Shown one piece after another: positions 1-64,000 of a DNA stretch of 64,000 nucleotides. The stretch covers positions 62,001 to 126,000 of the IMG/VR virus record IMGVR_UViG_3300021142_000002. The stretch is one strand, 5' to 3'. The notes beneath the pieces are model-generated. The model had not been told where the DNA came from. It did no database searches and was given only the letters and a program-made list of their open reading frames with translations. Position numbers and translations under genes: made by a program. Within the stretch, counting starts at the first letter, position 1. Every line of letters begins with the position of its first letter.

Positions 1-164
1 GCAACGCCTGAAATAGAGTACATAGGCTCAATAGTGCCATTAATTTCAGCAAAGGCATGCTGAGCATCAATGGAAATATCTGTTCTTTTAAAGGTAGGAA
101 TTAATCGCTTAAAATAATTCCCTAAGTTTGATAATTTAAACATAATTTAATTCCTGATAGTAGT

Positions 165-1268
165 TTATAGTTGAGCTGCATTGCCTAGATTATAAGCTCT
201 CATGATATCATCAATATTAACACCATTAGCCTTTTTAGAATTTTGTTTAATATCATCTAGCGTATACTCACCATAATGATCAATACCTCTTTGATACATG
301 GTGAATCTTTCCATTCTGGTATCAACAACTATTAACATCATAGTAAAGTTATTTTCAAAATACTTATTTCTAACATGAGTATCTTTTAAACTACCTTTTA
401 AAACGAGTTCTAAATCAGAAGCTGTTTGCTTACTGATAATGACCATAGTGGAAATAGAGTTAGGTGATCCATAACCAGAAGCTAATGACGCTAATGCATC
501 ATTGATCTTTTTACTACGTGCTTTAGATAATAAACCTGTTTTATCAGCTAAGATAGCTTTTTTATCAGCTTCAATTAAATCCTGGCATAATAAAAAATCT
601 CTAAAGAAAGAAATCTCACCAGAGCGCCACTGGTGATAACGAGTACCAAAGTTTAAATCAGCAGAGTTAGATTTAGCAATGAATAAAAAATCATCAGGTT
701 CAATAGATTTAGGGTTTAAACGACAAACCACAGGAATGCTGACTGTATTATTACCTTCTCTTAATTTTACATCTAATAGCTTGCCGACTGCTAAATTACT
801 CTCTTCCGTGATATTGTGTATAGTCTTATCAAACTCAAAAGACTTCTGTGAAGAAGATTGATCACCTAGTGCTTCGGTGCCATAAGAAGGTAGATAATGA
901 GCCGTATCATCAATGGAATTTAATCCAGTCCATCTCGATAACTCAGCGGCATGCATAACTGTTCTATCAGTAGAAAATTGGTCTAAAACCTGCATAACCC
1001 TAACACTATCTACTGACATAGCAATATTTACTGCAGATAAATAATATCCACAATAAATAGATAAAAGAGTTTGCATTAAAGATGAAACTTGTTTTGGATC
1101 TAAACCTAAAACTCTTTTGTCGATCAAGACAACTGGATTGAGTTGAGTCGGTTTAGTATATTCAGTTAATGAGCCATTAGACATACTGGCAAACTGATTA
1201 GCTGACTGAGCTGCAATAGATAATAAACTAAGGTCAGCACCTGCAATAGCACTTAAAATTTTAGACAT
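165..1268 (-). CDS. Virion structural (head) protein, phiKZ gp89-like
   Basis: 367-aa ORF with an SLTEYTK..LNPVVLID motif recalled from phiKZ-like virion proteins; G-T-E putative head-protease site; divergent from the two structural genes that follow. Confidence 0.55.
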   Translation of the reverse strand: MSKILSAIAGADLSLLSIAAQSANQFASMSNGSLTEYTKPTQLNPVVLIDKRVLGLDPKQVSSLMQTLLSIYCGYYLSAVNIAMSVDSVRVMQVLDQFSTDRTVMHAAELSRWTGLNSIDDTAHYLPSYGTEALGDQSSSQKSFEFDKTIHNITEESNLAVGKLLDVKLREGNNTVSIPVVCRLNPKSIEPDDFLFIAKSNSADLNFGTRYHQWRSGEISFFRDFLLCQDLIEADKKAILADKTGLLSKARSKKINDALASLASGYGSPNSISTMVIISKQTASDLELVLKGSLKDTHVRNKYFENNFTMMLIVVDTRMERFTMYQRGIDHYGEYTLDDIKQNSKKANGVNIDDIMRAYNLGNAAQL

Positions 1269-1306
1269 ACTACTTTTCCTTTTATAAATATTAATTTGGA
1301 CACGTT

Positions 1307-2488
1307 ATGAGCGATATCGGCAAAATAGACAGCGGACTAATAGATATCTCATCTAGAAGCCAACCCTTTGGGGGCAGTAACATATCCACTTATTCTGTCT
1401 TTAGAGGACTGAATGCTTTAGGGGGTATTCCTGCTCTTCTTCCTAACACCGACAACCAAGGCTATGTATTCTTTACAAAACCTTGCCTAAACTTATCATA
1501 CGATAATGTTATACCTTTTAGAAAATTAGTATATTTGGCGGATACTAGACCTACCTCGATGGGTAATGCTATTCGCTGTATGTTAAGTCCTAGCTTAATG
1601 GAAGGTAATGAAAACAATAGATCATTAATAGTAGATGATAAATGCGCTTTTTTACCCATTAGTAATTTACTTAGAAAACTCAGCGCACCACCTGATATTG
1701 TTGCTGATGTTTATACCTCTAGTGAAGGCTATAATAAAGAGCAGATTAGCTTTATTGATAGTAAAACAGGTATCTATAATGCCTATGATTTAACAGCTGA
1801 ATTCCAAAATATGGAGGGTGATCCCATTACTAGCATTTTTGATAGCTGGATCATTTATGCACAACGAGTCCTTGATGGCACTATGCTACCCTTTCCTAGA
1901 AATCAAATAGAAAGGCGAGTAGATTATCAAACGAGAATCTATAGATTGATTATGGATAGAAATAAAGAATATGTGCAAAAGATATCAGTCTCTGATGCAT
2001 GCTTTCCTACCTCAGTTCCAAGAGGTGGCGTGATGGGCTACGATAATACAGTTCATATTACACCAGAGAATGATGTTATACAAGTAAACTTTAGATGTAT
2101 TGGAGCAGAATATGATGATCCAATATTAATACAGGAATTTAATAACATTGTAGCTACGTTTAATCCTGCTATGTCAGAAAGTAACTATGGTGGTATGGTA
2201 AAGATTAAAGGATTAACAGATATTGGATTAAGCAAAAAAGCATTAATGAATTACAGAATGTATCCAAGGATTTCTGCAACAATGGAATTAGAATGGTATG
2301 CGGATCCCAACGATTATCAATTGATTATGGAAAATTCTAACAATTTATCACCTGCCCAGCGATCTGATTTTACCGATACTACCAGTACTGAATACATGTA
2401 TTCACCTTGGACTAATACAATCACTAAAGATAATGGTAATCCTAATGATGTATCTTACCCATCACAACCTACTACACTTATAGTCTAA
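1307..2488 (+). CDS. Virion structural protein (tail/baseplate), phiKZ gp88-like
   Basis: 393-aa ORF; GYVFFTKPCLNLSYDN and DYQTRIYRLIMD segments typical of this family; precedes the large baseplate-like gene. Confidence 0.5.
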   Translation: MSDIGKIDSGLIDISSRSQPFGGSNISTYSVFRGLNALGGIPALLPNTDNQGYVFFTKPCLNLSYDNVIPFRKLVYLADTRPTSMGNAIRCMLSPSLMEGNENNRSLIVDDKCAFLPISNLLRKLSAPPDIVADVYTSSEGYNKEQISFIDSKTGIYNAYDLTAEFQNMEGDPITSIFDSWIIYAQRVLDGTMLPFPRNQIERRVDYQTRIYRLIMDRNKEYVQKISVSDACFPTSVPRGGVMGYDNTVHITPENDVIQVNFRCIGAEYDDPILIQEFNNIVATFNPAMSESNYGGMVKIKGLTDIGLSKKALMNYRMYPRISATMELEWYADPNDYQLIMENSNNLSPAQRSDFTDTTSTEYMYSPWTNTITKDNGNPNDVSYPSQPTTLIV

Positions 2489-2500
2489 GGAGAGCTATCA

Positions 2501-5455
2501 ATGACAACCACCACTACTCAGTTTTTACTCAGTCGAATAAATCAATATTACTATAATCCTAGCAGTATAATGCAGGGAATGCTAGATACACTAGAATTAG
2601 GATTAAATGGAAATGATATCGTTGATCCAACATCTCCTTTTGTTCAGTTATTAGAATTTGCAGCCACTGCATCTACAGCCAGCATTATTAAATCTGAAGC
2701 GGTAACTAGAGCAATGTATCCAGCACTGTGTTTAACTCAATCTGATTTATTTAATCATTTATCAGATACCGATTATGTTGGGTTATTTGCTAGCCCAGCC
2801 AGCACTAGCATAACCATGATGATTCCTTATCAGCAATTAATAGCTGCAGCAATTGCACCCGATGCTAGTAATTTAAATATTAAACAAGTCATTATACCTG
2901 CCAATAGTCAAATTACTGTTAATGGAATTAATCTAGTTGTTGGTTATCCAGTTAATATTACTATTCAAACGGTAACTAATCTAGGGAGTACTTCAACAAC
3001 CATATTAACCACTCTAGATACTACAGTTACTAATCCTTTAGTTAAATTAAAAACAAACATCATTAGTAATGCCGTTGTTGCTTACAATGGTAGTCAATAC
3101 TTACAGTTTAATTTACCTGTACAACAGCTTAGTAATACGAGTACAGTTTATTCTTTAAATAGTGCAACTACGTTTGGACAGACTATTAATTTTAGTGATT
3201 CGTTTTGTTATGCTAGAGCCTATATTAATTTAGCTTCCAGTCCTGGTCAATGGACTGAAATACTCACCACACACAGTGTGATTAATTATGATATTAATTC
3301 ACCCACATTAAAAATGCGTGTTAATAATGGATCATTATCAGTTGCATTACCAGATATTTATAATAGTCTAAATCTAACAGGTAATTCTATTAGGATAGAT
3401 ATCTATACCTGTAAAGGATTAATGGATTTAGATCTATCCCAGTTAAATGCAGGTAGCTTTTCTGGCAAGTGGATGGATTTTAATACTTTTAATTCAAAGA
3501 ATACAACAGCCGCTATTGGTAAAGTCAGTGATATTATTATCTATTCTAATGATAGCTTAACTAATGGTATTAATGGTTTAACTTTAGAGCAAATAAGAGA
3601 GTTAGTGATTTATAGATCAAACTCTAGTAGTACGCCAGTAAGACTCAGTGATCTTACATTAGGTTTAGGTAAGTTAGGTTATGTAGTTCAAAAGATTGTA
3701 GACTCCGTTACTGATAGAATATTTGTAGCTAGTAAAAACATTCAATCTAGAGTAGTGGATGGATTAGTCACTAATCCATTAATCGCTAACATTGCAGTTA
3801 ATCTAAATGAACATTGGGGCGATGTAGGTGCAGCATATACAGACTCTATTATTAACCATAATAGTAATGCAGCTACACTGCTCCCTAATGCATTATTTTT
3901 AATGAGTAATGGGAATATAAACCTATTAACTAATGCTGATCTAGATAGCATTAATAACTTAGCTATGGATAGTTTAGCAGTTGCATTAAGCAATAACTTG
4001 TACTTCTATACACCTTTTCATTATGTAATAGATTATAGTCTTCCAACGATTAATGTGAGACCTTATTATTTAAGTGGTCCAATTGTTGTTAATAATAACT
4101 ATATTGCTAATAACCCATACAGGACTTATGGTATTAATACCATTATTTCTACCATTTCATTAACGGGAAATAATTATACATTAAGTCTAACGACTAAGAT
4201 ACCTACCGGATTAACTAACATTTATTGTCAATTAGTCTATACAGATCCTAGTAGCTATAAAAGCTATTATCTAGATAGTACAAGTATTATTAATCAGGCG
4301 AGTGCTACTTTTACTTTTGTATTAAATACTGAATTTGATATCAATCAGCAAGATGATATAGAAATGATCAATTTCTACGATGATAATAGAATGGTAGACT
4401 TTATCAATGTTAATTTAACTCAGCAATTTAGCGTATACTATTTTGTACAAGCTAATGCTATTGACTTAGAAATAACGCCTTATGGCACTAACTTTGATAG
4501 CCAGTATATGCCACCTACCGGCATAACTGTCATTGGTGCTACGCATGAAACCATTACATTAGAATTTGGCAATAGATTAACTTCTTTATATTGTCCTACT
4601 AAACAGTTATTAGCAACGACTAATTATGTAACTTACACTCAAGTGGTTAATGCAACTTATGCTGAAAACATTTATAAAGAAGGTCCACTAGGTAAGTTGT
4701 ATACTGTTAATACGGATGGTACGATTAGTTTTGAATTACTACACGCTAAAGGTGATCCAGTACTCGATGCTAATGGTCATAATGTTATTTTACATAATGT
4801 AGGCGATCCAGTGATGGATGCTAATGGTAATTCTATTCCAATAGAGCCTGCTAGTAATCAAATCTTAAGACAGCTTGGTGTTACTTTTGTAGATGCTAAA
4901 TATAGATTTGCTACCACAGCTAGTACAGCTAGTTATAATTTATCTATACCGACTCAAATTATCAATTATTTAAACTATGATATTGAGCCCTATATAGATA
5001 CTCTAAATGAAAGAACTGAGCTGTACTTTAAACCAATGGGTGAGGCTAATAGCATTAAGGTAAACTTTGGTAATGGTACTACAGGCACTGTAAATAGTTT
5101 ACTAAATATTAATATTATCTTTTACTTAAATGTAACTGCAGATAGTATTAAGAAACAGACGGCGGAAACACAGAATCTAATTAATAATACGACTATATTA
5201 GTTAGATCATTGATTAGTAAATACTTATCTAAAACAACTATTTCAATGAGTGAATTTACTGCAGAGCTAAACAATAATAAATCCCCTTTGGTAAGTGGTT
5301 TTGATATAGTGAGTTTCTTGCCAAATAATGCATCCATATTAACTATATTAGATGTTGGGGTAAGTTTCTCAGTGGCAGAAACATTAACATTATTAAGTGA
5401 TGGAACATTAGACGTAGTAGATTCAGTAAATTTAGTATTTGAATCACTATTGTAG
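2501..5455 (+). CDS. Baseplate wedge-like virion protein, phiKZ gp87-like
   Basis: 984-aa beta-rich ORF with an N-terminal DPTSPFVQLLE motif; GGAG RBS; assigned by recall and synteny. Confidence 0.55.
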   Translation: MTTTTTQFLLSRINQYYYNPSSIMQGMLDTLELGLNGNDIVDPTSPFVQLLEFAATASTASIIKSEAVTRAMYPALCLTQSDLFNHLSDTDYVGLFASPASTSITMMIPYQQLIAAAIAPDASNLNIKQVIIPANSQITVNGINLVVGYPVNITIQTVTNLGSTSTTILTTLDTTVTNPLVKLKTNIISNAVVAYNGSQYLQFNLPVQQLSNTSTVYSLNSATTFGQTINFSDSFCYARAYINLASSPGQWTEILTTHSVINYDINSPTLKMRVNNGSLSVALPDIYNSLNLTGNSIRIDIYTCKGLMDLDLSQLNAGSFSGKWMDFNTFNSKNTTAAIGKVSDIIIYSNDSLTNGINGLTLEQIRELVIYRSNSSSTPVRLSDLTLGLGKLGYVVQKIVDSVTDRIFVASKNIQSRVVDGLVTNPLIANIAVNLNEHWGDVGAAYTDSIINHNSNAATLLPNALFLMSNGNINLLTNADLDSINNLAMDSLAVALSNNLYFYTPFHYVIDYSLPTINVRPYYLSGPIVVNNNYIANNPYRTYGINTIISTISLTGNNYTLSLTTKIPTGLTNIYCQLVYTDPSSYKSYYLDSTSIINQASATFTFVLNTEFDINQQDDIEMINFYDDNRMVDFINVNLTQQFSVYYFVQANAIDLEITPYGTNFDSQYMPPTGITVIGATHETITLEFGNRLTSLYCPTKQLLATTNYVTYTQVVNATYAENIYKEGPLGKLYTVNTDGTISFELLHAKGDPVLDANGHNVILHNVGDPVMDANGNSIPIEPASNQILRQLGVTFVDAKYRFATTASTASYNLSIPTQIINYLNYDIEPYIDTLNERTELYFKPMGEANSIKVNFGNGTTGTVNSLLNINIIFYLNVTADSIKKQTAETQNLINNTTILVRSLISKYLSKTTISMSEFTAELNNNKSPLVSGFDIVSFLPNNASILTILDVGVSFSVAETLTLLSDGTLDVVDSVNLVFESLL

Positions 5456-5475
5456 AAAAAAAAAGTATAGAAAGA

Positions 5476-5505
5476 GAGTACACAGAGCCCAGGCTCTGTG
5501 TACTC
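5476..5505. terminator. Bidirectional hairpin terminator between convergent genes
   Basis: 14-bp inverted repeat GAGTACACAGAGCC/GGCTCTGTGTACTC; A-tract just left of it (~5456-5464). Confidence 0.7.
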
Positions 5506-5544
5506 CACTGTTAAATTTCCATCAGAAATGCAACGTTTAATTAA

Positions 5545-6999
5545 TTACTCATAACACTTCATTGAACTATGGATATAAGAAGTATATGCTCTACACGCCG
5601 CAGAAGCTACTCCCAATAAACCCATGGCAGGCTGTACTGAGCTTATTGCTGTTTGTCCAGCATGTACCGCTATTTTTTTCTTAAGTTCAGTTACGGAGTC
5701 CATATTCATAATACCCAAACGCTCATACTCTTCAGTTATTTTTTCAAGTGCTTTTATTTTTGACTCTATTTTAGAAAAACTACTAGTATTTCTTACATAA
5801 TTAGTTGCATCTTTTAAATCAGCAATAAAAACTTTATTTACCATTTCAATGGCGTTTTCTGCCTCTTCTATCGTTAAAGATTCAACCTTTTCAGCAGTTT
5901 TAATTTTTAATGGGGTAACTTTAATAGAAAACCCAGATACTAGTTTAAGTCCATTACCATTAGTGTTAGATATTCCTAAAGCTGAAACATAAACGCCATA
6001 ACCACCTATAAGTTTAAGTTCCGTATCAAAATTAGTTTTATCATAGCCATCATTCCGGAAATGAGTTCCACCAATACGTGCTACAAGAGTTTTAATATCT
6101 AAAAGTCCATAATGATCTGCATGTTTAATAAAGTATTCAACAGCCTCTTCGCCAAATTTATTTTTAACACTAGAATTCAAAATTCTAAAAAGTTCTTTAA
6201 TTTCGGAATTAATATTCTTAGGTTTTGTTTCCCCTAGCATACATGTTAATGCCTTTAAAGTCTGTGCACTAATTTTAATAGCTTTAACTTCAGGCTTTTT
6301 ATGTATTTCATGTGTTTGAGATTTAATATTGTTAGCATTATAACTATGTTGATGGTTAACCATTTGAGAATGCTGACTACCTGCATCATGCTCACCTGCA
6401 GTAAACATAACTGGTTTACCCTCTTCCACGGGCTGTTCTGTTTTTACTTTTGCACGTTTAGCTTTCTTTCTTTTTACAATTTCTTCGGTACCTTTAGCTA
6501 CTTGTTCAGTAACTTCAACACTTGTAAATAGTGATTTAATCCAATTATAGATCTTTAATGACCAATGTTTTAAAAAAATCCAAATCTTTTCCCAAATCTT
6601 TTTAATCCATTCACCAACTGCTTGAATTTTTTCTTTAGTATCTTCTAGTCCGTAAGACAAAGACTCTAATCCTGCAGTGTCTATTTTATAATTATCACCT
6701 ACTAAAGTTTTAATGGCTAAAGTAGACATAGCGTTAGCATGCTTATCTAATCCACCTTTCTCCAATGATTTAATCATTAGATCTTTAATAGCTTCTAAGC
6801 CTTCAATAGTTTCACCAGCATCTTCGATAATGTCAGATACAGCTTCTACTTCTTCATGCTCTCTATCTACACCGTCTTCAAAACTTTCAGGCAATGTTTC
6901 ATCAACATCTACTTCTTCATCATACACATCTTCAGCGTTATTAGCGTCTTCTAATAACTCTTCCATAGCTGCTTTATAAATTGATCTACGTTTTCCCAT
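5545..6999 (-). CDS. Internal head/ejection protein with acidic propeptide
   Basis: Acidic N-terminus, GLE/SLE sites (EGLEA, AGLES, YGLED) matching the S/A/G-X-E head-protease motif, then an amphipathic helix WIKKIWEKIW. Confidence 0.6.
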   Translation of the reverse strand: MGKRRSIYKAAMEELLEDANNAEDVYDEEVDVDETLPESFEDGVDREHEEVEAVSDIIEDAGETIEGLEAIKDLMIKSLEKGGLDKHANAMSTLAIKTLVGDNYKIDTAGLESLSYGLEDTKEKIQAVGEWIKKIWEKIWIFLKHWSLKIYNWIKSLFTSVEVTEQVAKGTEEIVKRKKAKRAKVKTEQPVEEGKPVMFTAGEHDAGSQHSQMVNHQHSYNANNIKSQTHEIHKKPEVKAIKISAQTLKALTCMLGETKPKNINSEIKELFRILNSSVKNKFGEEAVEYFIKHADHYGLLDIKTLVARIGGTHFRNDGYDKTNFDTELKLIGGYGVYVSALGISNTNGNGLKLVSGFSIKVTPLKIKTAEKVESLTIEEAENAIEMVNKVFIADLKDATNYVRNTSSFSKIESKIKALEKITEEYERLGIMNMDSVTELKKKIAVHAGQTAISSVQPAMGLLGVASAACRAYTSYIHSSMKCYE

Positions 7000-7003
7000 T
7001 TTC

Positions 7004-7309
7004 TTATCCTCTTAATATTTTATCTAAATAAGTTAATACTGCTTCTTTGTTAACAGCACTTAAGTTATTAGTAAAGGTATATAAAGGCATTTCAATGCTT
7101 AATAATCCAGGTACTCTTTCTTCAATAGAATTAGCAACCATAGCATTTACACCATTCAATTCTATATCGGCTTTTAATAAGCTTAGATCTAGATTAGGAT
7201 CTTCTTCTACTTCTTGGTTTTGTACCTGCTCTTCTAACTCACATAGACCCAGTCTTGAATCTTGTCGTCTAATTCTAAGGCGAGCTAATCTTTCTTCAAA
7301 ATCCATCAT
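7004..7309 (-). CDS. Small virion/head-associated protein
   Basis: 101-aa ORF inside the head-protein operon; SIE motifs. Confidence 0.4.
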   Translation of the reverse strand: MMDFEERLARLRIRRQDSRLGLCELEEQVQNQEVEEDPNLDLSLLKADIELNGVNAMVANSIEERVPGLLSIEMPLYTFTNNLSAVNKEAVLTYLDKILRG

Positions 7310-7320
7310 TATTTATTCTC

Positions 7321-9588
7321 CTACTTTGTAGTATAATATTTTCTCAGTTTCATTAAATATTCTCTAGTAAATAATATCTCTGCACTCTTGTATCTAAGAA
7401 AGGCTGATTGCATTTCACTGAGTCTTTTACCGATAACCATTAAATCTTTCATGGATTGATAAGTACCTGATAAAGCAGAAAATTGTTTAGATAGAATATT
7501 CTTTATAATGAGGTCTTTAATAACGTGTGTTCCATTATAAGTACCTTCTTGCATTTGATAAGGTATTCCGGCACTATGTTCTGGCCACATGACTTCCGTA
7601 TTCATAATTGAATCAGGTTGTTTTTGTTTAATAAAGGCTTTAGTAATAACAGAAAGTCCGTCTATTTCATGGACTAAATTTCTTCCTTTATTCTCAGCTT
7701 TCTTGCACTGACTAATAGCATATTTAATAGAATGTTCTACTTCTTCAGAATGGAAATAAACATTGCTAAATTTATCAGCAAATCCATGAATGGGCTCTAG
7801 ATTATCTAATCGTTTAAACCATGAGTATGGCATATCATTGGATACAAAAGGAAGATCTCTGTTATTGTGATCTACTGCATAATTAGTCCAAAACGCATTA
7901 GCTCTATTAGCAATGACTCTGTAAGGAATAGTACATTTATTTAAAACATCGGAAGGATGTGGTAATTTACCACCGTATTGCTTAACAGAATCGAGTATAG
8001 GCAACTTAGTATGGGAAGATAGGTAATAGTCCTTAAATAAATAAGATTGCTCTATGGCAGCTACAGTGCTATTAAACGGTACTTCTGCACCATAGCTATT
8101 AGCTGCTTTCTTTAATAACTCGACCGTTTTACCCATTTCGACCATGACTTCTTCAATGACTTTAATATGAGCATCAGCAGTGGCCATTAGATCATTCCAT
8201 CTATAACCTTCTATCTGATAAACAATCAATTCATCTAACTTTGTTTTAAAGTTTAAAGAGATTTCGATACCTAATCTGTTTAGCGCTAATTGATCCATAC
8301 CTAACATATTAGGTGTTGCTTTCTTTTTACCACTGAGTCTCCTACCTAATAAATGCATTTCCTCAACTCTTTCTTTTAATTCCTTTAGAGTTTGATTCAT
8401 GGTTCTATGCGCTTTAGCACTTAATTGCTTGCCTAACATAAAACTTAATATTCCACCAATGATAATAAAGATAAGTGGAATAGCTTTATTTAAACGAGCA
8501 ATTAATGTTTCAATTACTGATTTAATAGTATCTAAAATACCTTCTAAAGCATAATCTACATTTTCACAATTAATGCCAAAGTCATTAATGGCTTCTAAGC
8601 TATAAGTGTTTCCTGATTCAATATCCCTATAAAGAGTAGTAAGCATCTCTAGTCTGCTAAAACTATAGCTGATAGATTCTAGAGATGCTTCAAGCTGTTT
8701 TTCTAATGATCTCTCTTCTTGACCGAAATAAACAGCTTCAGTATCAATAATAGAATAAGCACTGGGATCAATAGATTCTAAACAAGGTACAGGTTCTGTC
8801 TTTGTGGTCGCTATACCTTCATGCATTATATCTTGTTCAGATAACCATTTAAAGGTGTGATAAATCTCTAATATTGGTTTAAGATTTATATCAGATTTAG
8901 CCAGTAAAGGTTCAGGTAGGACTAATGAAAAGAATACATCATCTAAATAACTAGAAACCACTTCATTATCGTCGGAGCAATATTTATTATCTAAAATAGC
9001 ATTACAGTTATTAATAAAAGAAAAACAAACTTCTCTCCATTTAGACGGAGGTAGAGTTGTTTCGTGTTTTTTTGCAATAGTTTCAATAGCTGATGTAATC
9101 CCTTTATGAATTTCTTCACTATTGGAAAGTAATTCACTTATTGAGTTATGCTGATCACAAACCATGCCCATTGTTTCTAAAACCGCACAGTAATTACTGT
9201 AATTATCTTTTTCAATATCAATTTTATCTTTATCTATTAAAGATTTAAAAATGACATAATGAAGATGATGTGATCTTAAAGTATTTCTTTTGATATATAC
9301 ATTTTCAGCCATTGAGTTAATAGCCTGTGTGTTAATAGCGATAGCTGTTTTTAGTCTGGCTAAGACTTTCATCATATCAGGTTCAAATTTCATATCCCAA
9401 ACTTTATTAGCTTCTTCATCACAGCCAGTTTGAGTAACAATTCTAGGGCCAAAACCAAATATTAATGCTAGAGCAGCATTTCTAAAATCTGGTGTCAATG
9501 GCCTCAATACTCTAATCAGTTTAGACTCTGCTCTCTCTGGAGCATCATCTAGATCGTCGGACATAAATCTCATAGGTACATTCCTCAA
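7321..9588 (-). CDS. Internal head protein with multiple protease-maturation sites
   Basis: 755 aa; clustered SLE/ALE sites (ASLESI, YSLEAI, YALEGI) followed by a hydrophobic segment. Confidence 0.55.
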   Translation of the reverse strand: MRNVPMRFMSDDLDDAPERAESKLIRVLRPLTPDFRNAALALIFGFGPRIVTQTGCDEEANKVWDMKFEPDMMKVLARLKTAIAINTQAINSMAENVYIKRNTLRSHHLHYVIFKSLIDKDKIDIEKDNYSNYCAVLETMGMVCDQHNSISELLSNSEEIHKGITSAIETIAKKHETTLPPSKWREVCFSFINNCNAILDNKYCSDDNEVVSSYLDDVFFSLVLPEPLLAKSDINLKPILEIYHTFKWLSEQDIMHEGIATTKTEPVPCLESIDPSAYSIIDTEAVYFGQEERSLEKQLEASLESISYSFSRLEMLTTLYRDIESGNTYSLEAINDFGINCENVDYALEGILDTIKSVIETLIARLNKAIPLIFIIIGGILSFMLGKQLSAKAHRTMNQTLKELKERVEEMHLLGRRLSGKKKATPNMLGMDQLALNRLGIEISLNFKTKLDELIVYQIEGYRWNDLMATADAHIKVIEEVMVEMGKTVELLKKAANSYGAEVPFNSTVAAIEQSYLFKDYYLSSHTKLPILDSVKQYGGKLPHPSDVLNKCTIPYRVIANRANAFWTNYAVDHNNRDLPFVSNDMPYSWFKRLDNLEPIHGFADKFSNVYFHSEEVEHSIKYAISQCKKAENKGRNLVHEIDGLSVITKAFIKQKQPDSIMNTEVMWPEHSAGIPYQMQEGTYNGTHVIKDLIIKNILSKQFSALSGTYQSMKDLMVIGKRLSEMQSAFLRYKSAEILFTREYLMKLRKYYTTK

Positions 9589-9658
9589 GTAATTTATATT
9601 AAGAAAACTTAATCATAAGATTCTCTTTAAGGGCAAAAAAAAAACAATGATATAAATA

Positions 9659-9688
9659 CTCTAGGATAGCTATATAGCTATCCTAGAG
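9659..9688. repeat. 30-bp perfect palindrome (terminator-like)
   Basis: CTCTAGGATAGCTAT|ATAGCTATCCTAGAG; displaced A-tract on the left. Confidence 0.85.
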
Positions 9689-9694
9689 ACTATG

Positions 9695-10138
9695 TTAAAG
9701 TAAATTCTTTTCTAAAAGCAGTTCGACTGTTTGATCTAACTTACAGAGTTTACTCAAAGCTTTTAATTCAGCAATCGTAAACCATTTCACTGCTTTGTGT
9801 TTTAATGGTTCTTTATTGATTATAGTGCCACTAAAATTAACCACCTCAAAGTAGGTATAGTTAGCGATTTTGATTACACGATTTTCATTATAATCAATAG
9901 TCTCATTAGTAATAACCTTTAAGTTATTTACAATGATATCTAATTCTTCAAACAGTTCACGAACTATTCCATCATGAAAGGTTTCATTATTTTCTACCTT
10001 CCCTCCTGGAAACATCCAGGAATTACATTTGACATGATCTAATAGTAATATTTTACCATGTCTTTTTATAATTCCGGATACTGCTTTTACTTTATTATCA
10101 TTCATTTTATAGTTTCTCCTTAGGGACAATACAGGCAT
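9695..10138 (-). CDS. Nudix hydrolase (likely start 10105)
   Basis: Nudix box PGGKVENNETFHDGIVRELFEELDI. Confidence 0.9.
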   Translation of the reverse strand: MPVLSLRRNYKMNDNKVKAVSGIIKRHGKILLLDHVKCNSWMFPGGKVENNETFHDGIVRELFEELDIIVNNLKVITNETIDYNENRVIKIANYTYFEVVNFSGTIINKEPLKHKAVKWFTIAELKALSKLCKLDQTVELLLEKNLL

Positions 10139-10162
10139 TGTATTACTCTAGTAAATAATGTA

Positions 10163-11488
10163 TCAAACATTTTCATTTGTTTTTAAAGATAATGCTGCTG
10201 CTGCTGAAAACAAATCATTATTGTAGAGTGCTTCAATATCATGATTAAACTTTATAATAGCTTCTGTTTTACTACCAGAGAATGTTAGTATTCCATACAT
10301 TAACTCTATTAGTGTTTTATTCTCATGCATTTTATCCAGTACTTTTTCAATACCTTTATAATCTAGCAATAGCTTTTCTTTTTGTTCTTTAGCTAGAGTA
10401 GTATCCTTTAAAGCATCATTGACTTGTTGTTTTAATTTTAATATTCTTTTATCTAATGGATCATACTCTGGGATATCTGGAGAATGTTTTATTAGCATGA
10501 CTAATATTACAAAAAAACCAATCCCTAGTGTACTCAATCCTGTTGCTACTGCAAAAAATGCAGAGCCTGCAGTAATACCAAATAGTGGACCTACAACTTC
10601 TAGAAAGAAAAAAGTTTTAGGAGATACATATTCTCTAGCGCCTTGAGTTCTATATAGCTTATCAAAGCGAGTAGCTAAATGTCTACCATAACCAAATCTA
10701 GCACAAAATTGATCGGCTAATACTTCCCATGTTCTAGCATCATAAATATCTAAATCTAATTCTCTCTTACTTTCTTCAACGGCAGCATTAAATAATAAGA
10801 CTCTATAAGAAGTTTCATTTAGATTTTGATTAGCCAGTAATTGTTTATCATCAAAAGTAATATCATATTCTTTTTCTAAAGAATGTAGGATAATTACTTT
10901 CTGTTCTACCTTAGTGGCATTGGCTAATCTTTTTACACCTTCATTGAGTAACAGATTAGTCTTTAATATTTTCCCAATAATTACAAAGTAGTAAAACCAG
11001 TGGCCTATTTCATGGAGTAATACAGCAACCACTTCCTTTACAGTATACATACTGCTATTAGATAGAAATAAATTACCTACTTCACAATATGTTTTAATCT
11101 TAGAATAATCACCTGTTACTTTAACAGTTTGTAAATTAATAGTTCCTTCAAAGTATTTCTTTTCATTTAAAATATTTAAAAAGGTTGGATTACGCACCTC
11201 ATAGTTTTCAGAAATGGTGTGATTATTTACTAATGAAGGCATGTATATACCGGCACCCAGTAAGTTAGGTCTATTAAAAAACACAATAGATAGTCCAGTA
11301 TGTTCAGATACTATTTTAGATAATGCTGATTTCTCTAATGTATCTTTTTCTATAATTAGACTATTTCTAACCTTAGTAATTTCTGCTTCTAAATCAGGTC
11401 CTAGAGTAGAGTTAAATTGATGTACAATACTCTCTATGGCATAAAAGTCTTTAATGCTTAGTTTAGGTCTCATAGCTTTTATATCCAA
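10163..11488 (-). CDS. Zincin-like metallopeptidase-domain protein, probably virion-associated
   Basis: HEXXH motif (LLHEIGH), downstream EVLADQF, and a hydrophobic hairpin near the C-terminus. Confidence 0.55.
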   Translation of the reverse strand: MDIKAMRPKLSIKDFYAIESIVHQFNSTLGPDLEAEITKVRNSLIIEKDTLEKSALSKIVSEHTGLSIVFFNRPNLLGAGIYMPSLVNNHTISENYEVRNPTFLNILNEKKYFEGTINLQTVKVTGDYSKIKTYCEVGNLFLSNSSMYTVKEVVAVLLHEIGHWFYYFVIIGKILKTNLLLNEGVKRLANATKVEQKVIILHSLEKEYDITFDDKQLLANQNLNETSYRVLLFNAAVEESKRELDLDIYDARTWEVLADQFCARFGYGRHLATRFDKLYRTQGAREYVSPKTFFFLEVVGPLFGITAGSAFFAVATGLSTLGIGFFVILVMLIKHSPDIPEYDPLDKRILKLKQQVNDALKDTTLAKEQKEKLLLDYKGIEKVLDKMHENKTLIELMYGILTFSGSKTEAIIKFNHDIEALYNNDLFSAAAALSLKTNENV

Positions 11489-11527
11489 AAAAAAATGGTT
11501 GGGTAAGTTCTATAAGATAATAAAGAT

Positions 11528-11555
11528 AAAAAAAAAAGAAGGGCCGAAGCCCCTC
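11528..11555 (-). terminator. Rho-independent terminator
   Basis: GAGGGGC-TTCG-GCCCTTC followed by T10 on the minus strand. Confidence 0.9.
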
Positions 11556-11659
11556 TTAATTATTACATGCCAGAAATAACTTCTGACACGCAGTTAAAAT
11601 AATCAAGCATATTCACCTTTAATTCTTCTGCCGTTTTGGCAGATAGAACATAATTAAGC
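11528..11659 (-). ncRNA. Candidate ~130-nt small RNA (or 15-aa peptide unit)
   Basis: Lies between a promoter-like motif and a UUCG terminator; two internal hairpins; no ORF longer than 15 aa. Confidence 0.3.
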
Positions 11660-11689
11660 AAGGTAATCATACATGAAAATAATTTGAAT
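11660..11689 (-). promoter_or_regulatory. Early-promoter-like motif
   Basis: ATTCAA-ATTATTTTCATG-TATGATTACC; upstream half nearly identical to 54918-54937. Confidence 0.5.
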
Positions 11690-11698
11690 TAACATAAA

Positions 11699-11734
11699 TA
11701 GATAGACTAGGGCTATATAGCCCTAGTCTATCTA
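11699..11734. repeat. 36-bp perfect palindrome
   Basis: TAGATAGACTAGGGCTAT|ATAGCCCTAGTCTATCTA directly after the Nudix stop. Confidence 0.85.
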
Positions 11735-11736
11735 AA

Positions 11737-12336
11737 TTAATGCAATAAATTATTGGCTATTAATACATCCATTAATTCACCTAATAGTTCTAATCTACTT
11801 AGGTTTAATAACTCTTGATAACTCACCCATCTCATCTGTGGATGTTTATGGGGTTCTTTATTAGTTACTTCATTGTCATAATCAGTAACCTTTATTACTA
11901 CAAAGTTAGTATCTGGTTTATAGACTACTGCTTTTCCACTATAGATTAATTCCATTTCTTTAATTACTATTCCTAATTCTTCCCACATCTCTCTAGTAAC
12001 TGCTTGTCTAAAAGTTTCTTCAGCATCTACTTTCCCCGCAGGAAAAACAAACTTATTCATTTTTAAATGTTCTACAATTAAAAACTTTCCATCCTTTTTA
12101 ATCATACAACTAATGACATTCTTACCAATAGCCTGTTCATCTAGATTGATAATCCTTTCATCAATGTCTTCGGTACCATGAGAGTTCTTTTCTTTCTTTT
12201 TAGTACTTTGCCAAAGACCTTCTTTTTTATCAGCATCTAGAAATTCTTTAGCTGTTTTTCTTTCTTCATCGGTAGAGTCTTTATCATGTAATTTATAAAG
12301 CCAGTAATTATGCTGGGCTTGAGATTTTGAAGGCAT
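11737..12336 (-). CDS. Nudix hydrolase with N-terminal extension
   Basis: Nudix box PAGKVDAEETFRQAVTREMWEELGI; ~55-aa charged N-terminal extension ending HGTED. Confidence 0.9.
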   Translation of the reverse strand: MPSKSQAQHNYWLYKLHDKDSTDEERKTAKEFLDADKKEGLWQSTKKKEKNSHGTEDIDERIINLDEQAIGKNVISCMIKKDGKFLIVEHLKMNKFVFPAGKVDAEETFRQAVTREMWEELGIVIKEMELIYSGKAVVYKPDTNFVVIKVTDYDNEVTNKEPHKHPQMRWVSYQELLNLSRLELLGELMDVLIANNLLH

Positions 12337-12383
12337 TTATAATACTCCTGAAAAGGGTTTTTAACTATATGATAAATAAAGGC

Positions 12384-12416
12384 AAAAAAAAAAGAGGATA
12401 ACATTAAGTTATCCTC
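12384..12416 (-). terminator. Rho-independent terminator
   Basis: GAGGATAAC/GTTATCCTC stem with an adjacent T10 on the minus strand. Confidence 0.8.
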
Positions 12417-12452
12417 CCTGACTACAATGAGTCAAGATTCCCCAGGAGATCC

Positions 12453-12626
12453 CTAGGATGTTTCACCATCTCCTTCAGTAGGAGATTCAGTGCCATCCGA
12501 GGATGAAGACTGGTTGTCAGCAGATGCTACTGGAGCATCTGCAATAATGTACTGAATAAAGGCATTGGCCGCGCCAGCGACCATGGCAGCTGCACCTGCA
12601 GCTACCATAATTGTTCTATAATTCAT
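12453..12626 (-). CDS. Small membrane/secreted protein (57 aa, not in ORF track)
   Basis: Manual translation MNYRTIMVAAGAAAMVAGAANAFIQYIIADAPVASADNQSSSSDGTESPTEGDGETS; GGAG RBS. Confidence 0.6.
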   Translation of the reverse strand: MNYRTIMVAAGAAAMVAGAANAFIQYIIADAPVASADNQSSSSDGTESPTEGDGETS

Positions 12627-12629
12627 TAT

Positions 12630-12734
12630 TTATTCTCCGGGCTGGTTTTGTGGTTTAGTTATTACTTCAATTATGGTGGTTAGGATAACCATATAGATGG
12701 TTAATCTCCCTACCACTTTAAAGAACTCAAACAT
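12630..12734 (-). CDS. Small membrane peptide (34 aa, not in ORF track)
   Basis: MFEFFKVVGRLTIYMVILTTIIEVITKPQNQPGE; strong AAGGAGG RBS. Confidence 0.65.
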   Translation of the reverse strand: MFEFFKVVGRLTIYMVILTTIIEVITKPQNQPGE

Positions 12735-12774
12735 GATATCCTCCTTATTAGGTTATACATGTAAATCCATTAAA

Positions 12775-12804
12775 ATAATATATATATATGAAAAAAATTT
12801 GAAT
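12775..12804 (-). promoter_or_regulatory. Early-promoter-like motif
   Basis: ATTCAA-N14-TATATATTAT upstream of the two small ORFs. Confidence 0.55.
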
Positions 12805-12863
12805 CCATTATTTATTATCTAAATTCAATATCTTTTGTCTAAACCTTTCAGGGACTCTATATA

Positions 12864-14543
12864 ATGAATGAAAATAAATCTAGTATTAAAAGGGAATTTG
12901 TATTTGGTACTTACTGCCCTAATAGAGTAGATAGAAATAAAGATGCTGTTTTTGTTAAAGAGATTTTACATAAAGATGGTATGATAAAAAGAAACTTAAG
13001 GATGATAGAAAACTATCAAAGACCTTTTTATATTACTAAACCAAATTACAGAGATCATCAGCAAAAGAAAGAATTTGAACATTTAGCTAAATTAGATACT
13101 TACTATACGAATCAAGCTAATTTATCTAAAAGTATCTTTAAAGTACTCAACGGCTATAGACCTAATAATTATATTTCTATTCAGGATATGAATGAATCAC
13201 CTTATGTCTATGGCACTGATGTAGCTACACCAGTACTGATAGCTAATGATTATAAAACTAAATATCCAGATTTATTAACACCTTCAACACTGGCTGTGCT
13301 GGACTATGAAACTGATGTAGTCATGGGAAAAGAATATATCATTTCTGGTGTATTAGCTATGAAAGATAAACTACATATTGCTGTATCTAAAGAGTTTTTA
13401 GGTTACTTAGCTAAAGATGCTAAAGAACTGATTAAGCAAGCTTTAAATAAGTATCTATCTGAGTACATGGAAAAAAATAAGATAGAGCCTATTATTACTA
13501 TAGTGGATAAGCCCTCTGACGTAGTATTAGCTTTAATTAAATCAGCTCATACTTGGCAACCTGACTTTGTAGCTTGCTGGAATATTAAGTTTGATATGAA
13601 TAAAATGCTAGAAGCTTTAGCGATGGATGATATAGACCCTGCTTTTGCTTTTAGTGATCCATCAGTACCTCCTGAATATAGATTTTTTAGATGGCGAGAA
13701 GATAAGGATAAAAAATCAACAGCCAGTGGTAAAGTAACCCCTAAACATATAGCTGATAAATGGCATACAGCAACCTGCCCTGCTAGTTTTTATTTTATTT
13801 GCTTAATGGCAGTCCATAGAACAGTAAGGGCCAGAGATCCTTATAGATCTAGTTATAAATTAGATGCTGTATTAAAAGACTTTGGTGTGGGTGGGAAATT
13901 AAAGTTTGAAAATCTACAAGAAGGTTTAACAGAGTTAGATTGGCATAAGGAAATGCAAAGGATGTATAAGATAGAATACATGGTCTATATGGCATGGGAT
14001 GGTGGGTCAGCGATAGAGCTAGATCAAAAAACTAAGGATGCTAGTAACTCTGTTAGAGGAATGATTGGATTATCTGAATTAAGTAATATGAAAAGTAATC
14101 CAAAAAGACTATCAGATGACATGTACTTTGAACTATTAAAAGAAGATAAAGTATTAACGGGTACTAGCAACTGTATGCGTGATGAACTCGATGCTCTTAC
14201 ACCATCCCTTGTAAATTGGATAATAACTTTACCTTCTGAGTTAGAACATCACATGGGTAGAGCATTAATCAATGAATATCCAAAGATGCATACTAACATT
14301 ACTACCCATGCCTTTGACATTGACGTAGTATCGGCCTATCCTAAAACAGAAATAGCTTTAAATGTTTCTAAAACGACTAGAGCATTAGAATTATGTAAGA
14401 TTAGCGGATTAAGTGATAAACAGCAAAAGTCATTGGGCATTAATATGACTAATGTTAAAGTCAATGCCTTATCATTAGCTGAAAAAGCTTATAAGTTTCC
14501 TGATGTAGATGTTTTACTACAAGCTTTTATAAATCAAATGTAA
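12864..14543 (+). CDS. Split family-B DNA polymerase, exonuclease-containing subunit (phiKZ gp82-like)
   Basis: ExoI LDYETD, ExoII WNIKFD, ExoIII YMAWD, and motif A-like FDIDVVSAYP. Confidence 0.8.
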   Translation: MNENKSSIKREFVFGTYCPNRVDRNKDAVFVKEILHKDGMIKRNLRMIENYQRPFYITKPNYRDHQQKKEFEHLAKLDTYYTNQANLSKSIFKVLNGYRPNNYISIQDMNESPYVYGTDVATPVLIANDYKTKYPDLLTPSTLAVLDYETDVVMGKEYIISGVLAMKDKLHIAVSKEFLGYLAKDAKELIKQALNKYLSEYMEKNKIEPIITIVDKPSDVVLALIKSAHTWQPDFVACWNIKFDMNKMLEALAMDDIDPAFAFSDPSVPPEYRFFRWREDKDKKSTASGKVTPKHIADKWHTATCPASFYFICLMAVHRTVRARDPYRSSYKLDAVLKDFGVGGKLKFENLQEGLTELDWHKEMQRMYKIEYMVYMAWDGGSAIELDQKTKDASNSVRGMIGLSELSNMKSNPKRLSDDMYFELLKEDKVLTGTSNCMRDELDALTPSLVNWIITLPSELEHHMGRALINEYPKMHTNITTHAFDIDVVSAYPKTEIALNVSKTTRALELCKISGLSDKQQKSLGINMTNVKVNALSLAEKAYKFPDVDVLLQAFINQM

Positions 14544-14559
14544 AAAAAAAGACATAGTA

Positions 14560-14592
14560 TTCCATACAGTAGCATTATGTTACTGTATGGAA
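14560..14592. terminator. Hairpin terminator between convergent genes
   Basis: TTCCATACAGTA...TACTGTATGGAA inverted repeat; A-tract on the left. Confidence 0.65.
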
Positions 14593-14604
14593 ATATGTTT
14601 ATTC

Positions 14605-15087
14605 TTATTCTTCTTTTTTAAACAAAGGGTCTAGTAACTCTACACAAGCTATTTGTAGAATTTCTTCAGTTGCTTCATAAGCATCCACTAATGATATCCT
14701 AGATAGAATGATATTGGCTATTAAGCTAAAGCATTCTCTAACACATTCAAACCATTCTTTATTAATACCGTTTAAACTGTACATATAAGCTACTACACCC
14801 TCTTTGTTAAAGAGATATTGTATTAGCCCTACCATTACATCGGTATTCATTTTATTGTCTTTAACAGCATTGTAGAGGTTTGTAATGTAATTAGTAATTA
14901 GATCATCACTAAAGCATTTATCAATAACTGTAGAGTTTTCTTTAGTTAATTGCAATAGTCTTTGAAATAACTCTTTTAAGTTAGTTTCTTCAATAGGCAT
15001 TCTGCAATTATAATCAGCTTTACTATTGGTATAGAAGACTGAAACAACGTAGTTTATTTTGTCAATTGCTAGTTCATTTAGTTTCAT
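14605..15087 (-). CDS. Hypothetical protein
   Basis: 160-aa ORF overlapping the upstream ORF by 4 nt. Confidence 0.6.
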   Translation of the reverse strand: MKLNELAIDKINYVVSVFYTNSKADYNCRMPIEETNLKELFQRLLQLTKENSTVIDKCFSDDLITNYITNLYNAVKDNKMNTDVMVGLIQYLFNKEGVVAYMYSLNGINKEWFECVRECFSLIANIILSRISLVDAYEATEEILQIACVELLDPLFKKEE

Positions 15088-15338
15088 AACTCATTAATTC
15101 CTGATAGTCTTCTAATGTTAATGTTGTTATTGAAAAGCATTTCTACTTCTTCATTGCTCGTACATCTATACCAATATAAATCATTCATTCCGGCATCACC
15201 GGTTACCGGATCATGCGTTATTCTTAAACCTTCCCACAAGACATGAGCTGTTGTACCATAGTCAGCTTTATCTTTTTCCCACTGTAATTTGTTCATATTT
15301 CCTCTAAATAAATAGTCATGTCTATGAAAGACATCCAT
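15084..15338 (-). CDS. Hypothetical protein
   Basis: 84-aa ORF. Confidence 0.5.
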   Translation of the reverse strand: MDVFHRHDYLFRGNMNKLQWEKDKADYGTTAHVLWEGLRITHDPVTGDAGMNDLYWYRCTSNEEVEMLFNNNINIRRLSGINEL

Positions 15339-15404
15339 TGGATAATGTAGTTATCAACATTTTTTGAATCTGTCCATACTATTTAAGTAATTAGGTACAA
15401 AAAA

Positions 15405-15840
15405 AAACTGAACATAAGTAGTACTACACTACCCAAACGAGTAGTGTAGTACTGATAGGCTAAGTGCTGATCACCGACGCCGCTGAGCCACTAATAATTA
15501 CATAGGTTATGAACCCCAGCTACTTTACTATAAAAGCGCTGGTGAATATATTGATTGCTGTTCGACATCAATGATTGAGGTTAATTTCATCGCCGAAATA
15601 TTTTGTTTAATGTCTCGTACTAGGAGAAAGAAATACTAACATTAAAACAAAGAATCAATATACTCATTTTTACTGGAGATTTCCACTATGGGTTAGACCG
15701 TAAACCATACAAAACGGAACATCATAATCTACTTTCTCAACAAACCATTTTCGCCAAATGTTCGCCAATAAAATGGTAGGCTAACTAAGAATGTTTCACT
15801 GGGATTCATATCCCATGCAACTACTAGTAGGTACTGCAAT
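15405..15840 (-). ncRNA. Candidate ~435-nt structured non-coding RNA
   Basis: Bounded by a consensus promoter (15842) and a hairpin plus T-tract (15405-15453); no ORF with an RBS; several helices. Confidence 0.4.
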
Positions 15841-15841
15841 A

Positions 15842-15871
15842 AGATAATGTATATTTCAAATTATCTTGAAT
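15842..15871 (-). promoter_or_regulatory. Early promoter (consensus)
   Basis: ATTCAA-N14-TACATTATCT. Confidence 0.65.
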
Positions 15872-15888
15872 TCACTCAAATAATAAAC

Positions 15889-16512
15889 TTACTGAATATT
15901 AAAAAATTTCTTTACTCGATTTAAAATAATTTCTGAAGTAGAAGAGACTAATGTACCTCTAATAGTTTCCCAGCTAATACTCTTAGCAGTAGCAAACCGA
16001 GACCCTTCATGTGCACAATCAACAAAGATCTTTACTAAAGAGAAAAACTCTCTTTGTTGTTCATTAGTGAGCATAGGCATTTTATCAACCGATGCAAACA
16101 TGTTTTCTGTCGTAAAGTGAGTGTTGAAGTTAGCATTAATGTATTTCAATAAATTTTGCATAAACTCAATAGCTTCTTCTTCTGAACCTTTAGATAAGAT
16201 TCTAGAGATACAGTTATAGAAAGTAGTTTGAGCTGCACCTACATCAGCAGGTGATCCTTGAGTAATACCTCTAAGCAGTGCAAAGGCTGATTCAAGGCGA
16301 GATGAGTTTAGAGCATCATTAGGGCACATATCTTTACCCAAAGTAGCAGGATGCACTGCATCTTCTACAACAGGGGCTACTTCTTTAGCGAGTGTATCAA
16401 AGACATTAACTACAGGTTCAGGTTGAGCAGGTACATTAGTTTCTGGCATAGCAGGGGCTATATCAGCAACCGCTGTAGTTTGTTCAGTAATAGTTTCTGT
16501 ACTATCGGACAT
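15889..16512 (-). CDS. Hypothetical protein
   Basis: 207-aa ORF; GAGG RBS; disordered N-terminus then a helical domain. Confidence 0.7.
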   Translation of the reverse strand: MSDSTETITEQTTAVADIAPAMPETNVPAQPEPVVNVFDTLAKEVAPVVEDAVHPATLGKDMCPNDALNSSRLESAFALLRGITQGSPADVGAAQTTFYNCISRILSKGSEEEAIEFMQNLLKYINANFNTHFTTENMFASVDKMPMLTNEQQREFFSLVKIFVDCAHEGSRFATAKSISWETIRGTLVSSTSEIILNRVKKFFNIQ

Positions 16513-16572
16513 GGGATTTTCCTCTTAATAGGATATTAAAGTGATAGAGTAAATTCTCTATATGATAAATAT

Positions 16573-17085
16573 TTATTTTGGTTTAATAGTGTAAAGTTTT
16601 AATTTCATAATTAATACATCGAGTACATTATGAAATTCTTGAATACCTCTGTTATTGTTAATAACAATATTGCAATCTGCCTGAGTAATGGTCATAGACT
16701 CTACATCTTCAGGTGGTAATCTTTCAGAAGCATCTACCCAGATAACTGTATCGACTAAACCAATCTTACGCATTTCTTTGAGCTCTTCAATGTTTCTTAA
16801 GCCACAGTAGATATTAGATTGACTAAAGATCAATTTACCCATTTTAGCTTTATCTTCTTCGTTATAGTCACAGATTAAATCATACCATTCTTTTCGATGA
16901 TTAACTCTATCGTTATAACACTCTTCTAAAGTCTGATAACCATATAACTCTTTTAGTTTAGGAAAGATATATTCTTCTGCTACTGCAAAACTAGAATTAG
17001 TAAATGTTAATCCAGTCTGTTCTTTAATATAGTCACAAGCAGTATCCTTGCCATGTCGTTTATGACCGGTTATAATTATATTCAT
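16573..17085 (-). CDS. Deoxynucleoside monophosphate kinase-like P-loop protein
   Basis: N-terminal ITGHKRHGKDT P-loop; GLRNIEE segment. Confidence 0.7.
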   Translation of the reverse strand: MNIIITGHKRHGKDTACDYIKEQTGLTFTNSSFAVAEEYIFPKLKELYGYQTLEECYNDRVNHRKEWYDLICDYNEEDKAKMGKLIFSQSNIYCGLRNIEELKEMRKIGLVDTVIWVDASERLPPEDVESMTITQADCNIVINNNRGIQEFHNVLDVLIMKLKLYTIKPK

Positions 17086-17141
17086 AATTTAAATGTCTCT
17101 TAATTTAAACAAATAATATTATAATTACTTTATTTAATATT

Positions 17142-18419
17142 TTAGGTTAATCTATCAAGATAGTTATAACGATGGGTTGTTAAAGCTTGTGTATGAACTA
17201 GTGCTAAGAAGATAGAGGTAAAGGTAGAAGTAATAGAGGTCATCTGAGCATTGATACCAACTTCAGACGTTGATACAATATCGCCCATACATTTTTTACA
17301 AAAAGAGGTATGCTGAGTAATGCAGTAAGTAGGTGATCTAATGATAACATGTTTGCCAATATAATGCTTTAATTCACCTGGCTTAATAGGCTCTTCTTTA
17401 CCCAATAGGTATCTGCCGATATAGTTATCATAATTATCTGATTTAATAACTATAATCAAGCCTCTAGGCGTGTGGCAATCTTCATTATTAATATTATAAT
17501 TTTGAAAGATACGTCCAGTAATCTTTACTTCTACACCTGCTAAAGCGGTTGATTGACCTCTATTAAATGATCCACCTCGAATCATATTAGCAATAGCAGG
17601 TATCTCTTTAATACCCCAGCCTTCAGATAAAGAATTAGTCATGACTGATATCTTAGACTCATCAATAAAGTCTTGTTCAGCTCCAACCATAGCGTGCGTT
17701 CTTAAACGACTATTTAATGTTTTAGGTGAAATATAAAACCGCTCAGATGGATCACCTTTTAAATACTGTTTATCTAAATCCATTAACTGATTTTGAATAT
17801 CAGATACAACAGATGGGTCATGTAATTCATCTTTATGTTTTTCTAATAATTCTTTTTTTAGTTTTTCAGCTTCAGGGTTTAGAGTCAATGTTTTACGCGT
17901 AGCACAAGGTACCGATACCATAGATAAAACAGTAATCATACAGACGGCGTTTTCAAAACGATGATGCATAGCTGTCGTACATTCATCCTTTTGCAACACA
18001 TCATACGCTATTTTGTTTAATATCTTAGGTGTCATTTCATCATTAAAATAAGGCACTAATCCCTGATAAGGATACTCTATTAATAGAGCATTCATTAATA
18101 GTCTTCCATAGATAGTTTCTATATCTTCCTTAATACACTTTAAGGTATGAGCTTTTATTTGTATTTTTTCATAGCGATCATATAAAGGTTTATCGAACTC
18201 ATAATCAGTAATGATTTCTTTTTTGCCATTATCTAAATGCACAGTTAGATGATGTCCGTCCGTTACTATACCTGTTTCATGGGATATTTTATCATCATGA
18301 TTTTTCTCAGGTAAAATACCAAAACAAGACAGTAACCAAGCTCTTTCTAAATACCTTTCTGTTTTTAATGAATAAATCATGTATTCTAATTTAGTCATTT
18401 TTATTCTCCCTATAAGCAT
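17142..18419 (-). CDS. rpoC: Virion RNA polymerase beta' subunit, C-terminal part (phiKZ gp80-like; likely start 18398)
   Basis: EDCHTPRG...IRSPTYC...FCKKCMG zinc motif of beta'; LSEGW and RGQSTA segments. Confidence 0.8.
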   Translation of the reverse strand: MLIGRIKMTKLEYMIYSLKTERYLERAWLLSCFGILPEKNHDDKISHETGIVTDGHHLTVHLDNGKKEIITDYEFDKPLYDRYEKIQIKAHTLKCIKEDIETIYGRLLMNALLIEYPYQGLVPYFNDEMTPKILNKIAYDVLQKDECTTAMHHRFENAVCMITVLSMVSVPCATRKTLTLNPEAEKLKKELLEKHKDELHDPSVVSDIQNQLMDLDKQYLKGDPSERFYISPKTLNSRLRTHAMVGAEQDFIDESKISVMTNSLSEGWGIKEIPAIANMIRGGSFNRGQSTALAGVEVKITGRIFQNYNINNEDCHTPRGLIIVIKSDNYDNYIGRYLLGKEEPIKPGELKHYIGKHVIIRSPTYCITQHTSFCKKCMGDIVSTSEVGINAQMTSITSTFTSIFLALVHTQALTTHRYNYLDRLT

Positions 18420-19245
18420 CTATCAAACCAGTTACTCTGATGATATCAGCTAGATTATCTAGTATATGTTCAGTGACTTCACTCATGGTAATATACAGAA
18501 CATTGTTAGGCGTAGAGCTACCTAATACCATTAGAATAATTTCATTAGCAATTAACTGCAGACTTTCAATAGTTGATTTACCTGTTAATTCTTCTTCTCT
18601 AATATCAGAAATAATTTCTGCATGCGCAACTAAGAAACTATCTAGATTATAGCCAAAATGATTAATAGCTTTAATAGTATCTACAACCACACCTTTCATA
18701 GGCAGATTACTATTTTTAAAGCGAGCTTCAGCCATTGCTTGAGTTTCTTTAATAATAGGCATAATAGGTTTATCTTCAGTTAAGTACTGAATGACTTCAG
18801 GTATGACTCGCTCTACATGTAATAGACTATCAGTAATTGATAAATCTGATAAAACAGATAAGATATGAGCAAACTGTATTTCCTCTGAATTATTTAAATC
18901 TATTGTAGTACTTGCAAATAATTCATGGGGTGGCTGAGTGGCTAGTAATACGACTACACCGAGTATCTTTACTAATGGAAATAGTTTATCTGCAAATGGA
19001 TTGGTTAAAAATATTCCTTGCATGGATAAAACTGTATTTAAATGTTCTCTATAAATACTATCAATCATATTAGTAATATCTTTACTGGTTAGATCCCCTG
19101 TATCTTCAAAAACAAAATCTACATCATCTTGATGAGCTTCATAATTTAAAGCTGCAAAACTATTCTCTATAGAAGTATACATCTCTATAACTTCTTCAGG
19201 ATAAATACCCACAAAATGATTAAAGTAATTTGGCAAAGTAGCCAT
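18391..19245 (-). CDS. Hypothetical protein (conserved phiKZ-like position)
   Basis: 284-aa ORF coupled to the vRNAP gene. Confidence 0.65.
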   Translation of the reverse strand: MATLPNYFNHFVGIYPEEVIEMYTSIENSFAALNYEAHQDDVDFVFEDTGDLTSKDITNMIDSIYREHLNTVLSMQGIFLTNPFADKLFPLVKILGVVVLLATQPPHELFASTTIDLNNSEEIQFAHILSVLSDLSITDSLLHVERVIPEVIQYLTEDKPIMPIIKETQAMAEARFKNSNLPMKGVVVDTIKAINHFGYNLDSFLVAHAEIISDIREEELTGKSTIESLQLIANEIILMVLGSSTPNNVLYITMSEVTEHILDNLADIIRVTGLIDAYRENKND

Positions 19246-19351
19246 TCTAATACCTCTACAAATTAGATATAAATAAATAGCTAATATATATTAGCTGTAC
19301 CATACGATAAACTCGTATACTTACTATAACATTTTTAGTTGGAATATAATA

Positions 19352-20074
19352 ATGAATTTAGACTCAGACAATCAATCTTTAGAAGAAAATCCTTGGACAG
19401 ATGCCAGTATCGTTAATTTACCCCCTTCAGATATGGTAGCTACATTAGAAGAACTAAAAAAAGTATCTAACTATATTGAAGATAAAGTAGCGATGCCTCA
19501 AGATGGTGGTGAGATTACTGAAGAGCAAATGGCCATTATCATTGCTAATAGCAATCTAGTATCCATTGAGCCCGTTACTGAAGAACAAGCATCTTCTTTA
19601 AAAAAGGATGTTGCTAAAAGAAAAGCTAGAAAAAAAGAAAGGGAAAAAGAGATAGAGTTAGAAAATATTGAAAAAGCATTGGAGGAAACTAATGTTAATT
19701 GGTCCGAAGCACATGAACTCTATGGACTGCTATTTAGTGGATTAGCTGAATATTCTAATATTGGATTAGCTGCACAAACAGTTATGTCATTGTTAGATGC
19801 TGAAAAACAAAAATTAATGACTTCTACTTTAACTAGCTTCTATAGAGATATTACTGCTTTTTCAAACAAACTAACAGCTATCTTTAGAAGAATTAAACCC
19901 CATAATCAAAAAACAACGACTGATGATCTAATGGAGTTTTATTCCATCTATGAAGATTTAGATGCTTTAAGAGTAGACTTTACCACTACATTAACTGAAC
20001 CATCTATTACTTTAACAGAAATCGTAGAAACATTAAGAGCTACTACTGCAGTAGTGGAGGAAGCAAATGCATAA
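19352..20074 (+). CDS. Hypothetical coiled-coil protein
   Basis: 240-aa ORF. Confidence 0.65.
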   Translation: MNLDSDNQSLEENPWTDASIVNLPPSDMVATLEELKKVSNYIEDKVAMPQDGGEITEEQMAIIIANSNLVSIEPVTEEQASSLKKDVAKRKARKKEREKEIELENIEKALEETNVNWSEAHELYGLLFSGLAEYSNIGLAAQTVMSLLDAEKQKLMTSTLTSFYRDITAFSNKLTAIFRRIKPHNQKTTTDDLMEFYSIYEDLDALRVDFTTTLTEPSITLTEIVETLRATTAVVEEANA

Positions 20075-21662
20075 TTACACACCTATTGATCCGACTGAAA
20101 TTATTAATGAAGTTAAAGCTTCATTAGAAGAAGAAATTATTGAAGTTAAAAAGCCAGAACATCAATATACTGCCTACACACCCTTTCTTTCTTTTGAAGA
20201 GGAAGATGTAAATCCATTAGATAGTACGCATTATCTTCCTATGGAAATATCTACAGATGAAGATTTAAACACTTGTTTTAAACTCTGTCAAGAAGAAATT
20301 AGAAAAACAAAAGATGATGATAAAAGAAGTGATTTAAGGAATTTAGTCGATGCATTTATTAACGTATCGCTGAACACCCATGGTAGTGACTATCTAACAT
20401 TCTTTAACAAGAATGTGGGTAACTTAGTTCAGTATGTTATTGGGGATAGAAATAGAAAGATCTGTATTAATCATCCAAAGATATCAATCCCTGATGATGT
20501 AGATACTTTAACTGGTAATATGGCCGTTCGGTTTATTGGAACCATTGCTAAAACTGGTAAGCCTACTCATGTTCCGTTATTTTCATCTTGTTTTTGGGTC
20601 AACATAACCCCATTTACTGAATTAGAAATGGCTAATTTAACAATGTCTTTGCAACAGACTAATGTTAACTTAGGTATTAATACTAGAGGTGCAGGTTTAA
20701 CAGGTGAAGATATCCACATTGTAGGAAACATCGTGGAATTTATTTTATCACATGTTGAAGACTGTAGCATTAAAGGTTACGAAAGAATAGATTTGCGAAA
20801 AATAATTAGTGCGAATGATATTAAAGTTTTAATGGCGGCAGCACTATCGGCTATCTATCCATCAGGTTATCCCATTTGGCATGTTTGCACCAATGTTGCT
20901 AAAGGACTTTGTTCCCACAACATCATGCCTCAAAGAAAGGAAAATGGCGACTATAAGCCAGATAGTTTATTAGACTTTACCAAAGTAGTGTGGACTAATA
21001 GGGAACATCTTTCTACCGAACAAATAACCCTACTGGATAGTCCATCTAGATCGGTAACTTATGAAGATGTTGTTAAAGCGCAAAAGGCATTGCAAAAAAG
21101 AATTATTAGTGATAAAAATAAAGTAAAGATAATTGACTTTGGTGACAAATCAATTAGCATTGGCTTTAAAGTACCTTCTTATGCTGAATACTCAATGACC
21201 AGTAATAACTGGGTAAACTCTATTAAGAAAATGGTAGAAGATGCTATTATGCATGATGAAACTGTAACGGCTGAAAATAGAGAAGAAAAAAGAAGTGCAT
21301 TTCTTAATACCTCTATTGCAGTTAGTAACTTAATTAAACATTTATGCTGGGTAGAGTTTATTGCCATTACTTATTCGTCTGGTAGAGAAATTACTATCAG
21401 TGATGATAAAACAATTAAAGCTGTTTTAGAAGATCTAATTAAAGCCAATGGATTTACACCAGCCTTTGAGAGAGCTGCACAAACCTTTAAAGAAATTAGC
21501 TTACTTTCTTATACAGGTGTAAACAACTATGTGTGTCCTCAATGTGGTGGCACTCAAGTCCATGAACACAGTCCTACTCCCAGTTTAATCCCAATTAATG
21601 TGGTGAGCTATTTTTTGTCTACAATGGTGTGGAGAGGGTCGACCCGTCAGGGGATGGAATAG
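20067..21662 (+). CDS. Hypothetical protein with Cys motifs (possible baseplate/hub-associated)
   Basis: 531 aa; HVCTN..LCSH and CPQCGG motifs. Confidence 0.55.
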   Translation: MHNYTPIDPTEIINEVKASLEEEIIEVKKPEHQYTAYTPFLSFEEEDVNPLDSTHYLPMEISTDEDLNTCFKLCQEEIRKTKDDDKRSDLRNLVDAFINVSLNTHGSDYLTFFNKNVGNLVQYVIGDRNRKICINHPKISIPDDVDTLTGNMAVRFIGTIAKTGKPTHVPLFSSCFWVNITPFTELEMANLTMSLQQTNVNLGINTRGAGLTGEDIHIVGNIVEFILSHVEDCSIKGYERIDLRKIISANDIKVLMAAALSAIYPSGYPIWHVCTNVAKGLCSHNIMPQRKENGDYKPDSLLDFTKVVWTNREHLSTEQITLLDSPSRSVTYEDVVKAQKALQKRIISDKNKVKIIDFGDKSISIGFKVPSYAEYSMTSNNWVNSIKKMVEDAIMHDETVTAENREEKRSAFLNTSIAVSNLIKHLCWVEFIAITYSSGREITISDDKTIKAVLEDLIKANGFTPAFERAAQTFKEISLLSYTGVNNYVCPQCGGTQVHEHSPTPSLIPINVVSYFLSTMVWRGSTRQGME

Positions 21663-22045
21663 TTAAAGCACCTAACTTCATAGCAGATTCTGAAGGTATA
21701 ACAGATCCATTGTGGTCATCATTTCTTACAATGGATTCAACTGATAATAGCATTAGTAATCAAATGCTGCTGTTAGAGAAATATGAAAAAGCCTTTGGAA
21801 TACAAACTGACTATGATAGTCCCATTGCCCTATGTACAAAGAAGTCTATTACTGATGTTTTTGAGGATAGTTATTTAGAGGCGGTATACTCTAGATTGCT
21901 CTATGAGAAAGCACCACAGAAGACAGGGATGTCTTTATCAGAACTAATAAACTTACCTAATTATGAATTGCATATCATTCTTAGAATACTAGGTAAGATG
22001 AGAAAGAAAGAAGATAAAATAATTGATAATTTAGATTTGGAGTAA
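21629..22045 (+). CDS. Hypothetical protein
   Basis: 138-aa ORF in the same operon. Confidence 0.55.
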   Translation: MERVDPSGDGIVKAPNFIADSEGITDPLWSSFLTMDSTDNSISNQMLLLEKYEKAFGIQTDYDSPIALCTKKSITDVFEDSYLEAVYSRLLYEKAPQKTGMSLSELINLPNYELHIILRILGKMRKKEDKIIDNLDLE

Positions 22046-22048
22046 ATA

Positions 22049-22618
22049 ATGTTTTCTGATTTATATAACTCAACAAAAGTAAGTAGAGATAATACTTATA
22101 CTGACTTAAAGGTATTAGATCCATTAGACACTGGGTTAGATTGTACACCTAAGTATGCTACCGATGGATCGGGAGCTTGTGATGCAATAGCCTGTATTAA
22201 AGAAGAGATTACTATATTGCCTGGTGAACATGCAATGATTCCATTAGGTTTTGCTTTGCATATTAAAGATCCTAATATTGTCTGTTTATTAACAGGTAGA
22301 TCAGGTATGTTCCATAAACAAAAATTAAGAGCTGGAAACTGTGTAGGTGTTATTGACTCAGACTATCAAGGTGAAGTCAAAGCTTTAATTCAAAATGATG
22401 GTAAGGAAGAACAAGTAATTAAACCAGGTGATCGTATTTGCCAGTTACTATTTATGCCTGTTAAAAGAGCATGGTTTAATGTCGTTGAAGAATTTGAATC
22501 TACTACAGAAAGAGGTGCTGGTGGATTTGGACATACTGGCATGACTGCCATCTTAACTGCACCTAATACAACTATGTTATTCCCAACACAAATAAAAGAA
22601 GCAGAAGGTGTATTTTAA
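22049..22618 (+). CDS. dut: Trimeric dUTPase
   Basis: Motifs GACD, GRSG, GVIDSDYQGE, GDRICQ, RGAGGFGHTG. Confidence 0.95.
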   Translation: MFSDLYNSTKVSRDNTYTDLKVLDPLDTGLDCTPKYATDGSGACDAIACIKEEITILPGEHAMIPLGFALHIKDPNIVCLLTGRSGMFHKQKLRAGNCVGVIDSDYQGEVKALIQNDGKEEQVIKPGDRICQLLFMPVKRAWFNVVEEFESTTERGAGGFGHTGMTAILTAPNTTMLFPTQIKEAEGVF

Positions 22619-23052
22619 TGGCTAAAGTATTTCTAGGTGGTACATGTTCGCACAGTAAATGGAGAGATCTACTCATTGAAAATAAAGCAATGGGCGCTAA
22701 ATTAGAAATAGACTATTTTAATCCTGTCATTGATGATTGGAAACCAGAATGTCAGGCTGAAGAAATTAAGCAAAGAGAAGAATGTGATTACTTTCTCTAT
22801 GTTATTACACCTAGAATGTCTGGCGTATACAGCATTGCTGAGGTAGTAGAAGATAGTATTAAAAGACCTGAAAAAACTATCTTTGCTATTATTAATGCGG
22901 ATACCTTAGATGATGTATCTCAGCAAATTACTCATTTTAGTGATAGTCAATTAAAATCATTAAAAGCGGTGGCTGGTTTGGTTAAAAGAAATGGTGCTAC
23001 AGTATTAAATAGTTTAAAACAAATAAGAGATTATTTAAATAGTAAAGCATAA
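22618..23052 (+). CDS. Nucleoside 2-deoxyribosyltransferase-like protein
   Basis: VFLGGT...WR...YFNP..DDW...YSIAE pattern; coupled to dut. Confidence 0.7.
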   Translation: MAKVFLGGTCSHSKWRDLLIENKAMGAKLEIDYFNPVIDDWKPECQAEEIKQREECDYFLYVITPRMSGVYSIAEVVEDSIKRPEKTIFAIINADTLDDVSQQITHFSDSQLKSLKAVAGLVKRNGATVLNSLKQIRDYLNSKA

Positions 23053-23059
23053 ATATGGT

Positions 23060-23093
23060 ATGCTAAATGGGTAAATATTTACCCATTTAGCAT
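23060..23093. repeat. 34-bp perfect palindrome
   Basis: ATGCTAAATGGGTAAAT|ATTTACCCATTTAGCAT. Confidence 0.85.
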
Positions 23094-23101
23094 TATGACT
23101 A

Positions 23102-23575
23102 ATGATTATTAAAACAGAAATAATAAATACTAAAACTACAGATTTAAATAAATTATTTAATATAGCTAATAATGTTTATACCATTCTTTCTAATTTAAAA
23201 AAAGATTATCCAAATTTTAAACAATGGTATACGATTAATGTATTTAATGGGTTATTGAGTGGTAATAGAACATTAATCATAAATATTGTAAATGACGAAA
23301 TAGCTGCTATATCCATAATTAAAAATGAAGTAGAAAAGAAAATATGTACTATTTACGTATTGTCAAAATATAGAAGATTTGGATTAGGAACTGATTTATT
23401 TATAAATAGCATGGATATATTAAATGAAGATAAGCCTTTGTTTAGTATATCTAGTAAAAAAATAAATGAATTCAGTAGGATTATAAAATATTTTGGTTAT
23501 GAATTTACTGAAGAGTATAGTGGGTTATATATTCCTAATAATAAAGAATTATCATTTAATGGATTAATAAAATAA
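23102..23575 (+). CDS. GNAT-family N-acetyltransferase
   Basis: KKICTIYVLSKYRRFGLGTDLF acetyl-CoA-binding motif A; very AT-rich. Confidence 0.75.
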   Translation: MIIKTEIINTKTTDLNKLFNIANNVYTILSNLKKDYPNFKQWYTINVFNGLLSGNRTLIINIVNDEIAAISIIKNEVEKKICTIYVLSKYRRFGLGTDLFINSMDILNEDKPLFSISSKKINEFSRIIKYFGYEFTEEYSGLYIPNNKELSFNGLIK

Positions 23576-23591
23576 AAAAGAAAGGCATAAT

Positions 23592-23625
23592 GTACCATAC
23601 GGTAGCCTAGGCTACCGTATGGTAC
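23592..23625. repeat. 34-bp perfect palindrome
   Basis: GTACCATACGGTAGCCT|AGGCTACCGTATGGTAC between convergent ORFs. Confidence 0.85.
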
Positions 23626-23629
23626 TATG

Positions 23630-23788
23630 TTAATGTTTTACTATATAAACATACAGTAAAACAACTATCACGTTTATACTCCACATCCAGTCAGGATATG
23701 GCATATTCTTTCTTATGTTACCAATATACCATGGTATATTGGCTAAGAATATTAAACCTAAGATTGGCAAGGCTGTTCCTATTATCAT
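23630..23788 (-). CDS. Small two-helix membrane protein (52 aa, not in ORF track)
   Basis: MIIGTALPILGLIFLANIPWYIGNIRKNMPYPDWMWSINVIVVLLYVYIVKH; GGAG RBS. Confidence 0.65.
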   Translation of the reverse strand: MIIGTALPILGLIFLANIPWYIGNIRKNMPYPDWMWSINVIVVLLYVYIVKH

Positions 23789-23822
23789 TTTATTACTCCA
23801 TTGATTAAAGGATATATCTAAT

Positions 23823-23852
23823 CAATGATGTATATATTCAAGTTATTTGAAT
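23823..23852 (-). promoter_or_regulatory. Early-promoter-like motif
   Basis: ATTCAA-N14-TACATCATTG. Confidence 0.55.
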
Positions 23853-23876
23853 TTATTGAGATTCTTTTATTTTCCC

Positions 23877-24959
23877 CTATGCCTTATTTACCCGTCTTTC
23901 CATTCTAGCACAAAAGCCTCTTATGTCTAAAGTTTGCTGAATCAAAAACTCTGCAATGTCTACTATTCTAGACGGCAATGGGTCACCTTTAGATTCAAGT
24001 ATTTTAATTAACTCTAACGCTAATGGACGACTAAAGCTAACATTAGCAATATTTTTATTCTTCAATACTTTTAATGTATGGCTAATAACGATACTAATTA
24101 ACTCCAATGCATCCTTATCATTATTACCTTCATAGTAACCTTCAAACAATTCAACAATGATATCATTTAACTCTAGCCTAGATAGGAAATTGGTAACACC
24201 TTCTAACTGTGGAAAATAACTAACAAAAACTTGGCAAATAGCTTGACGCCGTTTTTCATTAAGCTCATCAATTTCTTCACAGGTTAAAGCAATAGACTCA
24301 TTGTAATTGGCATCGTTATCATCACCCACCAAACCTGTTGCACAAATAGCTTTTTCTAATTTATTTAATCCATCTATGCTTTTAAAAACTGCTTTATTAA
24401 CAATGCCTTCTACAACATCACCAACTCCATTGTTGATAATGTCATTCATTAAGTCTTTTGAGTTTCCATAATTAATGACTAAAGGATAACTAGATCCTTC
24501 ATAGTTGTTAGCAGTTATATCTTTAAAGAACTTTTCCTTTTCTTTAATTTCTTTCTTAGCTCGTTCTTTTTGTAGTAATTGAGTTAACTCATTCATTTTG
24601 TCTGCTTTAACAAAACGAATTAAGATATGATTTTTACCTCGTTTATTAACTGAGTAAATTTCATATTCATTTAGTAACTTAACAATAGTTGGGTTACTAG
24701 TAAGGTTATTAATACCCTTACCAATAACTCGCATTGCACTTCTTAAATCTAAATCATTGTAATCTACTGAAATACCATTGACTTCTCTTTGAAATCTCAG
24801 TTCATCAATGGTGTCATAAAACGTTACAGGATCGCCTGTAGCGATGAATTCTAAATACCCATGTATTCCATCAGTGATATTAGAATAATAGCTGTGAGCT
24901 AAATCTAAGCCTTCTAATTCCACTAATACATCTTTCAAGTGATTGTTTGTTTCTAACAT
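23877..24959 (-). CDS. Hypothetical protein
   Basis: 360-aa ORF; last gene of a coupled array. Confidence 0.65.
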   Translation of the reverse strand: MLETNNHLKDVLVELEGLDLAHSYYSNITDGIHGYLEFIATGDPVTFYDTIDELRFQREVNGISVDYNDLDLRSAMRVIGKGINNLTSNPTIVKLLNEYEIYSVNKRGKNHILIRFVKADKMNELTQLLQKERAKKEIKEKEKFFKDITANNYEGSSYPLVINYGNSKDLMNDIINNGVGDVVEGIVNKAVFKSIDGLNKLEKAICATGLVGDDNDANYNESIALTCEEIDELNEKRRQAICQVFVSYFPQLEGVTNFLSRLELNDIIVELFEGYYEGNNDKDALELISIVISHTLKVLKNKNIANVSFSRPLALELIKILESKGDPLPSRIVDIAEFLIQQTLDIRGFCARMERRVNKA

Positions 24960-25316
24960 TTAACTTTCCTCTACTGTGTTGTAAGGTGTTTGCCAATCAT
25001 TGTTTTTATACAATGTTAAAATAGTCTGATTACTAATAGCTTTGGCATCGGTTAATATATAGCCGTCTCTATAGAGCCTCTGTAGCATATGTTTAGTATT
25101 CATTAATAAATTAGTAAGATTAGATCTTATCATACCTTCTATTATCAGGTATTGAGTGTCCGCATTAGGATCATCTCTTACTAACTCACTGATGCCTAAC
25201 TCTAATTCAGTTAATGTAAACCAATCATCTATAATAGCCTCTATCATTAACTGCAGGACATTAAACCTGCAGTGTAATAGATGATAATTGAAATTTACAA
25301 GGACATTAATGTTCAT
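24960..25316 (-). CDS. Hypothetical protein (possible paralog array)
   Basis: 118 aa; overlapping start/stop with neighbours. Confidence 0.6.
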   Translation of the reverse strand: MNINVLVNFNYHLLHCRFNVLQLMIEAIIDDWFTLTELELGISELVRDDPNADTQYLIIEGMIRSNLTNLLMNTKHMLQRLYRDGYILTDAKAISNQTILTLYKNNDWQTPYNTVEES

Positions 25317-25687
25317 TTCTTAATATGTTCATTAACTATCCTTGTTCTGCTGAATATAAGGACCGTGTTGCCACGGTAGCACTGAATAGAGTCTAAGGTA
25401 TACCTCCTCTCTAATTTACTCAGAGAATACAATACAGGCCGCATATGAGCTATTAACACTTTTCGTTTAGCTACATAAATTTCATGTAATCTATTTTGCT
25501 CAACCAGTAAGTCATCTTCTCTCTCAAAGAAATCATCAGTGATATCTAATATTTCGTCATAGATAAAATCTTCATCATTTCTAATAATACCTTCCATAAT
25601 GGACATGATAAAGAAAATATCAAACTCAACATCTCTGGTATCAACTGGTATTTGAAACTTGATTATTTGTTGAATGTCAGAATCCAT
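25313..25687 (-). CDS. Hypothetical protein (possible paralog array)
   Basis: 124 aa. Confidence 0.6.
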   Translation of the reverse strand: MDSDIQQIIKFQIPVDTRDVEFDIFFIMSIMEGIIRNDEDFIYDEILDITDDFFEREDDLLVEQNRLHEIYVAKRKVLIAHMRPVLYSLSKLERRYTLDSIQCYRGNTVLIFSRTRIVNEHIKK

Positions 25688-25998
25688 ACACCTCTCCCCT
25701 TAATCGTAACATCTTCCAAGTAGTAATGGAATGTATTAATTTTTGCTTTAATGAAATGTAAGTTACAATGAATCCTATTATAAAACTGTTCTATTATTTC
25801 GTACAGCTCACTTAGCTCTCTATCTCTACCTTTTTCATCAGTAGGATCTAACATTCCCTCAGTCACATCAAAAATAACAGAATCATCATTTTGCAAAAAT
25901 GATATAATGATAGCTTCTATTAGATCATCTGGTATAAGGTCTTTCGTCCAAGAAAAGTCTACTACAAACTGTACATCACCAGTTGTTATTGTGCCCAT
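25663..25998 (-). CDS. Hypothetical protein (possible paralog array)
   Basis: 111 aa. Confidence 0.6.
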   Translation of the reverse strand: MGTITTGDVQFVVDFSWTKDLIPDDLIEAIIISFLQNDDSVIFDVTEGMLDPTDEKGRDRELSELYEIIEQFYNRIHCNLHFIKAKINTFHYYLEDVTIKGRGVWILTFNK

Positions 25999-26362
25999 AT
26001 TTAGGTTGCATCTCCATTATTATACTTGTGCCACGTATTAATACATCGTGCACATAGTGAGTATCTATATACTTCTTAATAAACTTATCTATACCAGCAC
26101 GCATTAGATGGGCTTCCAGTACATTAGCCATCCCACCATAATAGTTTTGCATGGCATAAATAACACTTTTATCATCCATGATATTTTTATTAAATAGTAA
26201 ACTCTCACTGACTAAACAATCAAAAATATAACTATTATTATCAAACTTTAAATGGATAATACCGGCAATCATATACTCAATATCAGAGATTGAATACAGC
26301 ATGTCGGTATGTCCCAACGGAATAATAATTTTAATAGCTGATAGGGGTATGTCCTCGTCCAT
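25976..26362 (-). CDS. Hypothetical protein (possible paralog array)
   Basis: 128 aa. Confidence 0.6.
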   Translation of the reverse strand: MDEDIPLSAIKIIIPLGHTDMLYSISDIEYMIAGIIHLKFDNNSYIFDCLVSESLLFNKNIMDDKSVIYAMQNYYGGMANVLEAHLMRAGIDKFIKKYIDTHYVHDVLIRGTSIIMEMQPKYGHNNNW

Positions 26363-26371
26363 AAATATCCT

Positions 26372-27895
26372 TTAAATTTTATAACTCGTTTTAATACAAT
26401 TGATTATTTTTACCTTAGGGGTAAAAATAGCTACCTTATCTAAATGATAGTCCACATGCTTTTGTATGCTCATACAGACTAGATAACAAAATAATGGATC
26501 TAGATTAGGATATAGGTCACTAATGTCTCTAAGCCTTCCTAGCATTTGAATATTCTTTTCCATCGCATTAATGGCTACAGTCGATATAACAACCACTAAT
26601 CCTTTAATGTCTTTACCAGTACCTGCTTTATTGGGCGTAGAAACTACAATATCATGAGAGTGTAAAACCTCATCTTCATGCTTGCCATTATAAGCTGTGA
26701 TTCTAAAGTCTTTGCAGTTATAATCTCTTTTTATATACTTAGCGAGTCTTTCACTAAAATCAATGCTCGATACATAAATAAGAAGTTTCTGCTTAGGTAA
26801 GTAATTAGTTACGAATAGCTTAACGACTAAATTAGTGATCATATTCATGTAGTTTTCTAATAAGACTTTTTTAGCCATAATAGATTGCTCAAATAAGTTA
26901 TGGCTATAGCCCATAGACCCATTATACTTAATACTCTCTGGATCTATTAGATTATACCCAATAGCTTTAACTGCAATATATTTATGCCAATCTAAACCTT
27001 CATACCTAAGATGCCTAGGGAATATAATCTCATACATTCTGTTAGTAAAGCTATCATTAGACTGAATAGTAGCTGATAGATAGAGTACTTTAGAGATATT
27101 AGTTTCTATCGAATGCCTAAAATTAAAGTGTAAGTTTTCGTGAGCTTCATCAACAACTCTAAAGCCAATGCCTAATACTTTATAAAGATCTTTAGGTAAA
27201 CACCCATAAGTAGACTTTCCAGTTTTCTCATGATCTGTTAAATAATCCCTAATAGTGCCTGTAGTAAAGATTAATATAGAGGCATCTAGATCCCCAGATC
27301 TACCCAAAGATATTGCATTCTTTAATTCTTTTTTACCACGAATAACAACGACTTCTTTTCCCGCATTAGTAAATATCCAGTTAGCATCCTTTAACCATGT
27401 TTCTACATGAGATGCACCCAGCGTTATAGCTGCTCGTTTTTTATTCTTGTAAATAGAGTATAAAGCACAAAAGGTTTTTCCTTTACCTGTTTGTAGTGGT
27501 AATACTCTAGTATCATCTGCCTTATTAATAAAATCAATAATGGGGGGCTGATAGTCTCTAGGCTCTACACCTTCAGCTAAGATTAATTTATTATCTTCAC
27601 CTTTACAAGATCTATGATGAATGGTTTCTATTTCAGATTCAGATACATGAGATTTCTTTAAATGATCTAAAAAAGAAGGCATAAGGTTTTTATGCAATCC
27701 ATAGGTCATTGTCCTAGGGATATAAATGCTATAGCTGAGTTTAAATTTTCTAATGGATCGTTTTGCTCGCCAATCAAATCTAGATTCATAAACATTTAAG
27801 TTCTCAGTGAAACTAGACATAATCTTCTTATCTTGCTGAAAATTTACACTGATGGTAAAACCATGGGTGTAAACATTTAGTTTAAATCGGGTCAT
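26372..27895 (-). CDS. SF2 DExH helicase (UvsW-like, phiKZ gp75-like)
   Basis: Q-motif PRDYQ, Walker A QTGKGKT, DEAH, SAT, GTGKDI, QMLGRLR. Confidence 0.9.
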   Translation of the reverse strand: MTRFKLNVYTHGFTISVNFQQDKKIMSSFTENLNVYESRFDWRAKRSIRKFKLSYSIYIPRTMTYGLHKNLMPSFLDHLKKSHVSESEIETIHHRSCKGEDNKLILAEGVEPRDYQPPIIDFINKADDTRVLPLQTGKGKTFCALYSIYKNKKRAAITLGASHVETWLKDANWIFTNAGKEVVVIRGKKELKNAISLGRSGDLDASILIFTTGTIRDYLTDHEKTGKSTYGCLPKDLYKVLGIGFRVVDEAHENLHFNFRHSIETNISKVLYLSATIQSNDSFTNRMYEIIFPRHLRYEGLDWHKYIAVKAIGYNLIDPESIKYNGSMGYSHNLFEQSIMAKKVLLENYMNMITNLVVKLFVTNYLPKQKLLIYVSSIDFSERLAKYIKRDYNCKDFRITAYNGKHEDEVLHSHDIVVSTPNKAGTGKDIKGLVVVISTVAINAMEKNIQMLGRLRDISDLYPNLDPLFCYLVCMSIQKHVDYHLDKVAIFTPKVKIINCIKTSYKI

Positions 27896-27926
27896 TTCTA
27901 TTCACCTATTAAGTGCTTATCAATAT

Positions 27927-27956
27927 AGATAATATAGGTATAGTGATTAAATGAAT
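27927..27956 (-). promoter_or_regulatory. Early promoter
   Basis: ATTCAT-N14-TATATTATCT upstream of the helicase. Confidence 0.6.
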
Positions 27957-27978
27957 AATCACTATACCTTATTTAAGA

Positions 27979-28620
27979 TTATTTCCAAACAAATAATCTT
28001 AAATCTTTATAGCCGTTGAGTAAAGCCCTGCCATTATAGTCCCAAATTCTATCCGCACCAACAGTATCAATGTAAAAGGCTTCCGGATAACCAGCAGGCG
28101 TACACACTGTACCTAGGGCAATTAAGTAACCTTCGGAATCAGTAATGACACCAGGTCTATGACCTTCTAATATTTCACTGGCTGTAAAGAAATCAAAACT
28201 TACTTGGTTAAGCGTTTTTATCACGTAATCAAAAGAACCGTCATATAGCCCAGCACCTGATTTATCAGCCATCACTGTGCCTGTAGGTATAGCTATGTCT
28301 GATCCAACACCAGAAATAAAGGCTGGCTCTTCAGTAAACATTGTCACACCTTTTTGTTTTTTAGGCGCACTTCTATTAAATGAAGCATTCTCAAGATCTA
28401 CCCTATAATCACCGTGCGGGTATCTTTCCACAAATTCCTTTTGTTTAGCAGCAATAGCTTGTTCAGCTTCTGTATAGACAATTTCTACCTTTTCTAGTAC
28501 TTCTTCCACTGTTTTATTAATCTGTTTAATCCCTTCATGAAACCTGCATGGTATTTGTTTTTCTTCGAATACATTAATTACTTTTTCCATTGCATTGTCA
28601 AACATTTCTTTAATACACAT
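27979..28620 (-). CDS. Hypothetical protein (start revised to 28620)
   Basis: The ORF-track start at 28671 lies inside a palindrome; the ATG at 28620 has a GGAG RBS. Confidence 0.6.
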   Translation of the reverse strand: MCIKEMFDNAMEKVINVFEEKQIPCRFHEGIKQINKTVEEVLEKVEIVYTEAEQAIAAKQKEFVERYPHGDYRVDLENASFNRSAPKKQKGVTMFTEEPAFISGVGSDIAIPTGTVMADKSGAGLYDGSFDYVIKTLNQVSFDFFTASEILEGHRPGVITDSEGYLIALGTVCTPAGYPEAFYIDTVGADRIWDYNGRALLNGYKDLRLFVWK

Positions 28621-28649
28621 ACTCTCAATCTCCTGATTACATTTAAAAA

Positions 28650-28679
28650 TATAGACTATGGGATATCCCATAGTCTATA
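28650..28679. repeat. 30-bp perfect palindrome
   Basis: TATAGACTATGGGAT|ATCCCATAGTCTATA after the beta' stop. Confidence 0.85.
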
Positions 28680-28686
28680 GTATTGG

Positions 28687-30684
28687 TTACTTTACTTTCA
28701 AAATATCATCTAGCATATGTTTGGTCTTTAACTTACCAGTACGCCAGTGTATACTTAATAAAGATTTATACTGTTCTTGATGGGCTAACATTGAAGTCAA
28801 TGTCCTGTTATTAATAACCCAGGGTAATACTTTAAAGTTAAAATCATCACCAGGTCTTGGTAATTCATTTAACCTTTCTGGATTATTAGCTACTACCATT
28901 AGTGATCTAACAAATATTTCAGCTTGAGTGATATTAAACTCTTGACCATTATCTTTATTTAATCGTCTTCTTAGAACAGTAATTAATCCTTCAATAGCAC
29001 CTGTTACTGTTTTAAAGTCTGTTATCTTTTCATTAGATTTTCCTTGTGGTTCAATATAGGATTTAACATCATTAAAGAATGACATGATGTTATCACCTTT
29101 TCTTGGAATAATAAATACAGGTGTATTTACATTCCAGTTCTTTAAAGTAAATTCTACATAGTTCTTACCAGAACCCCAACCATGTTCTTTAAGATAAGTT
29201 AGTACTTGGGTAGACAGTGAAATGCCCATGCCCGATACTTCTAATTTCTTTAAGATATCAAAAGATCCAGACATCATACCTGACTTATCAGTTAAACTAA
29301 TACCAAGCTCTGGTATTCGAGTAATTCGGCTAGGCGATAGTTCGGTCGCATCAATGTGTAGAATTTGAGATAGATACTTTACATAATCAGAATCTATTCT
29401 AATCAATACATTTCCCTTACTAGCAAATTCAGTTAAGAATAACCTATCAGGCTGTTTTGGACTAATCCTAAACCATCGACTAGAATTTGAATCCAGTGTT
29501 AGTTTCTTGGATATGGAAGATCCCTCATAATGTTTAGTAGACATGATGATTTGGGATATCATAGCACACAGTGGTGTGGATAAAGAAAAGCCTAGATTAC
29601 TCTTAGGTGGAATAATTAAACTAATCCAACCTAAACAGACTTGACAGACTTCTTGAGCATCATGACATCCGCAGCCAGTAATTGTTCTATACTCAATGAC
29701 TTTACCAATCAGATGATCAATGCTGTCCCAGATTAATACAGGCTTATCAGTTTGCTCGTCCATATAGTACTTACCCTTTAATAGAGTAAGATCATCTTTA
29801 CTGACTAATCTTTTAGCGGTAATATAATTACTACATCCTCCTTCTATATAGACCTGTCTAAGAATAACAGAAGCTGCTAACTGCACCTTTCTATTAAACC
29901 ATTCAGACTGTTGCAATGGATCAGTATTCATGATAGAAGCTCTAGAGGCTGATCTAGATTCAATCATAGAGTCATATAAGTTATCTAATCCTTCACCATA
30001 GCCTACATCAATTGGATAAGGGAATACTGAACCATCAATGTCATGTACATAGCCACGAGGTCCTACCATTTGAATAACCTGACCTTTATTAACTAATCCA
30101 GCCATCGTCAGCTTCTTAATACCATTATGTTTTAGGTATTCTCTATCGGTATATAAAACCTTACTAACAACAGAATGTACTTTAGCAATTTCTTCTGCAC
30201 AGACATGTTCTGCGTAATCTGATTCTTCTGCTAATTTTCTATAATTATCTTTAGCTTCAACAATAGTAAATTCTTCCATTATCTCTATTAGATCAAACAA
30301 AGAAACTGTTGTTACATATTCAGATAGTTTTAAACAGCTAACATTATAGATCTCATTAGTAACTTCGTAAAAAGCTTTACTAAGATCCCATACATCAGCT
30401 CTAATACCTTTACTATTTAAATCATTAAATATGTGCCAGAATATTCTAGAGCCTATTTTTCTATGGGTAGATGCTCCAAAATCACCCACTAAACCAGTCT
30501 CTGAGATTAGTTCAGCACCTGGAAAACAACGATAGAGTTCCCAATATATCCAGCTAAGAATAATATTGGGTCTAGTCATTACTATCTCTTTATCAGAGAA
30601 TCTAATTAAATGTTCATGATCTGGTAAATTCCATACATCATTAAAACTATATTTATAAACTAGATCATTAGCTTCAATACTCAT
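28687..30684 (-). CDS. rpoC: Non-virion RNA polymerase beta' subunit, C-terminal part (phiKZ gp74-like)
   Basis: QMVGPRG, ESRSA, SEWFNRK, CGC...VCQVCLG and QIIMSTKH beta'-like motifs; synteny. Confidence 0.85.
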   Translation of the reverse strand: MSIEANDLVYKYSFNDVWNLPDHEHLIRFSDKEIVMTRPNIILSWIYWELYRCFPGAELISETGLVGDFGASTHRKIGSRIFWHIFNDLNSKGIRADVWDLSKAFYEVTNEIYNVSCLKLSEYVTTVSLFDLIEIMEEFTIVEAKDNYRKLAEESDYAEHVCAEEIAKVHSVVSKVLYTDREYLKHNGIKKLTMAGLVNKGQVIQMVGPRGYVHDIDGSVFPYPIDVGYGEGLDNLYDSMIESRSASRASIMNTDPLQQSEWFNRKVQLAASVILRQVYIEGGCSNYITAKRLVSKDDLTLLKGKYYMDEQTDKPVLIWDSIDHLIGKVIEYRTITGCGCHDAQEVCQVCLGWISLIIPPKSNLGFSLSTPLCAMISQIIMSTKHYEGSSISKKLTLDSNSSRWFRISPKQPDRLFLTEFASKGNVLIRIDSDYVKYLSQILHIDATELSPSRITRIPELGISLTDKSGMMSGSFDILKKLEVSGMGISLSTQVLTYLKEHGWGSGKNYVEFTLKNWNVNTPVFIIPRKGDNIMSFFNDVKSYIEPQGKSNEKITDFKTVTGAIEGLITVLRRRLNKDNGQEFNITQAEIFVRSLMVVANNPERLNELPRPGDDFNFKVLPWVINNRTLTSMLAHQEQYKSLLSIHWRTGKLKTKHMLDDILKVK

Positions 30685-30695
30685 TTATTCCTCTA

Positions 30696-32726
30696 TTAAG
30701 CATTTTTAATCTCTAAGCCGAATGAAAACAAAACATGGTTGATAAACATAAGGGGTCTAGAAGTACCCATCTTCATATCCATAATAGGCTCAAGTCTAGA
30801 GGGTGTACGAGAGGCTAATAAATTAGCCACTACATTTTTATGGGATTCTGGGCTATTAGACATGGTTAATAATTCTGCGATAATTTCTCCTCCCATATAC
30901 GCGCCATACATTCTTACTTCAGTTTCAGAAAATACTTTAACAGCTTGTACCTTACTAGGACTGCCCCATCTAGATATTTTATTAGGGCCAGCTAAAACCC
31001 CATGATGTTGTAGTTTACCAGAAGATACCGACATTGGATGCTGGTCAGTCTTTTCTAGAATGATGATTTGCTCAACGCCAATAAAGACATTATCCTTAGT
31101 GGTAACCATATTCCCTGCTAAATCTCTATAGGATACAGGTCCATAGCAAGGTTTAAATACTTTGAGTATTCTATTTAATATACCTATATCTACGTGTTCA
31201 CTGTCTACAGGAATATATAAATAAATCCCATCTTGAATAACAGTATCTAAATGTACCTTTCTTTGCTCAAATGTTCTGTAATTAGAATTAATGGTATTAA
31301 ATGTTAAAGGTGATGCTACTTCATAAAACTCCATTAATTTACCAAATACAGTATCGAAGGGTAAAGATTGATAATTGTTTCTAATCCACGTTGTTAAGTC
31401 TCTAGAAACTCCACCGATAAAGCCTTCATAGAGCTGACCATAATTCATCCTAGACACTGTCGATTTAGAAAACTTAATTAAATCTGCTCTATTACCGTAG
31501 GCGTCAACGGGCATATCTTCATCTTTAAAGATATAGCAAATGACTCCCTTATTTCCGCAATTTCCGGTCATCTTTGATCCAAGACTGATAGGCTGTTCTC
31601 TATAACAGAATATTTCTACTCTATATTCATCTAATGGTATCCTTTTTCGAGTACGTCTTATGATACCGCCTTGAGGTACTTTATACTTAGTTAAATTAGG
31701 TTTATCTGCAATCGCTCTAGTTATTAGCTGAGTTAATCTAGGTGATATATTTAAATTCTTGTCTGATCGTACCAGACTCTCATAGATGTTTACTATACCG
31801 GCATAATACTCACTGGCATGAGCTATATACCTTTCTGGCTGTACCGCCATGGCAGGTGGTGTTAATGGCTTAGCTTTAGTTTCACCAATACCAGATTCTA
31901 CGATAATATCATAGACTGTAGCACCTGGTACACCATAGATTCTAATATCATGCACCATGTCAATTTCCATGAGTGCTTTATTACTCATTTCTATTGCATC
32001 AAATGCATCATCATATTCAGCAAAGGCAAAGACTAATCCATCTTCTCTAATTTTATCACCGACTTCAGGATAGGGCTTAAAATGATTCTCATCCCCATAT
32101 GTGTTTTTAGGGTACATTTTCTTACCCCATTCACCGACTACTGAAGGCAATTCTAATAGACTTGCTCTTTCGCAAAATGATTCAGATGCACCATAGCCGT
32201 CTTCAATAGAGGCGGGTACTGATAGATTAACTACATTACAACTTAAACCATTACTATAAATACCACCGTCTTTAACATTAGGTGATTTAGCCAATATAGT
32301 ATCCTTTGCTATATGAGAGCCTGCTCTTAATTGCTTGACAATAGGATTTAATACCATTCGATTACCATATGTTCGATGTCTGGTATCGTATGTGTTAATG
32401 TCTAGACAATCATATTTGCCCGTTATCTGGCATTGATAGATAATTGTAATAGATGGGTTTTCTTTTATCTGATATTCATCTAATGTCTTTTTAAACTTTT
32501 GATGAACAGAAATAACAATACCATCTGTTGGCATCGTTACATTAAAGGCTTCTAGTTGAGTTTCTAAGCCTGTTAATATTCTGGGTATATCAGATTTCTT
32601 AGGCGTTACAGCTTGTGCTAAATGATGAGATAGCATAGCTAGTCGACTACTACTATTAAACCTAATAAAAGGATTAACAGCAGCCATAGCACCATAGGTG
32701 ACCAACGTATTTCTTCTTTTTAGCAT
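30696..32726 (-). CDS. rpoB: Non-virion RNA polymerase beta subunit, C-terminal part (phiKZ gp71-73-like)
   Basis: NSSSRLAM, SIEDG, GSKMTGNCGNKGVI, DMPVD, RMNYGQ, VFSETEVR. Confidence 0.9.
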   Translation of the reverse strand: MLKRRNTLVTYGAMAAVNPFIRFNSSSRLAMLSHHLAQAVTPKKSDIPRILTGLETQLEAFNVTMPTDGIVISVHQKFKKTLDEYQIKENPSITIIYQCQITGKYDCLDINTYDTRHRTYGNRMVLNPIVKQLRAGSHIAKDTILAKSPNVKDGGIYSNGLSCNVVNLSVPASIEDGYGASESFCERASLLELPSVVGEWGKKMYPKNTYGDENHFKPYPEVGDKIREDGLVFAFAEYDDAFDAIEMSNKALMEIDMVHDIRIYGVPGATVYDIIVESGIGETKAKPLTPPAMAVQPERYIAHASEYYAGIVNIYESLVRSDKNLNISPRLTQLITRAIADKPNLTKYKVPQGGIIRRTRKRIPLDEYRVEIFCYREQPISLGSKMTGNCGNKGVICYIFKDEDMPVDAYGNRADLIKFSKSTVSRMNYGQLYEGFIGGVSRDLTTWIRNNYQSLPFDTVFGKLMEFYEVASPLTFNTINSNYRTFEQRKVHLDTVIQDGIYLYIPVDSEHVDIGILNRILKVFKPCYGPVSYRDLAGNMVTTKDNVFIGVEQIIILEKTDQHPMSVSSGKLQHHGVLAGPNKISRWGSPSKVQAVKVFSETEVRMYGAYMGGEIIAELLTMSNSPESHKNVVANLLASRTPSRLEPIMDMKMGTSRPLMFINHVLFSFGLEIKNA

Positions 32727-32763
32727 ACTCTAGTTATTCTCCTTATTTTTAGTGTTTGCTATT

Positions 32764-32794
32764 AGATAATGTATTTATTAAAACTTTTTTAAAT
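32764..32794 (-). promoter_or_regulatory. Early promoter
   Basis: ATTTAA-N15-TACATTATCT upstream of beta. Confidence 0.6.
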
Positions 32795-32805
32795 ATGGAG
32801 CAAAA

Positions 32806-33150
32806 ATGACACTTTCAGTTAGTCGTTTTCAATTACCAATGGGTCAGGTTAATGTAAACAGTTCTGGGTTTAGAAACCTAATAGAGAACCATGTCCTATA
32901 CTTACAAACAAGTGTTAATACTAAAATATTAATTTTAGATCCTGCCGATGAATATAAATGGCAGGGTGATTTTTATGGATTACTTAATAAGTTGGGTATT
33001 ACCCAAGATATGTGGTGGATTACAATGAGGGTAAATAATCTATACTCTCCTGTTGATTATTCAGGTGATCTAGGACAAATTTATAGTCCAGGCATTGTAG
33101 ACATTACTACACTATTGTCTAGATACCTAGCCACAGCTACTGTTAAATAG
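32806..33150 (+). CDS. Small baseplate wedge-like protein (T4 gp53/LysM-like)
   Basis: YKWQGDFYGLL...WWITMRVNNL pattern; GGAG RBS. Confidence 0.45.
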   Translation: MTLSVSRFQLPMGQVNVNSSGFRNLIENHVLYLQTSVNTKILILDPADEYKWQGDFYGLLNKLGITQDMWWITMRVNNLYSPVDYSGDLGQIYSPGIVDITTLLSRYLATATVK

Positions 33151-33164
33151 AAAAAAATAAAGGT

Positions 33165-33188
33165 GAGTAGATGCAACTGCATCTACTC
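33165..33188. terminator. Hairpin between convergent genes
   Basis: GAGTAGATGCA/TGCATCTACTC. Confidence 0.65.
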
Positions 33189-33199
33189 GCTTTATGCCG

Positions 33200-34576
33200 T
33201 TATATCCGATAAGGATTATAAGGATATGGTTGCTGAGGTATGCCATTGTGCATAGGCGTTTGTTGATACCCAGTTTGATAAACTGGTAGCTGCTGCATAG
33301 GTGCACTACCAAAGGCTGCAGGTCTAGCAGAGGGTATACCTTGCTGCTGCATAACACCATATTGTGGTGGTTGCTGACTTCTTAGATAAGCATTGATAGC
33401 TTGTTCAGGTGTCATATTGACGGGTGGTGCAGCATACTGCTGCTGTGGTACTTGCATAGGTGGATATTGATTATAAGGATTTTGATAAACTGGTTGCTGA
33501 GGGGGAGCAGCATAATACGGTGTATTATTTACCATATTGCTAACCTGTGGGGCAGGGGCTGGATATTGCTCTACAGGTCTTTGCTGAGTTACATTGCTGC
33601 CAATAGGGACGGTTTTTACTAAACCAGAACTCAATACTACTTTCTTATAAGCACCTTCATTAGATAGCTCTTCATAAGCTTCAGAAACATCTTCAGCAGG
33701 TTTATTAATGTTGCCCTTAATACCTACATTGCCAGGCAATGACTGAGATAAATGACGCTTTGCCAATGCTGCTAAATCAGATAAGTTTTCATACCAGCTC
33801 ACAGGAATATCAGACATCACTGAATATTTACCTAGGATATTTCTAATCTTATTTAAGTGAACAGCTGTATGGTAATAACACTCTAATAATGCTTCAAGAT
33901 ATGGATAAGTATTGCTATTACTCCCATATGTATTTTCAGCCGGAATAACATACTCATATAAACTCCTTACTACTCTTTTAGCTTTTTCAGAAGAATTTTT
34001 AATACCACAAAAACTATCTTTACTGTTTAGAATATGAGGAATTAAAGTAGCTGTTCTGCTAAAGACTTCATCATTTACTTTACCACCACGCTCTAAGCGA
34101 ATAGAGATAATAGGATATCTTCCAGAAATACCTGTATTCTTTTTCTGTATTTCCATAAAGAGCTTTTCAGCACCGCCTTCAACGGCATCAAATCGTCCAA
34201 TCAATTCTAATTGTTTTTGATTTAATTTACTGTGAGCTTCTTTATTTAGTTTTAAAGCTATAATGCTACCCACAGCTCTTTGGATACTGTCATGAATTTT
34301 ACAGCTAATTAAAGTTTGATATACATTGAGTACTTCAGATTGACCTGATACAATGCTTTCACAAGCTGGATGAAAAGCTACAATCTCATTCCAGTTACCA
34401 TCTTTTAATATTCTTCTAGTAGGCAATACTAATCGCTTAACTTTACCTTCTAGCTTTACTGTAACGATCTCTGGATCTTTGTTAATGTCATGAGAATAAA
34501 TGACATTATCATCATTATCAATTTTACAATCTACTGCCCTTAGCAGTTCTTTATAATATTCGGTGACTGGATTCAT
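33200..34576 (-). CDS. Conserved nucleus-block protein (phiKZ gp70-like) with Q/P/Y-rich tail
   Basis: FHPACE motif; last ~130 aa are low-complexity; synteny. Confidence 0.55.
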   Translation of the reverse strand: MNPVTEYYKELLRAVDCKIDNDDNVIYSHDINKDPEIVTVKLEGKVKRLVLPTRRILKDGNWNEIVAFHPACESIVSGQSEVLNVYQTLISCKIHDSIQRAVGSIIALKLNKEAHSKLNQKQLELIGRFDAVEGGAEKLFMEIQKKNTGISGRYPIISIRLERGGKVNDEVFSRTATLIPHILNSKDSFCGIKNSSEKAKRVVRSLYEYVIPAENTYGSNSNTYPYLEALLECYYHTAVHLNKIRNILGKYSVMSDIPVSWYENLSDLAALAKRHLSQSLPGNVGIKGNINKPAEDVSEAYEELSNEGAYKKVVLSSGLVKTVPIGSNVTQQRPVEQYPAPAPQVSNMVNNTPYYAAPPQQPVYQNPYNQYPPMQVPQQQYAAPPVNMTPEQAINAYLRSQQPPQYGVMQQQGIPSARPAAFGSAPMQQLPVYQTGYQQTPMHNGIPQQPYPYNPYRI

Positions 34577-34579
34577 TTT

Positions 34580-36160
34580 TTATCCTATAGAAAATGGATT
34601 TTTGGCAATAGGTGTTTGAGTAAACGGCTGCTGAGGCTGCTGTGTAGTAAATGGATTATTTAATGCAGGTGTAGTAACTGTATTGGGCTGAATTGGCTGA
34701 ATGTTAAATGGATTACTGCCTCTAAACCCAGTATGCATTCCCGGCGTTGCTATTCCAGATACGAAGCTATTAGCTAATGATTCAATATCATGGCTAATAT
34801 TAACAATAGAATCTGCTGTTAATCCAATCATTGGGTTATAGCGATTGTGGCAGAACATTGGTGCTGAATAAGGAATCTGATGATTACCATTAATAGAGAT
34901 TACAAAATGGCTATTAGTTGTTAAATCCATAGATAATAATACACTAAAGCTATAAGCCTTTTGTGCCAATAGACCACGAACAACATCTAATTCTAATCTA
35001 CCAATCAATCCATGCATAGAGACTTCATCCATAGTCTCATCAAACATTTCATGATAACTCATAACCTGTATTTGCAATTGTCCACCAATAGTTTCATTGG
35101 TAATACTCACAACCATTTTTGCAAGCATGTAACGGGACATAATAGCTGGCATGATATGGGTTAAACTAAAAGCGATATTAGTTTCAGCAGTGGCGCCGCC
35201 CCAGTGCTCGTTATTATCCATGATAGATAATACTCTCGTTTTATCAGGTCTTAATACTGTCCAAAAACCAGCATCTCTAGGCCAACAGCGATTTAATTCC
35301 TCAAATGTAAAAGTATAACTAGTCGTTGGATTATTGCTAGACAAGCTATTGAACAAAAAGGATGTATTCATAGACTTTGCTCTAACATGTTCAACTACAG
35401 TCTCATACCCATCATAAACGTCATCGCTATAGCCTTGATCATTGCTAAATGGATTTAATGACCTTACATAGGCTTTAGAGATATCTGACAAATACTGCGC
35501 TGGAACATTATGATCTGTATTAGCTGTTTTTGCAATACCCATTAACATTGAGTCTGTGATATAGACTGGAATATCATTAGATCTAACTAATTCAGTTTGT
35601 TTATATCTAACAGCATCTTCAGGACGAAGAGCAACGGCTTCTTGATACTGAGGAATTTCAGTTAAAACAGCATTCGATTGCTCGATTCTATTATTAATGA
35701 TCTGGCCACGATGACCAACCGTTTTAGTGCCACGTACAGTAATTCTACTATTAACATAAAAGCGCATATTAGGATCAATATGACCATTGGCTGATACACC
35801 TTCATAGTCAGTATACCCAGAAATAATTTCTCGCTCGTTACCTAATGGAGTAGTCGTTGTGATTTCTAGATAAAATGCATAACGCCAGTTTTCCAGACCA
35901 TTAGTAATGATTACTCTATCTCTAGGCGTACTAGCCGGCGCTAATATAGTAGAGGCTACATCAACCATAGAGGCTGAAGATAAATTTCTACCACCGCCTG
36001 TGGATTCCATTATTTGGTTTAATGTCTCACCATTTAGATTAGATTCAAAAGGTCTATAAAAGACATCGTGAGTAGGTGGTAATGGTAATAAAATAGCTTT
36101 GGTTAGTTCAATTCTTGGAACCATATTTCTCTCTCCTTTGTTAATAAAACTATTGTGCAA
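34580..36160 (-). CDS. picA: Phage-nucleus protein-import factor PicA/Imp1 (phiKZ gp69-like; likely start 36124)
   Basis: Size and position directly after the gp68-like gene; no motif-level proof available. Confidence 0.55.
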   Translation of the reverse strand: MHNSFINKGERNMVPRIELTKAILLPLPPTHDVFYRPFESNLNGETLNQIMESTGGGRNLSSASMVDVASTILAPASTPRDRVIITNGLENWRYAFYLEITTTTPLGNEREIISGYTDYEGVSANGHIDPNMRFYVNSRITVRGTKTVGHRGQIINNRIEQSNAVLTEIPQYQEAVALRPEDAVRYKQTELVRSNDIPVYITDSMLMGIAKTANTDHNVPAQYLSDISKAYVRSLNPFSNDQGYSDDVYDGYETVVEHVRAKSMNTSFLFNSLSSNNPTTSYTFTFEELNRCWPRDAGFWTVLRPDKTRVLSIMDNNEHWGGATAETNIAFSLTHIMPAIMSRYMLAKMVVSITNETIGGQLQIQVMSYHEMFDETMDEVSMHGLIGRLELDVVRGLLAQKAYSFSVLLSMDLTTNSHFVISINGNHQIPYSAPMFCHNRYNPMIGLTADSIVNISHDIESLANSFVSGIATPGMHTGFRGSNPFNIQPIQPNTVTTPALNNPFTTQQPQQPFTQTPIAKNPFSIG

Positions 36161-37574
36161 TTAAGATGAGTAACTGTGCAATTTCTATTGCAATGTTTTC
36201 AAACTCACCTATTTGAAATTGATAATCAAAACCACTCACCTCTTTGATAATGGTTTCAATTAATTTTAAGCCAGGATTTTGATTACCCGCATATCTGTAG
36301 ATAGAATGCAACTGAGCATTAATTTGACTCATCAGAATATTCTGATTTTTGTTATTATTAACGCTCATGGTATTAAAATTCTTTTGTTTTGGATTGGATA
36401 TTATTAGTTCTGCCAGTGCTAATAAATTCCATCTTATTAATTTAATATGGGCTATTGTAATTAAATCAATCAATGGCTCATACCGAATCAATCGAATATT
36501 TCTACCACCTATTTCTTTGCCACAGACTGCGGCTAGAATTGGTGTATGATATTCTTTAATATCAAAGCTGGGTGGTAAAAGAGATCTTACTCTATTAAAC
36601 TCATCAGGGCTAATGTTTTCATACCTAGCATAATTGTTTTGAATAAAATAAGAGGTAATTACCTCAACTGAGGGTGGAATTCTTTGGACTATTTTATAAG
36701 TATCAACAATGCTGCGCTCAGCTTCTTTTTCATCATTGATATTCTTTTGATTAGGCCCACCGCCATTAATTCTATCACATCTATCTTTAAGTAATGCATG
36801 GATGTTTCTAATGATTGAATCATTATAAACTCTAGGATCAAAAATACACACTTTCTTCCATAAAGCAAAGGCTAACAGATAATCAGGTATCTCTTCACTA
36901 CCGATATCATTGGTAATACTAAAGCCAGTAATTTTAATCTTTTCACTAGCAATCGTATTAACATATTGCTCTAGTTTAGTAAAGGCTGGATTACTATCAG
37001 TATAATCATTTCTGATTAACTCCAATGCTGATAATAATACATATTCTTTACCTACTAATCTATTGAGGTTGTTATAATACATTCCCCAAATAGGCATAAT
37101 AGCTTTCATTATAATGCTAAAGAAAACTAAATCTTCATAGTCTTTAGTAAAATAAGTAAACTCTATTGAGTCTTTCTCACCGAGTTCATCTTTAATTCCG
37201 ACCGTTAGATTAAAGTCCCCATGAATAATGCACCAAAGCTTAAATCTATTCCAATCAAATAAACTCATTAGATTAAATATGATTCTATTAAGCTCTATGT
37301 TTAATTCATTTAATTCCAATTCAGAATCTAATGTATTATAAGCTTCTATATAAAGAGCTTCAAACTTTAACAATTCTTGCTGTGTTTGCATCCCCCAGTA
37401 TTTATTAATACAATTATAAAGATCTGGATTAACTTCTTCATCTAAACTATCATGAAGAATAATCTTATCTTTTATTTTAGATCTACTCCATATCTTACAA
37501 TTAAACTCCAGTACAGTTCCATCAAGTAGAAATGCTCTGGTAGCAGATAGGGTTGGTATCCACTCTAACTTCAT
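36150..37574 (-). CDS. nvRNAP promoter-specificity subunit (phiKZ gp68-like)
   Basis: TYFTKDYEDLVFFSIIMKAIMPIWGMY resembles the recalled gp68 segment TYLKHDY..L.....P.WGE; synteny. Confidence 0.7.
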   Translation of the reverse strand: MKLEWIPTLSATRAFLLDGTVLEFNCKIWSRSKIKDKIILHDSLDEEVNPDLYNCINKYWGMQTQQELLKFEALYIEAYNTLDSELELNELNIELNRIIFNLMSLFDWNRFKLWCIIHGDFNLTVGIKDELGEKDSIEFTYFTKDYEDLVFFSIIMKAIMPIWGMYYNNLNRLVGKEYVLLSALELIRNDYTDSNPAFTKLEQYVNTIASEKIKITGFSITNDIGSEEIPDYLLAFALWKKVCIFDPRVYNDSIIRNIHALLKDRCDRINGGGPNQKNINDEKEAERSIVDTYKIVQRIPPSVEVITSYFIQNNYARYENISPDEFNRVRSLLPPSFDIKEYHTPILAAVCGKEIGGRNIRLIRYEPLIDLITIAHIKLIRWNLLALAELIISNPKQKNFNTMSVNNNKNQNILMSQINAQLHSIYRYAGNQNPGLKLIETIIKEVSGFDYQFQIGEFENIAIEIAQLLILIAQ

Positions 37575-37603
37575 TTAAGCTCCTTTAAATAATGAGATCT
37601 ACT

Positions 37604-37633
37604 AGATAATGTATATACTAATATTATTTAAAC
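37604..37633 (-). promoter_or_regulatory. Early promoter
   Basis: GTTTAA-N14-TACATTATCT. Confidence 0.6.
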
Positions 37634-37640
37634 TAAAACA

Positions 37641-37670
37641 CTCCTATAGAGCTCAATAGCTCTATAGGAG
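37641..37670. terminator. Hairpin terminator
   Basis: CTCCTATAGAGCT/AGCTCTATAGGAG. Confidence 0.65.
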
Positions 37671-37684
37671 TAATATTTAGTCTA

Positions 37685-38362
37685 TTAGAAACTTACATCA
37701 TCATCCCAGCCTGCATCGGCTGGTTTGGTTTTAGAATAGCTAGAATTTGAAGATCCTGCATTAGATTGTTTCTCCTTTCCGGCTTCTGGATCTTTAGTTT
37801 GTGTAACTAAGAAAATTGCAAACATATTTTCCATTAATCTAGCCCATCCTTTAGCCATTAAGCTAGAACATAGACTAACATTTAATGACTCGCCTGTGGC
37901 ATCTTGTAGTGATGCAAAGTAATCATCTTGGAATAAGAAGATTGCAGGGTCTTTTTCGCCTTTAAATGAAAAGGCTAAGTAAACATAACCTTCGGTATCG
38001 CGGCCAATCGTTACTCTAGAAGTAACCATAGGTTTATCTAGTTTTTGCCCACCCATGTAACTTTCTTTAATGTCAAAAGTATACTTATCGGTCGCGGTAT
38101 TTTCAGCTACTAACTTTACAGTTTCTAACATTTGCGAAAAGATAAAAGGCGCTACTGCAACTGTCTTGCTGTTAGTAGAGCCGGGCGTATTGTTCATGTA
38201 GAGTCTAAATCTTGGATTACCATTGTGCACCTTTACAGTACAGTTAGGTGCTGCATTATCATCTCTGCTCCAAGGTTTTCCCTTTAGCTTTAATTTTGCT
38301 AAATCAAAAATATCCCATGGTGGTTTTGGGAAACTTCTTTTTGGATAATCATTTTGTGCCAT
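37685..38362 (-). CDS. chmC: ChmC-like (Whirly-fold) nucleic-acid-binding protein (phiKZ gp67-like)
   Basis: Synteny upstream of gp68; two beta-rich/helix repeats; disordered tail ending WDDDVSF. Confidence 0.5.
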   Translation of the reverse strand: MAQNDYPKRSFPKPPWDIFDLAKLKLKGKPWSRDDNAAPNCTVKVHNGNPRFRLYMNNTPGSTNSKTVAVAPFIFSQMLETVKLVAENTATDKYTFDIKESYMGGQKLDKPMVTSRVTIGRDTEGYVYLAFSFKGEKDPAIFLFQDDYFASLQDATGESLNVSLCSSLMAKGWARLMENMFAIFLVTQTKDPEAGKEKQSNAGSSNSSYSKTKPADAGWDDDVSF

Positions 38363-38420
38363 TTTATTATTCCTCTGTAGTTTATATAGAATGAATTAGT
38401 TAGGTATAATATTATTATAT

Positions 38421-39233
38421 TCAAATTAGCTTAACATGGGACATATTTAAAAGAATAGAAGCTAAATATTTATCATTTAACTTTCTAATATCATATTGTA
38501 CTTTAGCCATGTTAGTATTCGCATTCCAGTTATGATCAGTTGCTAACTGAACTAAATATTTAGTAAACTTAGTACCCATTGACTGAAACTGGTTATTATT
38601 ATCCCCTAAAATTTGAATAGATAAGATATTAAAGGGGATGTTTCTATAGATTTCATTTTTATTTAACTTAGTAATCCATTCCGTTTTTAACTTAATAGCT
38701 CCGGTATGAGATTCTAGTAATCCTAATTTCCTAAATAAATGACTGCTAATAAGATCTAAGGGTAAATGACTAACCATTAATGAAGATGTATTATTGCCTT
38801 TAACTAAACAGTTATAATTTTGTACATTAATATCTTTATTAGCCTTTAATGCTAGAGCAAATACAACTCTTTCTAAGTCGTAATACTCTTTTTGTTTAGG
38901 CGTATGAATGACTTTTAATTTAGCATCAGTAATTAATGAAGGAAGGGATGAACAACTGGCTAGATAAAATATGGGTTTTAATCGTCCAGGAATAGTTTCA
39001 GTAATTAATGACTGTATTGTTATTAGCTCTTCTAGAAAATCTTTAGCCATTACTTTACTAGTAGGGTATTGATCTCTAGGATAAGCACCATGAAAGTTTC
39101 TATACAGCGTTCTTAAATTAAGATAGATGAACTCATAGCCTTTATGAATATTATCAGCTAGCATTAATTCAAGAGGGATTGCTGTGCCAATAGAAACTCC
39201 TAATGTTTCCCCGAATTGTCTTTCTATTTTCAT
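38421..39233 (-). CDS. Conserved protein with FEN/PIN-like features (phiKZ gp66-like)
   Basis: YLNLRTLYRNF, SHLPLDL, LLESHTG; coupled to the SbcD gene. Confidence 0.5.
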   Translation of the reverse strand: MKIERQFGETLGVSIGTAIPLELMLADNIHKGYEFIYLNLRTLYRNFHGAYPRDQYPTSKVMAKDFLEELITIQSLITETIPGRLKPIFYLASCSSLPSLITDAKLKVIHTPKQKEYYDLERVVFALALKANKDINVQNYNCLVKGNNTSSLMVSHLPLDLISSHLFRKLGLLESHTGAIKLKTEWITKLNKNEIYRNIPFNILSIQILGDNNNQFQSMGTKFTKYLVQLATDHNWNANTNMAKVQYDIRKLNDKYLASILLNMSHVKLI

Positions 39234-40372
39234 AATCTCTTTATTTCATTAAGTAACTCCATTGAACAACCTATTAATTCCTCTTCTATCCCTAATGAAT
39301 TTAATCTATTTAATATAATTCCATTAATAGTATTTTCATTAATAGGAACTGGTTTATAAACTAAAGATGAAGTTATTGTTTTTTTGTCTTTTGAATCAGC
39401 TTCTTCAACTTCTGTAGTCCATTTGATATTAGCAAAACAACGTTTAAAGGCGTTGATAACATCATCATATCCTCCATTTTTCTCTAAGATTAATTTAATA
39501 TGCATTTCTTCTTCAGTTAAATTAGGTTTTAAATCTAAAATTAACTGGTTTAATATATCCTCTACTTCTTCCTTATCATAGCCTACTAAATTAAGTGTCT
39601 TAAAAATAGTAGCTTCTTTATTAACAATAAAGATAATGGTGTCTTGATCAAAAGAATCGTCATAAGAGACAACATTAAAAAATCCTTTATCATGTTCCTC
39701 GCCATGACATAATCTATCCGCACTCCCTTGAGCTAATATTCTATCATATCTGGACATGTGATGATGATGTCCAATGAAAATATATTTTCTTGTGATTGAT
39801 AAATAAAAGTCTGCATCGTGGTAGCTTAAATGTTTTAAATCAGGTAACTGATACTTAAAGCAGCCATGCATAAAGGCATAGTCTACTTTATCTATATTGT
39901 TTTCTTTTAATAGCTCAATGACTTCTAATTTAGTCTGGTTAGTATCCCCTCTCCACTCGTCTGGAACATAGAGAAAATGTTTATCAAATTGTTCATTATA
40001 TTCAATGGATAAAGTTTCTACATATTTCAGATCTACATTTAACTTAGTTACTCTATTTAAAATATTAAATTGTTTAGATTGCTTCCTATCATGGCTAGGT
40101 GTTCCGTATAATACCCTTAGAACAATGTTATAACGCTTACAGAGCGTCAATAATCTAACTATCCATATCTGTATATAGGCAATTGATTTATCGCCTAGAC
40201 TAAGATCTGCATCGAATACATCGCCTACCAAAACAATTAAATCAACTTCATTCATTGAATCATTAAAAGGGAGTAACTTATTTAACCTTTTAATGATGGT
40301 TTCAGCCTTTACCCTGCGATGACCTAAGTGAATATCAGATATAGAAATGATGTTAAGTTTATTACCAACCAT
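39230..40372 (-). CDS. sbcD: SbcD/Mre11-like metallophosphoesterase nuclease
   Basis: SDIHLG, VGDVFD, GTPSHD, MHG, GHHH motifs. Confidence 0.88.
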   Translation of the reverse strand: MVGNKLNIISISDIHLGHRRVKAETIIKRLNKLLPFNDSMNEVDLIVLVGDVFDADLSLGDKSIAYIQIWIVRLLTLCKRYNIVLRVLYGTPSHDRKQSKQFNILNRVTKLNVDLKYVETLSIEYNEQFDKHFLYVPDEWRGDTNQTKLEVIELLKENNIDKVDYAFMHGCFKYQLPDLKHLSYHDADFYLSITRKYIFIGHHHHMSRYDRILAQGSADRLCHGEEHDKGFFNVVSYDDSFDQDTIIFIVNKEATIFKTLNLVGYDKEEVEDILNQLILDLKPNLTEEEMHIKLILEKNGGYDDVINAFKRCFANIKWTTEVEEADSKDKKTITSSLVYKPVPINENTINGIILNRLNSLGIEEELIGCSMELLNEIKRL

Positions 40373-40850
40373 CTATATCCTCACTATAAAAGTTTTGATC
40401 TTTTATATCAGCACTCGCTTCTTTTTCATAGACTTCTTGATAGCCATATCTATCGAGTATAGCTTGCCATTCTTTAACATGTTCATTATCTCGATCTACT
40501 GTAAATTTAATTAATTTTGGCAGAGTCTTCTCAAGCAATGCGTATCCATAAACAGATTTAGCCTGTATCTCTAACTGAATATAGCCTAGTGTTTGACTAA
40601 CTACACTGTTAGTATCTGCTAATGGAGAATTCCTAATTGGTGGAACACTGAATAAAGCTTTATTTGTTTTACCATCGACCACATAGACTCTAGCATGAGG
40701 ATTACCAGCAACTTCATTTAGCCATCTATGATTAAATAAACCTGGATCTTCATTAAAGATTAAAGGAAGATAAAATCTAACAAACTTATCTTCAAAGATA
40801 GTCGGTGCAGACCCGTGAATGAGTCTTTTACAATCATCTTCAAAGCTCAT
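40362..40850 (-). CDS. Hypothetical conserved protein
   Basis: 162 aa; coupled to neighbours. Confidence 0.6.
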   Translation of the reverse strand: MSFEDDCKRLIHGSAPTIFEDKFVRFYLPLIFNEDPGLFNHRWLNEVAGNPHARVYVVDGKTNKALFSVPPIRNSPLADTNSVVSQTLGYIQLEIQAKSVYGYALLEKTLPKLIKFTVDRDNEHVKEWQAILDRYGYQEVYEKEASADIKDQNFYSEDIDGW

Positions 40851-41239
40851 TTGTTAATAGCCTTAAATAGATTAGTTAATACCCCACCAGCTACAGTAAA
40901 GGCTTGATTTAAAGAATAAGGTATTTGATTCCAGGTAACATTAACTGAAACATTTAACTGATACTTACCATCAGTAGGCGTTGTATTGCTAATAGTAACG
41001 TCAGCGGTATCAAATCCTCTTAGAAAATAAGTACTCAAAGCTGTTTCTAATTGGTTAGTCATTTCTATTGTATTATTTTGATAGACTCCAATTATGTAAG
41101 GTATTGATGTAATACTACCATTGTAGATAGTAGACTGCGAATTGTCTGCCAATAATGCATGAGCAAACATTAAAGTAAGTTTTTTATTAGGATCACTTAC
41201 CCAAGAATCACTTCCTAGATTTGGAATTACAGATGCCAT
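40847..41239 (-). CDS. Hypothetical protein, possibly gp25-like baseplate fold
   Basis: 130 aa; helix then beta strands (YQLNVSVNVTW); GGAGG RBS. Confidence 0.4.
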   Translation of the reverse strand: MASVIPNLGSDSWVSDPNKKLTLMFAHALLADNSQSTIYNGSITSIPYIIGVYQNNTIEMTNQLETALSTYFLRGFDTADVTISNTTPTDGKYQLNVSVNVTWNQIPYSLNQAFTVAGGVLTNLFKAINK

Positions 41240-41306
41240 TTTAACCTCCCAATTGTTGATAACATAAGGTTAGTTTAAGTCCTAAAAAAGAAAGGTTAGA
41301 AATAGA

Positions 41307-41336
41307 GATACTACCAGCTCATATGCTGGTAGTATC
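41307..41336 (-). terminator. Hairpin terminator
   Basis: GATACTACCAGC/GCTGGTAGTATC; displaced T-rich tract on the minus strand. Confidence 0.65.
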
Positions 41337-41351
41337 TAATAATTTACTTAA

Positions 41352-42845
41352 TTACGACATACCATCGGATAATGGTAGAACTTCACCACGAGCATGTGCT
41401 TCTAGCCACGCTTTAACATTTTCTTGAGACATATGTTTAAGCTCTTCTTTAACAGCATTTGATAAGTCATACTGATCTAAGTCAATTTCACCAGGAGCAT
41501 ATTCTTCAAGATGTTCCCAATCTTTAGCTAATTCATCAACTGAATCCTGGCCCACTTCTTCAGTATCTTCATTTACGTCAGTAAACTGAGCATAGGTTTC
41601 TTCAGGGTTAATCAATTGCAGCTTGTAGATGGGGATATAACCATTAACATCAATTGCCAGAACTAAACTAGCCAGCTTATCATTTTCAATTACGGTGCCA
41701 TTTTTGGCAACCAAAACAATATTACTAGCCGCTAATCTTTCTACTACGATATATGGACTAATAATGCCATATTCTGTCCCACTGGCCATTCTGCCAGTAT
41801 CATCATGACCTGTGGTAATTACAAGATCTAAATCAAAGTTAAAATTACCTAAGGCATCGCTAGTATCGCTATCTAAACCCAACACATCATTAATTTGACT
41901 AAATGAATTTATTAGACTCTCCATATTTTCAGGACGAGCCATGATATTGGTAATTTTAATAGTTTCTTGTGTGGTTACCTCACCAATAGCTTGTTCTACT
42001 TTAAGCGGAACAACAGGATCTTGCACCCAAACATGGAATGGAATTGCATTTGTTTCAAACTCACCGGACGATGGGTCAGTAACAGTGTAGAGTAGGTCAC
42101 ATACTACACCTGTAATAAAGGAGTCTTTATGTAGCCATACTTTACCTTTATACTCTTCTGGAACTGGCAGGGCCACTGGCCAACCATCTTCAATGGCCGC
42201 AGCATTGATAGTAACACCTTCCATATTAAGTGCTGGAATACCTTCATATCCCTTTAAAATGTAAATATTAAGATAACTGTTAGGCGTTTCAATAATTTCG
42301 TCATAGTTAATGCAGAAAGGCATATTTAAGCGTCTTTCATATTTGATTTGCTCAATGGATTTACCGGCATCTAATTCTTTTTGCTGGTAAGAATCATTGA
42401 TTAGCATATTTAACCAACCGTTAATAGTGGCTAACCAATCTTTATAGCTGGCAATGATTTCTTCTTCGGTAGCCATAGAAAGCATTTGAAGAAATAGTTT
42501 ATTCCAGTCTACAAATTGATTGCCTTTTTCCCAATGTAGATTATTATTAACCCACTCTGATTCATAGGCTAAAGCTAAAGTACCTAGATTACCAAAAATG
42601 AAATGCATGATCTCTTCACAGCGTTTATCTAGGATTTCACCAAAACCATTTTGCTCACGCAACGCATAGACCTCACGCTCAACCATAACAGGTTTAACAT
42701 AGGTCATTAAAACATGTTCCATAGAACGATCTAACTCAAATAGAGTAACACTAGCATCTTCAGCTTGAAGTTTAGTAATAGCTTCATAGTCTGGCACGCC
42801 ATCTTGTGCGCTCATAATTCTTTTATCTTTAAATACAATATGCAT
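41352..42845 (-). CDS. Hypothetical protein; N-terminal domain paralogous to the next gene
   Basis: 497 aa acidic; first ~160 aa resemble 42923-43540. Confidence 0.65.
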   Translation of the reverse strand: MHIVFKDKRIMSAQDGVPDYEAITKLQAEDASVTLFELDRSMEHVLMTYVKPVMVEREVYALREQNGFGEILDKRCEEIMHFIFGNLGTLALAYESEWVNNNLHWEKGNQFVDWNKLFLQMLSMATEEEIIASYKDWLATINGWLNMLINDSYQQKELDAGKSIEQIKYERRLNMPFCINYDEIIETPNSYLNIYILKGYEGIPALNMEGVTINAAAIEDGWPVALPVPEEYKGKVWLHKDSFITGVVCDLLYTVTDPSSGEFETNAIPFHVWVQDPVVPLKVEQAIGEVTTQETIKITNIMARPENMESLINSFSQINDVLGLDSDTSDALGNFNFDLDLVITTGHDDTGRMASGTEYGIISPYIVVERLAASNIVLVAKNGTVIENDKLASLVLAIDVNGYIPIYKLQLINPEETYAQFTDVNEDTEEVGQDSVDELAKDWEHLEEYAPGEIDLDQYDLSNAVKEELKHMSQENVKAWLEAHARGEVLPLSDGMS

Positions 42846-42880
42846 TTGTTGCTCCGAAAAATTAGGGAAAGAAATAACAT

Positions 42881-42910
42881 ATACTGAGACTAATTAATTA
42901 GTCTCAGTAT
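42881..42910. repeat. 30-bp perfect palindrome
   Basis: ATACTGAGACTAATT|AATTAGTCTCAGTAT. Confidence 0.85.
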
Positions 42911-42922
42911 ATTAATTAAATT

Positions 42923-43540
42923 TTAAGCATTTGCAGGGATTAGCTCACCTTCAATAGCAGGCTCTTGCATAGCGCTGTCTATGTCAGCCGCAGTGGCAAT
43001 AGGTGCCATAGTAGCATCAGACGGCATTACCGTGGCTTCTTCACCATTAGCAGCGACTTCTTCATCATAAGCCTGTGCATCAGTCAACATTTTGTTTTGT
43101 TTAGCGATAATATCAGCATTAACCGATTCACCATTAGCAGCGACTTCTTCATCATTCCAGATTTGCAAGAATCTGACCTGGCGAATGAACCAAACATTAA
43201 ATTCCTGCATAGCTTCTTCGTTATATTTGCGACCGCTGAATGCCCACAATGTATCAAACAAATAACGCAGCAGTGCTAAGCTATTAATCAAGTTAAACAA
43301 TGTATTAGCAGTTTCATGCGTAATATTACCTACACCATTTCCAGCACGACCAGAAACAATTGCATCACCTAATACTTTAGGGCGAACTACTTGCTGAATA
43401 GTATCTTCAACTGTTCTGCCTTCAATAGTAATAAGCTCAACACCTTCACCGTGTTCTGCAGCTAACGCATCTTGTTGGCCTTCTTCAGGCTGATTATCAC
43501 CATAAGCGAGTACACGACCACCTTTCATAAATACAAACAT
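42923..43540 (-). CDS. Hypothetical protein with internal repeat
   Basis: 205 aa; GAGG RBS; DEEVAANGE occurs twice. Confidence 0.7.
   Translation of the reverse strand: MFVFMKGGRVLAYGDNQPEEGQQDALAAEHGEGVELITIEGRTVEDTIQQVVRPKVLGDAIVSGRAGNGVGNITHETANTLFNLINSLALLRYLFDTLWAFSGRKYNEEAMQEFNVWFIRQVRFLQIWNDEEVAANGESVNADIIAKQNKMLTDAQAYDEEVAANGEEATVMPSDATMAPIATAADIDSAMQEPAIEGELIPANA
43040..43155. repeat. 29-bp exact direct repeat (43040-43068 and 43127-43155)
   Basis: TTCACCATTAGCAGCGACTTCTTCATCAT twice, 87 bp apart. Confidence 0.9.
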
Positions 43541-43748
43541 ATTTTTCCTCTTCTTTTAAACATTTAAGTGAAATTAGAGTTACCTACAATAGATAACTCT
43601 AATGGTTTAATTTTAATACTAGACTATAAATCCTTAACTACCATTTCAGAAGACTCTTCTTTGATTAGTAATACTACAGGCTCATTATTACTTCTGTTAC
43701 CTGGATCTAATAAAAATCTAAATCTCTACTCATCTTAATCTCCCCTGA

Positions 43749-44378
43749 TTAATATAACTCATTCCACTGACTCGTGTGATCATGATTATCACCACTGTCA
43801 ATATGCCTCTTAATAGTATCCCAAGAACCTAAGATACTCGTTTTATCCACTAAGCTCAGTATATCTTCACTATTGATAATTTCTTCATAGTAAACAGTAT
43901 ACTCACTTACTCCATCATCATTTAATGCAACTACACCATCCATTACCCTACGATAATCATAATGGCTATTACCCACGCCAATACGATCACTAGATGTGTA
44001 GCAATTTCCATAACCAGATATAGCTCCATTTAAATACCTCTCTCTAGTGATAGGCTCAGCCATAATCCATCGCCTCATGGTTTCTGATGCATTTTGAATA
44101 CTCGTTACATCAGACAAGTATCGAATGCTATCTGGCTGCCATATGCTATTAATTCTATTTTTCAAATTATTAACATATTGGATAGCTGCACTATTTTTTA
44201 TCTCTGCATATTTCTCTCCTACTATTCTAGCAAAATTAGGCGCTACATTTTTAACTGCACTCATGTAGCTGTTTACACCCTGATGGATATACTCCTGCAT
44301 AGATTGACTCGGTCTATAAAAGATCGAGTCAGTGGCTGCATTTAGATCATCCACCATTATTACATTGGCTTGAGCCAT
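43749..44378 (-). CDS. Conserved phiKZ-like core protein downstream of nvRNAP beta'
   Basis: 209 aa; GGAG RBS; own early promoter. Confidence 0.65.
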   Translation of the reverse strand: MAQANVIMVDDLNAATDSIFYRPSQSMQEYIHQGVNSYMSAVKNVAPNFARIVGEKYAEIKNSAAIQYVNNLKNRINSIWQPDSIRYLSDVTSIQNASETMRRWIMAEPITRERYLNGAISGYGNCYTSSDRIGVGNSHYDYRRVMDGVVALNDDGVSEYTVYYEEIINSEDILSLVDKTSILGSWDTIKRHIDSGDNHDHTSQWNELY

Positions 44379-44408
44379 TGTTTTCTCCTGTGAATACTAA
44401 TAGCCAAT

Positions 44409-44438
44409 AGATAATGTATTGATCTATTTTCATTGATT
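44409..44438 (-). promoter_or_regulatory. Early promoter
   Basis: AATCAA-N14-TACATTATCT. Confidence 0.6.
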
Positions 44439-44605
44439 TATCTGTTAATAAAATTACTCCAGATACTTGTTGTTACATCGGGTAAATTGATAACACTACT
44501 TAATTGCCCTAGATTAGTCGAATCATGAATACCATAGTGCGACTCTAGTAATCTACCCGCTTCTTGATGCCTTTTATCCATTAAAAGGAACATATTCATT
44601 TCGTC
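44438..44605 (-). CDS. nvRNAP beta' exon 4 (55 aa)
   Basis: DEMNMFLLMDKRHQEAGRLLESHYGIHDSTNLGQLSSVINLPDVTTSIWSNFINR*. Confidence 0.85.
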   Translation of the reverse strand, partial: DEMNMFLLMDKRHQEAGRLLESHYGIHDSTNLGQLSSVINLPDVTTSIWSNFINR

Positions 44606-47087
44606 CGTATTGTTCAGATAGAGTCGTTAATTCTATCCCGTAGTGATTAACTACTGCTAATACTCTCGTATTAGACCAGATCATGTCTTTACCGATTAGT
44701 ATTTCTTTAAAATACTAATGAAGGTACCTCCCATTTCTTCCCACTTGGGTTCTACTCCGCATAACCGGATGATCGTTGAACTTTTTCCATATACAAATAC
44801 TGTACTTAGGAACTTAGCTGCATAGTTATCTCTATTTACTATATTTTCAAACTGTGGCATTATCTTTCGATAATACAGTAGTATAGTAACTTAACAAGAT
44901 GTTCTAGCAATTAAAGAGGGTTCTATCTTAATATTTCTATTAAGTAGGGCATTTGCATACCATCATACGTATTGTTCAGATAGAATCGTTAATTCTATCC
45001 CGCAGCTTTACCTGCATCGCTAACACTTTCATGTTAGACCAGACTATATCTTCTACTAACTAGATTTAATTAGTAGCCCACCACTTCGAGATTACTTAAT
45101 CTCTACACCACGCAACCGGTTAGTCGTTGAACTTTACTCATATGCTCAGTAGAGCACTTAGAGTCTTAGCTGCTGATTGCCCAATCTTTATTATTTTTAA
45201 ACATTCATATTTCTTTTCAAAAATACAGTAGTTAATAAAGCTCTAAGGGGTTTCCAGCAATTCAATGGGATTCTTTATAACCTTACGACTATAAAGGACT
45301 CTAATTTCACTTATACTTAATTTAAATACCATCATAAAAAAGATGCTAGATAAAATAGGAATTATATAAGCATTTGATATCTGCATTGCATCCACGCAGC
45401 ACTAGAGTAGAAAAACTGATTGTTTTATCCTTTAAATCATTTTTTACTTTAGTTATATAAAAACATTGTGCAGATAGTCTTCCAAGACTAGGCATATATC
45501 TTTAAATAAGGTCGTTAATCTTATTTCTACTAATGTAGCTCTTACTCTCGTAAGATGTTGAGACTATATCATTACCTTTTACTTACTTTGTAAGTAAGCA
45601 TTCAGGCACACACCACTTCGAGATTACTTAATCTCTACTCTACTCGATTCAATTTATTCAATCGTCTTTCGATAGTCGTTGAACGTTCTCCTTATCTCGA
45701 TAATAGACTTAGGAGCTTCGCTGCTGATTGACTCTATTTACTATTTTTCAAACTATGGTATTATCTTTCAATAATACAGTAGTATAGTAACCTAACGAGT
45801 GATTCCAGCAATTAGATGTGTTTAATCAACAATATTTCTATTGAGGGGAACCCAATAACTTATGGTTATATGAAATAATAGTTTACAGAAATAAATCTGA
45901 TGATATTAAACTATAAATTATTTATATAAATTCCGTTGAAATAAAACCATAATCCCTCTGCATGGTAAAGGCGTTATTTCAAATTTTGTAACTCGTTTTA
46001 TTTCTGGCCCTTCATTAATTAGTTCTTGTATAATTTCGTCTATTAACTTATTATACATATTGCCACTATTTTCAACTAAATCATAGGCTCTTTTAGAACT
46101 AAAATTTCGCTGCATTAATTTAGAAACAATATGAACCTTTAACATCTCTAGACCCTGGGCCCAGGGTACATGTATTTCACTATATGAATGAGGTACATTT
46201 AAAGATGTGATCACCGCCCGCATACAAAAGTGTGATCTAGAACAATATAACTGTCCTCTAAACCATCCCTTCTTTAAACAGAATGTACCCTTAATCGTTG
46301 CAACATGATAAGCTACTAGATTAGCTATAACAGAGACTACTTTAGTTTCTATCTGGTTATCCGTTAATGGCTTAGACCTAGGCATGCTAATGTTAGCGAT
46401 TGTTCTACAAGCATCAATAGCGCCTGTAATAGATCGTTTATCTGCCCATGCGCCTGTTTGGGTATTTTCTACAATTAACATAGCCTTGGTAGGCACGGGT
46501 AAATACTTTGGAAATATTTTATTTCTAATGGCTTTAAGAAAGTAACAATAATCCAAAGCTTTATTCTTAGTTAATATAGGCAATATCTCTAAGAATTTAT
46601 CAAAGTTTCTAATAAAGTAATTTAATCCTCGCTCCCAACCTATGGATTCTAAATACTTTATTTTCTTTTGTGACTCTTTTGTTAAGTTACTAGGTACTTT
46701 AGCTCTGGAGTTTGTTAAATACTCCATGATGGAATAAGAGCCTCCTAGATGAGTATTTAACTGTACCCAGACTTCAGGTACAATAAATCCATCTATTCCA
46801 TCCGGTACTCTTATCCATGTTCGCATATCTATATTGCCTTCAGCAGGATAAGTAACAGGGGTATTGCAATTATCACAATACTTGTTTTCTTTAAATCCAT
46901 ACTTAGTATGCCCACAAGCGCAAGTAGGTACAGAGCCCAATACATCTGATTCATAAGTCGTTAGAATTAATGAATTAAAGGCAGCTCTATCTTCCTCTGT
47001 TTGATAAGGCACATCATTTAATACAACTGGTTTGACTACCTTAGTAAAAACAGTATCAAAGTCCGGTATATCAATGTAGTTTGACAA
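44438..47087 (-). CDS. rpoC: nvRNAP beta' catalytic subunit (phiKZ gp55-like), 4 exons, 482 aa spliced: join(47087-45930, 45492-45379, 44967-44959, 44605-44438)
   Basis: Zn motif CACG..CDNC in exon 1; the spliced junctions rebuild FQRN|PSL and GCNAD|YDG|DEMN; all phase 0; TTG start with GGAG RBS. Confidence 0.88.
44606..44958 (-). ncRNA. Group I intron 3 (353 nt, ORF-less, IA-like)
   Basis: 5' exon ends in U with P1 GGU/AU-GCAA-AU/GCC; P AAUUGCUAGAA; R GUUCAACGAUCA; S GACAUGAUCU; GAGA-capped P9; terminal G. Confidence 0.85.
44959..44967 (-). CDS. nvRNAP beta' exon 3: 9-nt microexon TAT GAT GGT (YDG)
   Basis: Preceded by the omega-G of intron 2, ends in U, and supplies the middle Asp of the catalytic DxDGD. 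Confidence 0.8.
44968..45378 (-). ncRNA. Group I intron 2 (411 nt, ORF-less, IA-like)
   Basis: P AAUUGCUGGAA; Q AAUCAGCAGC; R GUUCAACGACUA (45121-45132); S GAUAUAGUCU (45041-45050); GAAA-capped P9; terminal G. Confidence 0.85.
45379..45492 (-). CDS. nvRNAP beta' exon 2 (38 aa)
   Basis: PSLGRLSAQCFYITKVKNDLKDKTISFSTLVLRGCNAD. Confidence 0.85.
45493..45929 (-). ncRNA. Group I intron 1 (437 nt, ORF-less, IA-like)
   Basis: P AAUUGCUGGAA; Q AAUCAGCAGC; R GUUCAACGACUA (45673-45684); S GAUAUAGUCU (45561-45570); 5' exon ends in U; terminal G. Confidence 0.85.
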
Positions 47088-47099
47088 ATTTATAATCTC

Positions 47100-47192
47100 C
47101 TATAATAAATGTTCAAATAGATAATTTCCTATGGCAGAAGCTGTAATAAAAATAACTAATATATAGACTAACTCCCTGATAAAATGATACAT
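47100..47192 (-). CDS. Small membrane peptide (30 aa, not in ORF track)
   Basis: MYHFIRELVYILVIFITASAIGNYLFEHLL; AAGGAG RBS. Confidence 0.6.
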   Translation of the reverse strand: MYHFIRELVYILVIFITASAIGNYLFEHLL

Positions 47193-47196
47193 TGAC

Positions 47197-47331
47197 TTAC
47201 TCCTTTCTTTTATAGAAAAGAACTGTTAAACGCTTAGCGATAAAGTTAGCAATAGATTTTTCAGATGTTATCATTACTATTAAGAAAATGATAGCCAATA
47301 TAAAGGCCAATAAATCTGGATCAATTATCAT
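47197..47331 (-). CDS. Small membrane peptide (44 aa, not in ORF track)
   Basis: MIIDPDLLAFILAIIFLIVMITSEKSIANFIAKRLTVLFYKRKE; TAATG coupling to the upstream ORF. Confidence 0.6.
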   Translation of the reverse strand: MIIDPDLLAFILAIIFLIVMITSEKSIANFIAKRLTVLFYKRKE

Positions 47332-47537
47332 TAATGTCCTATTTGTAAAATGTTAAGTATAGTAGAAATAGATGAAATAATAACCGTTAATAAAAACCCT
47401 ACTAATAAAGGAATAGAAACATAAGGCACTTTATTATTAGCATCTAAATCCTTTAATTCTAAACGAATGATGTTTCTAATGAAGTAGGTTAATCCTAGCA
47501 TCATTATTATTAACATCAAAGAAATAATATACATCAT
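47331..47537 (-). CDS. Small two-helix membrane protein (68 aa)
   Basis: Two hydrophobic segments; GGAG RBS. Confidence 0.65.
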   Translation of the reverse strand: MMYIISLMLIIMMLGLTYFIRNIIRLELKDLDANNKVPYVSIPLLVGFLLTVIISSISTILNILQIGH

Positions 47538-47574
47538 AAAAATTCTCCAAAATTATTGACTAGATTTAAATGGG

Positions 47575-47691
47575 TTATTGAGTGAGCCCAAATAAAGAAA
47601 GTAATTTAGCCGCACTAGATGGATAAAAATTATATATAGTTATAGCTATAATTGTTGTTACTACCAGCACATAGCTGAGTATAAATAGCAT
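47575..47691 (-). CDS. Small membrane peptide (38 aa, not in ORF track)
   Basis: MLFILSYVLVVTTIIAITIYNFYPSSAAKLLSLFGLTQ; AGGAG RBS. Confidence 0.6.
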   Translation of the reverse strand: MLFILSYVLVVTTIIAITIYNFYPSSAAKLLSLFGLTQ

Positions 47692-47730
47692 TGTTTTCTC
47701 CTAAAATGAAAAAATAAAAGGGCATAAGAA

Positions 47731-47760
47731 AGGGATAGCAGATTTAAATCTGCTATCCCT
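47731..47760. repeat. 30-bp perfect palindrome after chmA
   Basis: AGGGATAGCAGATTT|AAATCTGCTATCCCT. Confidence 0.85.
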
Positions 47761-47771
47761 ATTTTACTTAA

Positions 47772-49757
47772 TTATCTTTGGTTCCAAGTAGAAGCCAAAG
47801 GTGATGTTGTTCCATAGTGCTGTGGATTATAACCTGGTTGGTTATAATTTCTTTGGTAGTAAGAAGAAACACCATGACCTTGCAGCGGAGTAATGTACTC
47901 GCTATTAAATGATTGACGTTGTACCATAGAAGACATATCAGATAGACCTTCAATAGTTACAGCAATGCCGCATTGTGCGTGCATTTCTTCAATAGTATTG
48001 ATGAAATCATTATTGAAGAAGAACCGTGAAATCAATCCAGTCACTGTAAAGTTAGGCGCCATTTGTTTACGGATATTACGTTTGATATCCATGTCTTCTA
48101 AAGAGTTATTGCCTGGATAGAAACCTAAGGCAAATGAATCAAAGAATGTCATGTCGCCTGCTGAATAACTTAAGCAGGTCAGATAATCAATAGTTCGACC
48201 ATCACGTGCTCTACCATTTGTATCAGTGTAATAACCGGCATGTAAATCCACACGCAGCGTAGAATTAGTAGCACGATCGTATTGCATGATAGGTTTATTC
48301 TTTGGCAGCCATAATTTGCTGAATACACCGCCTGAATAAGCATCCAATTCATTAATAATAATAGATTCTTCTTTAGAACCCGGTACAGCACCTGCAAACA
48401 AAGTTTGTAACCATTCAGTTGGACTGCCTTTAATGATATCCATAGCGACCAGCACAGTACGAGTGCAATACATAGCTGCCATCGCTTGAGCAGTTACTTT
48501 ATCTTCACCCACCATAGGGTCAGAGCCGCTAACAACAGTTAGTTCTTTAGGAACAAATTGTTTTTGTGGCATTGGCAATGGATCATGTTCAAGACCTAAG
48601 ATACCTAAGTTAGGTTTCAACTGATTATCACCTACAAAAGGTTCAAAGATAGTAGCCCATTTATTTTGGGTAGGGTCTAGTAATGGTAATAATGATGGCA
48701 GCGCTAATAGCTGAGTCAACAAATTATCATTAGACCGACTAGATGCACCTAAAGATGAAGTGTTTGTAATCACAAACACTGGATCATAGCCTGGAGTAGG
48801 TACTGGGTAACCAGTATAAGGTGCTTGCTGAGTAGGTACTCTGCGGTAGAAATCCATATAGCCCGCAATAGCCGTTAATGCAATTTCATCTTGTTGATTA
48901 CTAATAGCACGAACATCAGTGCTAATTGGTTTACCTGCTTGGCGTGCATAAAGGACCACGTTAACATCGGCGACATAAGGCTGATTAACAGATGATAAAT
49001 AAATGCCGCCTGGAGTGACATCAAACTTAGATACCAACTGTACAGTATTGTTAGCCAATACATTAACAGTGACTGGCGAGGTTGGTAAGTTTTGTTTGCT
49101 GCGCATAGTAGCGCTGATGGCAGCCAAGGCATGGTCATAGAACTTAGCGAGTGAATTAATATTCAACAACTCAACCGTTTTTGGCACCACCATGTTAGAT
49201 GCACAAACACTGCCATTTGATTTACCCGATACATTGCCAATAACATTTTCAACGATTTCTCGAGTTTGTTTGTTCCAGAATAGAGCTGGAAACATGTCAA
49301 TTTCAACCGAGCGATTATTTCTACCAATGTTTGCATGCTTATTAGCTAGTGGGCGAGCCATTTCTTCAAACATTAATGTACTATAGTACACTAAGTTTGT
49401 TCTGCTACATTTAAACCAAAGTGCAACAATCGCAATTGGAATGCGTGGATCTTCAACTGGAAGGACTTTAACTTGTAGAATGGTTGGATTATTTTCAACC
49501 CGTTTTTGCACATCCGCCAATGCTTTCAGCAATTCAGTAGTATTACCTGAACCTACATTGCCAGATGCAGTAACTGAAGATAAACCCATTAAGGCATCAA
49601 AACCGACTGTAGCTGCTGAACCTGCATTGCCACTTACATAGGCTGATGCTTGAGATTCAAACGTATCATTAGTTTTGTGCTGTTGCTGATTGCCACGACC
49701 TGTGGTTAGAATTACTTCATCTTCCTCAAAGCCTGGGCGATTAGTAGTATTATTCAT
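47772..49757 (-). CDS. chmA: Chimallin, phage nuclear shell protein
   Basis: 661 aa; position upstream of the gp55-like beta'; C-terminal segments (HAGYY..GRARDGRTIDYL; FTVTGLISRFFFNNDFINTIEEM..CGIAVTIEG) parallel the recalled ChmA sequence; disordered termini. Confidence 0.85.
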   Translation of the reverse strand: MNNTTNRPGFEEDEVILTTGRGNQQQHKTNDTFESQASAYVSGNAGSAATVGFDALMGLSSVTASGNVGSGNTTELLKALADVQKRVENNPTILQVKVLPVEDPRIPIAIVALWFKCSRTNLVYYSTLMFEEMARPLANKHANIGRNNRSVEIDMFPALFWNKQTREIVENVIGNVSGKSNGSVCASNMVVPKTVELLNINSLAKFYDHALAAISATMRSKQNLPTSPVTVNVLANNTVQLVSKFDVTPGGIYLSSVNQPYVADVNVVLYARQAGKPISTDVRAISNQQDEIALTAIAGYMDFYRRVPTQQAPYTGYPVPTPGYDPVFVITNTSSLGASSRSNDNLLTQLLALPSLLPLLDPTQNKWATIFEPFVGDNQLKPNLGILGLEHDPLPMPQKQFVPKELTVVSGSDPMVGEDKVTAQAMAAMYCTRTVLVAMDIIKGSPTEWLQTLFAGAVPGSKEESIIINELDAYSGGVFSKLWLPKNKPIMQYDRATNSTLRVDLHAGYYTDTNGRARDGRTIDYLTCLSYSAGDMTFFDSFALGFYPGNNSLEDMDIKRNIRKQMAPNFTVTGLISRFFFNNDFINTIEEMHAQCGIAVTIEGLSDMSSMVQRQSFNSEYITPLQGHGVSSYYQRNYNQPGYNPQHYGTTSPLASTWNQR

Positions 49758-49896
49758 ATATTTTCTTGCTCCTGTTTAAAACGTTTTAAGGGTATTATAC
49801 CCTAGTCAATAAGACTAGAGTACGAAGACTACTTTATTGTAGCTACATAATATCTACAATAAATACTTTTTTACATCATATCTAGATACTGCTAAC

Positions 49897-49926
49897 AGAT
49901 AATGTATCTGTTAGATATTTTTGGAT
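49897..49926 (-). promoter_or_regulatory. Early promoter of chmA
   Basis: ATCCAA-N14-TACATTATCT. Confidence 0.65.
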
Positions 49927-50472
49927 TTAGTCAAATAAATTTGGTACTAAAGTGATTAATACTTTAACCTTTTCTTCATCATTCTCATTAGCATGTGTTA
50001 AGTACTCAGCTATAAAACTAATAATAGCATGATGCTTTAAAGTTAGTATATAGAAAGTAGTTAAAGGGTTTTTTGAATTAACGACTTCCTCATAGGTCAT
50101 TAATCCATTATTAATTTGATAAACAGCACTAGGGTCTAGATTAAGGTACTTATTAGCAAAATCTATTAATGACTGCAGAGTTGAAATAAGATTAACTGCT
50201 GCTTCATTAATGTCTTTTAATAGATCTTTTACATTAACCATGTAATTAATGTATACATCCTCACCAATACTTAACTGTATGTCATTTAAACAACCTTCCT
50301 CTTCCATTAGAGTAATTTCATCATAAGTAGTAATAACTGATCCTAGAAATTCTTTTAATTTCTCTTTCCAGCCAGTCTCCCCAATGTTATCCATCGCACC
50401 CATTGCATTTGATAAGAAGTTCCTTTGCAAGATGAGTTTAGTTTTTAATATCTTTGCTCTTTCCTCTAGCAT
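49927..50472 (-). CDS. Hypothetical helical protein
   Basis: 181 aa. Confidence 0.6.
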   Translation of the reverse strand: MLEERAKILKTKLILQRNFLSNAMGAMDNIGETGWKEKLKEFLGSVITTYDEITLMEEEGCLNDIQLSIGEDVYINYMVNVKDLLKDINEAAVNLISTLQSLIDFANKYLNLDPSAVYQINNGLMTYEEVVNSKNPLTTFYILTLKHHAIISFIAEYLTHANENDEEKVKVLITLVPNLFD

Positions 50473-50852
50473 AATAGCCCCTTTAAATTGTCATCAATAA
50501 CTACAATAGTTATTGTTTTTGTTTCATCATTAAAAATTGTAGTTAAAGAAAGATTAAACTCATCCTTAGTCATAACAGTCTCTTCCTTATCTTTGATAAC
50601 TAAGTAATCAAAAGGTGTAGAGAGTTCATCTTGCTTTCTAGAAATAATTAAGGTATAAGAAGGGTCATACTTATCAATAAGTAATCTAGTCTTTAACATT
50701 AAGGTTAATGCTTTTTCTACATTACTGCTACAGTCAATGAAGTATTCATAATCACTAACATTGATAAACCCTAATCTGTACAGCGCAGCATCTAGCATAG
50801 CTGAATTAAAACAATCTTTAATAACGTCTTTAAACCATTTAATAATACTCAT
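50466..50852 (-). CDS. Hypothetical protein
   Basis: 128 aa; GAGG RBS. Confidence 0.6.
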   Translation of the reverse strand: MSIIKWFKDVIKDCFNSAMLDAALYRLGFINVSDYEYFIDCSSNVEKALTLMLKTRLLIDKYDPSYTLIISRKQDELSTPFDYLVIKDKEETVMTKDEFNLSLTTIFNDETKTITIVVIDDNLKGLLC

Positions 50853-50862
50853 TAATACCTCT

Positions 50863-51297
50863 TTAAATTAATTTATTAAACCATTTGATATATTGATTTT
50901 TATATTCAGTAAAAAAGGATTTAAACATTTTTAACGGAACTTTATTATCAATATTAAAAAAGTGCATCATTGCCATTTTAAAATCAGACATGACTTCACC
51001 TAGCTCATCTTTATTATCATCAATTTTAATTAGGCGATGATATAAATTATTAAACTGATCTTGTAAAAATATACATTTATTAATATGGTAAAAGATATTT
51101 TCATCTTGTTCAATCAATATGAGCTCATTAAAATACCAAATTTTAAATTCCCCTTCATGAGGATCCGTTACCAAATAATAACACAGACCAATGTTTTTAT
51201 CAGCTTCTACAAATTCTTTTATAGTTAATAACTGTATGCTACTTAACCAATTTCGTGTAATCCAAATAACTTTATGACCATTGGGTATTGGATGCAT
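50863..51297 (-). CDS. Hypothetical protein
   Basis: 144 aa; GAGG RBS. Confidence 0.6.
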   Translation of the reverse strand: MHPIPNGHKVIWITRNWLSSIQLLTIKEFVEADKNIGLCYYLVTDPHEGEFKIWYFNELILIEQDENIFYHINKCIFLQDQFNNLYHRLIKIDDNKDELGEVMSDFKMAMMHFFNIDNKVPLKMFKSFFTEYKNQYIKWFNKLI

Positions 51298-51318
51298 TAT
51301 TTACCTCATAATTGTTAT

Positions 51319-51819
51319 TTATACCGAATGTAGACAAAGATCCATTAATTCTTCAATAAATCCTTTTATAATTATATCATTTTCCTCAGTAGTATTTCCT
51401 GTAAGCGGATGATAGGCGGTTCGCAGATGACAATCAATACTAAATTTTAAGAGCTTAATATCTGCTTCTTGGTCTGGGCATTCACGTAAAATACAGTTTA
51501 ATAACTTTTTAGTACGGAATAATCTATCTACCCTTTTCATTGAGCTTTCTGTTTGTTTTAAAGGTATGATATCTTCTGCCTTACATTTTAAACTTACTTC
51601 AATTCCGTCATAGACATCAACCAAGATTTCTTCAACGACTTTTGTTTCTGGACAATCTTTAAGATCTTTAAATTCTTGACAGCTTGTAACCAAAGTTAAT
51701 TTACGTTTTTCTATGCCAAGAATTTCCACCAATACTAGATTATTTTTAAAACCTATTAAGGCTTTATCTTCTTCTTGAAATAACAATTCTTCAATCTTCT
51801 TTTTCATCTTTATTCCCAT
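51319..51819 (-). CDS. Hypothetical protein
   Basis: 166 aa. Confidence 0.6.
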   Translation of the reverse strand: MGIKMKKKIEELLFQEEDKALIGFKNNLVLVEILGIEKRKLTLVTSCQEFKDLKDCPETKVVEEILVDVYDGIEVSLKCKAEDIIPLKQTESSMKRVDRLFRTKKLLNCILRECPDQEADIKLLKFSIDCHLRTAYHPLTGNTTEENDIIIKGFIEELMDLCLHSV

Positions 51820-51899
51820 TAATTACATATATTATATTTTCAGTTATTACATTGCCATACTTAGAATCAATTGTAATATTTTCAATATTCATAATAAAT

Positions 51900-52370
51900 T
51901 TATCCTTCACGCCAAGCGCCATAGTCTGAAAAATCAACTTCAAAGTAATATCCTTTTTCAGGACCAACGTTCATTTTAATATCACCGAATAGTCTATTAC
52001 TACTAATTTTACAATAAGTCAGTAAATGGCTAAGTGGGTCAGTAGATGTATTATCATTTAAGTGATGGTAATAATGATGATAGAGCACTATTCCGCCTGG
52101 CTTTTTACCCTCTCCTTTAAACTTAAAGGTAATATCATTAGCCTTATACTTACCCAGTATGGGTTGAAGCATATTGTCAGTATGTTTATTAACCAATAAA
52201 GGATTGCCGCCCTCACAGTCAATGACATAGTCAGATATCTGCCTATAGACATAGCTATCTTTAAAGAATAAATACTCATCATTAACCAAGGCTGCTCTAA
52301 TGGGCGATTCCAACCACTTAGTCATGCCCCCGAATAGTCTAACTAAAGCATTATCGTAAAATTCAAACAT
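51900..52370 (-). CDS. Hypothetical early protein
   Basis: 156 aa; GGAG RBS and promoter cassette. Confidence 0.65.
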   Translation of the reverse strand: MFEFYDNALVRLFGGMTKWLESPIRAALVNDEYLFFKDSYVYRQISDYVIDCEGGNPLLVNKHTDNMLQPILGKYKANDITFKFKGEGKKPGGIVLYHHYYHHLNDNTSTDPLSHLLTYCKISSNRLFGDIKMNVGPEKGYYFEVDFSDYGAWREG

Positions 52371-52372
52371 TA

Positions 52373-52431
52373 TTTTCTCCTATTTAATATTAACATCAGA
52401 TAGATAATGTAAGTATTAAAATAACTCCAAT
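52373..52431 (-). promoter_or_regulatory. Early promoter + leader/RBS cassette (copy 1)
   Basis: TACATTATCT box at 52402-52411; 36 bp identical to 58543-58578. Confidence 0.7.
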
Positions 52432-52453
52432 TTTAAACAAAAAAAAACATAAG

Positions 52454-52487
52454 TGTGGATACTAGGGAGTACTCCCTAGTATCCACA
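52454..52487. repeat. 34-bp perfect palindrome
   Basis: TGTGGATACTAGGGAGT|ACTCCCTAGTATCCACA. Confidence 0.85.
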
Positions 52488-52495
52488 AAAGCAGT

Positions 52496-52687
52496 TTAGT
52501 CTATAACAGAAATAATGTTTTCTAACTTAATGTTTCTATATGGATTACTATTACTCTCCCGTGTTAAATCATTCTTCACACAAGTAATAGAGTATTCTGT
52601 AAATTCATTGCCTTCTGAATCTAGACTAATAGCAGCTGAAACAATCATGCCAACTTTAGCTGAAATTCCTTTTTCATCTTTCCACAC
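52496..52687 (-). CDS. Small SH3/KOW-like hypothetical protein
   Basis: 63+ aa; AKVGMIV pattern; start uncertain. Confidence 0.4.
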   Translation of the reverse strand: MWKDEKGISAKVGMIVSAAISLDSEGNEFTEYSITCVKNDLTRESNSNPYRNIKLENIISVID

Positions 52688-52698
52688 AACAATCTGAC

Positions 52699-52926
52699 CT
52701 AATCTATAATCAAATTTAACAGTTTCTGCCTGATGTATACGATACAGATAAATAAGAAGCAGTTCATCACTATTGCTAAGGGAGATATAACGTGATAAAC
52801 ATCGCCGCTTTTTCTATCAGAAATTTTAACTTTGACAGTTCTTTCTTTTATTAACTCTACCGAGCCGGAATAGAAAACTCCATTTTCTATAAAACTAACT
52901 TCATCACCTCTTCTAAGTTCATTCAT
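52699..52926 (-). CDS. Small SH3/KOW-like hypothetical protein (start revised to 52926)
   Basis: MNELRRGDEVSF...YSGSVE; GGAG RBS. Confidence 0.5.
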   Translation of the reverse strand: MNELRRGDEVSFIENGVFYSGSVELIKERTVKVKISDRKSGDVYHVISPLAIVMNCFLFICIVYIRQKLLNLIID

Positions 52927-52927
52927 T

Positions 52928-53452
52928 TTATTTCTCCTCTGTTTCAAACAAATCTTTATAGTTTTCAATTCTAGCAATATCATTAACATCTAAATCTGTG
53001 GTAATGTGGGAGAAATCTGGTTTTCCGCGATTACCCATTTTAGCTACAGAGTAATGCTCACGTATAGAACCATTACATCGTTTAGAAAGTCCTTGACCTG
53101 CAATAAAACCAACTTCCACAAAACCATTAGACGTGTGTCTAAATATAACGGCTTCATCTAACTGATATTTAAAACGAGTAGAGTTAGCGCCAAAGATTAA
53201 GCCAAATTCTTCTTTAGTGATAACATCATCTATCAGAATTATCCATGATTTTCCATTAATAATTTTTTCTGGAATACCTTGGTTAAGTAAAGGCTTAACA
53301 TATACATAATGTCTTCCTTCTTCAGGATTACCACACACTACTTCAGCCGCTATTAAAATACCACAATGTATATAAAATACATTATCTCCTACTTTAATTC
53401 CCCTTTCGTTTGGGGCTATAGAGGCTACATCAATATCTTTTTTCTTACTCAT
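52928..53452 (-). CDS. Two-domain SH3/KOW-like hypothetical protein
   Basis: IKVGDNVFY and FKYQLDEAVIF repeats; GGAG RBS. Confidence 0.6.
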   Translation of the reverse strand: MSKKKDIDVASIAPNERGIKVGDNVFYIHCGILIAAEVVCGNPEEGRHYVYVKPLLNQGIPEKIINGKSWIILIDDVITKEEFGLIFGANSTRFKYQLDEAVIFRHTSNGFVEVGFIAGQGLSKRCNGSIREHYSVAKMGNRGKPDFSHITTDLDVNDIARIENYKDLFETEEK

Positions 53453-53550
53453 TTTTTTCTCCTAAATTAAAACTAACTTATAATACAAAAATTATTTCTT
53501 CTGAGGTGATTGTTCTTGCACAGCAGCCAAGATCAGGTGTTCCATCTTGG

Positions 53551-53895
53551 TTAACATTTAATAAGTAACAATCGAAATTCTTCATTAACTCTTTTGCTAA
53601 AATGTTCTATTTCATCTGCAGATGAATAGAGCTTTTTGGGTTCAAATAATGCATTTAATACCTCATCACGAAGAAGTAGTAATTTAGTTATACTTTCCTC
53701 AGCATGAATTATCTGCTTCCTTTCAATTGCATATTTTAGTCTAGCTAAAATAAACCGTAAATCCTGCAGTGTCAACATATACCGCATGTTATCATTATTT
53801 AATTTAAATATGAATCTATTGCGAAGATAAAAAGTATCAGCAGAATAAATAAAATATTTATGTTTATTAAACCTTTCTTTGTTTCTTTTTAACAC
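53551..53895 (-). CDS. Hypothetical protein
   Basis: 114 aa. Confidence 0.55.
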   Translation of the reverse strand: MLKRNKERFNKHKYFIYSADTFYLRNRFIFKLNNDNMRYMLTLQDLRFILARLKYAIERKQIIHAEESITKLLLLRDEVLNALFEPKKLYSSADEIEHFSKRVNEEFRLLLIKC

Positions 53896-54078
53896 GTTTA
53901 ATTTCTCCTATTAACATCTTTCGTCATCTGGAAACCAAGGCTCTTCAAAAGCCTCTAAAATTGTCTCTGTGGGTATTTCTGCAATTACCATAGGCTTAGT
54001 ATCACTTTCCAATAATAATTCAATAGAGAGCATTTCAGGATCATTATCAGGTATTTATCTATAAACTTTAACTCTACT

Positions 54079-54345
54079 TTACATCTTTCTTCTCCCCATT
54101 AGTAATAACACTTTAGGATCAAAAACAAACTTTTCATTAACCCAGCCCACAACAGACTTTTCAATCGTATCCAAATCACGATCTACTCGCTGAATATAAT
54201 ACTCAGTTACTTTATTTACCGTATTATCAGACATAATCACTTCACTTAACCGTATCAGTGTTACCCTACCTAAAGACAGATGGTCACCATTAGTTTCTAC
54301 TAATACAAAATCATTTATCCCAAACTGTGTTTCAAAAATAGCCAT
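54079..54345 (-). CDS. SH3-like hypothetical protein
   Basis: QFGINDFVLV..GRVTLI pattern. Confidence 0.55.
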   Translation of the reverse strand: MAIFETQFGINDFVLVETNGDHLSLGRVTLIRLSEVIMSDNTVNKVTEYYIQRVDRDLDTIEKSVVGWVNEKFVFDPKVLLLMGRRKM

Positions 54346-54389
54346 CTTTATTTTCCCCTAATATTACTATTGATATTAATACATCTAAT

Positions 54390-54419
54390 AGATAATATAT
54401 AAATAACTATATATTGATT
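54390..54419 (-). promoter_or_regulatory. Early promoter
   Basis: AATCAA-N14-TATATTATCT. Confidence 0.6.
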
Positions 54420-54547
54420 AATATTAGTATTATTAATATCTACTATAAATACTAGTATTAAAGATTACTAGTATTATTAAATGAATAATAGAAACTATAC
54501 GTTTCTATTATGCTATATATTTACGTACCTATTATTACCTAAATGAG

Positions 54548-54573
54548 GATTAATACACTTAAGTGTATTAATC
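54548..54573. repeat. 26-bp perfect palindrome
   Basis: GATTAATACACTT|AAGTGTATTAATC. Confidence 0.8.
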
Positions 54574-54753
54574 ACTATTAGTATACATTAAAGAAGTATT
54601 ATTTATATACGTTAATGTAGTAGTCTATTATATACGCTAAGGAAGGTTGTTTATATATTGTTTTTACCCCCACTCCAGACCACGATTCCATCAACCCCTC
54701 GCAACCAGATTTCTCTAGTCGCGGGTAATGTATTAGTTATTCACTAAGACATA

Positions 54754-54840
54754 CTATACTGGTAATAGTAATATAAAAATAAAGAAAAAAAAAAGAATAA
54801 GTAATACAGTGCCAATAACCAAATAAATTAATTCAGTCAT
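54754..54840 (-). CDS. Hydrophobic peptide (28 aa, not in ORF track)
   Basis: MTELIYLVIGTVLLILFFFFIFILLLPV; GGAG RBS; promoter-like motif upstream. Confidence 0.6.
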   Translation of the reverse strand: MTELIYLVIGTVLLILFFFFIFILLLPV

Positions 54841-54907
54841 TTTAATCTCCTGCCCTTATAGGGACTTAAATGTTATAGTTAAATGGATTACTGGTGTAAT
54901 TCCAATT

Positions 54908-54937
54908 AAATGGTATATACATGAAAATAATTTGAAT
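54908..54937 (-). promoter_or_regulatory. Early-promoter-like motif
   Basis: ATTCAA-N14-TATACCATTT. Confidence 0.5.
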
Positions 54938-54982
54938 CCATTCTTACCGTATGTATAGCAGTCTACTAATAGAGGATAATCA

Positions 54983-56083
54983 ATGTATAGACTTTTTCCT
55001 AACCAACCTTTTGAGTTGAGTAAAACTAATTCTCCATTAATGCCTAGAATTAGAAATTTAATTTTTGATCATTATAAATACCAGCTAGAGTTTTATAATG
55101 AATATGGAGCTTACTATAATGACTCCTCTGTGATCCCTAGTAACCATGTTTTACTAAAGTTACTCTATCTATTAGCTGATTATGTTTCATATGGCAAAGA
55201 CGTTTATAGAGCGGTTAATGAGCATGTTCATCAAATCTGTTCAGTGCTTAGAATTACTAGTGAGTTTACACCAGGCGTTATTCACACCGATGCCCTATAT
55301 ACGGATACCTGTATCATAATGGCTCAGTCTTATGAAACAGAATTGTTTAATAAAACAGACTGGAAGACCATGAGGCCTTTAAGGTGTTTAACTCATCCTT
55401 TTACCAGTATGGAACTGCATGTACCTAAAGTTACTAAATCCCAATTAGGTAAAGGAATATCAGCCGTAGGAATAGATCTAGGACTATTAGGTTATATGCT
55501 ACAACAATGGCTAATTGAAAACAATATAGCCGTAGAGACTATAGCCGATGAAAGAGAATCTATTAATTTATTTCTATCCAGATTTGTAGTACCTGGATTA
55601 CTGCCTGAGCAAATAGATATTAGTTTAAGAAATAGAATGATGTTTATCTACACTGATTCTAAAGTACCTCTAGAACAGCCTGAGAGGTCTTTTGTAAAGA
55701 CTTATGAAGAAGCCCTAGTGCATCCTATGAAAATGATTTTTAATGTCATAGATACCAGTAGAGCTCGTTATTTACAGGCTTTAAAAGAAATACCTTTAGT
55801 ATTCACTGAAACTTATTTTGAAGCTATCCCTAAAGATCTCTATGGATTAAATACCTATACATACTGGGCTATGGCATTAATACTACTCGACTGGATAGAG
55901 CCCTGGATAGAAATAGTAAAAGGAGATCAAACCAGTAATACGGATATAATGAAGATATTAATTAGAGCTGATAGATTTATCTATGGAACGGGCTGTATGA
56001 GATATTGTCGATCTGATATACGAGGAGATTTCTTTAATAGGTACAAAAGACTAAAAGAAGTATTAATGAGTATGAAAGAATAG
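54983..56083 (+). CDS. Conserved phiKZ-like hypothetical protein (gp52-like by position)
   Basis: 366 aa; GAGG RBS; lone plus-strand gene upstream of chmA. Confidence 0.6.
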   Translation: MYRLFPNQPFELSKTNSPLMPRIRNLIFDHYKYQLEFYNEYGAYYNDSSVIPSNHVLLKLLYLLADYVSYGKDVYRAVNEHVHQICSVLRITSEFTPGVIHTDALYTDTCIIMAQSYETELFNKTDWKTMRPLRCLTHPFTSMELHVPKVTKSQLGKGISAVGIDLGLLGYMLQQWLIENNIAVETIADERESINLFLSRFVVPGLLPEQIDISLRNRMMFIYTDSKVPLEQPERSFVKTYEEALVHPMKMIFNVIDTSRARYLQALKEIPLVFTETYFEAIPKDLYGLNTYTYWAMALILLDWIEPWIEIVKGDQTSNTDIMKILIRADRFIYGTGCMRYCRSDIRGDFFNRYKRLKEVLMSMKE

Positions 56084-56370
56084 AGTATTATTTTATTACT
56101 ACTAGTATTATAATATGTCTTTCTAGACATCTTCTCTGAGTGGAGGGGATTATAGGGGAGGTATTAGAGGGGTAGTGTGTGAGTGAAACGAACACACTCT
56201 CTACTAAAGTAATAATAGTAATATAGAGAGATAATAACAATCTCTTGTATTAATATCAATCAGTCATTATTAGTATTAGTATTTAATATAGTAATAATGA
56301 TATATTAAAAATTTGTATGAAAAATAAAGTGTAATATTATTAGATTAAAAAATAAAAAAAAATACAATGA

Positions 56371-56402
56371 ATAGAGTAGAGTGCCTAGGCACTCTACTCT
56401 AT
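56371..56402. repeat. 32-bp perfect palindrome
   Basis: ATAGAGTAGAGTGCCT|AGGCACTCTACTCTAT. Confidence 0.85.
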
Positions 56403-56408
56403 GTATGA

Positions 56409-56885
56409 TTACTCGAAAGGAGGAAAGATTGTTATATAAGAAAGATCGCTTTTATTTCTTTCAAAGTATTCTGCATAAGGATCATCAATAGGCTTACACC
56501 GAATGATATCCGATCTATCTAAATCAAAGTTGTAGTCAAAGACGAGTACTAGCTCTGAGGTTACTTTATCCTTTAGTGGTAGTCCAGCCATGTATTCTTT
56601 TTTATAACTACAGCTCATGTGCATTAGGAGAAGATTAGCTCTTGTATAGAAATCTAAGCTCTTATCACTAATGTTGAAAAAGTAATGGAGTACAGTACGG
56701 TGGAATATGATTCCCATTGTCTCTCTAAGGACTGTAGTTTTTATAGCAATCAGTAGTGTTAAAAGGACACAGGTCTGTTCGACTAACTGTCTACTTCTTA
56801 CTGTTTCAATATCGAATACTTTAAAGCTATCGGCGTTATAACGTTTTATTAGTTCATTGACTAATAATAGGATGAGTTCTTTCAT
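56409..56885 (-). CDS. Hypothetical protein (paralog 3 of triad)
   Basis: 158 aa; RANLLLMHM..Y..EYMAG. Confidence 0.65.
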   Translation of the reverse strand: MKELILLLVNELIKRYNADSFKVFDIETVRSRQLVEQTCVLLTLLIAIKTTVLRETMGIIFHRTVLHYFFNISDKSLDFYTRANLLLMHMSCSYKKEYMAGLPLKDKVTSELVLVFDYNFDLDRSDIIRCKPIDDPYAEYFERNKSDLSYITIFPPFE

Positions 56886-56898
56886 TTTTGTATATCTC

Positions 56899-57360
56899 CT
56901 AGATATTGTTTAGAAACATAAAGTCTGCTTCAGTAGAGTCAATGACAATTTGCTTTTTGCCATTGGGTGATTTAAGACAAGTGAGCACAGTAGAGCCATC
57001 ATTGTAATTAATGACTTCTATGACCTTAAGGTAAGAAAAGTCAGTATTATGACGGAGCATTACACCTGGCATGTAGGTGGATGTAAAGAAGCAATGCATT
57101 TGAAATAATGCTGCATTAGCTTTTTCAATCGTCTTAAAAAACTTTTTATTAGGTGAAATGAGTTCTTTATGAAATTGGCTCGATAGACGCTTAGAGACAT
57201 TAGGCTTAGAGCAGATTTCTAATAGCGATACTAATGTTTTGGCTGTTTCTATTTCCTCCAACATATTTTCAATGAAGATTTCACTAACAACTTTAATGTC
57301 ATCTATTTCATTGTAATTTTTGATGATTTTATTAATGGTGAGTCTTAATAGCTTAGTCAT
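56899..57360 (-). CDS. Hypothetical protein (paralog 2 of triad)
   Basis: 153 aa; KANAALFQMH..F..TYMPG. Confidence 0.65.
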   Translation of the reverse strand: MTKLLRLTINKIIKNYNEIDDIKVVSEIFIENMLEEIETAKTLVSLLEICSKPNVSKRLSSQFHKELISPNKKFFKTIEKANAALFQMHCFFTSTYMPGVMLRHNTDFSYLKVIEVINYNDGSTVLTCLKSPNGKKQIVIDSTEADFMFLNNI

Positions 57361-57847
57361 AAAGGTACTCCAGCTCAGGGTAAATAACTTCAGTGGTTGA
57401 TTTAATAAGGGTAGTTTTACCTCTAGGATAAAGCCTGCACTTTAAGGTAATAGGTACTTGGTTAATGACTTCAATAACAATCATTTCTTTTTGGGTTTTA
57501 GAGCATGTTACTAACATGCCTGGTAAATAGGCTCTATTAAGGTAAGCTTCAATAGTCCTTAAGTAAAGATTAGCTTTATTGCAGAATCGAGTAAAGTTTT
57601 TAGAAGGACTACTTAACTCTTTGATTAAGTTAGGTGACTTATTGTAAGTATTTTTAAACCTACTTTCAGTGACCACTAGAGCTGTATTGAAATACTGTAA
57701 TTGGGTGACTAGATAAATGATTTTTTGAGCACTAGTTACCTCTTTTAGTATTTCTTCTACTCTTCCATCAATGTTAGATGAAAGACCGAAAGCGGATTCA
57801 TAGTCAGTTATTAATGGATTGACCAAAAGTTTAATTGCATTTTTCAT
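57353..57847 (-). CDS. Hypothetical protein (paralog 1 of triad)
   Basis: 164 aa; KANLYLRTIE.Y..AYLPG. Confidence 0.65.
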   Translation of the reverse strand: MKNAIKLLVNPLITDYESAFGLSSNIDGRVEEILKEVTSAQKIIYLVTQLQYFNTALVVTESRFKNTYNKSPNLIKELSSPSKNFTRFCNKANLYLRTIEAYLNRAYLPGMLVTCSKTQKEMIVIEVINQVPITLKCRLYPRGKTTLIKSTTEVIYPELEYLYD

Positions 57848-57877
57848 TTTTTATTTCTCCTTTAATTCATGAAAGTA

Positions 57878-58540
57878 CTAACCTGTTTTATAGACCTTTA
57901 ATTGATTAACAGGAATATTTAAAACATACTCATCTTCTACTGCGGTAATTTGGTTAGTGACTATGCTATAAAGAATGGCATTATCAGATTCAGAATATCT
58001 ATAATACACCACTTTACCAGCATATTGGTGTTTATCATCCGGGCAGTACCAAATTTTATCATCTAAATTAAATGATAAATTAATAGGGGAATTGTTTTCA
58101 GATAGCAATTCCCCCTTAAGTCCCCCATAATGCCATAATCTTAATTGATTTTCACAATCCAATAGAGTAAAATTCACATCATAGTAGAAATCAGTCCCTA
58201 TTCTTTCTATGTTAGTAACAACGCCTTCATAAGTGACATCTTGGGGTAAAACACCACTTCCTTTAAAGGTCGCTAACTGACCTTTAACAAATTTATTAAA
58301 GATAGGTTTAAAGCAGTTATCGGTAGCCATGTAAATATCTTCTTGCAATACTTTAAGTTTTATATCACAGGCTGTGATATTGCCATTGAGTCTTACTGCT
58401 ACTAAATAAATCCATTTATTTAAAAAATCGCTAAAGAAAATTTTTTCTATCTTCCCTCTTAATAATATTCGTTCATTACTATTTTCTTTTTTATTCTCGT
58501 AAAAGAGTATTTCATCATTTACTTTATGTTTTGAACTCAT
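57878..58540 (-). CDS. Three-domain SH3/KOW-like protein
   Basis: KHKVNDEILF, KFVKGQLATF, SFNLDDKIWY repeats. Confidence 0.6.
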   Translation of the reverse strand: MSSKHKVNDEILFYENKKENSNERILLRGKIEKIFFSDFLNKWIYLVAVRLNGNITACDIKLKVLQEDIYMATDNCFKPIFNKFVKGQLATFKGSGVLPQDVTYEGVVTNIERIGTDFYYDVNFTLLDCENQLRLWHYGGLKGELLSENNSPINLSFNLDDKIWYCPDDKHQYAGKVVYYRYSESDNAILYSIVTNQITAVEDEYVLNIPVNQLKVYKTG

Positions 58541-58542
58541 TG

Positions 58543-58601
58543 TTTTCTCCTATTTAATATTAACATCAGATAGATAATATAAATATAAAAAATAATAGAA
58601 C
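58543..58601 (-). promoter_or_regulatory. Early promoter + leader/RBS cassette (copy 2)
   Basis: GTTCTA-N14-TATATTATCT; 36-bp identity with copy 1. Confidence 0.7.
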
Positions 58602-58606
58602 ATAGA

Positions 58607-58638
58607 GGAGTAGGGATAGCCTAGGCTATCCCTACTCC
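58607..58638. repeat. 32-bp perfect palindrome
   Basis: GGAGTAGGGATAGCCT|AGGCTATCCCTACTCC. Confidence 0.85.
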
Positions 58639-58684
58639 ATTTTAGTCTAAGATTACTGAGGATATCCTCAGTGCTCCAGTTGTT

Positions 58685-58858
58685 TTACCAATACATTTCT
58701 GCCATATAACAGTCTTCACAAACATTTAAAGTTTGTTGTTCATCCTTAATGGGTTTAATGATTGGTTTTAAAAGATAAACTTCTCGATGACATAAATCAC
58801 ATGTTAAAGGGAGTATTATAATTTCCTTCTTAGTTTTTTTAGGCTTTAGTAAGTTCAT
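58685..58858 (-). CDS. Small zinc-finger protein (57 aa, not in ORF track)
   Basis: MNLLKPKKTKKEIIILPLTCDLCHREV...VCEDCYMAEMYW; CxxC...CxxC. Confidence 0.55.
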   Translation of the reverse strand: MNLLKPKKTKKEIIILPLTCDLCHREVYLLKPIIKPIKDEQQTLNVCEDCYMAEMYW

Positions 58859-61457
58859 CTTCGGTGTATCTATAAATACAGCCCATTGGCATGACCATTA
58901 CATCATACCAGTTTGCATCAATGCCTTTGAACTTTGATGTACCTCTATTGATAATTGTACCTTCCTGCTTACCCTTATTGAGTACTTGAGAATCTATTTC
59001 AAAAAGGAAAACATTAGTTTCTCTGTGTCGTTCAGTTAGTGTATTGATACCATCCTCTACTGCATTAAGAATAAGGGTGATATCAGGAACTCTTCTTAAT
59101 ACATTAAAAAGACCTGTTAAGATGTCTATATCTTCTTCTAAGCAACGTTCAGTGATTATCCTTGATAACCCTTCAGGTAGAGTAAAACGTTCAGTAGAAC
59201 GCCTTGTATCGCGTTTTACAGTATCCTTTGGAACGATGGCTGTTAACTGACCTTCATAAGCAAAATCAGTGAATTGTAAATCGCCGAGCGATGCCGGATA
59301 AAGATATTCAAAGGCATATTTAAGACTAGATTTGTCAATATCGGTTATCTTTACTTTTCTTTTACCATACATGACTTCTTTACCGACTCTAGGATCTTTA
59401 TAGGGAAAGAGTTCTTCTTCTGCAATACCACTGTAACACCAGCCATCCAAAGCCTTGTTATTAAAGACATCTAAAATAGCATAGAAAAATTTATGCTGTA
59501 GGGATGAATATTCAATCTTAGTTATTTTTACAGGAAGACCTCTGTACAGTACTATATTGCCTGGAACGTAACGAGATTGTCTAGGATGACATTGAGGAAT
59601 TGGGGAAAATACAGGATTATAACTGGTCAGCGGCAATGGCCTAAAGGTCGAATTAATTTCATCATTAATCTTTTCGCATTGGGTCGCAGCCCAAGCTATA
59701 AAATCTAATGTCATTGGCTCCACTACAGTAAGGCTTTCATAACTTACAAGTAAGGGTGGCACAACCATCATATTGGGTGGACGAGAATGTGGTTTTACCA
59801 AAATACCATTGGTTTGATAGATGTCAGTAACCCTTCCTCTAATGGGATGAATCTTAAGTTTGTGTTGAGCTTGTAGATAGGCGAATATGTCTTCTATAAC
59901 TCTATTCCCAGTGACCGGATCTTCTACTAAAAAGAAGACTACTTCATCGTCTATTTTAATCAAAGAATCTATGTGTTCCATAGGCTTATGACATGAAGCT
60001 TTTGCTTCAAGTTTACTCACTACATCCATTACCTCTTCACTTTGTGGGAAAATTAACCAGTCATTAACACTATAGGTGTCACCTAAGAGACTTAATTCTG
60101 GTACCTTATCAATGAGTTTAATCATTGATATGGACTTCTTTTCATCCTTACGCAATATTAGACACTTAACCGGATATACTTCCTTCGTTAAAGAAATAGA
60201 ATCGTTATCTGTTTTGTTTTGCATTTTAATGTCATCCAGCTTTTTTCTGGCTAAATCTAAACTTATTACATCCCATTCAGAAAGGTCAAATGATTCTTTA
60301 AAAATGAAGATAAATCCTTTATCTCCAACTTCTAAAGCAGGTTCTTTATCTTCGCTTAATCTATCTATGCTTCCTTGAGCTAATATTTTACCATGAAAGG
60401 CATTTTCTTTAGTTTCTTCTTCTTCATTCATAAATTCCTCTGCCAATTGTTTATCTACATCAGTTATCTCTTCATCCACAAAGGCAGCAATGGCTACCCT
60501 GGTAATACCTTCATCTTGATATACACTATCAATCCCGCCAGCCCAGATGACAGAATATTTCCATCTGTTAGGTTCAGCACCAATATCGGAGATAGCCTTA
60601 ATAGTGGCCGGCGTATACCCACTAGGTTTAGCGATATTAACCTCATCCCCAATATTAAAGAGAGGATACTCATCACCATCTAGTGTTAAGCAAACGGCCG
60701 ATTTGCTATATTCTTCTGCCTTACTATCGGCAAAGTCCAAATAAACTGTATTGGCAACCATATTAGTTACAATCCTTCTTTCTGGCATCCCATTAGTTGG
60801 GAATAGCCAAACCGTACAACCCACTTCAATATCGTCCCTAGTAGGCTTTCTTAAAGACTGTTCAGAAATTCTACCATATGTGTTTTTACCTCTTTCTAGT
60901 AAATAGACCCACCCTTTGCTTTTATTTGCCATTTCTTCCAGCTTTGTTTTAACAACTGTACAAAGGCCTAGTTTGCTCTTTTTATCATGGTGCAGTACAG
61001 TTTCACCTTGAACAAACTTTGGACCAGATGCCTCGGTTAGAGTTTTTAGCAAAACAGGAGACACTTCAACGATATCGTCATCCTTAACAAATCTTTTTTG
61101 ACCGTTTGGATTGCCATAAGGCTGACAAATATACTCAAAGGAGTAGTGAGATGGGAAGACGTTAACTTTATGCCCAATTACTGTAAGATAGCCAACATTG
61201 TTTTCAACCCGAATTACATTGCCAACAATGCACTTCATTTTTACATGGTCAGCCACTGGTCTAGTTATCCTTATTAGTCTATCTATGTTCACCTGTTTGA
61301 TTGACGTTCTAGGTGTGCCGATATGGTAAATAATCGAGTGGATTATAGCCAGTTTATTAAGTGTGGAATGGATATACCAAGCACCCATTCCATCTTTAAA
61401 CTGAACGACATCACCTTGGACTAAAGGCGGGTTAAAAGGGTATTCAACTTTACTCAT
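58839..61457 (-). CDS. Large multi-SH3/KOW-like repeat protein
   Basis: 872 aa with about nine F/L-x-x-G-D/E-x-V repeats. Confidence 0.6.
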   Translation of the reverse strand: MSKVEYPFNPPLVQGDVVQFKDGMGAWYIHSTLNKLAIIHSIIYHIGTPRTSIKQVNIDRLIRITRPVADHVKMKCIVGNVIRVENNVGYLTVIGHKVNVFPSHYSFEYICQPYGNPNGQKRFVKDDDIVEVSPVLLKTLTEASGPKFVQGETVLHHDKKSKLGLCTVVKTKLEEMANKSKGWVYLLERGKNTYGRISEQSLRKPTRDDIEVGCTVWLFPTNGMPERRIVTNMVANTVYLDFADSKAEEYSKSAVCLTLDGDEYPLFNIGDEVNIAKPSGYTPATIKAISDIGAEPNRWKYSVIWAGGIDSVYQDEGITRVAIAAFVDEEITDVDKQLAEEFMNEEEETKENAFHGKILAQGSIDRLSEDKEPALEVGDKGFIFIFKESFDLSEWDVISLDLARKKLDDIKMQNKTDNDSISLTKEVYPVKCLILRKDEKKSISMIKLIDKVPELSLLGDTYSVNDWLIFPQSEEVMDVVSKLEAKASCHKPMEHIDSLIKIDDEVVFFLVEDPVTGNRVIEDIFAYLQAQHKLKIHPIRGRVTDIYQTNGILVKPHSRPPNMMVVPPLLVSYESLTVVEPMTLDFIAWAATQCEKINDEINSTFRPLPLTSYNPVFSPIPQCHPRQSRYVPGNIVLYRGLPVKITKIEYSSLQHKFFYAILDVFNNKALDGWCYSGIAEEELFPYKDPRVGKEVMYGKRKVKITDIDKSSLKYAFEYLYPASLGDLQFTDFAYEGQLTAIVPKDTVKRDTRRSTERFTLPEGLSRIITERCLEEDIDILTGLFNVLRRVPDITLILNAVEDGINTLTERHRETNVFLFEIDSQVLNKGKQEGTIINRGTSKFKGIDANWYDVMVMPMGCIYRYTEDELTKA

Positions 61458-61678
61458 TTTATTTCCCCTATAGTGTTGTACATTTCATCAACTTGTTCTT
61501 TTGAAGCAGTTTGAATAGTTTTAACATCATCCTCATACTGGGCCTCCATAGCTGCCAGTATTTCTCCTAATGTTTTCCCATCTCCTGTTAATGGGGTTGA
61601 ACGTTTTGGCAGTTCTCTACCTTCTTTATTCATCTTTTCCATTCTTTCGATATGGCGTTGTACTCTTAATGAATACAT
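61454..61678 (-). CDS. Hypothetical early protein
   Basis: 74 aa; GGAG RBS and promoter. Confidence 0.6.
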   Translation of the reverse strand: MYSLRVQRHIERMEKMNKEGRELPKRSTPLTGDGKTLGEILAAMEAQYEDDVKTIQTASKEQVDEMYNTIGEIK

Positions 61679-61719
61679 TTTGCTTCTCCTAAGATTAGTT
61701 TATTGTATTTACTACATGC

Positions 61720-61749
61720 AGATAATATATTTATTAAAAATAGTAGAAT
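61720..61749 (-). promoter_or_regulatory. Early promoter
   Basis: ATTCTA-N14-TATATTATCT. Confidence 0.6.
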
Positions 61750-61775
61750 AGAGCATTAATGCTCTATTCTACTAT
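61740..61775. repeat. 36-bp perfect palindrome
   Basis: ATAGTAGAATAGAGCATT|AATGCTCTATTCTACTAT. Confidence 0.85.
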
Positions 61776-61779
61776 AAAT

Positions 61780-62064
61780 TTAATTAGTGTTTACCGAAGC
61801 CCACGTATCTGTTAACCAAATACTACAATCTTCTTTATTTTTAATGATTAAATAACCATCACTGGTTATTACTTTAACATCATAGCTAAAGTATTTAATT
61901 TTCTTATAGCTACCTGCTAGCCAGTAATAATCAGTTTTAACCTTTAAAATAGTGCCTGCTAAGATATCACCACAGACATTAACATAAACAGGTTGACCTA
62001 CTTTAAATCTCGGAATAAATTTGTTATCTATTAGCCATTGTTTAATTTTACAAATCATGAACAT
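61780..62064 (-). CDS. SH3/KOW-like hypothetical protein
   Basis: PRFKVGQPVYV...GTILKV. Confidence 0.6.
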   Translation of the reverse strand: MFMICKIKQWLIDNKFIPRFKVGQPVYVNVCGDILAGTILKVKTDYYWLAGSYKKIKYFSYDVKVITSDGYLIIKNKEDCSIWLTDTWASVNTN

Positions 62065-62693
62065 TTACTCCATGAACAACTTAAACAGGTTTTACAACCA
62101 TCCATCACAACCACTCCATATTCTCCGCAGGAGGGACATAATAATTTATTGGTGCTAGTACTACCTTTTGTTTTTTCTTCAATGATGGCAATTACATGAG
62201 GTTCTAGGACAGGTTTAATGATCATGTTTAGTTTAGTTAAATGATCTTCAATACAAAGACCAATTTTAGCCACTAAACTAGGCACAAAAACACCTTTCTC
62301 CCAATGCCCACCTTTAGGGTCAAATACATCTTTTAATTCTTTTACTAAGAAACAGATGTCACCACCTTTTCTAAAGACTGCTGAAGCTAGTCGAGTTAAT
62401 GCGATTACCCACTGGAAATGCTCCATGTTTTTAGAGTTAATAAATATCTCATAGGGATGCTTTTGTTCAAACTCAGTACCTTCATTAAGAATGATATCAT
62501 TAATGGTTAAATACAGAGCATGTTCAGACTGAGGTGTTTTAATTTTGTAAGTAGAGCCCGTAAGCATTTCAGGACGTTTAATACTTTCGTTCATGGTATC
62601 AAACTGAGCTGTTTCAGTAACCCCATCGACTGTTTCTGTATTTTTATTTTTTACTGCAAAGCCTACAATTTTCTTAGTAATTTTAGTGGTCAT
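62055..62693 (-). CDS. nrdJb: Class II ribonucleotide reductase C-terminal subunit (NrdJb, TSCPD domain)
   Basis: RPEMLTGSTYKIKTP, PYEIFINSKN, ELKDVFDPKGG, PSLVAKIG; terminal CPSC...CLSC..SKC zinc ribbon. Confidence 0.85.
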   Translation of the reverse strand: MTTKITKKIVGFAVKNKNTETVDGVTETAQFDTMNESIKRPEMLTGSTYKIKTPQSEHALYLTINDIILNEGTEFEQKHPYEIFINSKNMEHFQWVIALTRLASAVFRKGGDICFLVKELKDVFDPKGGHWEKGVFVPSLVAKIGLCIEDHLTKLNMIIKPVLEPHVIAIIEEKTKGSTSTNKLLCPSCGEYGVVVMDGCKTCLSCSWSKCS

Positions 62694-63205
62694 TAAGCGA
62701 TCCTTTTAAATATTTTAAATGCATAGTTAAAGTTAACGGTTTTATCATCAAGAATTAGTTTATCATCTATTAATTCCCAATTATCCATTGAGAAATTAGA
62801 AAAAAAAGTATCTCCTGGCATAAAGGTATTAATACTGGTTAAATATAGGTGAGTAGCCATGTCTATAAAGTAATTATAGATATCAGCACCGCCAATAATC
62901 CATACTTTATCAGCCTCGGTATTCATCGCATAATGCAATGCCATATCTGGATTATTAGTATATTTTACACCCTCTTTTTCACCATATTGAGATCGACTAA
63001 TAACAATATTAGTTCTATTGGGCAAGGCTCTACCAATAGAGTCAAAAGTATGTCTACCCATAATGACAGGATAGCCTGTGGTGAGTTCTTTAAATCGTTT
63101 TAAATCAGCACTGCAGTGCCAGGGTATTTTACCTTCATTACCTATTACATCGCCGTAAGATACGGCTGCAATAATGTTAATTTCTATTTGTCTAGTCGCA
63201 TTCAC
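62693..63205 (-). CDS. folA: Dihydrofolate reductase (GTG start 63205 preferred)
   Basis: IGNEGKIPWHCSADLKRFK, VIMGRHTFDSIGRALPNRTNIVISR, IIGGADIY, GDTFF; GGAG RBS before the GTG. Confidence 0.95.
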   Translation of the reverse strand: MNATRQIEINIIAAVSYGDVIGNEGKIPWHCSADLKRFKELTTGYPVIMGRHTFDSIGRALPNRTNIVISRSQYGEKEGVKYTNNPDMALHYAMNTEADKVWIIGGADIYNYFIDMATHLYLTSINTFMPGDTFFSNFSMDNWELIDDKLILDDKTVNFNYAFKIFKRIA

Positions 63206-63206
63206 T

Positions 63207-64000
63207 CTAATTATCTCCTGGTAATCCAAATTCTTCTCTATAGGGAATATCATCATGCAGTAGCATCGTACTGTTTTTATTCTTTACATACATACCCGTC
63301 ATTTCTAGTACTATATAAAAGCCTGCTACTAACTCTGATACAATTGATCTAATGTTAATGGTGTTAACAAAATCTTTAGGTAATCCACCTTCAAATAATT
63401 CATAAGGCAATAATAGATTGCCACCTAAACCTGTTTTATTATTGACAGCCATCCACTCTTTTAATGGGGTAGAAATAACCACATCTAAACTATCTACCCA
63501 GTTAATAAATTCTCTTTTATTATCAATCTTAGTCGTAATCTTAACGGCTCTGTAAGGGGGCAGTGCAATCTGACCGTATTTATTAGAGAATACTTTCTCC
63601 CATAAGTCATAATGCATATACTTGCTACTCATTGGTTTCTTATAGCTACCAATACCTGATATGTTAACGGTTGATAAATACTCTATTTTACCTTCTTCTA
63701 AAGATCTAGTAATAACATGCTCTAGATTAGCAATCTTTTGCATAAGAGGATAAATGTCAATGCCTTGCCCACTCATTAAACCATCCATGGCTATTTCAAT
63801 AGCACCTTCCAACTTATTCATGATATTCTTAGGTATCTTAGAGTCTTTTAACCCCACCCCTTTAATATCAATCTTAGGTTTTTTATAAACAACACCTTCT
63901 CGACTAGTAATCATTGTTGCATAATGCTTAGCTCTATTTGCCCTCATGTAGATAGCAAAGGCATATTCATTTTTCATTTGCAACGTAAATAACTCATCCT
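63207..64000 (-). CDS. Split family-B DNA polymerase, palm/thumb subunit (phiKZ gp50-like), 5'-truncated by window edge
   Basis: MKNEY..RAKHYA..IDIKGVGLKDS; the frame stays open to base 64000 (DELFTLQMKNE). Confidence 0.8.
   Translation of the reverse strand, partial: DELFTLQMKNEYAFAIYMRANRAKHYATMITSREGVVYKKPKIDIKGVGLKDSKIPKNIMNKLEGAIEIAMDGLMSGQGIDIYPLMQKIANLEHVITRSLEEGKIEYLSTVNISGIGSYKKPMSSKYMHYDLWEKVFSNKYGQIALPPYRAVKITTKIDNKREFINWVDSLDVVISTPLKEWMAVNNKTGLGGNLLLPYELFEGGLPKDFVNTINIRSIVSELVAGFYIVLEMTGMYVKNKNSTMLLHDDIPYREEFGLPGDN

What the first reader, a model, noticed from the sequence alone, without database searches (positions are those of the whole stretch)
44438..45929. Three tandem group I introns dismember the RNA polymerase active site, leaving a 9-nt microexon (YDG)
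Seen in sequence: the 389-aa ORF stops just after FQRN, and the 1.5 kb that follows holds three complete group I cores (P/Q/R/S elements, 5' exon ending in U, terminal G). Removing 45493-45929, 44968-45378 and 44606-44958 joins FQRN|PSL...GCNAD|YDG|DEMN in frame to give 482 aa. Established knowledge: NADFDGD is the Mg-binding catalytic motif of beta', and single introns occur in phiKZ-like RNAP genes. Inference: the three catalytic Asp residues are spread over three exons, and one exon is only 9 nt. Its first 6 nt (UAUGAU) could serve P10 of intron 2 while its last 3 (GGU) form P1 of intron 3. Making active nvRNAP would need three ribozyme events, which could act as an AND-gate or timer for the early-to-middle switch. 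I know of no described case of such a microexon in a phage, but cannot check this.
Basis: partly seen in the sequence, partly recalled or inferred. Interest (0 to 1): 0.95.

Follow-up and report, generated by a model that had tools for sequence, protein, structure and literature searches.

The report
Three introns split polymerase active site
A nucleus-forming giant phage has three self-splicing group I introns packed into the catalytic loop of its own RNA polymerase gene, leaving a 9-base exon between two of them; about a dozen uncultured relatives carry similar tiny exons, so the feature is real and recurrent, and it extends known phage intron biology without adding a new principle.

Summary
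Rfam's group I intron model finds exactly three matches above its curated cut-off in the 64 kb window, all on the minus strand inside the reported interval. Removing 45493-45929, 44968-45378 and 44606-44958 gives a 482-aa protein. That protein aligns end to end, with no gap at any junction, to intronless homologues of phiKZ gp55 (non-virion RNA polymerase beta-prime, N-terminal part). The catalytic NADYDGD motif is split NAD|YDG|D, so the middle exon is 9 nt (44959-44967). The locus is identical in at least three independent assemblies, and the nuclear-shell (chimallin) gene lies just upstream, as in phiKZ.

New here:
- About half of 93 related loci carry introns in this 45-codon stretch.
- About 13 other lineages have exons of 9-20 nt there. 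L054 has the same three sites and a 9-nt FDG exon.
- phiKZ itself has one related intron at APN|ADFDGD.

The AND-gate or timer idea has no support. Accumulation of selfish introns at a conserved target is the simpler reading.

Caveats: no transcript data; intron 3 has only a 3-bp exon pairing; intron 2 carries a decoy copy of the microexon.

The closest precedent is Twort orf142 (three introns, 23-nt exon). I rate this a new variant of a known kind.

The parts
45930..47087 (-). Exon 1 of the nvRNAP beta-prime N-terminal subunit gene (386 codons, TTG start, ends ...FQRN)
   Evidence: ORF listing. PHROG 2987 'RNA polymerase beta subunit', E 1e-91, covering profile positions 1-380 of 478. PDB 7ogp_A (PHIKZ055), E 8e-52.
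45493..45929 (-). Intron 1 (437 nt, no ORF), inserted at QRN|P
   Evidence: Rfam Intron_gpI 68.0 bits at 45539-45867. P1 is GGAAU (45934-45930) with GUUCC (45851-45847), 5 bp including U.G at the splice site. The intron ends in G at 45493.
45379..45492 (-). Exon 2 (114 nt, PSLGRLSAQ...LRGCNAD)
   Evidence: In-frame translation. Matches HMM positions 383-420 of intronless homologues.
44968..45378 (-). Intron 2 (411 nt, no ORF), inserted at NAD|Y
   Evidence: Rfam Intron_gpI 91.3 bits at 45020-45316. The guide sequence AUUAGA|GUC lies at 45305-45297: GAU/GUC forms P1, and UAUGAU/AUUAGA forms P10 (5 of 6). A GUC directly before P2 is conserved in 7 of 7 anchored NAD| introns of relatives. The intron ends in G at 44968.
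45320..45336 (-). Fossil or decoy copy, inside intron 2, of the microexon plus the first 8 nt of intron 3 (15 of 17 identical; 11 nt exact)
   Evidence: Direct-repeat family D9. Not seen in the six other microexon-bearing loci checked. Function unknown.
44959..44967 (-). Microexon (exon 3), 9 nt TATGATGGT = Y-D-G, carrying the middle catalytic Asp
   Evidence: It is flanked by the terminal G of intron 2 and the start of intron 3. It restores NADYDGD without a gap. Equivalent 9-20 nt exons occur in about 13 other lineages.
44606..44958 (-). Intron 3 (353 nt, no ORF with a Pfam match), inserted at YDG|D
   Evidence: Rfam Intron_gpI 54.3 bits at 44657-44966. The P1 hairpin GGUAU-GCAA-AUGCC (44961-44948) is the minimum-energy fold. 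P7 (44770-44774 with 44679-44683) is kept through two double compensatory changes relative to introns 1 and 2. The intron ends in G at 44606.
44438..44605 (-). Exon 4 (DEMNMFLLMD...NFINR, stop)
   Evidence: In-frame translation. Matches HMM positions 424-477.
47772..49757 (-). Upstream neighbour: nuclear shell protein (chimallin), same order as phiKZ gp54-gp55
   Evidence: PHROG 4795, E 5e-34. Pfam Chimallin_Phikzvirus on the identical gene in L095. phiKZ annotation.

Best explanation
The window comes from an uncultured nucleus-forming jumbo phage (a chimallivirus; IMG/VR contig of 220 kb). Its gene for the N-terminal part of the non-virion RNA polymerase beta-prime subunit (the phiKZ gp55 homologue) is interrupted by three related, ORF-less group I introns of the phage IA type.

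Each intron is inferred to excise itself by the usual guanosine-initiated two-step reaction. Ligation of four exons (1158, 114, 9 and 168 nt) gives an mRNA for a 482-aa protein with an intact NADYDGD magnesium-binding loop.

The 9-nt exon does double duty. Its first six bases can pair with the guide of intron 2 (P10). Its last three bases, together with the first two bases of intron 3, form P1 of intron 3.

The introns are most likely selfish elements that accumulated here because this is the most conserved DNA of the gene and a target of several intron and homing-endonuclease lineages. Tiny exons arise when two lineages occupy sites a few bases apart.

Shown: the ribozyme cores, the boundaries, the restored reading frame, and the recurrence in relatives. 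Inferred: that splicing actually occurs, and any order or efficiency of the three reactions.
For: - Three Rfam matches above the gathering score, and none elsewhere in the window.
- T at each 5' splice site, G at each 3' end, and an in-frame join.
- Gap-free alignment of the joined product to intronless homologues.
- gp55 homology and chimallin synteny.
- phiKZ gp55 itself has a group I intron (75.6 bits) at APN|ADFDGD. Its last 12 nt are the same as those of introns 2 and 3. Its spliced product is the chain deposited in PDB 7ogp (residues 435|436).
- P7 stays Watson-Crick in 28 of 28 related introns, with compensatory changes including two in intron 3.
- DG|D introns of relatives show exon-guide covariation: GACGGU pairs with GCYGUC, and GAUGGU pairs with GCCAUC.
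- A GUC guide is conserved in NAD| introns.
- Microexons encode exactly the missing residues in L054, L022, L092, L037, L036, L050, L066, L006, L033 and L034; L046 and L071 fit too, but their boundaries are ambiguous. A covariance-model match lies on both flanks in eight of them.
- The sequence is identical in independent assemblies.
Against: - There is no transcript or protein evidence.
- No spliced-length protein identical to this one exists in the 5.8-billion-protein collection.
- Intron 3 scores only 54.3 against a cut-off of 50. It has 3 exon-side P1 pairs, where 8 of 11 introns at the same site have 6.
- P10 of introns 1 and 3 is negligible.
- Intron 2 holds a second copy of the microexon whose GGU could pair with the same GUC guide, so it may act as a cryptic 5' splice site.
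- Introns 2 and 3 have nearly identical 3' ends (43 nt, 91%). As in Twort orf142, this could favour skipping of the microexon.
- No homing endonuclease is present, so the way the introns spread is not shown.
Confidence: 0.85

Rival explanations
1. The three splicing events form a regulatory device: an AND-gate or timer that delays active non-virion polymerase. A variant is alternative splicing that skips the 9-nt exon and makes a catalytically dead beta-prime (NAD|DEMN, still in frame).
For: All three introns must be removed for activity, which follows from the sequence. Exon skipping between similar tandem group I introns is documented for Twort orf142 (23-nt exon) and for a Bastillevirinae polymerase gene. 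Introns 2 and 3 share nearly identical 3' ends, and skipping here would stay in frame.
Against: Intron number varies from 0 to 3 among relatives, and the closest homologues found (56-57% identical over exon 1) have none or one. That is not expected of a conserved control circuit. Tiny exons in relatives are 9, 10, 12, 15 and 20 nt, so skipping would often shift the frame. No timing or expression data exist.
Confidence: 0.08
2. The locus is a decaying gene. One or more introns (most likely intron 3, or the 5' splice site of intron 2) no longer splice correctly, and the phage lineage is defective or relies on another polymerase copy.
For: Intron 3 has a near-threshold score and a minimal P1. There is a decoy splice site in intron 2. 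Only 64 kb of the 220-kb genome was examined for paralogues.
Against: The exons carry no stop or frameshift and keep every conserved residue. P7 of intron 3 is maintained by compensatory changes. The same sequence was recovered unchanged from several samples, so the phage is replicating. A 3-bp guide pairing is known to suffice in the Azoarcus intron (my own knowledge).
Confidence: 0.05
3. The pieces are separate polypeptides of a further-split polymerase, or are joined at the protein level by inteins, and RNA splicing is not involved.
For: Jumbo-phage polymerase subunits are known to be split into several genes.
Against: Exon 2 and the microexon have no start codon or ribosome-binding site, and a 3-residue polypeptide is not credible. 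The intervening DNA matches a ribozyme model, not an intein, and the short ORFs that lie partly or wholly in it have no Pfam domain. The phiKZ homologue is deposited as one fused chain.
Confidence: 0.01

Closest known systems
Staphylococcus phage Twort orf142 (Landthaler & Shub 1999, as summarised in PMC10136302)
   Same: One phage gene with three group I introns of the IA2 kind. Two of them are similar to each other and flank a very short exon. Exon inclusion and exon skipping are both possible.
   Different: The Twort short exon is 23 nt and here it is 9 nt. Twort's gene encodes a tail tube protein and this one an enzyme active site. Twort splicing was shown experimentally, whereas here it is inferred.
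phiKZ gp55 intron (PHIKZ055 / HNH endonuclease PHIKZ056 / PHIKZ056.1)
   Same: Same gene, same 45-codon region and same intron family (the last 12 nt are identical to those of introns 2 and 3). The gene also follows the chimallin gene.
   Different: phiKZ has a single intron, at N|ADFDGD, and it carries an HNH endonuclease gene. The cultured relatives PA7 and PS119XW also have a single intron, but at DGD|Q. None of the three cultured phages examined here has a microexon.
Placozoan mitochondrial cox1 micro exon (PMC5436844), and microexons reported in other mitochondrial genes (same paper)
   Same: A tiny exon (down to 1 nt) lies between two independent group I introns and restores a conserved catalytic residue. 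It is explained by a second intron inserting next to the first.
   Different: Those are organelle genomes of eukaryotes with IB introns, and they have RNA-seq support. This is a bacteriophage with IA-type introns.
PhiPA3 gp210 intron in the virion RNA polymerase beta gene (PMC11620839)
   Same: A group I intron sits at conserved catalytic Asp residues of a chimallivirus RNA polymerase gene. The target is conserved across the family.
   Different: It is in a different polymerase and subunit. It is a single intron with an active HNH endonuclease that acts in phage-phage competition. The introns here have no endonuclease.
Multi-intron genes of Bastillevirinae and of 'Jug' gut jumbo phages (PMC11878797, PMC12880540)
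   Same: Essential phage genes are cut into two to four pieces by several group I introns, and intron content varies between close relatives.
   Different: The passages I searched in those papers mention no very short exons. The genes are for DNA polymerase, terminase and ribonucleotide reductase, not RNA polymerase.

Membership tests
Group I intron (Rfam RF00028) | Sequence and structure match to the covariance model at or above the curated score | tested here: met
   Scores of 91.3, 68.0 and 54.3 bits against a cut-off of 50, each covering the full model (positions 1-253).
Group I intron (Rfam RF00028) | The 5' exon ends in U, paired with a G of an internal guide sequence (P1) | tested here: met
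   Intron 1: 5 bp. Intron 2: GAU/GUC plus 5 intron-side pairs, with the guide conserved in relatives. Intron 3: GGU/GCC plus 2 intron-side pairs closed by a GCAA loop. The pairings of introns 2 and 3 are short.
Group I intron (Rfam RF00028) | Terminal G at the 3' splice site | tested here: met
   G at 45493, 44968 and 44606. The last 12 nt of introns 2 and 3 are the same as in the phiKZ gp55 intron.
Group I intron (Rfam RF00028) | P7 helix (guanosine-binding site) maintained | tested here: met
   All five P7 pairs are standard pairs (Watson-Crick or G-U) in 28 of 28 related introns. Intron 3 keeps the helix through two double substitutions.
Group I intron (Rfam RF00028) | Self-splicing with guanosine and Mg, giving ligated exons | not testable with these tools
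   No RNA data are available. The spliced reading frame is restored exactly.
Mobile (homing) group I intron | Intron-encoded homing endonuclease | tested here: not met
   No ORF wholly inside an intron exceeds 54 aa. The three short ORFs tested, which lie partly or wholly in introns 2 and 3, have no Pfam match. Relatives at the same sites do carry HNH genes (L037, L042).
phiKZ gp55-type nvRNAP beta-prime N-terminal subunit | Sequence homology to the solved subunit | tested here: met
   7ogp_A, E 8e-52, over residues 9-365. PHROG 2987, E 1e-91.
phiKZ gp55-type nvRNAP beta-prime N-terminal subunit | Contiguous NADFDGD catalytic loop | tested here: met
   Present only after the exons are joined, as NADYDGD. 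The same Y variant is seen in homologue P0020. No contiguous copy exists in any frame of the window.
Chimalliviridae (nucleus-forming jumbo phages) | Chimallin gene, here adjacent to the polymerase gene as in phiKZ | tested here: met

The most novel reading that the evidence does not exclude
Catalytic-loop microexons of 9-20 nt could be a maintained feature of chimallivirus non-virion polymerase genes, and not transient accidents. They would be tolerated, or exploited, because these phages separate transcription from translation, so introns can fold and splice without ribosomes as in a eukaryotic nucleus. The ratio of inclusion to skipping of the 9-nt exon would then set the amount of active versus dead beta-prime and tune the switch to middle and late transcription.
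Probability: 0.12. Interest if true: 0.8.

Novelty: new variant of a known kind. Interest (0 to 1): 0.6.

Why it matters
It sets a lower bound, 9 nt, on how little exon two neighbouring phage group I ribozymes appear to need. The same nine bases would serve as the 3' exon of one ribozyme and the 5' exon of the next. This is a compact natural system for studying splice-site choice and exon skipping by ribozymes.

It identifies the Mg-binding loop of the jumbo-phage polymerase as a crowded landing pad, with at least seven distinct insertion sites within about 45 codons. That bears on intron-mediated competition between co-infecting chimalliviruses.

It also matters for annotation. Gene callers report this essential gene as a truncated 389-aa protein plus an orphan 51-53 aa ORF, and about half of the related metagenomic loci are mis-annotated in the same way.

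Tried and rejected
- Near-identical DNA in GenBank phages: none found.
- Pfam on the separate exon translations: no significant match, because exon 1 ends before the Pfam RNAP domain.
- Closest relatives P0010 and P0003: the longer contigs had no DNA on file. L101 (P0008) has two introns and no microexon. L102 (P0003) is a short contig that ends inside the gene.
- Intron tree by insertion site: introns do not group cleanly by site or by genome. The three window introns are 64-66% identical to each other and about as similar to introns of other phages. The tree therefore cannot decide between spread within the gene and independent homing.
- Free-energy folding of the 5' parts of introns 1 and 2: not better than shuffled sequence, so it is uninformative for P1.
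- L076, with four intron-like matches: I could not derive a consistent exon structure under the U/G splice-site rules.
- A local I3-like P1 hairpin for intron 2: rejected as too weak, in favour of the distal GUC guide that relatives conserve.
- Assembly artefact: rejected, because independent assemblies are identical.
Full report
**What is there**

On the minus strand, a 389-codon ORF (47087-45918) stops three codons after FQRN. Rfam's group I intron model finds three full-length matches above its gathering score of 50:
- 45539-45867: 68.0 bits.
- 45020-45316: 91.3 bits.
- 44657-44966: 54.3 bits.

Nothing else in the 64 kb matches.
- Exon 1 ends in T at 45930. Intron 1 (437 nt) ends in G at 45493.
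- Exon 2 (114 nt) ends in T at 45379. Intron 2 (411 nt) ends in G at 44968.
- The 9 nt TATGATGGT (44967-44959) end in T.
- Intron 3 (353 nt) ends in G at 44606. Exon 4 runs to the stop at 44438.

The joined exons encode 482 aa reading ...FQRN|PSL...GCNAD|YDG|DEMN...

**What the gene is**

Exon 1 matches PHROG 2987 (RNA polymerase beta subunit, E 1e-91), but only profile positions 1-380 of 478. It also matches chain A of the solved phiKZ non-virion RNA polymerase, PHIKZ055, at E 8e-52. The gene immediately upstream (47772-49757) is the nuclear shell protein chimallin. That is the order gp54-gp55 in phiKZ. The window is part of IMG/VR contig UViG_3300021142_000002, 220 kb. It is therefore an uncultured chimallivirus, and the gene is the N-terminal half of the beta-prime-like subunit of its non-virion polymerase.

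**Are the junctions right?**

The protein collection holds homologues 41-57% identical to exon 1. Those with the Pfam RNAP domain are uninterrupted (P0002, P0004, P0005, P0007, P0014, P0019) and read ...QRNPSLxRLSAQ...NADFDGDEMN.... An HMM built from 12 such proteins aligns the joined product over positions 2-477 of 479 (705.6 bits), with no insertion or deletion at any of the three junctions. No neighbouring choice of splice points keeps both the U/G rule and the frame, which follows from the sequence. Y in place of F in the motif also occurs in P0020.

**Not an artefact**

Fifteen contigs carry the exon 1 ORF. Those with enough DNA (ENA ERZ27271897, ERZ27271810; JGI Ga0214197) are 100% identical over the whole 2650-nt gene, or over the 2620 nt that the contig covers.

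**Ribozyme anatomy**

The three introns are paralogues of one family, 64-66% identical pairwise. They share patches of much higher identity:
- 33 nt at 94% between introns 1 and 2.
- 70 nt at 87% between introns 1 and 3.
- 43 nt at 91% across the 3' ends of introns 2 and 3.

All three have a GNRA-capped P2 and an insertion after the P7 5' strand, as expected for the IA type (subgroup assignment from my own knowledge).

P7 is not modelled as a helix by Rfam because it is pseudoknotted with P3. It stays fully paired in 28 of 28 related introns. Intron 3 has two double compensatory substitutions there (GAUCA with UGAUC, instead of GACUA with UAGUC). This explains its low score and also argues that it is under selection as a ribozyme.

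Splice-site pairings:
- **Intron 1.** GGAAU pairs with GUUCC (5 bp), with a 78-nt insertion in the P1 loop.
- **Intron 2.** The guide AUUAGA|GUC (45305-45297) lies directly before P2. GAU/GUC is the exon part of P1. The first intron bases, UC(A)AAU, can pair with AUU(A)GA if A+1 bulges. The microexon bases UAUGAU can pair with the same AUUAGA (5 of 6) as P10. This is the usual exchange of the P1 extension for P10.
- **Intron 3.** GGU plus AU pairs with AUGCC around a GCAA loop, and this hairpin is the minimum-energy fold.

**Comparative support**

I fetched 93 related loci. A sequence HMM built from 28 covariance-model matches finds at least one intron directly after exon 1 in 45 of them, always on the coding strand. 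Exon mapping with the protein HMM gives at least seven insertion sites within about 45 codons: QRN|P, PSLxxL|, xN|AD (phiKZ), NA|D, NAD|F, DG|D and DGD|x.

L054 has introns at the same three sites as the window and a 9-nt exon encoding FDG. L022 and L092 have NAD|FDG|D with two introns.

Exons of other sizes:
- 12 nt encoding DFDG: L037, L036, L050, L066.
- 12 nt encoding FDGD: L006, L046.
- 15 nt encoding DFDGD: L033.
- 20 nt: L034.
- 9-10 nt: L070 and L071.

Both flanking introns reach the Rfam cut-off in L054, L022, L037, L033, L066, L050, L034 and L046.

In the DG|D introns the guide covaries with the codon used for the middle Asp. GACGGU pairs with GCUGUC or GCCGUC, and GAUGGU pairs with GCCAUC. 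This gives six contiguous pairs in 8 of 11 cases. In NAD| introns a GUC sits directly before P2 in 7 of 7 anchored cases. These patterns show that the tiny exons are used as ribozyme substrates.

**Link to cultured phages**

phiKZ gp55 is itself interrupted at APN|ADFDGD by a group I intron (75.6 bits) carrying the HNH gene gp56. The deposited polymerase chain is the fusion across that site, residues 435|436. Its last 12 nt are those of introns 2 and 3. PA7 and PS119XW, close relatives of phiKZ, instead have one intron at DGD|Q. Two intron lineages that target sites 18 nt apart in near-identical genes give a simple route to microexons when both are present. I saw no microexon in the three cultured phages I examined.

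**How it most likely works, and what is not shown**

Three independent self-splicing reactions restore the mRNA. No order is imposed by the pairings, because each P1 and P10 uses only bases that are present before and after the neighbour splices.

The introns carry no endonuclease. They were probably mobilised in trans, or by recombination during co-infection.

Points that weaken the model:
- There are no RNA data.
- Intron 3 has only three exon-side P1 pairs.
- P10 is negligible for introns 1 and 3.
- Intron 2 contains a 17-nt copy (15 of 17) of the microexon plus the start of intron 3, at 45320-45336. Its GGU could use the same GUC guide. This copy is unique to this phage among the six other loci checked. 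It may be a relic of a duplication, or a cryptic splice site.
- The near-identical 3' ends of introns 2 and 3 could allow skipping of the microexon. That would give an in-frame NAD|DEMN product lacking the middle Asp, as seen for the 23-nt exon of Twort orf142.

**The regulatory idea**

Nothing supports an AND-gate or timer. Intron number varies from none to three among relatives. Tiny-exon lengths are not consistently multiples of three, so skipping cannot be a conserved in-frame switch.

One inference is worth testing. These phages uncouple transcription from translation (PMC12908238), which may relax the known dependence of phage intron splicing on translating ribosomes and so allow introns to crowd.

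**Novelty**

Already known:
- Group I introns at active sites of phage genes, three introns in one phage gene, and exon skipping.
- Microexons between group I introns in mitochondria.

In the held literature I found no phage exon shorter than 23 nt between group I introns. I also found no description of multiple introns or microexons in jumbo-phage polymerase genes. I rate it a new variant of a known kind, and of real interest to ribozyme and phage biologists.

Noticed in passing
window 45320-45336 (minus strand, inside intron 2): A 17-nt copy (15 of 17; 11 nt exact) of the microexon plus the first 8 nt of intron 3. It could be a fossil of a tandem duplication or a cryptic 5' splice site. In the predicted fold its GAUG is paired with an upstream CAUC.
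   Followed up: partly
L071 about 5227 and 6797-6806; L046 5407 and 5835-5847; L076 about 5700 and 7129: In these relatives the frame is restored only if the 5' exon ends in A (GA|) and the next exon supplies the third base of the Asp codon. This is an apparent exception to the rule that the 5' exon ends in U.
   Followed up: partly
L076 5146-7965: Four intron-like matches fall in one gp55 homologue, which implies two very small exons. I could not derive a consistent exon structure.
   Followed up: partly
L099 (Pseudomonas phage PA7) 1655-1959, L100 (PS119XW) 3117-3422, versus L094 (phiKZ) 10169-10490: Closely related cultured phages carry their single gp55 intron at different sites (DGD|Q versus N|ADFDGD, 18 nt apart). 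The downstream exon is annotated as a separate hypothetical protein.
   Followed up: yes
window 47100-47691 (minus strand): Four very small, strongly hydrophobic ORFs (30, 44, 68 and 38 aa) lie between the chimallin gene and the polymerase gene. Three of them are also called as genes in every independent contig that covers them, and the other two in those that reach that far.
   Followed up: no
L037 6290-6588; L042 5900-6300: Relatives carry HNH-type endonuclease ORFs inside the intron at the DG|D site. The corresponding window intron has none.
   Followed up: partly
L055 5642: The NAD| intron of this relative follows GAC, not GAT. The splice-site base would therefore pair C-G with the GUC guide instead of the usual U.G wobble.
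   Followed up: no

What the first reader, a model, noticed from the sequence alone, without database searches (positions are those of the whole stretch)
44606..45929. The three introns are mosaics of each other, with a compensated P7 change
Each pair shares a different near-identical block. Introns 2 and 3 share their last 35 nt with 1 mismatch (44606-44640 vs 44968-45002). Introns 1 and 2 share 28 identical nt (45079-45106 vs 45611-45638). Introns 1 and 3 share about 60 nt with 3 substitutions and 1 indel (44830-44890 vs 45732-45791). P7 is GACUAU/AUAGUC in introns 1 and 2 but GAUCAU/AUGAUC in intron 3, a double compensatory change that points to selection on ribozyme structure. Inference: local intron proliferation (reverse splicing into nearby sites) plus inter-intron recombination or gene conversion.
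Basis: partly seen in the sequence, partly recalled or inferred. Interest (0 to 1): 0.68.

Follow-up and report, generated by a model that had tools for sequence, protein, structure and literature searches.

The report
Mosaic self-splicing introns in phage polymerase
Three self-splicing group I introns interrupt the catalytic core of a giant freshwater phage's RNA polymerase gene; they belong to a five-copy intron family in this genome whose members have swapped whole RNA helices by recombination, which is a clear example of known phage-intron behaviour rather than a new kind of element.

Summary
On the minus strand, three ORF-less group IA2 introns (I1 45929-45493, I2 45378-44968, I3 44958-44606) split the beta' N-terminal subunit gene of a chimallivirus-type jumbo phage. 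Removing them restores ...QRN|PSL...NAD|YDG|DEM..., the NADFDGD catalytic motif, with a 9-nt exon between I2 and I3.

- **Blocks.** All three shared blocks are as described. Each is a self-contained helix module: the P5 arm, P7.2 plus the 3' strand of P3, and P9.2 plus the 3' end.
- **P7.** The change in I3 is doubly compensated.
- **Family.** The genome holds two more members outside the window. I4 lies in a second beta' gene. I5 lies in the beta gene and carries an HNH endonuclease ORF.
- **Recombination.** With five copies the mosaic is statistically strong (PHI p<=2e-4). I2 and I5 are about 98% identical over 98 nt. Among about 100 unrelated phage IA2 introns the best match to any block is 83% or lower.
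- **Origin.** Inter-intron gene conversion is well supported. Reverse splicing is not. The same sites are occupied in distant orthologues, one with an HNH gene. I2 contains a copy of exon 3. I4 and I5 sit in identical 12-nt targets. These point to DNA-level spread.
- **P7 variant.** It is an inherited rarer allele, about 4% of background introns.

No RNA data exist, so splicing is inferred.

The parts
45930..47087 (-). Exon 1 of the beta' N-terminal subunit gene (RNAP 'A'); ends ...VLFQRN. The start codon is not verified.
   Evidence: PHROG 2987 'RNA polymerase beta subunit', E 1e-91. It is 30-35% identical to the Goslar, FLC9 and phiKZ-like orthologues. Translation.
45493..45929 (-). Intron I1 (437 nt, ORF-less group IA2) at site S1, QRN|PSL. 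The internal guide sequence (IGS) GUUCC at 45847-45851 pairs with exon GGAAU. P7 is 45672-45677 / 45562-45567.
   Evidence: Rfam 68 bits. It has U at -1 and a terminal G. The junction is fixed by the intronless FLC9 sequence ...QRNPSLERG....
45379..45492 (-). Exon 2 (114 nt, 38 codons, PSLGRL...RGCNAD).
   Evidence: Colinear without gaps with the FLC9, Goslar and L127 orthologues.
44968..45378 (-). Intron I2 (411 nt, ORF-less) at site S2, NAD|YDG. IGS GUCC at 45296-45299. P7 is 45120-45125 / 45042-45047.
   Evidence: Rfam 91 bits. The MFE fold pairs exon GAU with GUC, giving U.G at the splice site. The same site and the same IGS occur in L109a and L110.
45320..45336 (-). Pseudo-exon inside the P1 loop of I2: a 17-nt copy (15/17) of exon 3 plus the first 8 nt of I3.
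   Evidence: Local alignment against shuffles, p about 0.004. It is in frame with NAD, but a TAG lies between.
45165..45262 (-). P4-P5 arm of I2, about 98% identical to I5 (genome 162614-162711, 55 kb away): the clearest conversion tract.
   Evidence: blastn 97.96% over 98 nt. A run of 38 shared polymorphic sites, global p 1e-4. I5 contigs cross-map here in other samples.
44959..44967 (-). Exon 3, a 9-nt micro-exon (TATGATGGT = YDG) inside the NADFDGD motif.
   Evidence: It is required to restore NADYDGDEM. The 5' splice site of I3 uses its last 3 nt in P1. The same 9-nt exon architecture occurs in L109.
44606..44958 (-). Intron I3 (353 nt, ORF-less) at site S3, YDG|DEM. P1 is GGU|AU-GCAA-AUGCC (IGS 44948-44952). 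P7 variant GAUCAU/AUGAUC at 44769-44774 / 44679-44684.
   Evidence: Rfam 54 bits, fold, P7 table. A compensated G-C to A-U change in P4 is seen only in I3 (columns 71/200).
44438..44605 (-). Exon 4 (DEMNMFLLMD... to the stop codon).
   Evidence: ORF list. It aligns with DFDGDQLNF (FLC9) and DFDGDEMTGN (L127).
45611..45638 (-). Block shared 28/28 with I2 (45079-45106): the P7.2 hairpin with its AAGU loop, plus the 3' strand of P3.
45732..45791 (-). P5 extension arm of I1 (P5a-b-c with a GAAA loop), shared with I3 (44830-44890) and, less closely, with I4.
44606..44640 (-). P9.2 hairpin plus the 3' terminal segment of I3, 34/35 identical to I2 (44968-45002).
   Evidence: The stem covaries across 12 introns.

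Best explanation
The region holds three ORF-less, probably self-splicing group IA2 introns in the gene for the beta' N-terminal subunit of one of the two multisubunit RNA polymerases of a nucleus-forming (chimallivirus-type) freshwater jumbo phage. Each intron is inferred to splice in the standard way. A guide sequence just 5' of P2 pairs with the last 3-5 exon bases, with a U.G at the cut. P7 supplies the guanosine site, and its G-C and A-U pairs do not vary. A terminal G marks the 3' splice site. Splicing joins four exons, one only 9 nt long, to rebuild the Mg-binding NADYDGD motif. The three introns belong to a family of exactly five in this 220-kb record, all in RNA polymerase genes. I4 lies in the second beta' gene at ADFDGD|K. 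I5 lies in the beta gene at CGD|K, and only I5 keeps an HNH homing-endonuclease ORF. The mosaic arises because co-resident copies recombine at the DNA level (gene conversion). The exchanged tracts that persist are whole structural modules (P5 arm, P6, P7.1, P7.2 with the 3' strand of P3, P9.2 with the tail), each of which carries both strands of its own helix, so the ribozyme still folds. P7 is formed by two strands about 90 nt apart and is kept complementary by selection. The GAUCA/UGAUC form is an older allele of this intron lineage. Shown: the introns, the exon model by homology, the mosaic, the covariation and the extra family members. Inferred: actual splicing, gene conversion as the process, and DNA-level (endonuclease-assisted or duplication) spread of the copies.
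For: Introns: Rfam hits at 54-91 bits. Module HMMs find exactly five members in the record. Host gene and phage type: PHROG matches to an RNAP subunit and to chimallin. Exon model: the spliced product is colinear with intronless FLC9 ...RNPSL...NADFDGDQL. Seventeen of 28 orthologous loci have an intact NAD[FY]DGD. Every junction has U at -1 and a terminal G. Guide-sequence/exon complementarity sits at the homologous position in 9 of 12 introns compared. Mosaic: segment identities are P4-P5 I2/I5 99%, P6 I4/I5 95%, P7.2 I1/I2 97%, tail I2/I3 75% with the last 35 nt at 34/35. The site partitions {I2,I5}, {I1,I2}, {I4,I5}, {I3,I5} are mutually incompatible, and PHI gave 0/5000 permutations. The run test gives global p 1e-4 for I2/I5 and 0.01 for I1/I2. 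Not generic: the background maximum is 64-83%. Blocks are helices. Structure and covariation: 27 of 35 consensus pairs have compensatory changes. P7 pair types; background P7 counts are 95 CU/AG, 4 UC/GA, 1 CC/GG, and none uncompensated. Real DNA: independent contigs and samples. Co-resident introns cluster by genome rather than by site, and L109a/b are 93% identical in P4-P6. DNA-level spread: the HNH ORF in I5 is about 31% identical to the HNH genes of the L109 S3 intron and of Goslar. The exon-3 copy lies inside I2. I4 and I5 have the identical target GGTGAT|AAAGTC.
Against: There is no RNA evidence. All 15 public runs that hold the sequence are DNA metagenomes, so splicing and inclusion of the 9-nt exon are inferred. 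The P1 helices of I2, I4 and I5 have only 3 exon base pairs. For I2, a cryptic GGAU 11 nt upstream pairs better with the guide (4 bp). For I4, the MFE fold prefers a register with U-A rather than U.G at the splice site. PHI and run tests can be inflated by correlated changes within helices. With only five sequences and no close relative of the phage, the direction and timing of the exchanges cannot be resolved. Nor can intragenomic proliferation be separated from homogenisation of independently acquired introns.
Confidence: 0.85

Rival explanations
1. One reading: one founder intron proliferated locally within this gene by reverse splicing into nearby RNA sites, followed by reverse transcription and integration. 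The copies later recombined.
For: Co-resident introns are more alike than same-site introns of other phages. I2, I4 and I5 share the guide GUCC, and all three follow an exon GAU, as expected if a short guide chose the targets.
Against: I2 holds a copy of exon 3 plus the start of I3, and reverse splicing moves only intron RNA. I1 and I3 have different guides (GUUCC, GCC) matched to their own exons. S2 and S3 are occupied in distant orthologues L109 and L110. The 3'-exon identity of the I4 and I5 targets (AAAGTC) has no visible P10 partner. No reverse transcriptase was looked for or seen. [quoted passage not shown]
Confidence: 0.1
2. Independent acquisition: each site received its own site-specific intron by endonuclease-mediated homing from other chimalliviruses during co-infection. 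The present resemblance among copies is entirely later concerted evolution. This is a variant of the best explanation that differs only in where the copies came from.
For: The S2 intron occurs in L110 and L109, with the same GUCC guide and a similar ...CTGAACA.ATACG end. The S3 intron in L109 carries an HNH ORF. The P7-P8 module of I2 is closest to same-site L109a (73%). The P7-P8 modules of I5 and I3 are close to L127 (77% and 71%). I1 shares two exact P7.1 patches (15 and 13 nt) with the Goslar intron. Seventeen of 28 orthologues are intronless, so occupancy is dynamic.
Against: No orthologue examined has an intron at S1. The identical 12-nt targets of I4 and I5, in two different genes, look like an intragenomic jump. 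The pseudo-exon in I2 suggests a local duplication or unequal crossover. Similarities to outside introns are modest (at most 78%).
Confidence: 0.4
3. There was no recombination. The shared blocks are simply the conserved consensus of phage IA2 introns, or convergence under structural constraint.
For: The modules exist in recognisable form in unrelated introns: the P9.2 tail at 83% in L080 and P7.2 at 82% in L024 and L027. Loop motifs such as AAGU and AUUAACGAC are family-wide.
Against: Within-genome identity (97-100%) far exceeds the background maximum (64-83%). The blocks are pair-specific and mutually incongruent. Ninety-eight nt at about 98%, flanked by sequence at about 55-60%, cannot be constraint.
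Confidence: 0.03
4. The mosaic is a metagenome assembly chimera created by collapsing repeated intron segments.
For: Short-read contigs from other runs break inside the shared blocks (records 13-17), which shows that the repeats do disturb assembly.
Against: An independently assembled contig from another sample is identical over 3.7 kb spanning all three introns. Contigs from three other samples, one a different lake study from 2020, bridge I2-exon3-I3 with 0-1 differences. A mis-join would link different genes, yet the exons on both sides of each intron belong to one colinear gene.
Confidence: 0.02

Closest known systems
[quoted passage not shown] 2005, cited in PMC3984707)
   Same: Several related ORF-less IA2 introns packed into one phage gene. 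Short internal exons, so exon skipping is a risk. P7.1/P7.2 insertions between P7 and the 3' strand of P3.
   Different: The host gene here is an RNA polymerase catalytic subunit. Two introns lie 9 nt apart inside the active-site motif. The family extends to two other polymerase genes. Splicing is untested here.
Phage T4 td / nrdB / sunY introns and 'spontaneous shuffling of domains between introns of phage T4' (Bryk & Belfort 1990, Nature; recalled from memory, not retrieved)
   Same: Related IA2 introns in one phage genome recombine through shared core sequences to give chimeric introns. This is the same process proposed for the mosaic here.
   Different: In T4 the chimeras were laboratory recombinants that delete the DNA between loci. 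Here the exchanges are non-reciprocal patches fixed in a natural population, with all host genes intact.
PhiPA3 gp210 intron in the vRNAP beta gene (Birkholz et al., Science 2024, PMC11620839), and the annotated intron plus HNH gene in the Goslar orthologue
   Same: Group I introns with nicking HNH endonucleases, inserted next to catalytic aspartates of chimallivirus RNA polymerase genes. The Goslar intron sits in the orthologous gene at NADF|. I5 here is the same kind of element in a beta gene. The core of I2 is 68-70% identical to phiKZ-family introns.
   Different: The three window introns have no endonuclease gene. Three introns lie in one gene and five in the genome. Nothing is known here about competition between phages.
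Concerted evolution and gene conversion among organellar group I introns (e.g. Wu & Hao 2014, PMC4059233; title and abstract seen)
   Same: Paralogous introns in one genome exchange sequence, so that they resemble each other more than their orthologues.
   Different: This is a phage genome. The tracts coincide with single helices of the ribozyme.

Membership tests
Group I intron (Rfam RF00028) | Conserved P3-P9 core scoring above the curated threshold | tested here: met
   91.3, 68.0 and 54.3 bits against a gathering score of 50, with full-length model matches 1-253.
Group I intron (Rfam RF00028) | P7 helix with complementary strands and the conserved G-C guanosine-binding pair | tested here: met
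   G-C in 12/12 and A-U in 11/12. The third and fourth pairs covary as CG/UA/GC and UA/CG. Of 100 background introns, 100 are complementary.
Group I intron (Rfam RF00028) | 5' splice site after U, paired as U.G with an internal guide sequence (P1); intron ends in G | tested here: met
   All three junctions have U at -1 and a terminal G. P1 is GGAAU/GUUCC for I1, GAU/GUC for I2 and GGU/GCC for I3. The P1 of I2 is short, and a better-pairing cryptic GGAU lies 11 nt upstream.
Group I intron (Rfam RF00028) | Removal restores an uninterrupted, conserved reading frame | tested here: met
   The spliced product is colinear with the intronless orthologues through RNPSL and NAD[FY]DGD.
Group I intron (Rfam RF00028) | Self-splicing activity (GTP-dependent, protein-independent) | not testable with these tools
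   No RNA run holds the sequence. Read laying returned DNA contigs only.
Subgroup IA2 (phage type) | Extra P7.1/P7.2 helices between P7 and the 3' strand of P3, and P9.1/P9.2 extensions | tested here: met
   A 35-55 nt insertion lies after P7 in the Rfam alignments. The P7.2 and P9.2 hairpins fold. P9.2 covaries. The nearest relatives are phage IA2 introns. Formal subgroup assignment by a curated classifier was not done.
Mobile (homing) group I intron | Intron-encoded homing endonuclease ORF | tested here: not met
   I1-I3 have no ORF of 60 aa or more with any family match. Their 5' leaders show no similarity to the HNH genes. Only I5, outside the window, has an HNH ORF.
Mobile (homing) group I intron | Presence/absence polymorphism at the same site among related genomes | tested here: inconclusive
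   Distant orthologues (23-35% aa identity) are polymorphic: 17 of 28 are intronless; S2 is occupied in L109 and L110; S3 is occupied in L109. No close relative exists in the collections, and no intron-minus allele appears in other samples.
Recombinant / gene-converted paralogues | Statistically supported phylogenetic incongruence along the sequence, with pair-specific tracts above background | tested here: met
   PHI 0/5000. Run test global p 1e-4 for I2/I5 and 0.01 for I1/I2. Background maximum 83%.
Reverse-splicing transposition | Precise transfer of intron-only sequence to sites complementary to the guide sequence | tested here: inconclusive
   The guide GUCC and exon GAU are shared by I2, I4 and I5 (consistent). 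However, an exon-3 copy lies inside I2, I1 and I3 have different guides, and the I4/I5 targets have unexplained 3'-exon identity (all inconsistent). The RNA and RT steps are not testable.

The most novel reading that the evidence does not exclude
The pile-up of introns around the NADFDGD codons is the footprint of homing-endonuclease warfare between co-infecting nucleus-forming phages. The pile-up here is two introns 9 nt apart. It recurs in other chimalliviruses as a 9-nt exon in L109, a 15-nt exon in L114 and a roughly 12-nt exon in L113. In this reading, each ORF-less intron persists because it splits the recognition site of a competitor's nicking HNH enzyme, and so immunises an essential polymerase gene. 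Gene conversion among co-resident copies keeps these 'shield' ribozymes splicing-competent. Micro-exons inside an active-site motif would then be a selected outcome rather than an accident.
Probability: 0.25. Interest if true: 0.75.

Novelty: new member of a known kind. Interest (0 to 1): 0.52.

Why it matters
**Annotation.** The gene would be miscalled as a truncated protein plus fragments. The true product carries an intact catalytic motif only after three splicing events, one of which joins a 9-nt exon.

**Intron biology.** This is a compact natural example of five paralogous ribozymes exchanging whole helices while P3, P4, P7 and P9.2 stay complementary. It is useful as a covariation and modularity data set.

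**Phage ecology.** It adds to the evidence that RNA polymerase catalytic motifs of nucleus-forming jumbo phages are hot spots for group I introns and HNH endonucleases (PhiPA3 gp210, Goslar). It also shows that neighbouring insertion sites can be occupied at the same time, leaving micro-exons. That makes the question 'do ORF-less introns protect against competitors' endonucleases?' testable.

Tried and rejected
- **Close relatives.** A near-identity DNA search of 50,697 phage records found no match. Single-protein scans of viral and metagenome contigs returned only this phage itself. Intron presence or absence in close relatives could therefore not be tested.
- **RNA evidence.** No run on record is RNA.
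- **Apparent deletions.** The 'joints' (44759->45673 and 44755->45165) looked at first like deletion alleles. The inserted letters match the P7.1 of I4, and the loose ends match I5. They are paralogues cross-mapping, not intron-less DNA.
- **Endonuclease-gene relics.** I tested whether the long 5' leaders of I1, I2 and I4 are relics of a deleted endonuclease gene. They show no similarity to the I5 or L109 HNH regions (p 0.24-0.97) or to each other.
- **Duplicated exon 2.** I tested whether the 42 nt upstream of the pseudo-exon in I2 are a duplicated end of exon 2. There is no significant similarity. A visual resemblance of that stretch to an intron tail (TTTTATCTAGCA vs TTCTATCTGAACA) did not reach significance and is left as a hint.
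- **Pseudo-exon as the real splice site.** Rejected: a TAG lies between NAD and it, and it has no guide-sequence partner.
- **P10 pairing for I4 and I5.** None was found by eye.
- **Goslar lineage for I1.** I tested whether the whole P7-P8 module of I1 is of the Goslar lineage. Only two short patches are shared, and module identity is 59%.
- **L127/L010 5' splice site.** It could not be fixed. NA|D would put an A at -1, and N|D would drop the alanine.
- **Not attempted.** Protein structure, complex prediction and the large protein searches were not used because the protein family is clear.
Full report
**What is there.** The window is part of a 220-kb IMG/VR virus record (window = record 62001-126000). 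GC content is 33%. It comes from freshwater and lake metagenomes. A chimallin (phage nuclear shell) gene lies at 47772-49757. Directly downstream on the minus strand is a gene matching PHROG 2987, 'RNA polymerase beta subunit' (E 1e-91). This is the N-terminal beta' subunit of a chimallivirus-type multisubunit polymerase, 30-35% identical to its counterparts in Goslar, FLC9, RP12 and phiKZ-like phages. Rfam finds three full-length group I introns on the minus strand at 45539-45867, 45020-45316 and 44657-44966 (68, 91 and 54 bits).

**Exon model.** Reading the minus strand and comparing with the intronless FLC9 orthologue (...IMQRNPSLERGSAQ...KGLNADFDGDQLNF) fixes the structure as follows.

| Part | Window coordinates | Size | Junction |
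|---|---|---|---|
| Exon 1 | 47087-45930 | | |
| I1 | 45929-45493 | 437 nt | QRN\|PSL |
| Exon 2 | 45492-45379 | 114 nt | |
| I2 | 45378-44968 | 411 nt | NAD\|YDG |
| Exon 3 | 44967-44959 | 9 nt (YDG) | |
| I3 | 44958-44606 | 353 nt | YDG\|DEM |
| Exon 4 | 44605-44438 | | |

The spliced frame is open and reads ...VLFQRN|PSLGRL...RGCNAD|YDG|DEMNMF.... This is the universal NADFDGD metal-binding motif. Each 5' junction follows a U and each intron ends in G.

A guide sequence lies at the homologous place just 5' of P2 and complements each 5' exon with a U.G at the cut:
- I1: GGAAU/GUUCC.
- I2: GAU/GUC.
- I3: GGU/GCC, in a tight GGU|AU-GCAA-AUGCC hairpin.

**Check of the observation.** All three blocks are as stated: 35 nt with 1 mismatch, 28/28, and 61 vs 60 nt with 3 substitutions and 1 indel. 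P7 is GACUAU/AUAGUC in I1 and GAUCAU/AUGAUC in I3. I2 reads GACUAA/AUAGUC, so its sixth pair is absent, which is a small correction. Each block is a self-contained structural module:
- the P5a-b-c extension arm with a GAAA loop;
- the P7.2 hairpin with an AAGU loop, plus the 3' strand of P3;
- the P9.2 hairpin plus the 3' terminal segment.

**More of the family.** Rfam over the whole record finds a fourth intron (I4, record 168534-168022, 513 nt). It lies in a second beta'-like gene, inserted at ADFDGD|KVS. A blastn of the introns against the record reveals a fifth (I5, record 164064-162424). It lies in the beta gene at CGD|KVV. Rfam missed it because a 409-aa HNH endonuclease ORF (PHROG 59, E 2e-28) sits between the 5' splice site and the guide sequence. 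HMMs of three intron modules find exactly these five and nothing else.

**Is the mosaic real?** In a five-way alignment, identity changes abruptly by segment.

| Segment | Pattern |
|---|---|
| P4-P5 | I2/I5 99%; I1, I3 and I4 77-83% to each other |
| P6 | I4/I5 95% |
| P7.2 plus the 3' strand of P3 | I1/I2 97%; I3, I4 and I5 90% |
| Last 35 nt | I2/I3 34/35 |
| P7 | GACUA type in I1, I2, I4; GAUCA type in I3, I5 |

The site partitions {I2,I5}, {I1,I2}, {I4,I5} and {I3,I5} cannot fit one tree. The PHI statistic was lower than in all 5000 column permutations.

A GENECONV-style run test on polymorphic sites gave these results.

| Pair | Pairwise p | Global p |
|---|---|---|
| I2/I5 (38 consecutive shared sites) | 1e-4 | 1e-4 |
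| I1/I2 | 1e-4 | 0.01 |
| I2/I3 tail | 0.006 | 0.22 |
| I1/I3 | 0.05 | not significant |

A caveat is that compensatory changes within helices are not independent sites, which can inflate these tests. That cannot explain 98 nt at about 98% identity flanked by sequence at about 55-60%.

**Generic consensus?** A pattern scan of viral contigs returned 93 loci with about 100 other phage IA2 introns. Recognisable versions of the modules exist there, but the best identities are 83% (tail), 82% (P7.2), 64% (P5 arm) and 63% (P4-P5 of I2). That is far below the 97-100% seen within this genome.

**Assembly artefact?** An independently assembled contig from another sample (L102) is identical over window 44468-48192. 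Contigs from three further samples, one from a different lake study in 2020, bridge I2-exon3-I3 with 0-1 differences (records 7, 13, 23). The 'joints' reported there are I4 and I5 contigs cross-mapping onto the shared blocks, which independently confirms those blocks.

**P7 and structure.** Across 12 chimallivirus beta' introns, the G-C and A-U pairs of P7 do not vary. The third pair is C-G (7), U-A (4) or G-C (1), and the fourth is U-A (7) or C-G (4). One of the 12, L113a, is misaligned at P7 there. In 100 background introns, P7 is CU/AG in 95, UC/GA in 4 and CC/GG in 1, with none uncompensated. So the compensated change is real evidence of selection. However, the GAUCA/UGAUC form is an existing minority allele of this lineage. 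It is shared by I5, by L114a, by L127 and by some unrelated introns. It did not arise in this gene.

RNAalifold on the 12 introns recovers P3, P4, P5, P6, P6a, P8 and P9.2, with 27 of 35 pairs showing compensatory changes. I3 alone has G-C changed to A-U in P4.

**Where did the copies come from?** I collected 28 orthologous beta' loci from viral contigs. Seventeen have an intact NAD[FY]DGD. The rest are interrupted within a window of a few codons:
- **L110:** NAD|intron|FDGDAL. This is the same site as I2. The intron is ORF-less, has the same GUCC guide and ends in a similar CTGAACA.ATACG.
- **L109:** NAD|intron|TTTGACGGT|intron with HNH ORF|DALN. This is the same two sites and the same 9-nt exon as here.
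- **L114:** NA|intron|15-nt exon DFDGD|intron.
- **L113:** KG|intron|(Y)NADF|Goslar-type intron.
- **L127-130:** NA|intron|DFDGDEM.

None has an intron at S1.

Module identities show that co-resident introns cluster by genome, not by site:
- this phage's five are 71-91% identical in P4-P6, against 52-72% to outside introns;
- L109a/b are 93%;
- L114a/b are 72% in P4-P6 and 84% in the P9-to-end module.

A few modules do point outward. The P7-P8 module of I2 is closest to same-site L109a (73%). Those of I5 and I3 are close to L127 (77% and 71%). I1 shares two exact P7.1 patches with the Goslar intron.

This is what concerted evolution by gene conversion produces. It does not by itself separate in-genome proliferation from independent homing followed by homogenisation.

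Three observations favour DNA-level events over reverse splicing:
- **Pseudo-exon in I2.** The P1 loop of I2 contains a 17-nt copy (15/17) of exon 3 plus the first 8 nt of I3 (45336-45320; p about 0.004). RNA reverse splicing cannot carry exon sequence, whereas unequal crossover or duplication can.
- **Identical targets of I4 and I5.** I4 and I5 lie in different genes at identical 12-nt targets, GGTGAT|AAAGTC. The six 3'-exon bases have no visible P10 partner in either intron. Recognition by a protein fits better than recognition by a 3-bp guide. The obvious candidate is the HNH enzyme of I5, which is about 31% identical to the HNH genes of the L109 and Goslar introns.
- **Different guides in I1 and I3.** Their guides are matched to their own exons.

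The review PMC3984707 notes that reverse-splicing mobility has no direct experimental support, and that relaxed-specificity endonucleases are an alternative route to ectopic sites.

**Comparison with what is known.**
- Group I introns with HNH endonucleases next to catalytic aspartates of chimallivirus polymerase genes are known: PhiPA3 gp210 (PMC11620839) and the annotated Goslar intron.
- The nearest introns in isolates are phiKZ-family ones, 68-70% identical over 87% of the I2 core, and one in an Aeromonas phage D3 polymerase gene.
- Three related introns in one phage gene, with exon skipping, is the Twort orf142 situation.
- Recombination between related introns of one phage was shown for T4.

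The last two items are recalled from memory and were not retrieved. The present case is therefore a new member of a known kind.

The less familiar aspects are:
- a five-member family confined to three polymerase genes;
- conversion tracts that coincide with single helices;
- two introns only 9 nt apart inside the active-site motif, an arrangement that recurs in distant chimalliviruses.

**Limits.**
- Splicing is inferred, because no RNA run holds the sequence.
- The P1 helices of I2, I4 and I5 are short, and alternatives exist.
- The phage has no close relative in the collections searched, so the direction, age and source of the exchanges are unresolved.

**Verdict.** Interest is moderate.

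Noticed in passing
window 44959-44967 (-): Exon 3 is only 9 nt (TATGATGGT, YDG), flanked by two group I introns inside the NADFDGD codons. Skipping it would give NAD|DEM and a dead enzyme. The same 9-nt exon (TTTGACGGT, FDG) lies between two introns in L109.
   Followed up: partly
window 45320-45336 (-), inside I2: A 17-nt copy (15/17) of exon 3 plus the start of I3 sits in the P1 loop of I2. It is in frame with NAD, but a TAG lies between. It has no guide-sequence partner, so it is probably a dead former splice site. It suggests duplication or unequal crossover at the DNA level.
   Followed up: partly
record 168022-168534 (L002:1451-1963, -) and record 162424-164064 (L007:1725-3365, -), outside the window: There are two further family members: I4 in a second beta' gene at ADFDGD|K, and I5 in the beta gene at CGD|K. 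I5 has a 409-aa HNH endonuclease ORF between its 5' splice site and its guide sequence. Their insertion sites share the identical 12 nt GGTGAT|AAAGTC.
   Followed up: partly
L109:4174-5555: A distant orthologue has the same NAD|intron|FDG|intron|D architecture. The S3 intron carries a 183-aa HNH ORF. The two introns are 93% identical in P4-P6, so homogenisation also occurs in that genome.
   Followed up: partly
L114:4252-4976 and L113:4244-4640: Goslar-like phages have other micro-exons in the same motif. L114 has a 15-nt exon, GACTTTGACGGTGAT (DFDGD), between two introns with P7 variants GAUCA/UGAUC and GAGUA/UACUC. L113 has an intron at KG|Y about 12 nt upstream of the Goslar-type intron at NADF|.
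   Followed up: no
L127:4201-4586 (= L010:5163-5548): If the junction is NA|DFDGD, as in L114, the base before this intron's 5' splice site is A rather than U (GCA against guide GGC). The alternative junction after AAU would drop the alanine of NADFDGD. This is unresolved.
   Followed up: no
window 44616-44624, 44978-44986, 45506-45514 (-): The 9-nt loop of P9.2 (AUUAACGAC in I1 and I3, AUUAACGAU in I2) is nearly invariant in all five introns and common in the background. It resembles the J6/7-P7 sequence UUCAACGAC of the same introns. Its function (a tertiary contact or an alternative pairing) is unknown.
   Followed up: no
window 45390-45393 (-): A GGAU in exon 2, 11 nt upstream of the I2 5' splice site, pairs with the guide GUCC by 4 bp. 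The authentic AGAU pairs by 3 bp. It is a potential cryptic splice site that would shift the frame.
   Followed up: no
L038:2762-5886 (same in L067): An unrelated phage contig has four group I introns in a tail-sheath gene, three of them within 1.1 kb. Tight intron arrays are therefore not peculiar to polymerase genes.
   Followed up: no
window 47772-49757 (-) and 45930-47087 (-): The chimallin gene lies immediately upstream of the beta' subunit gene, the same order as in Goslar (L005).
   Followed up: no
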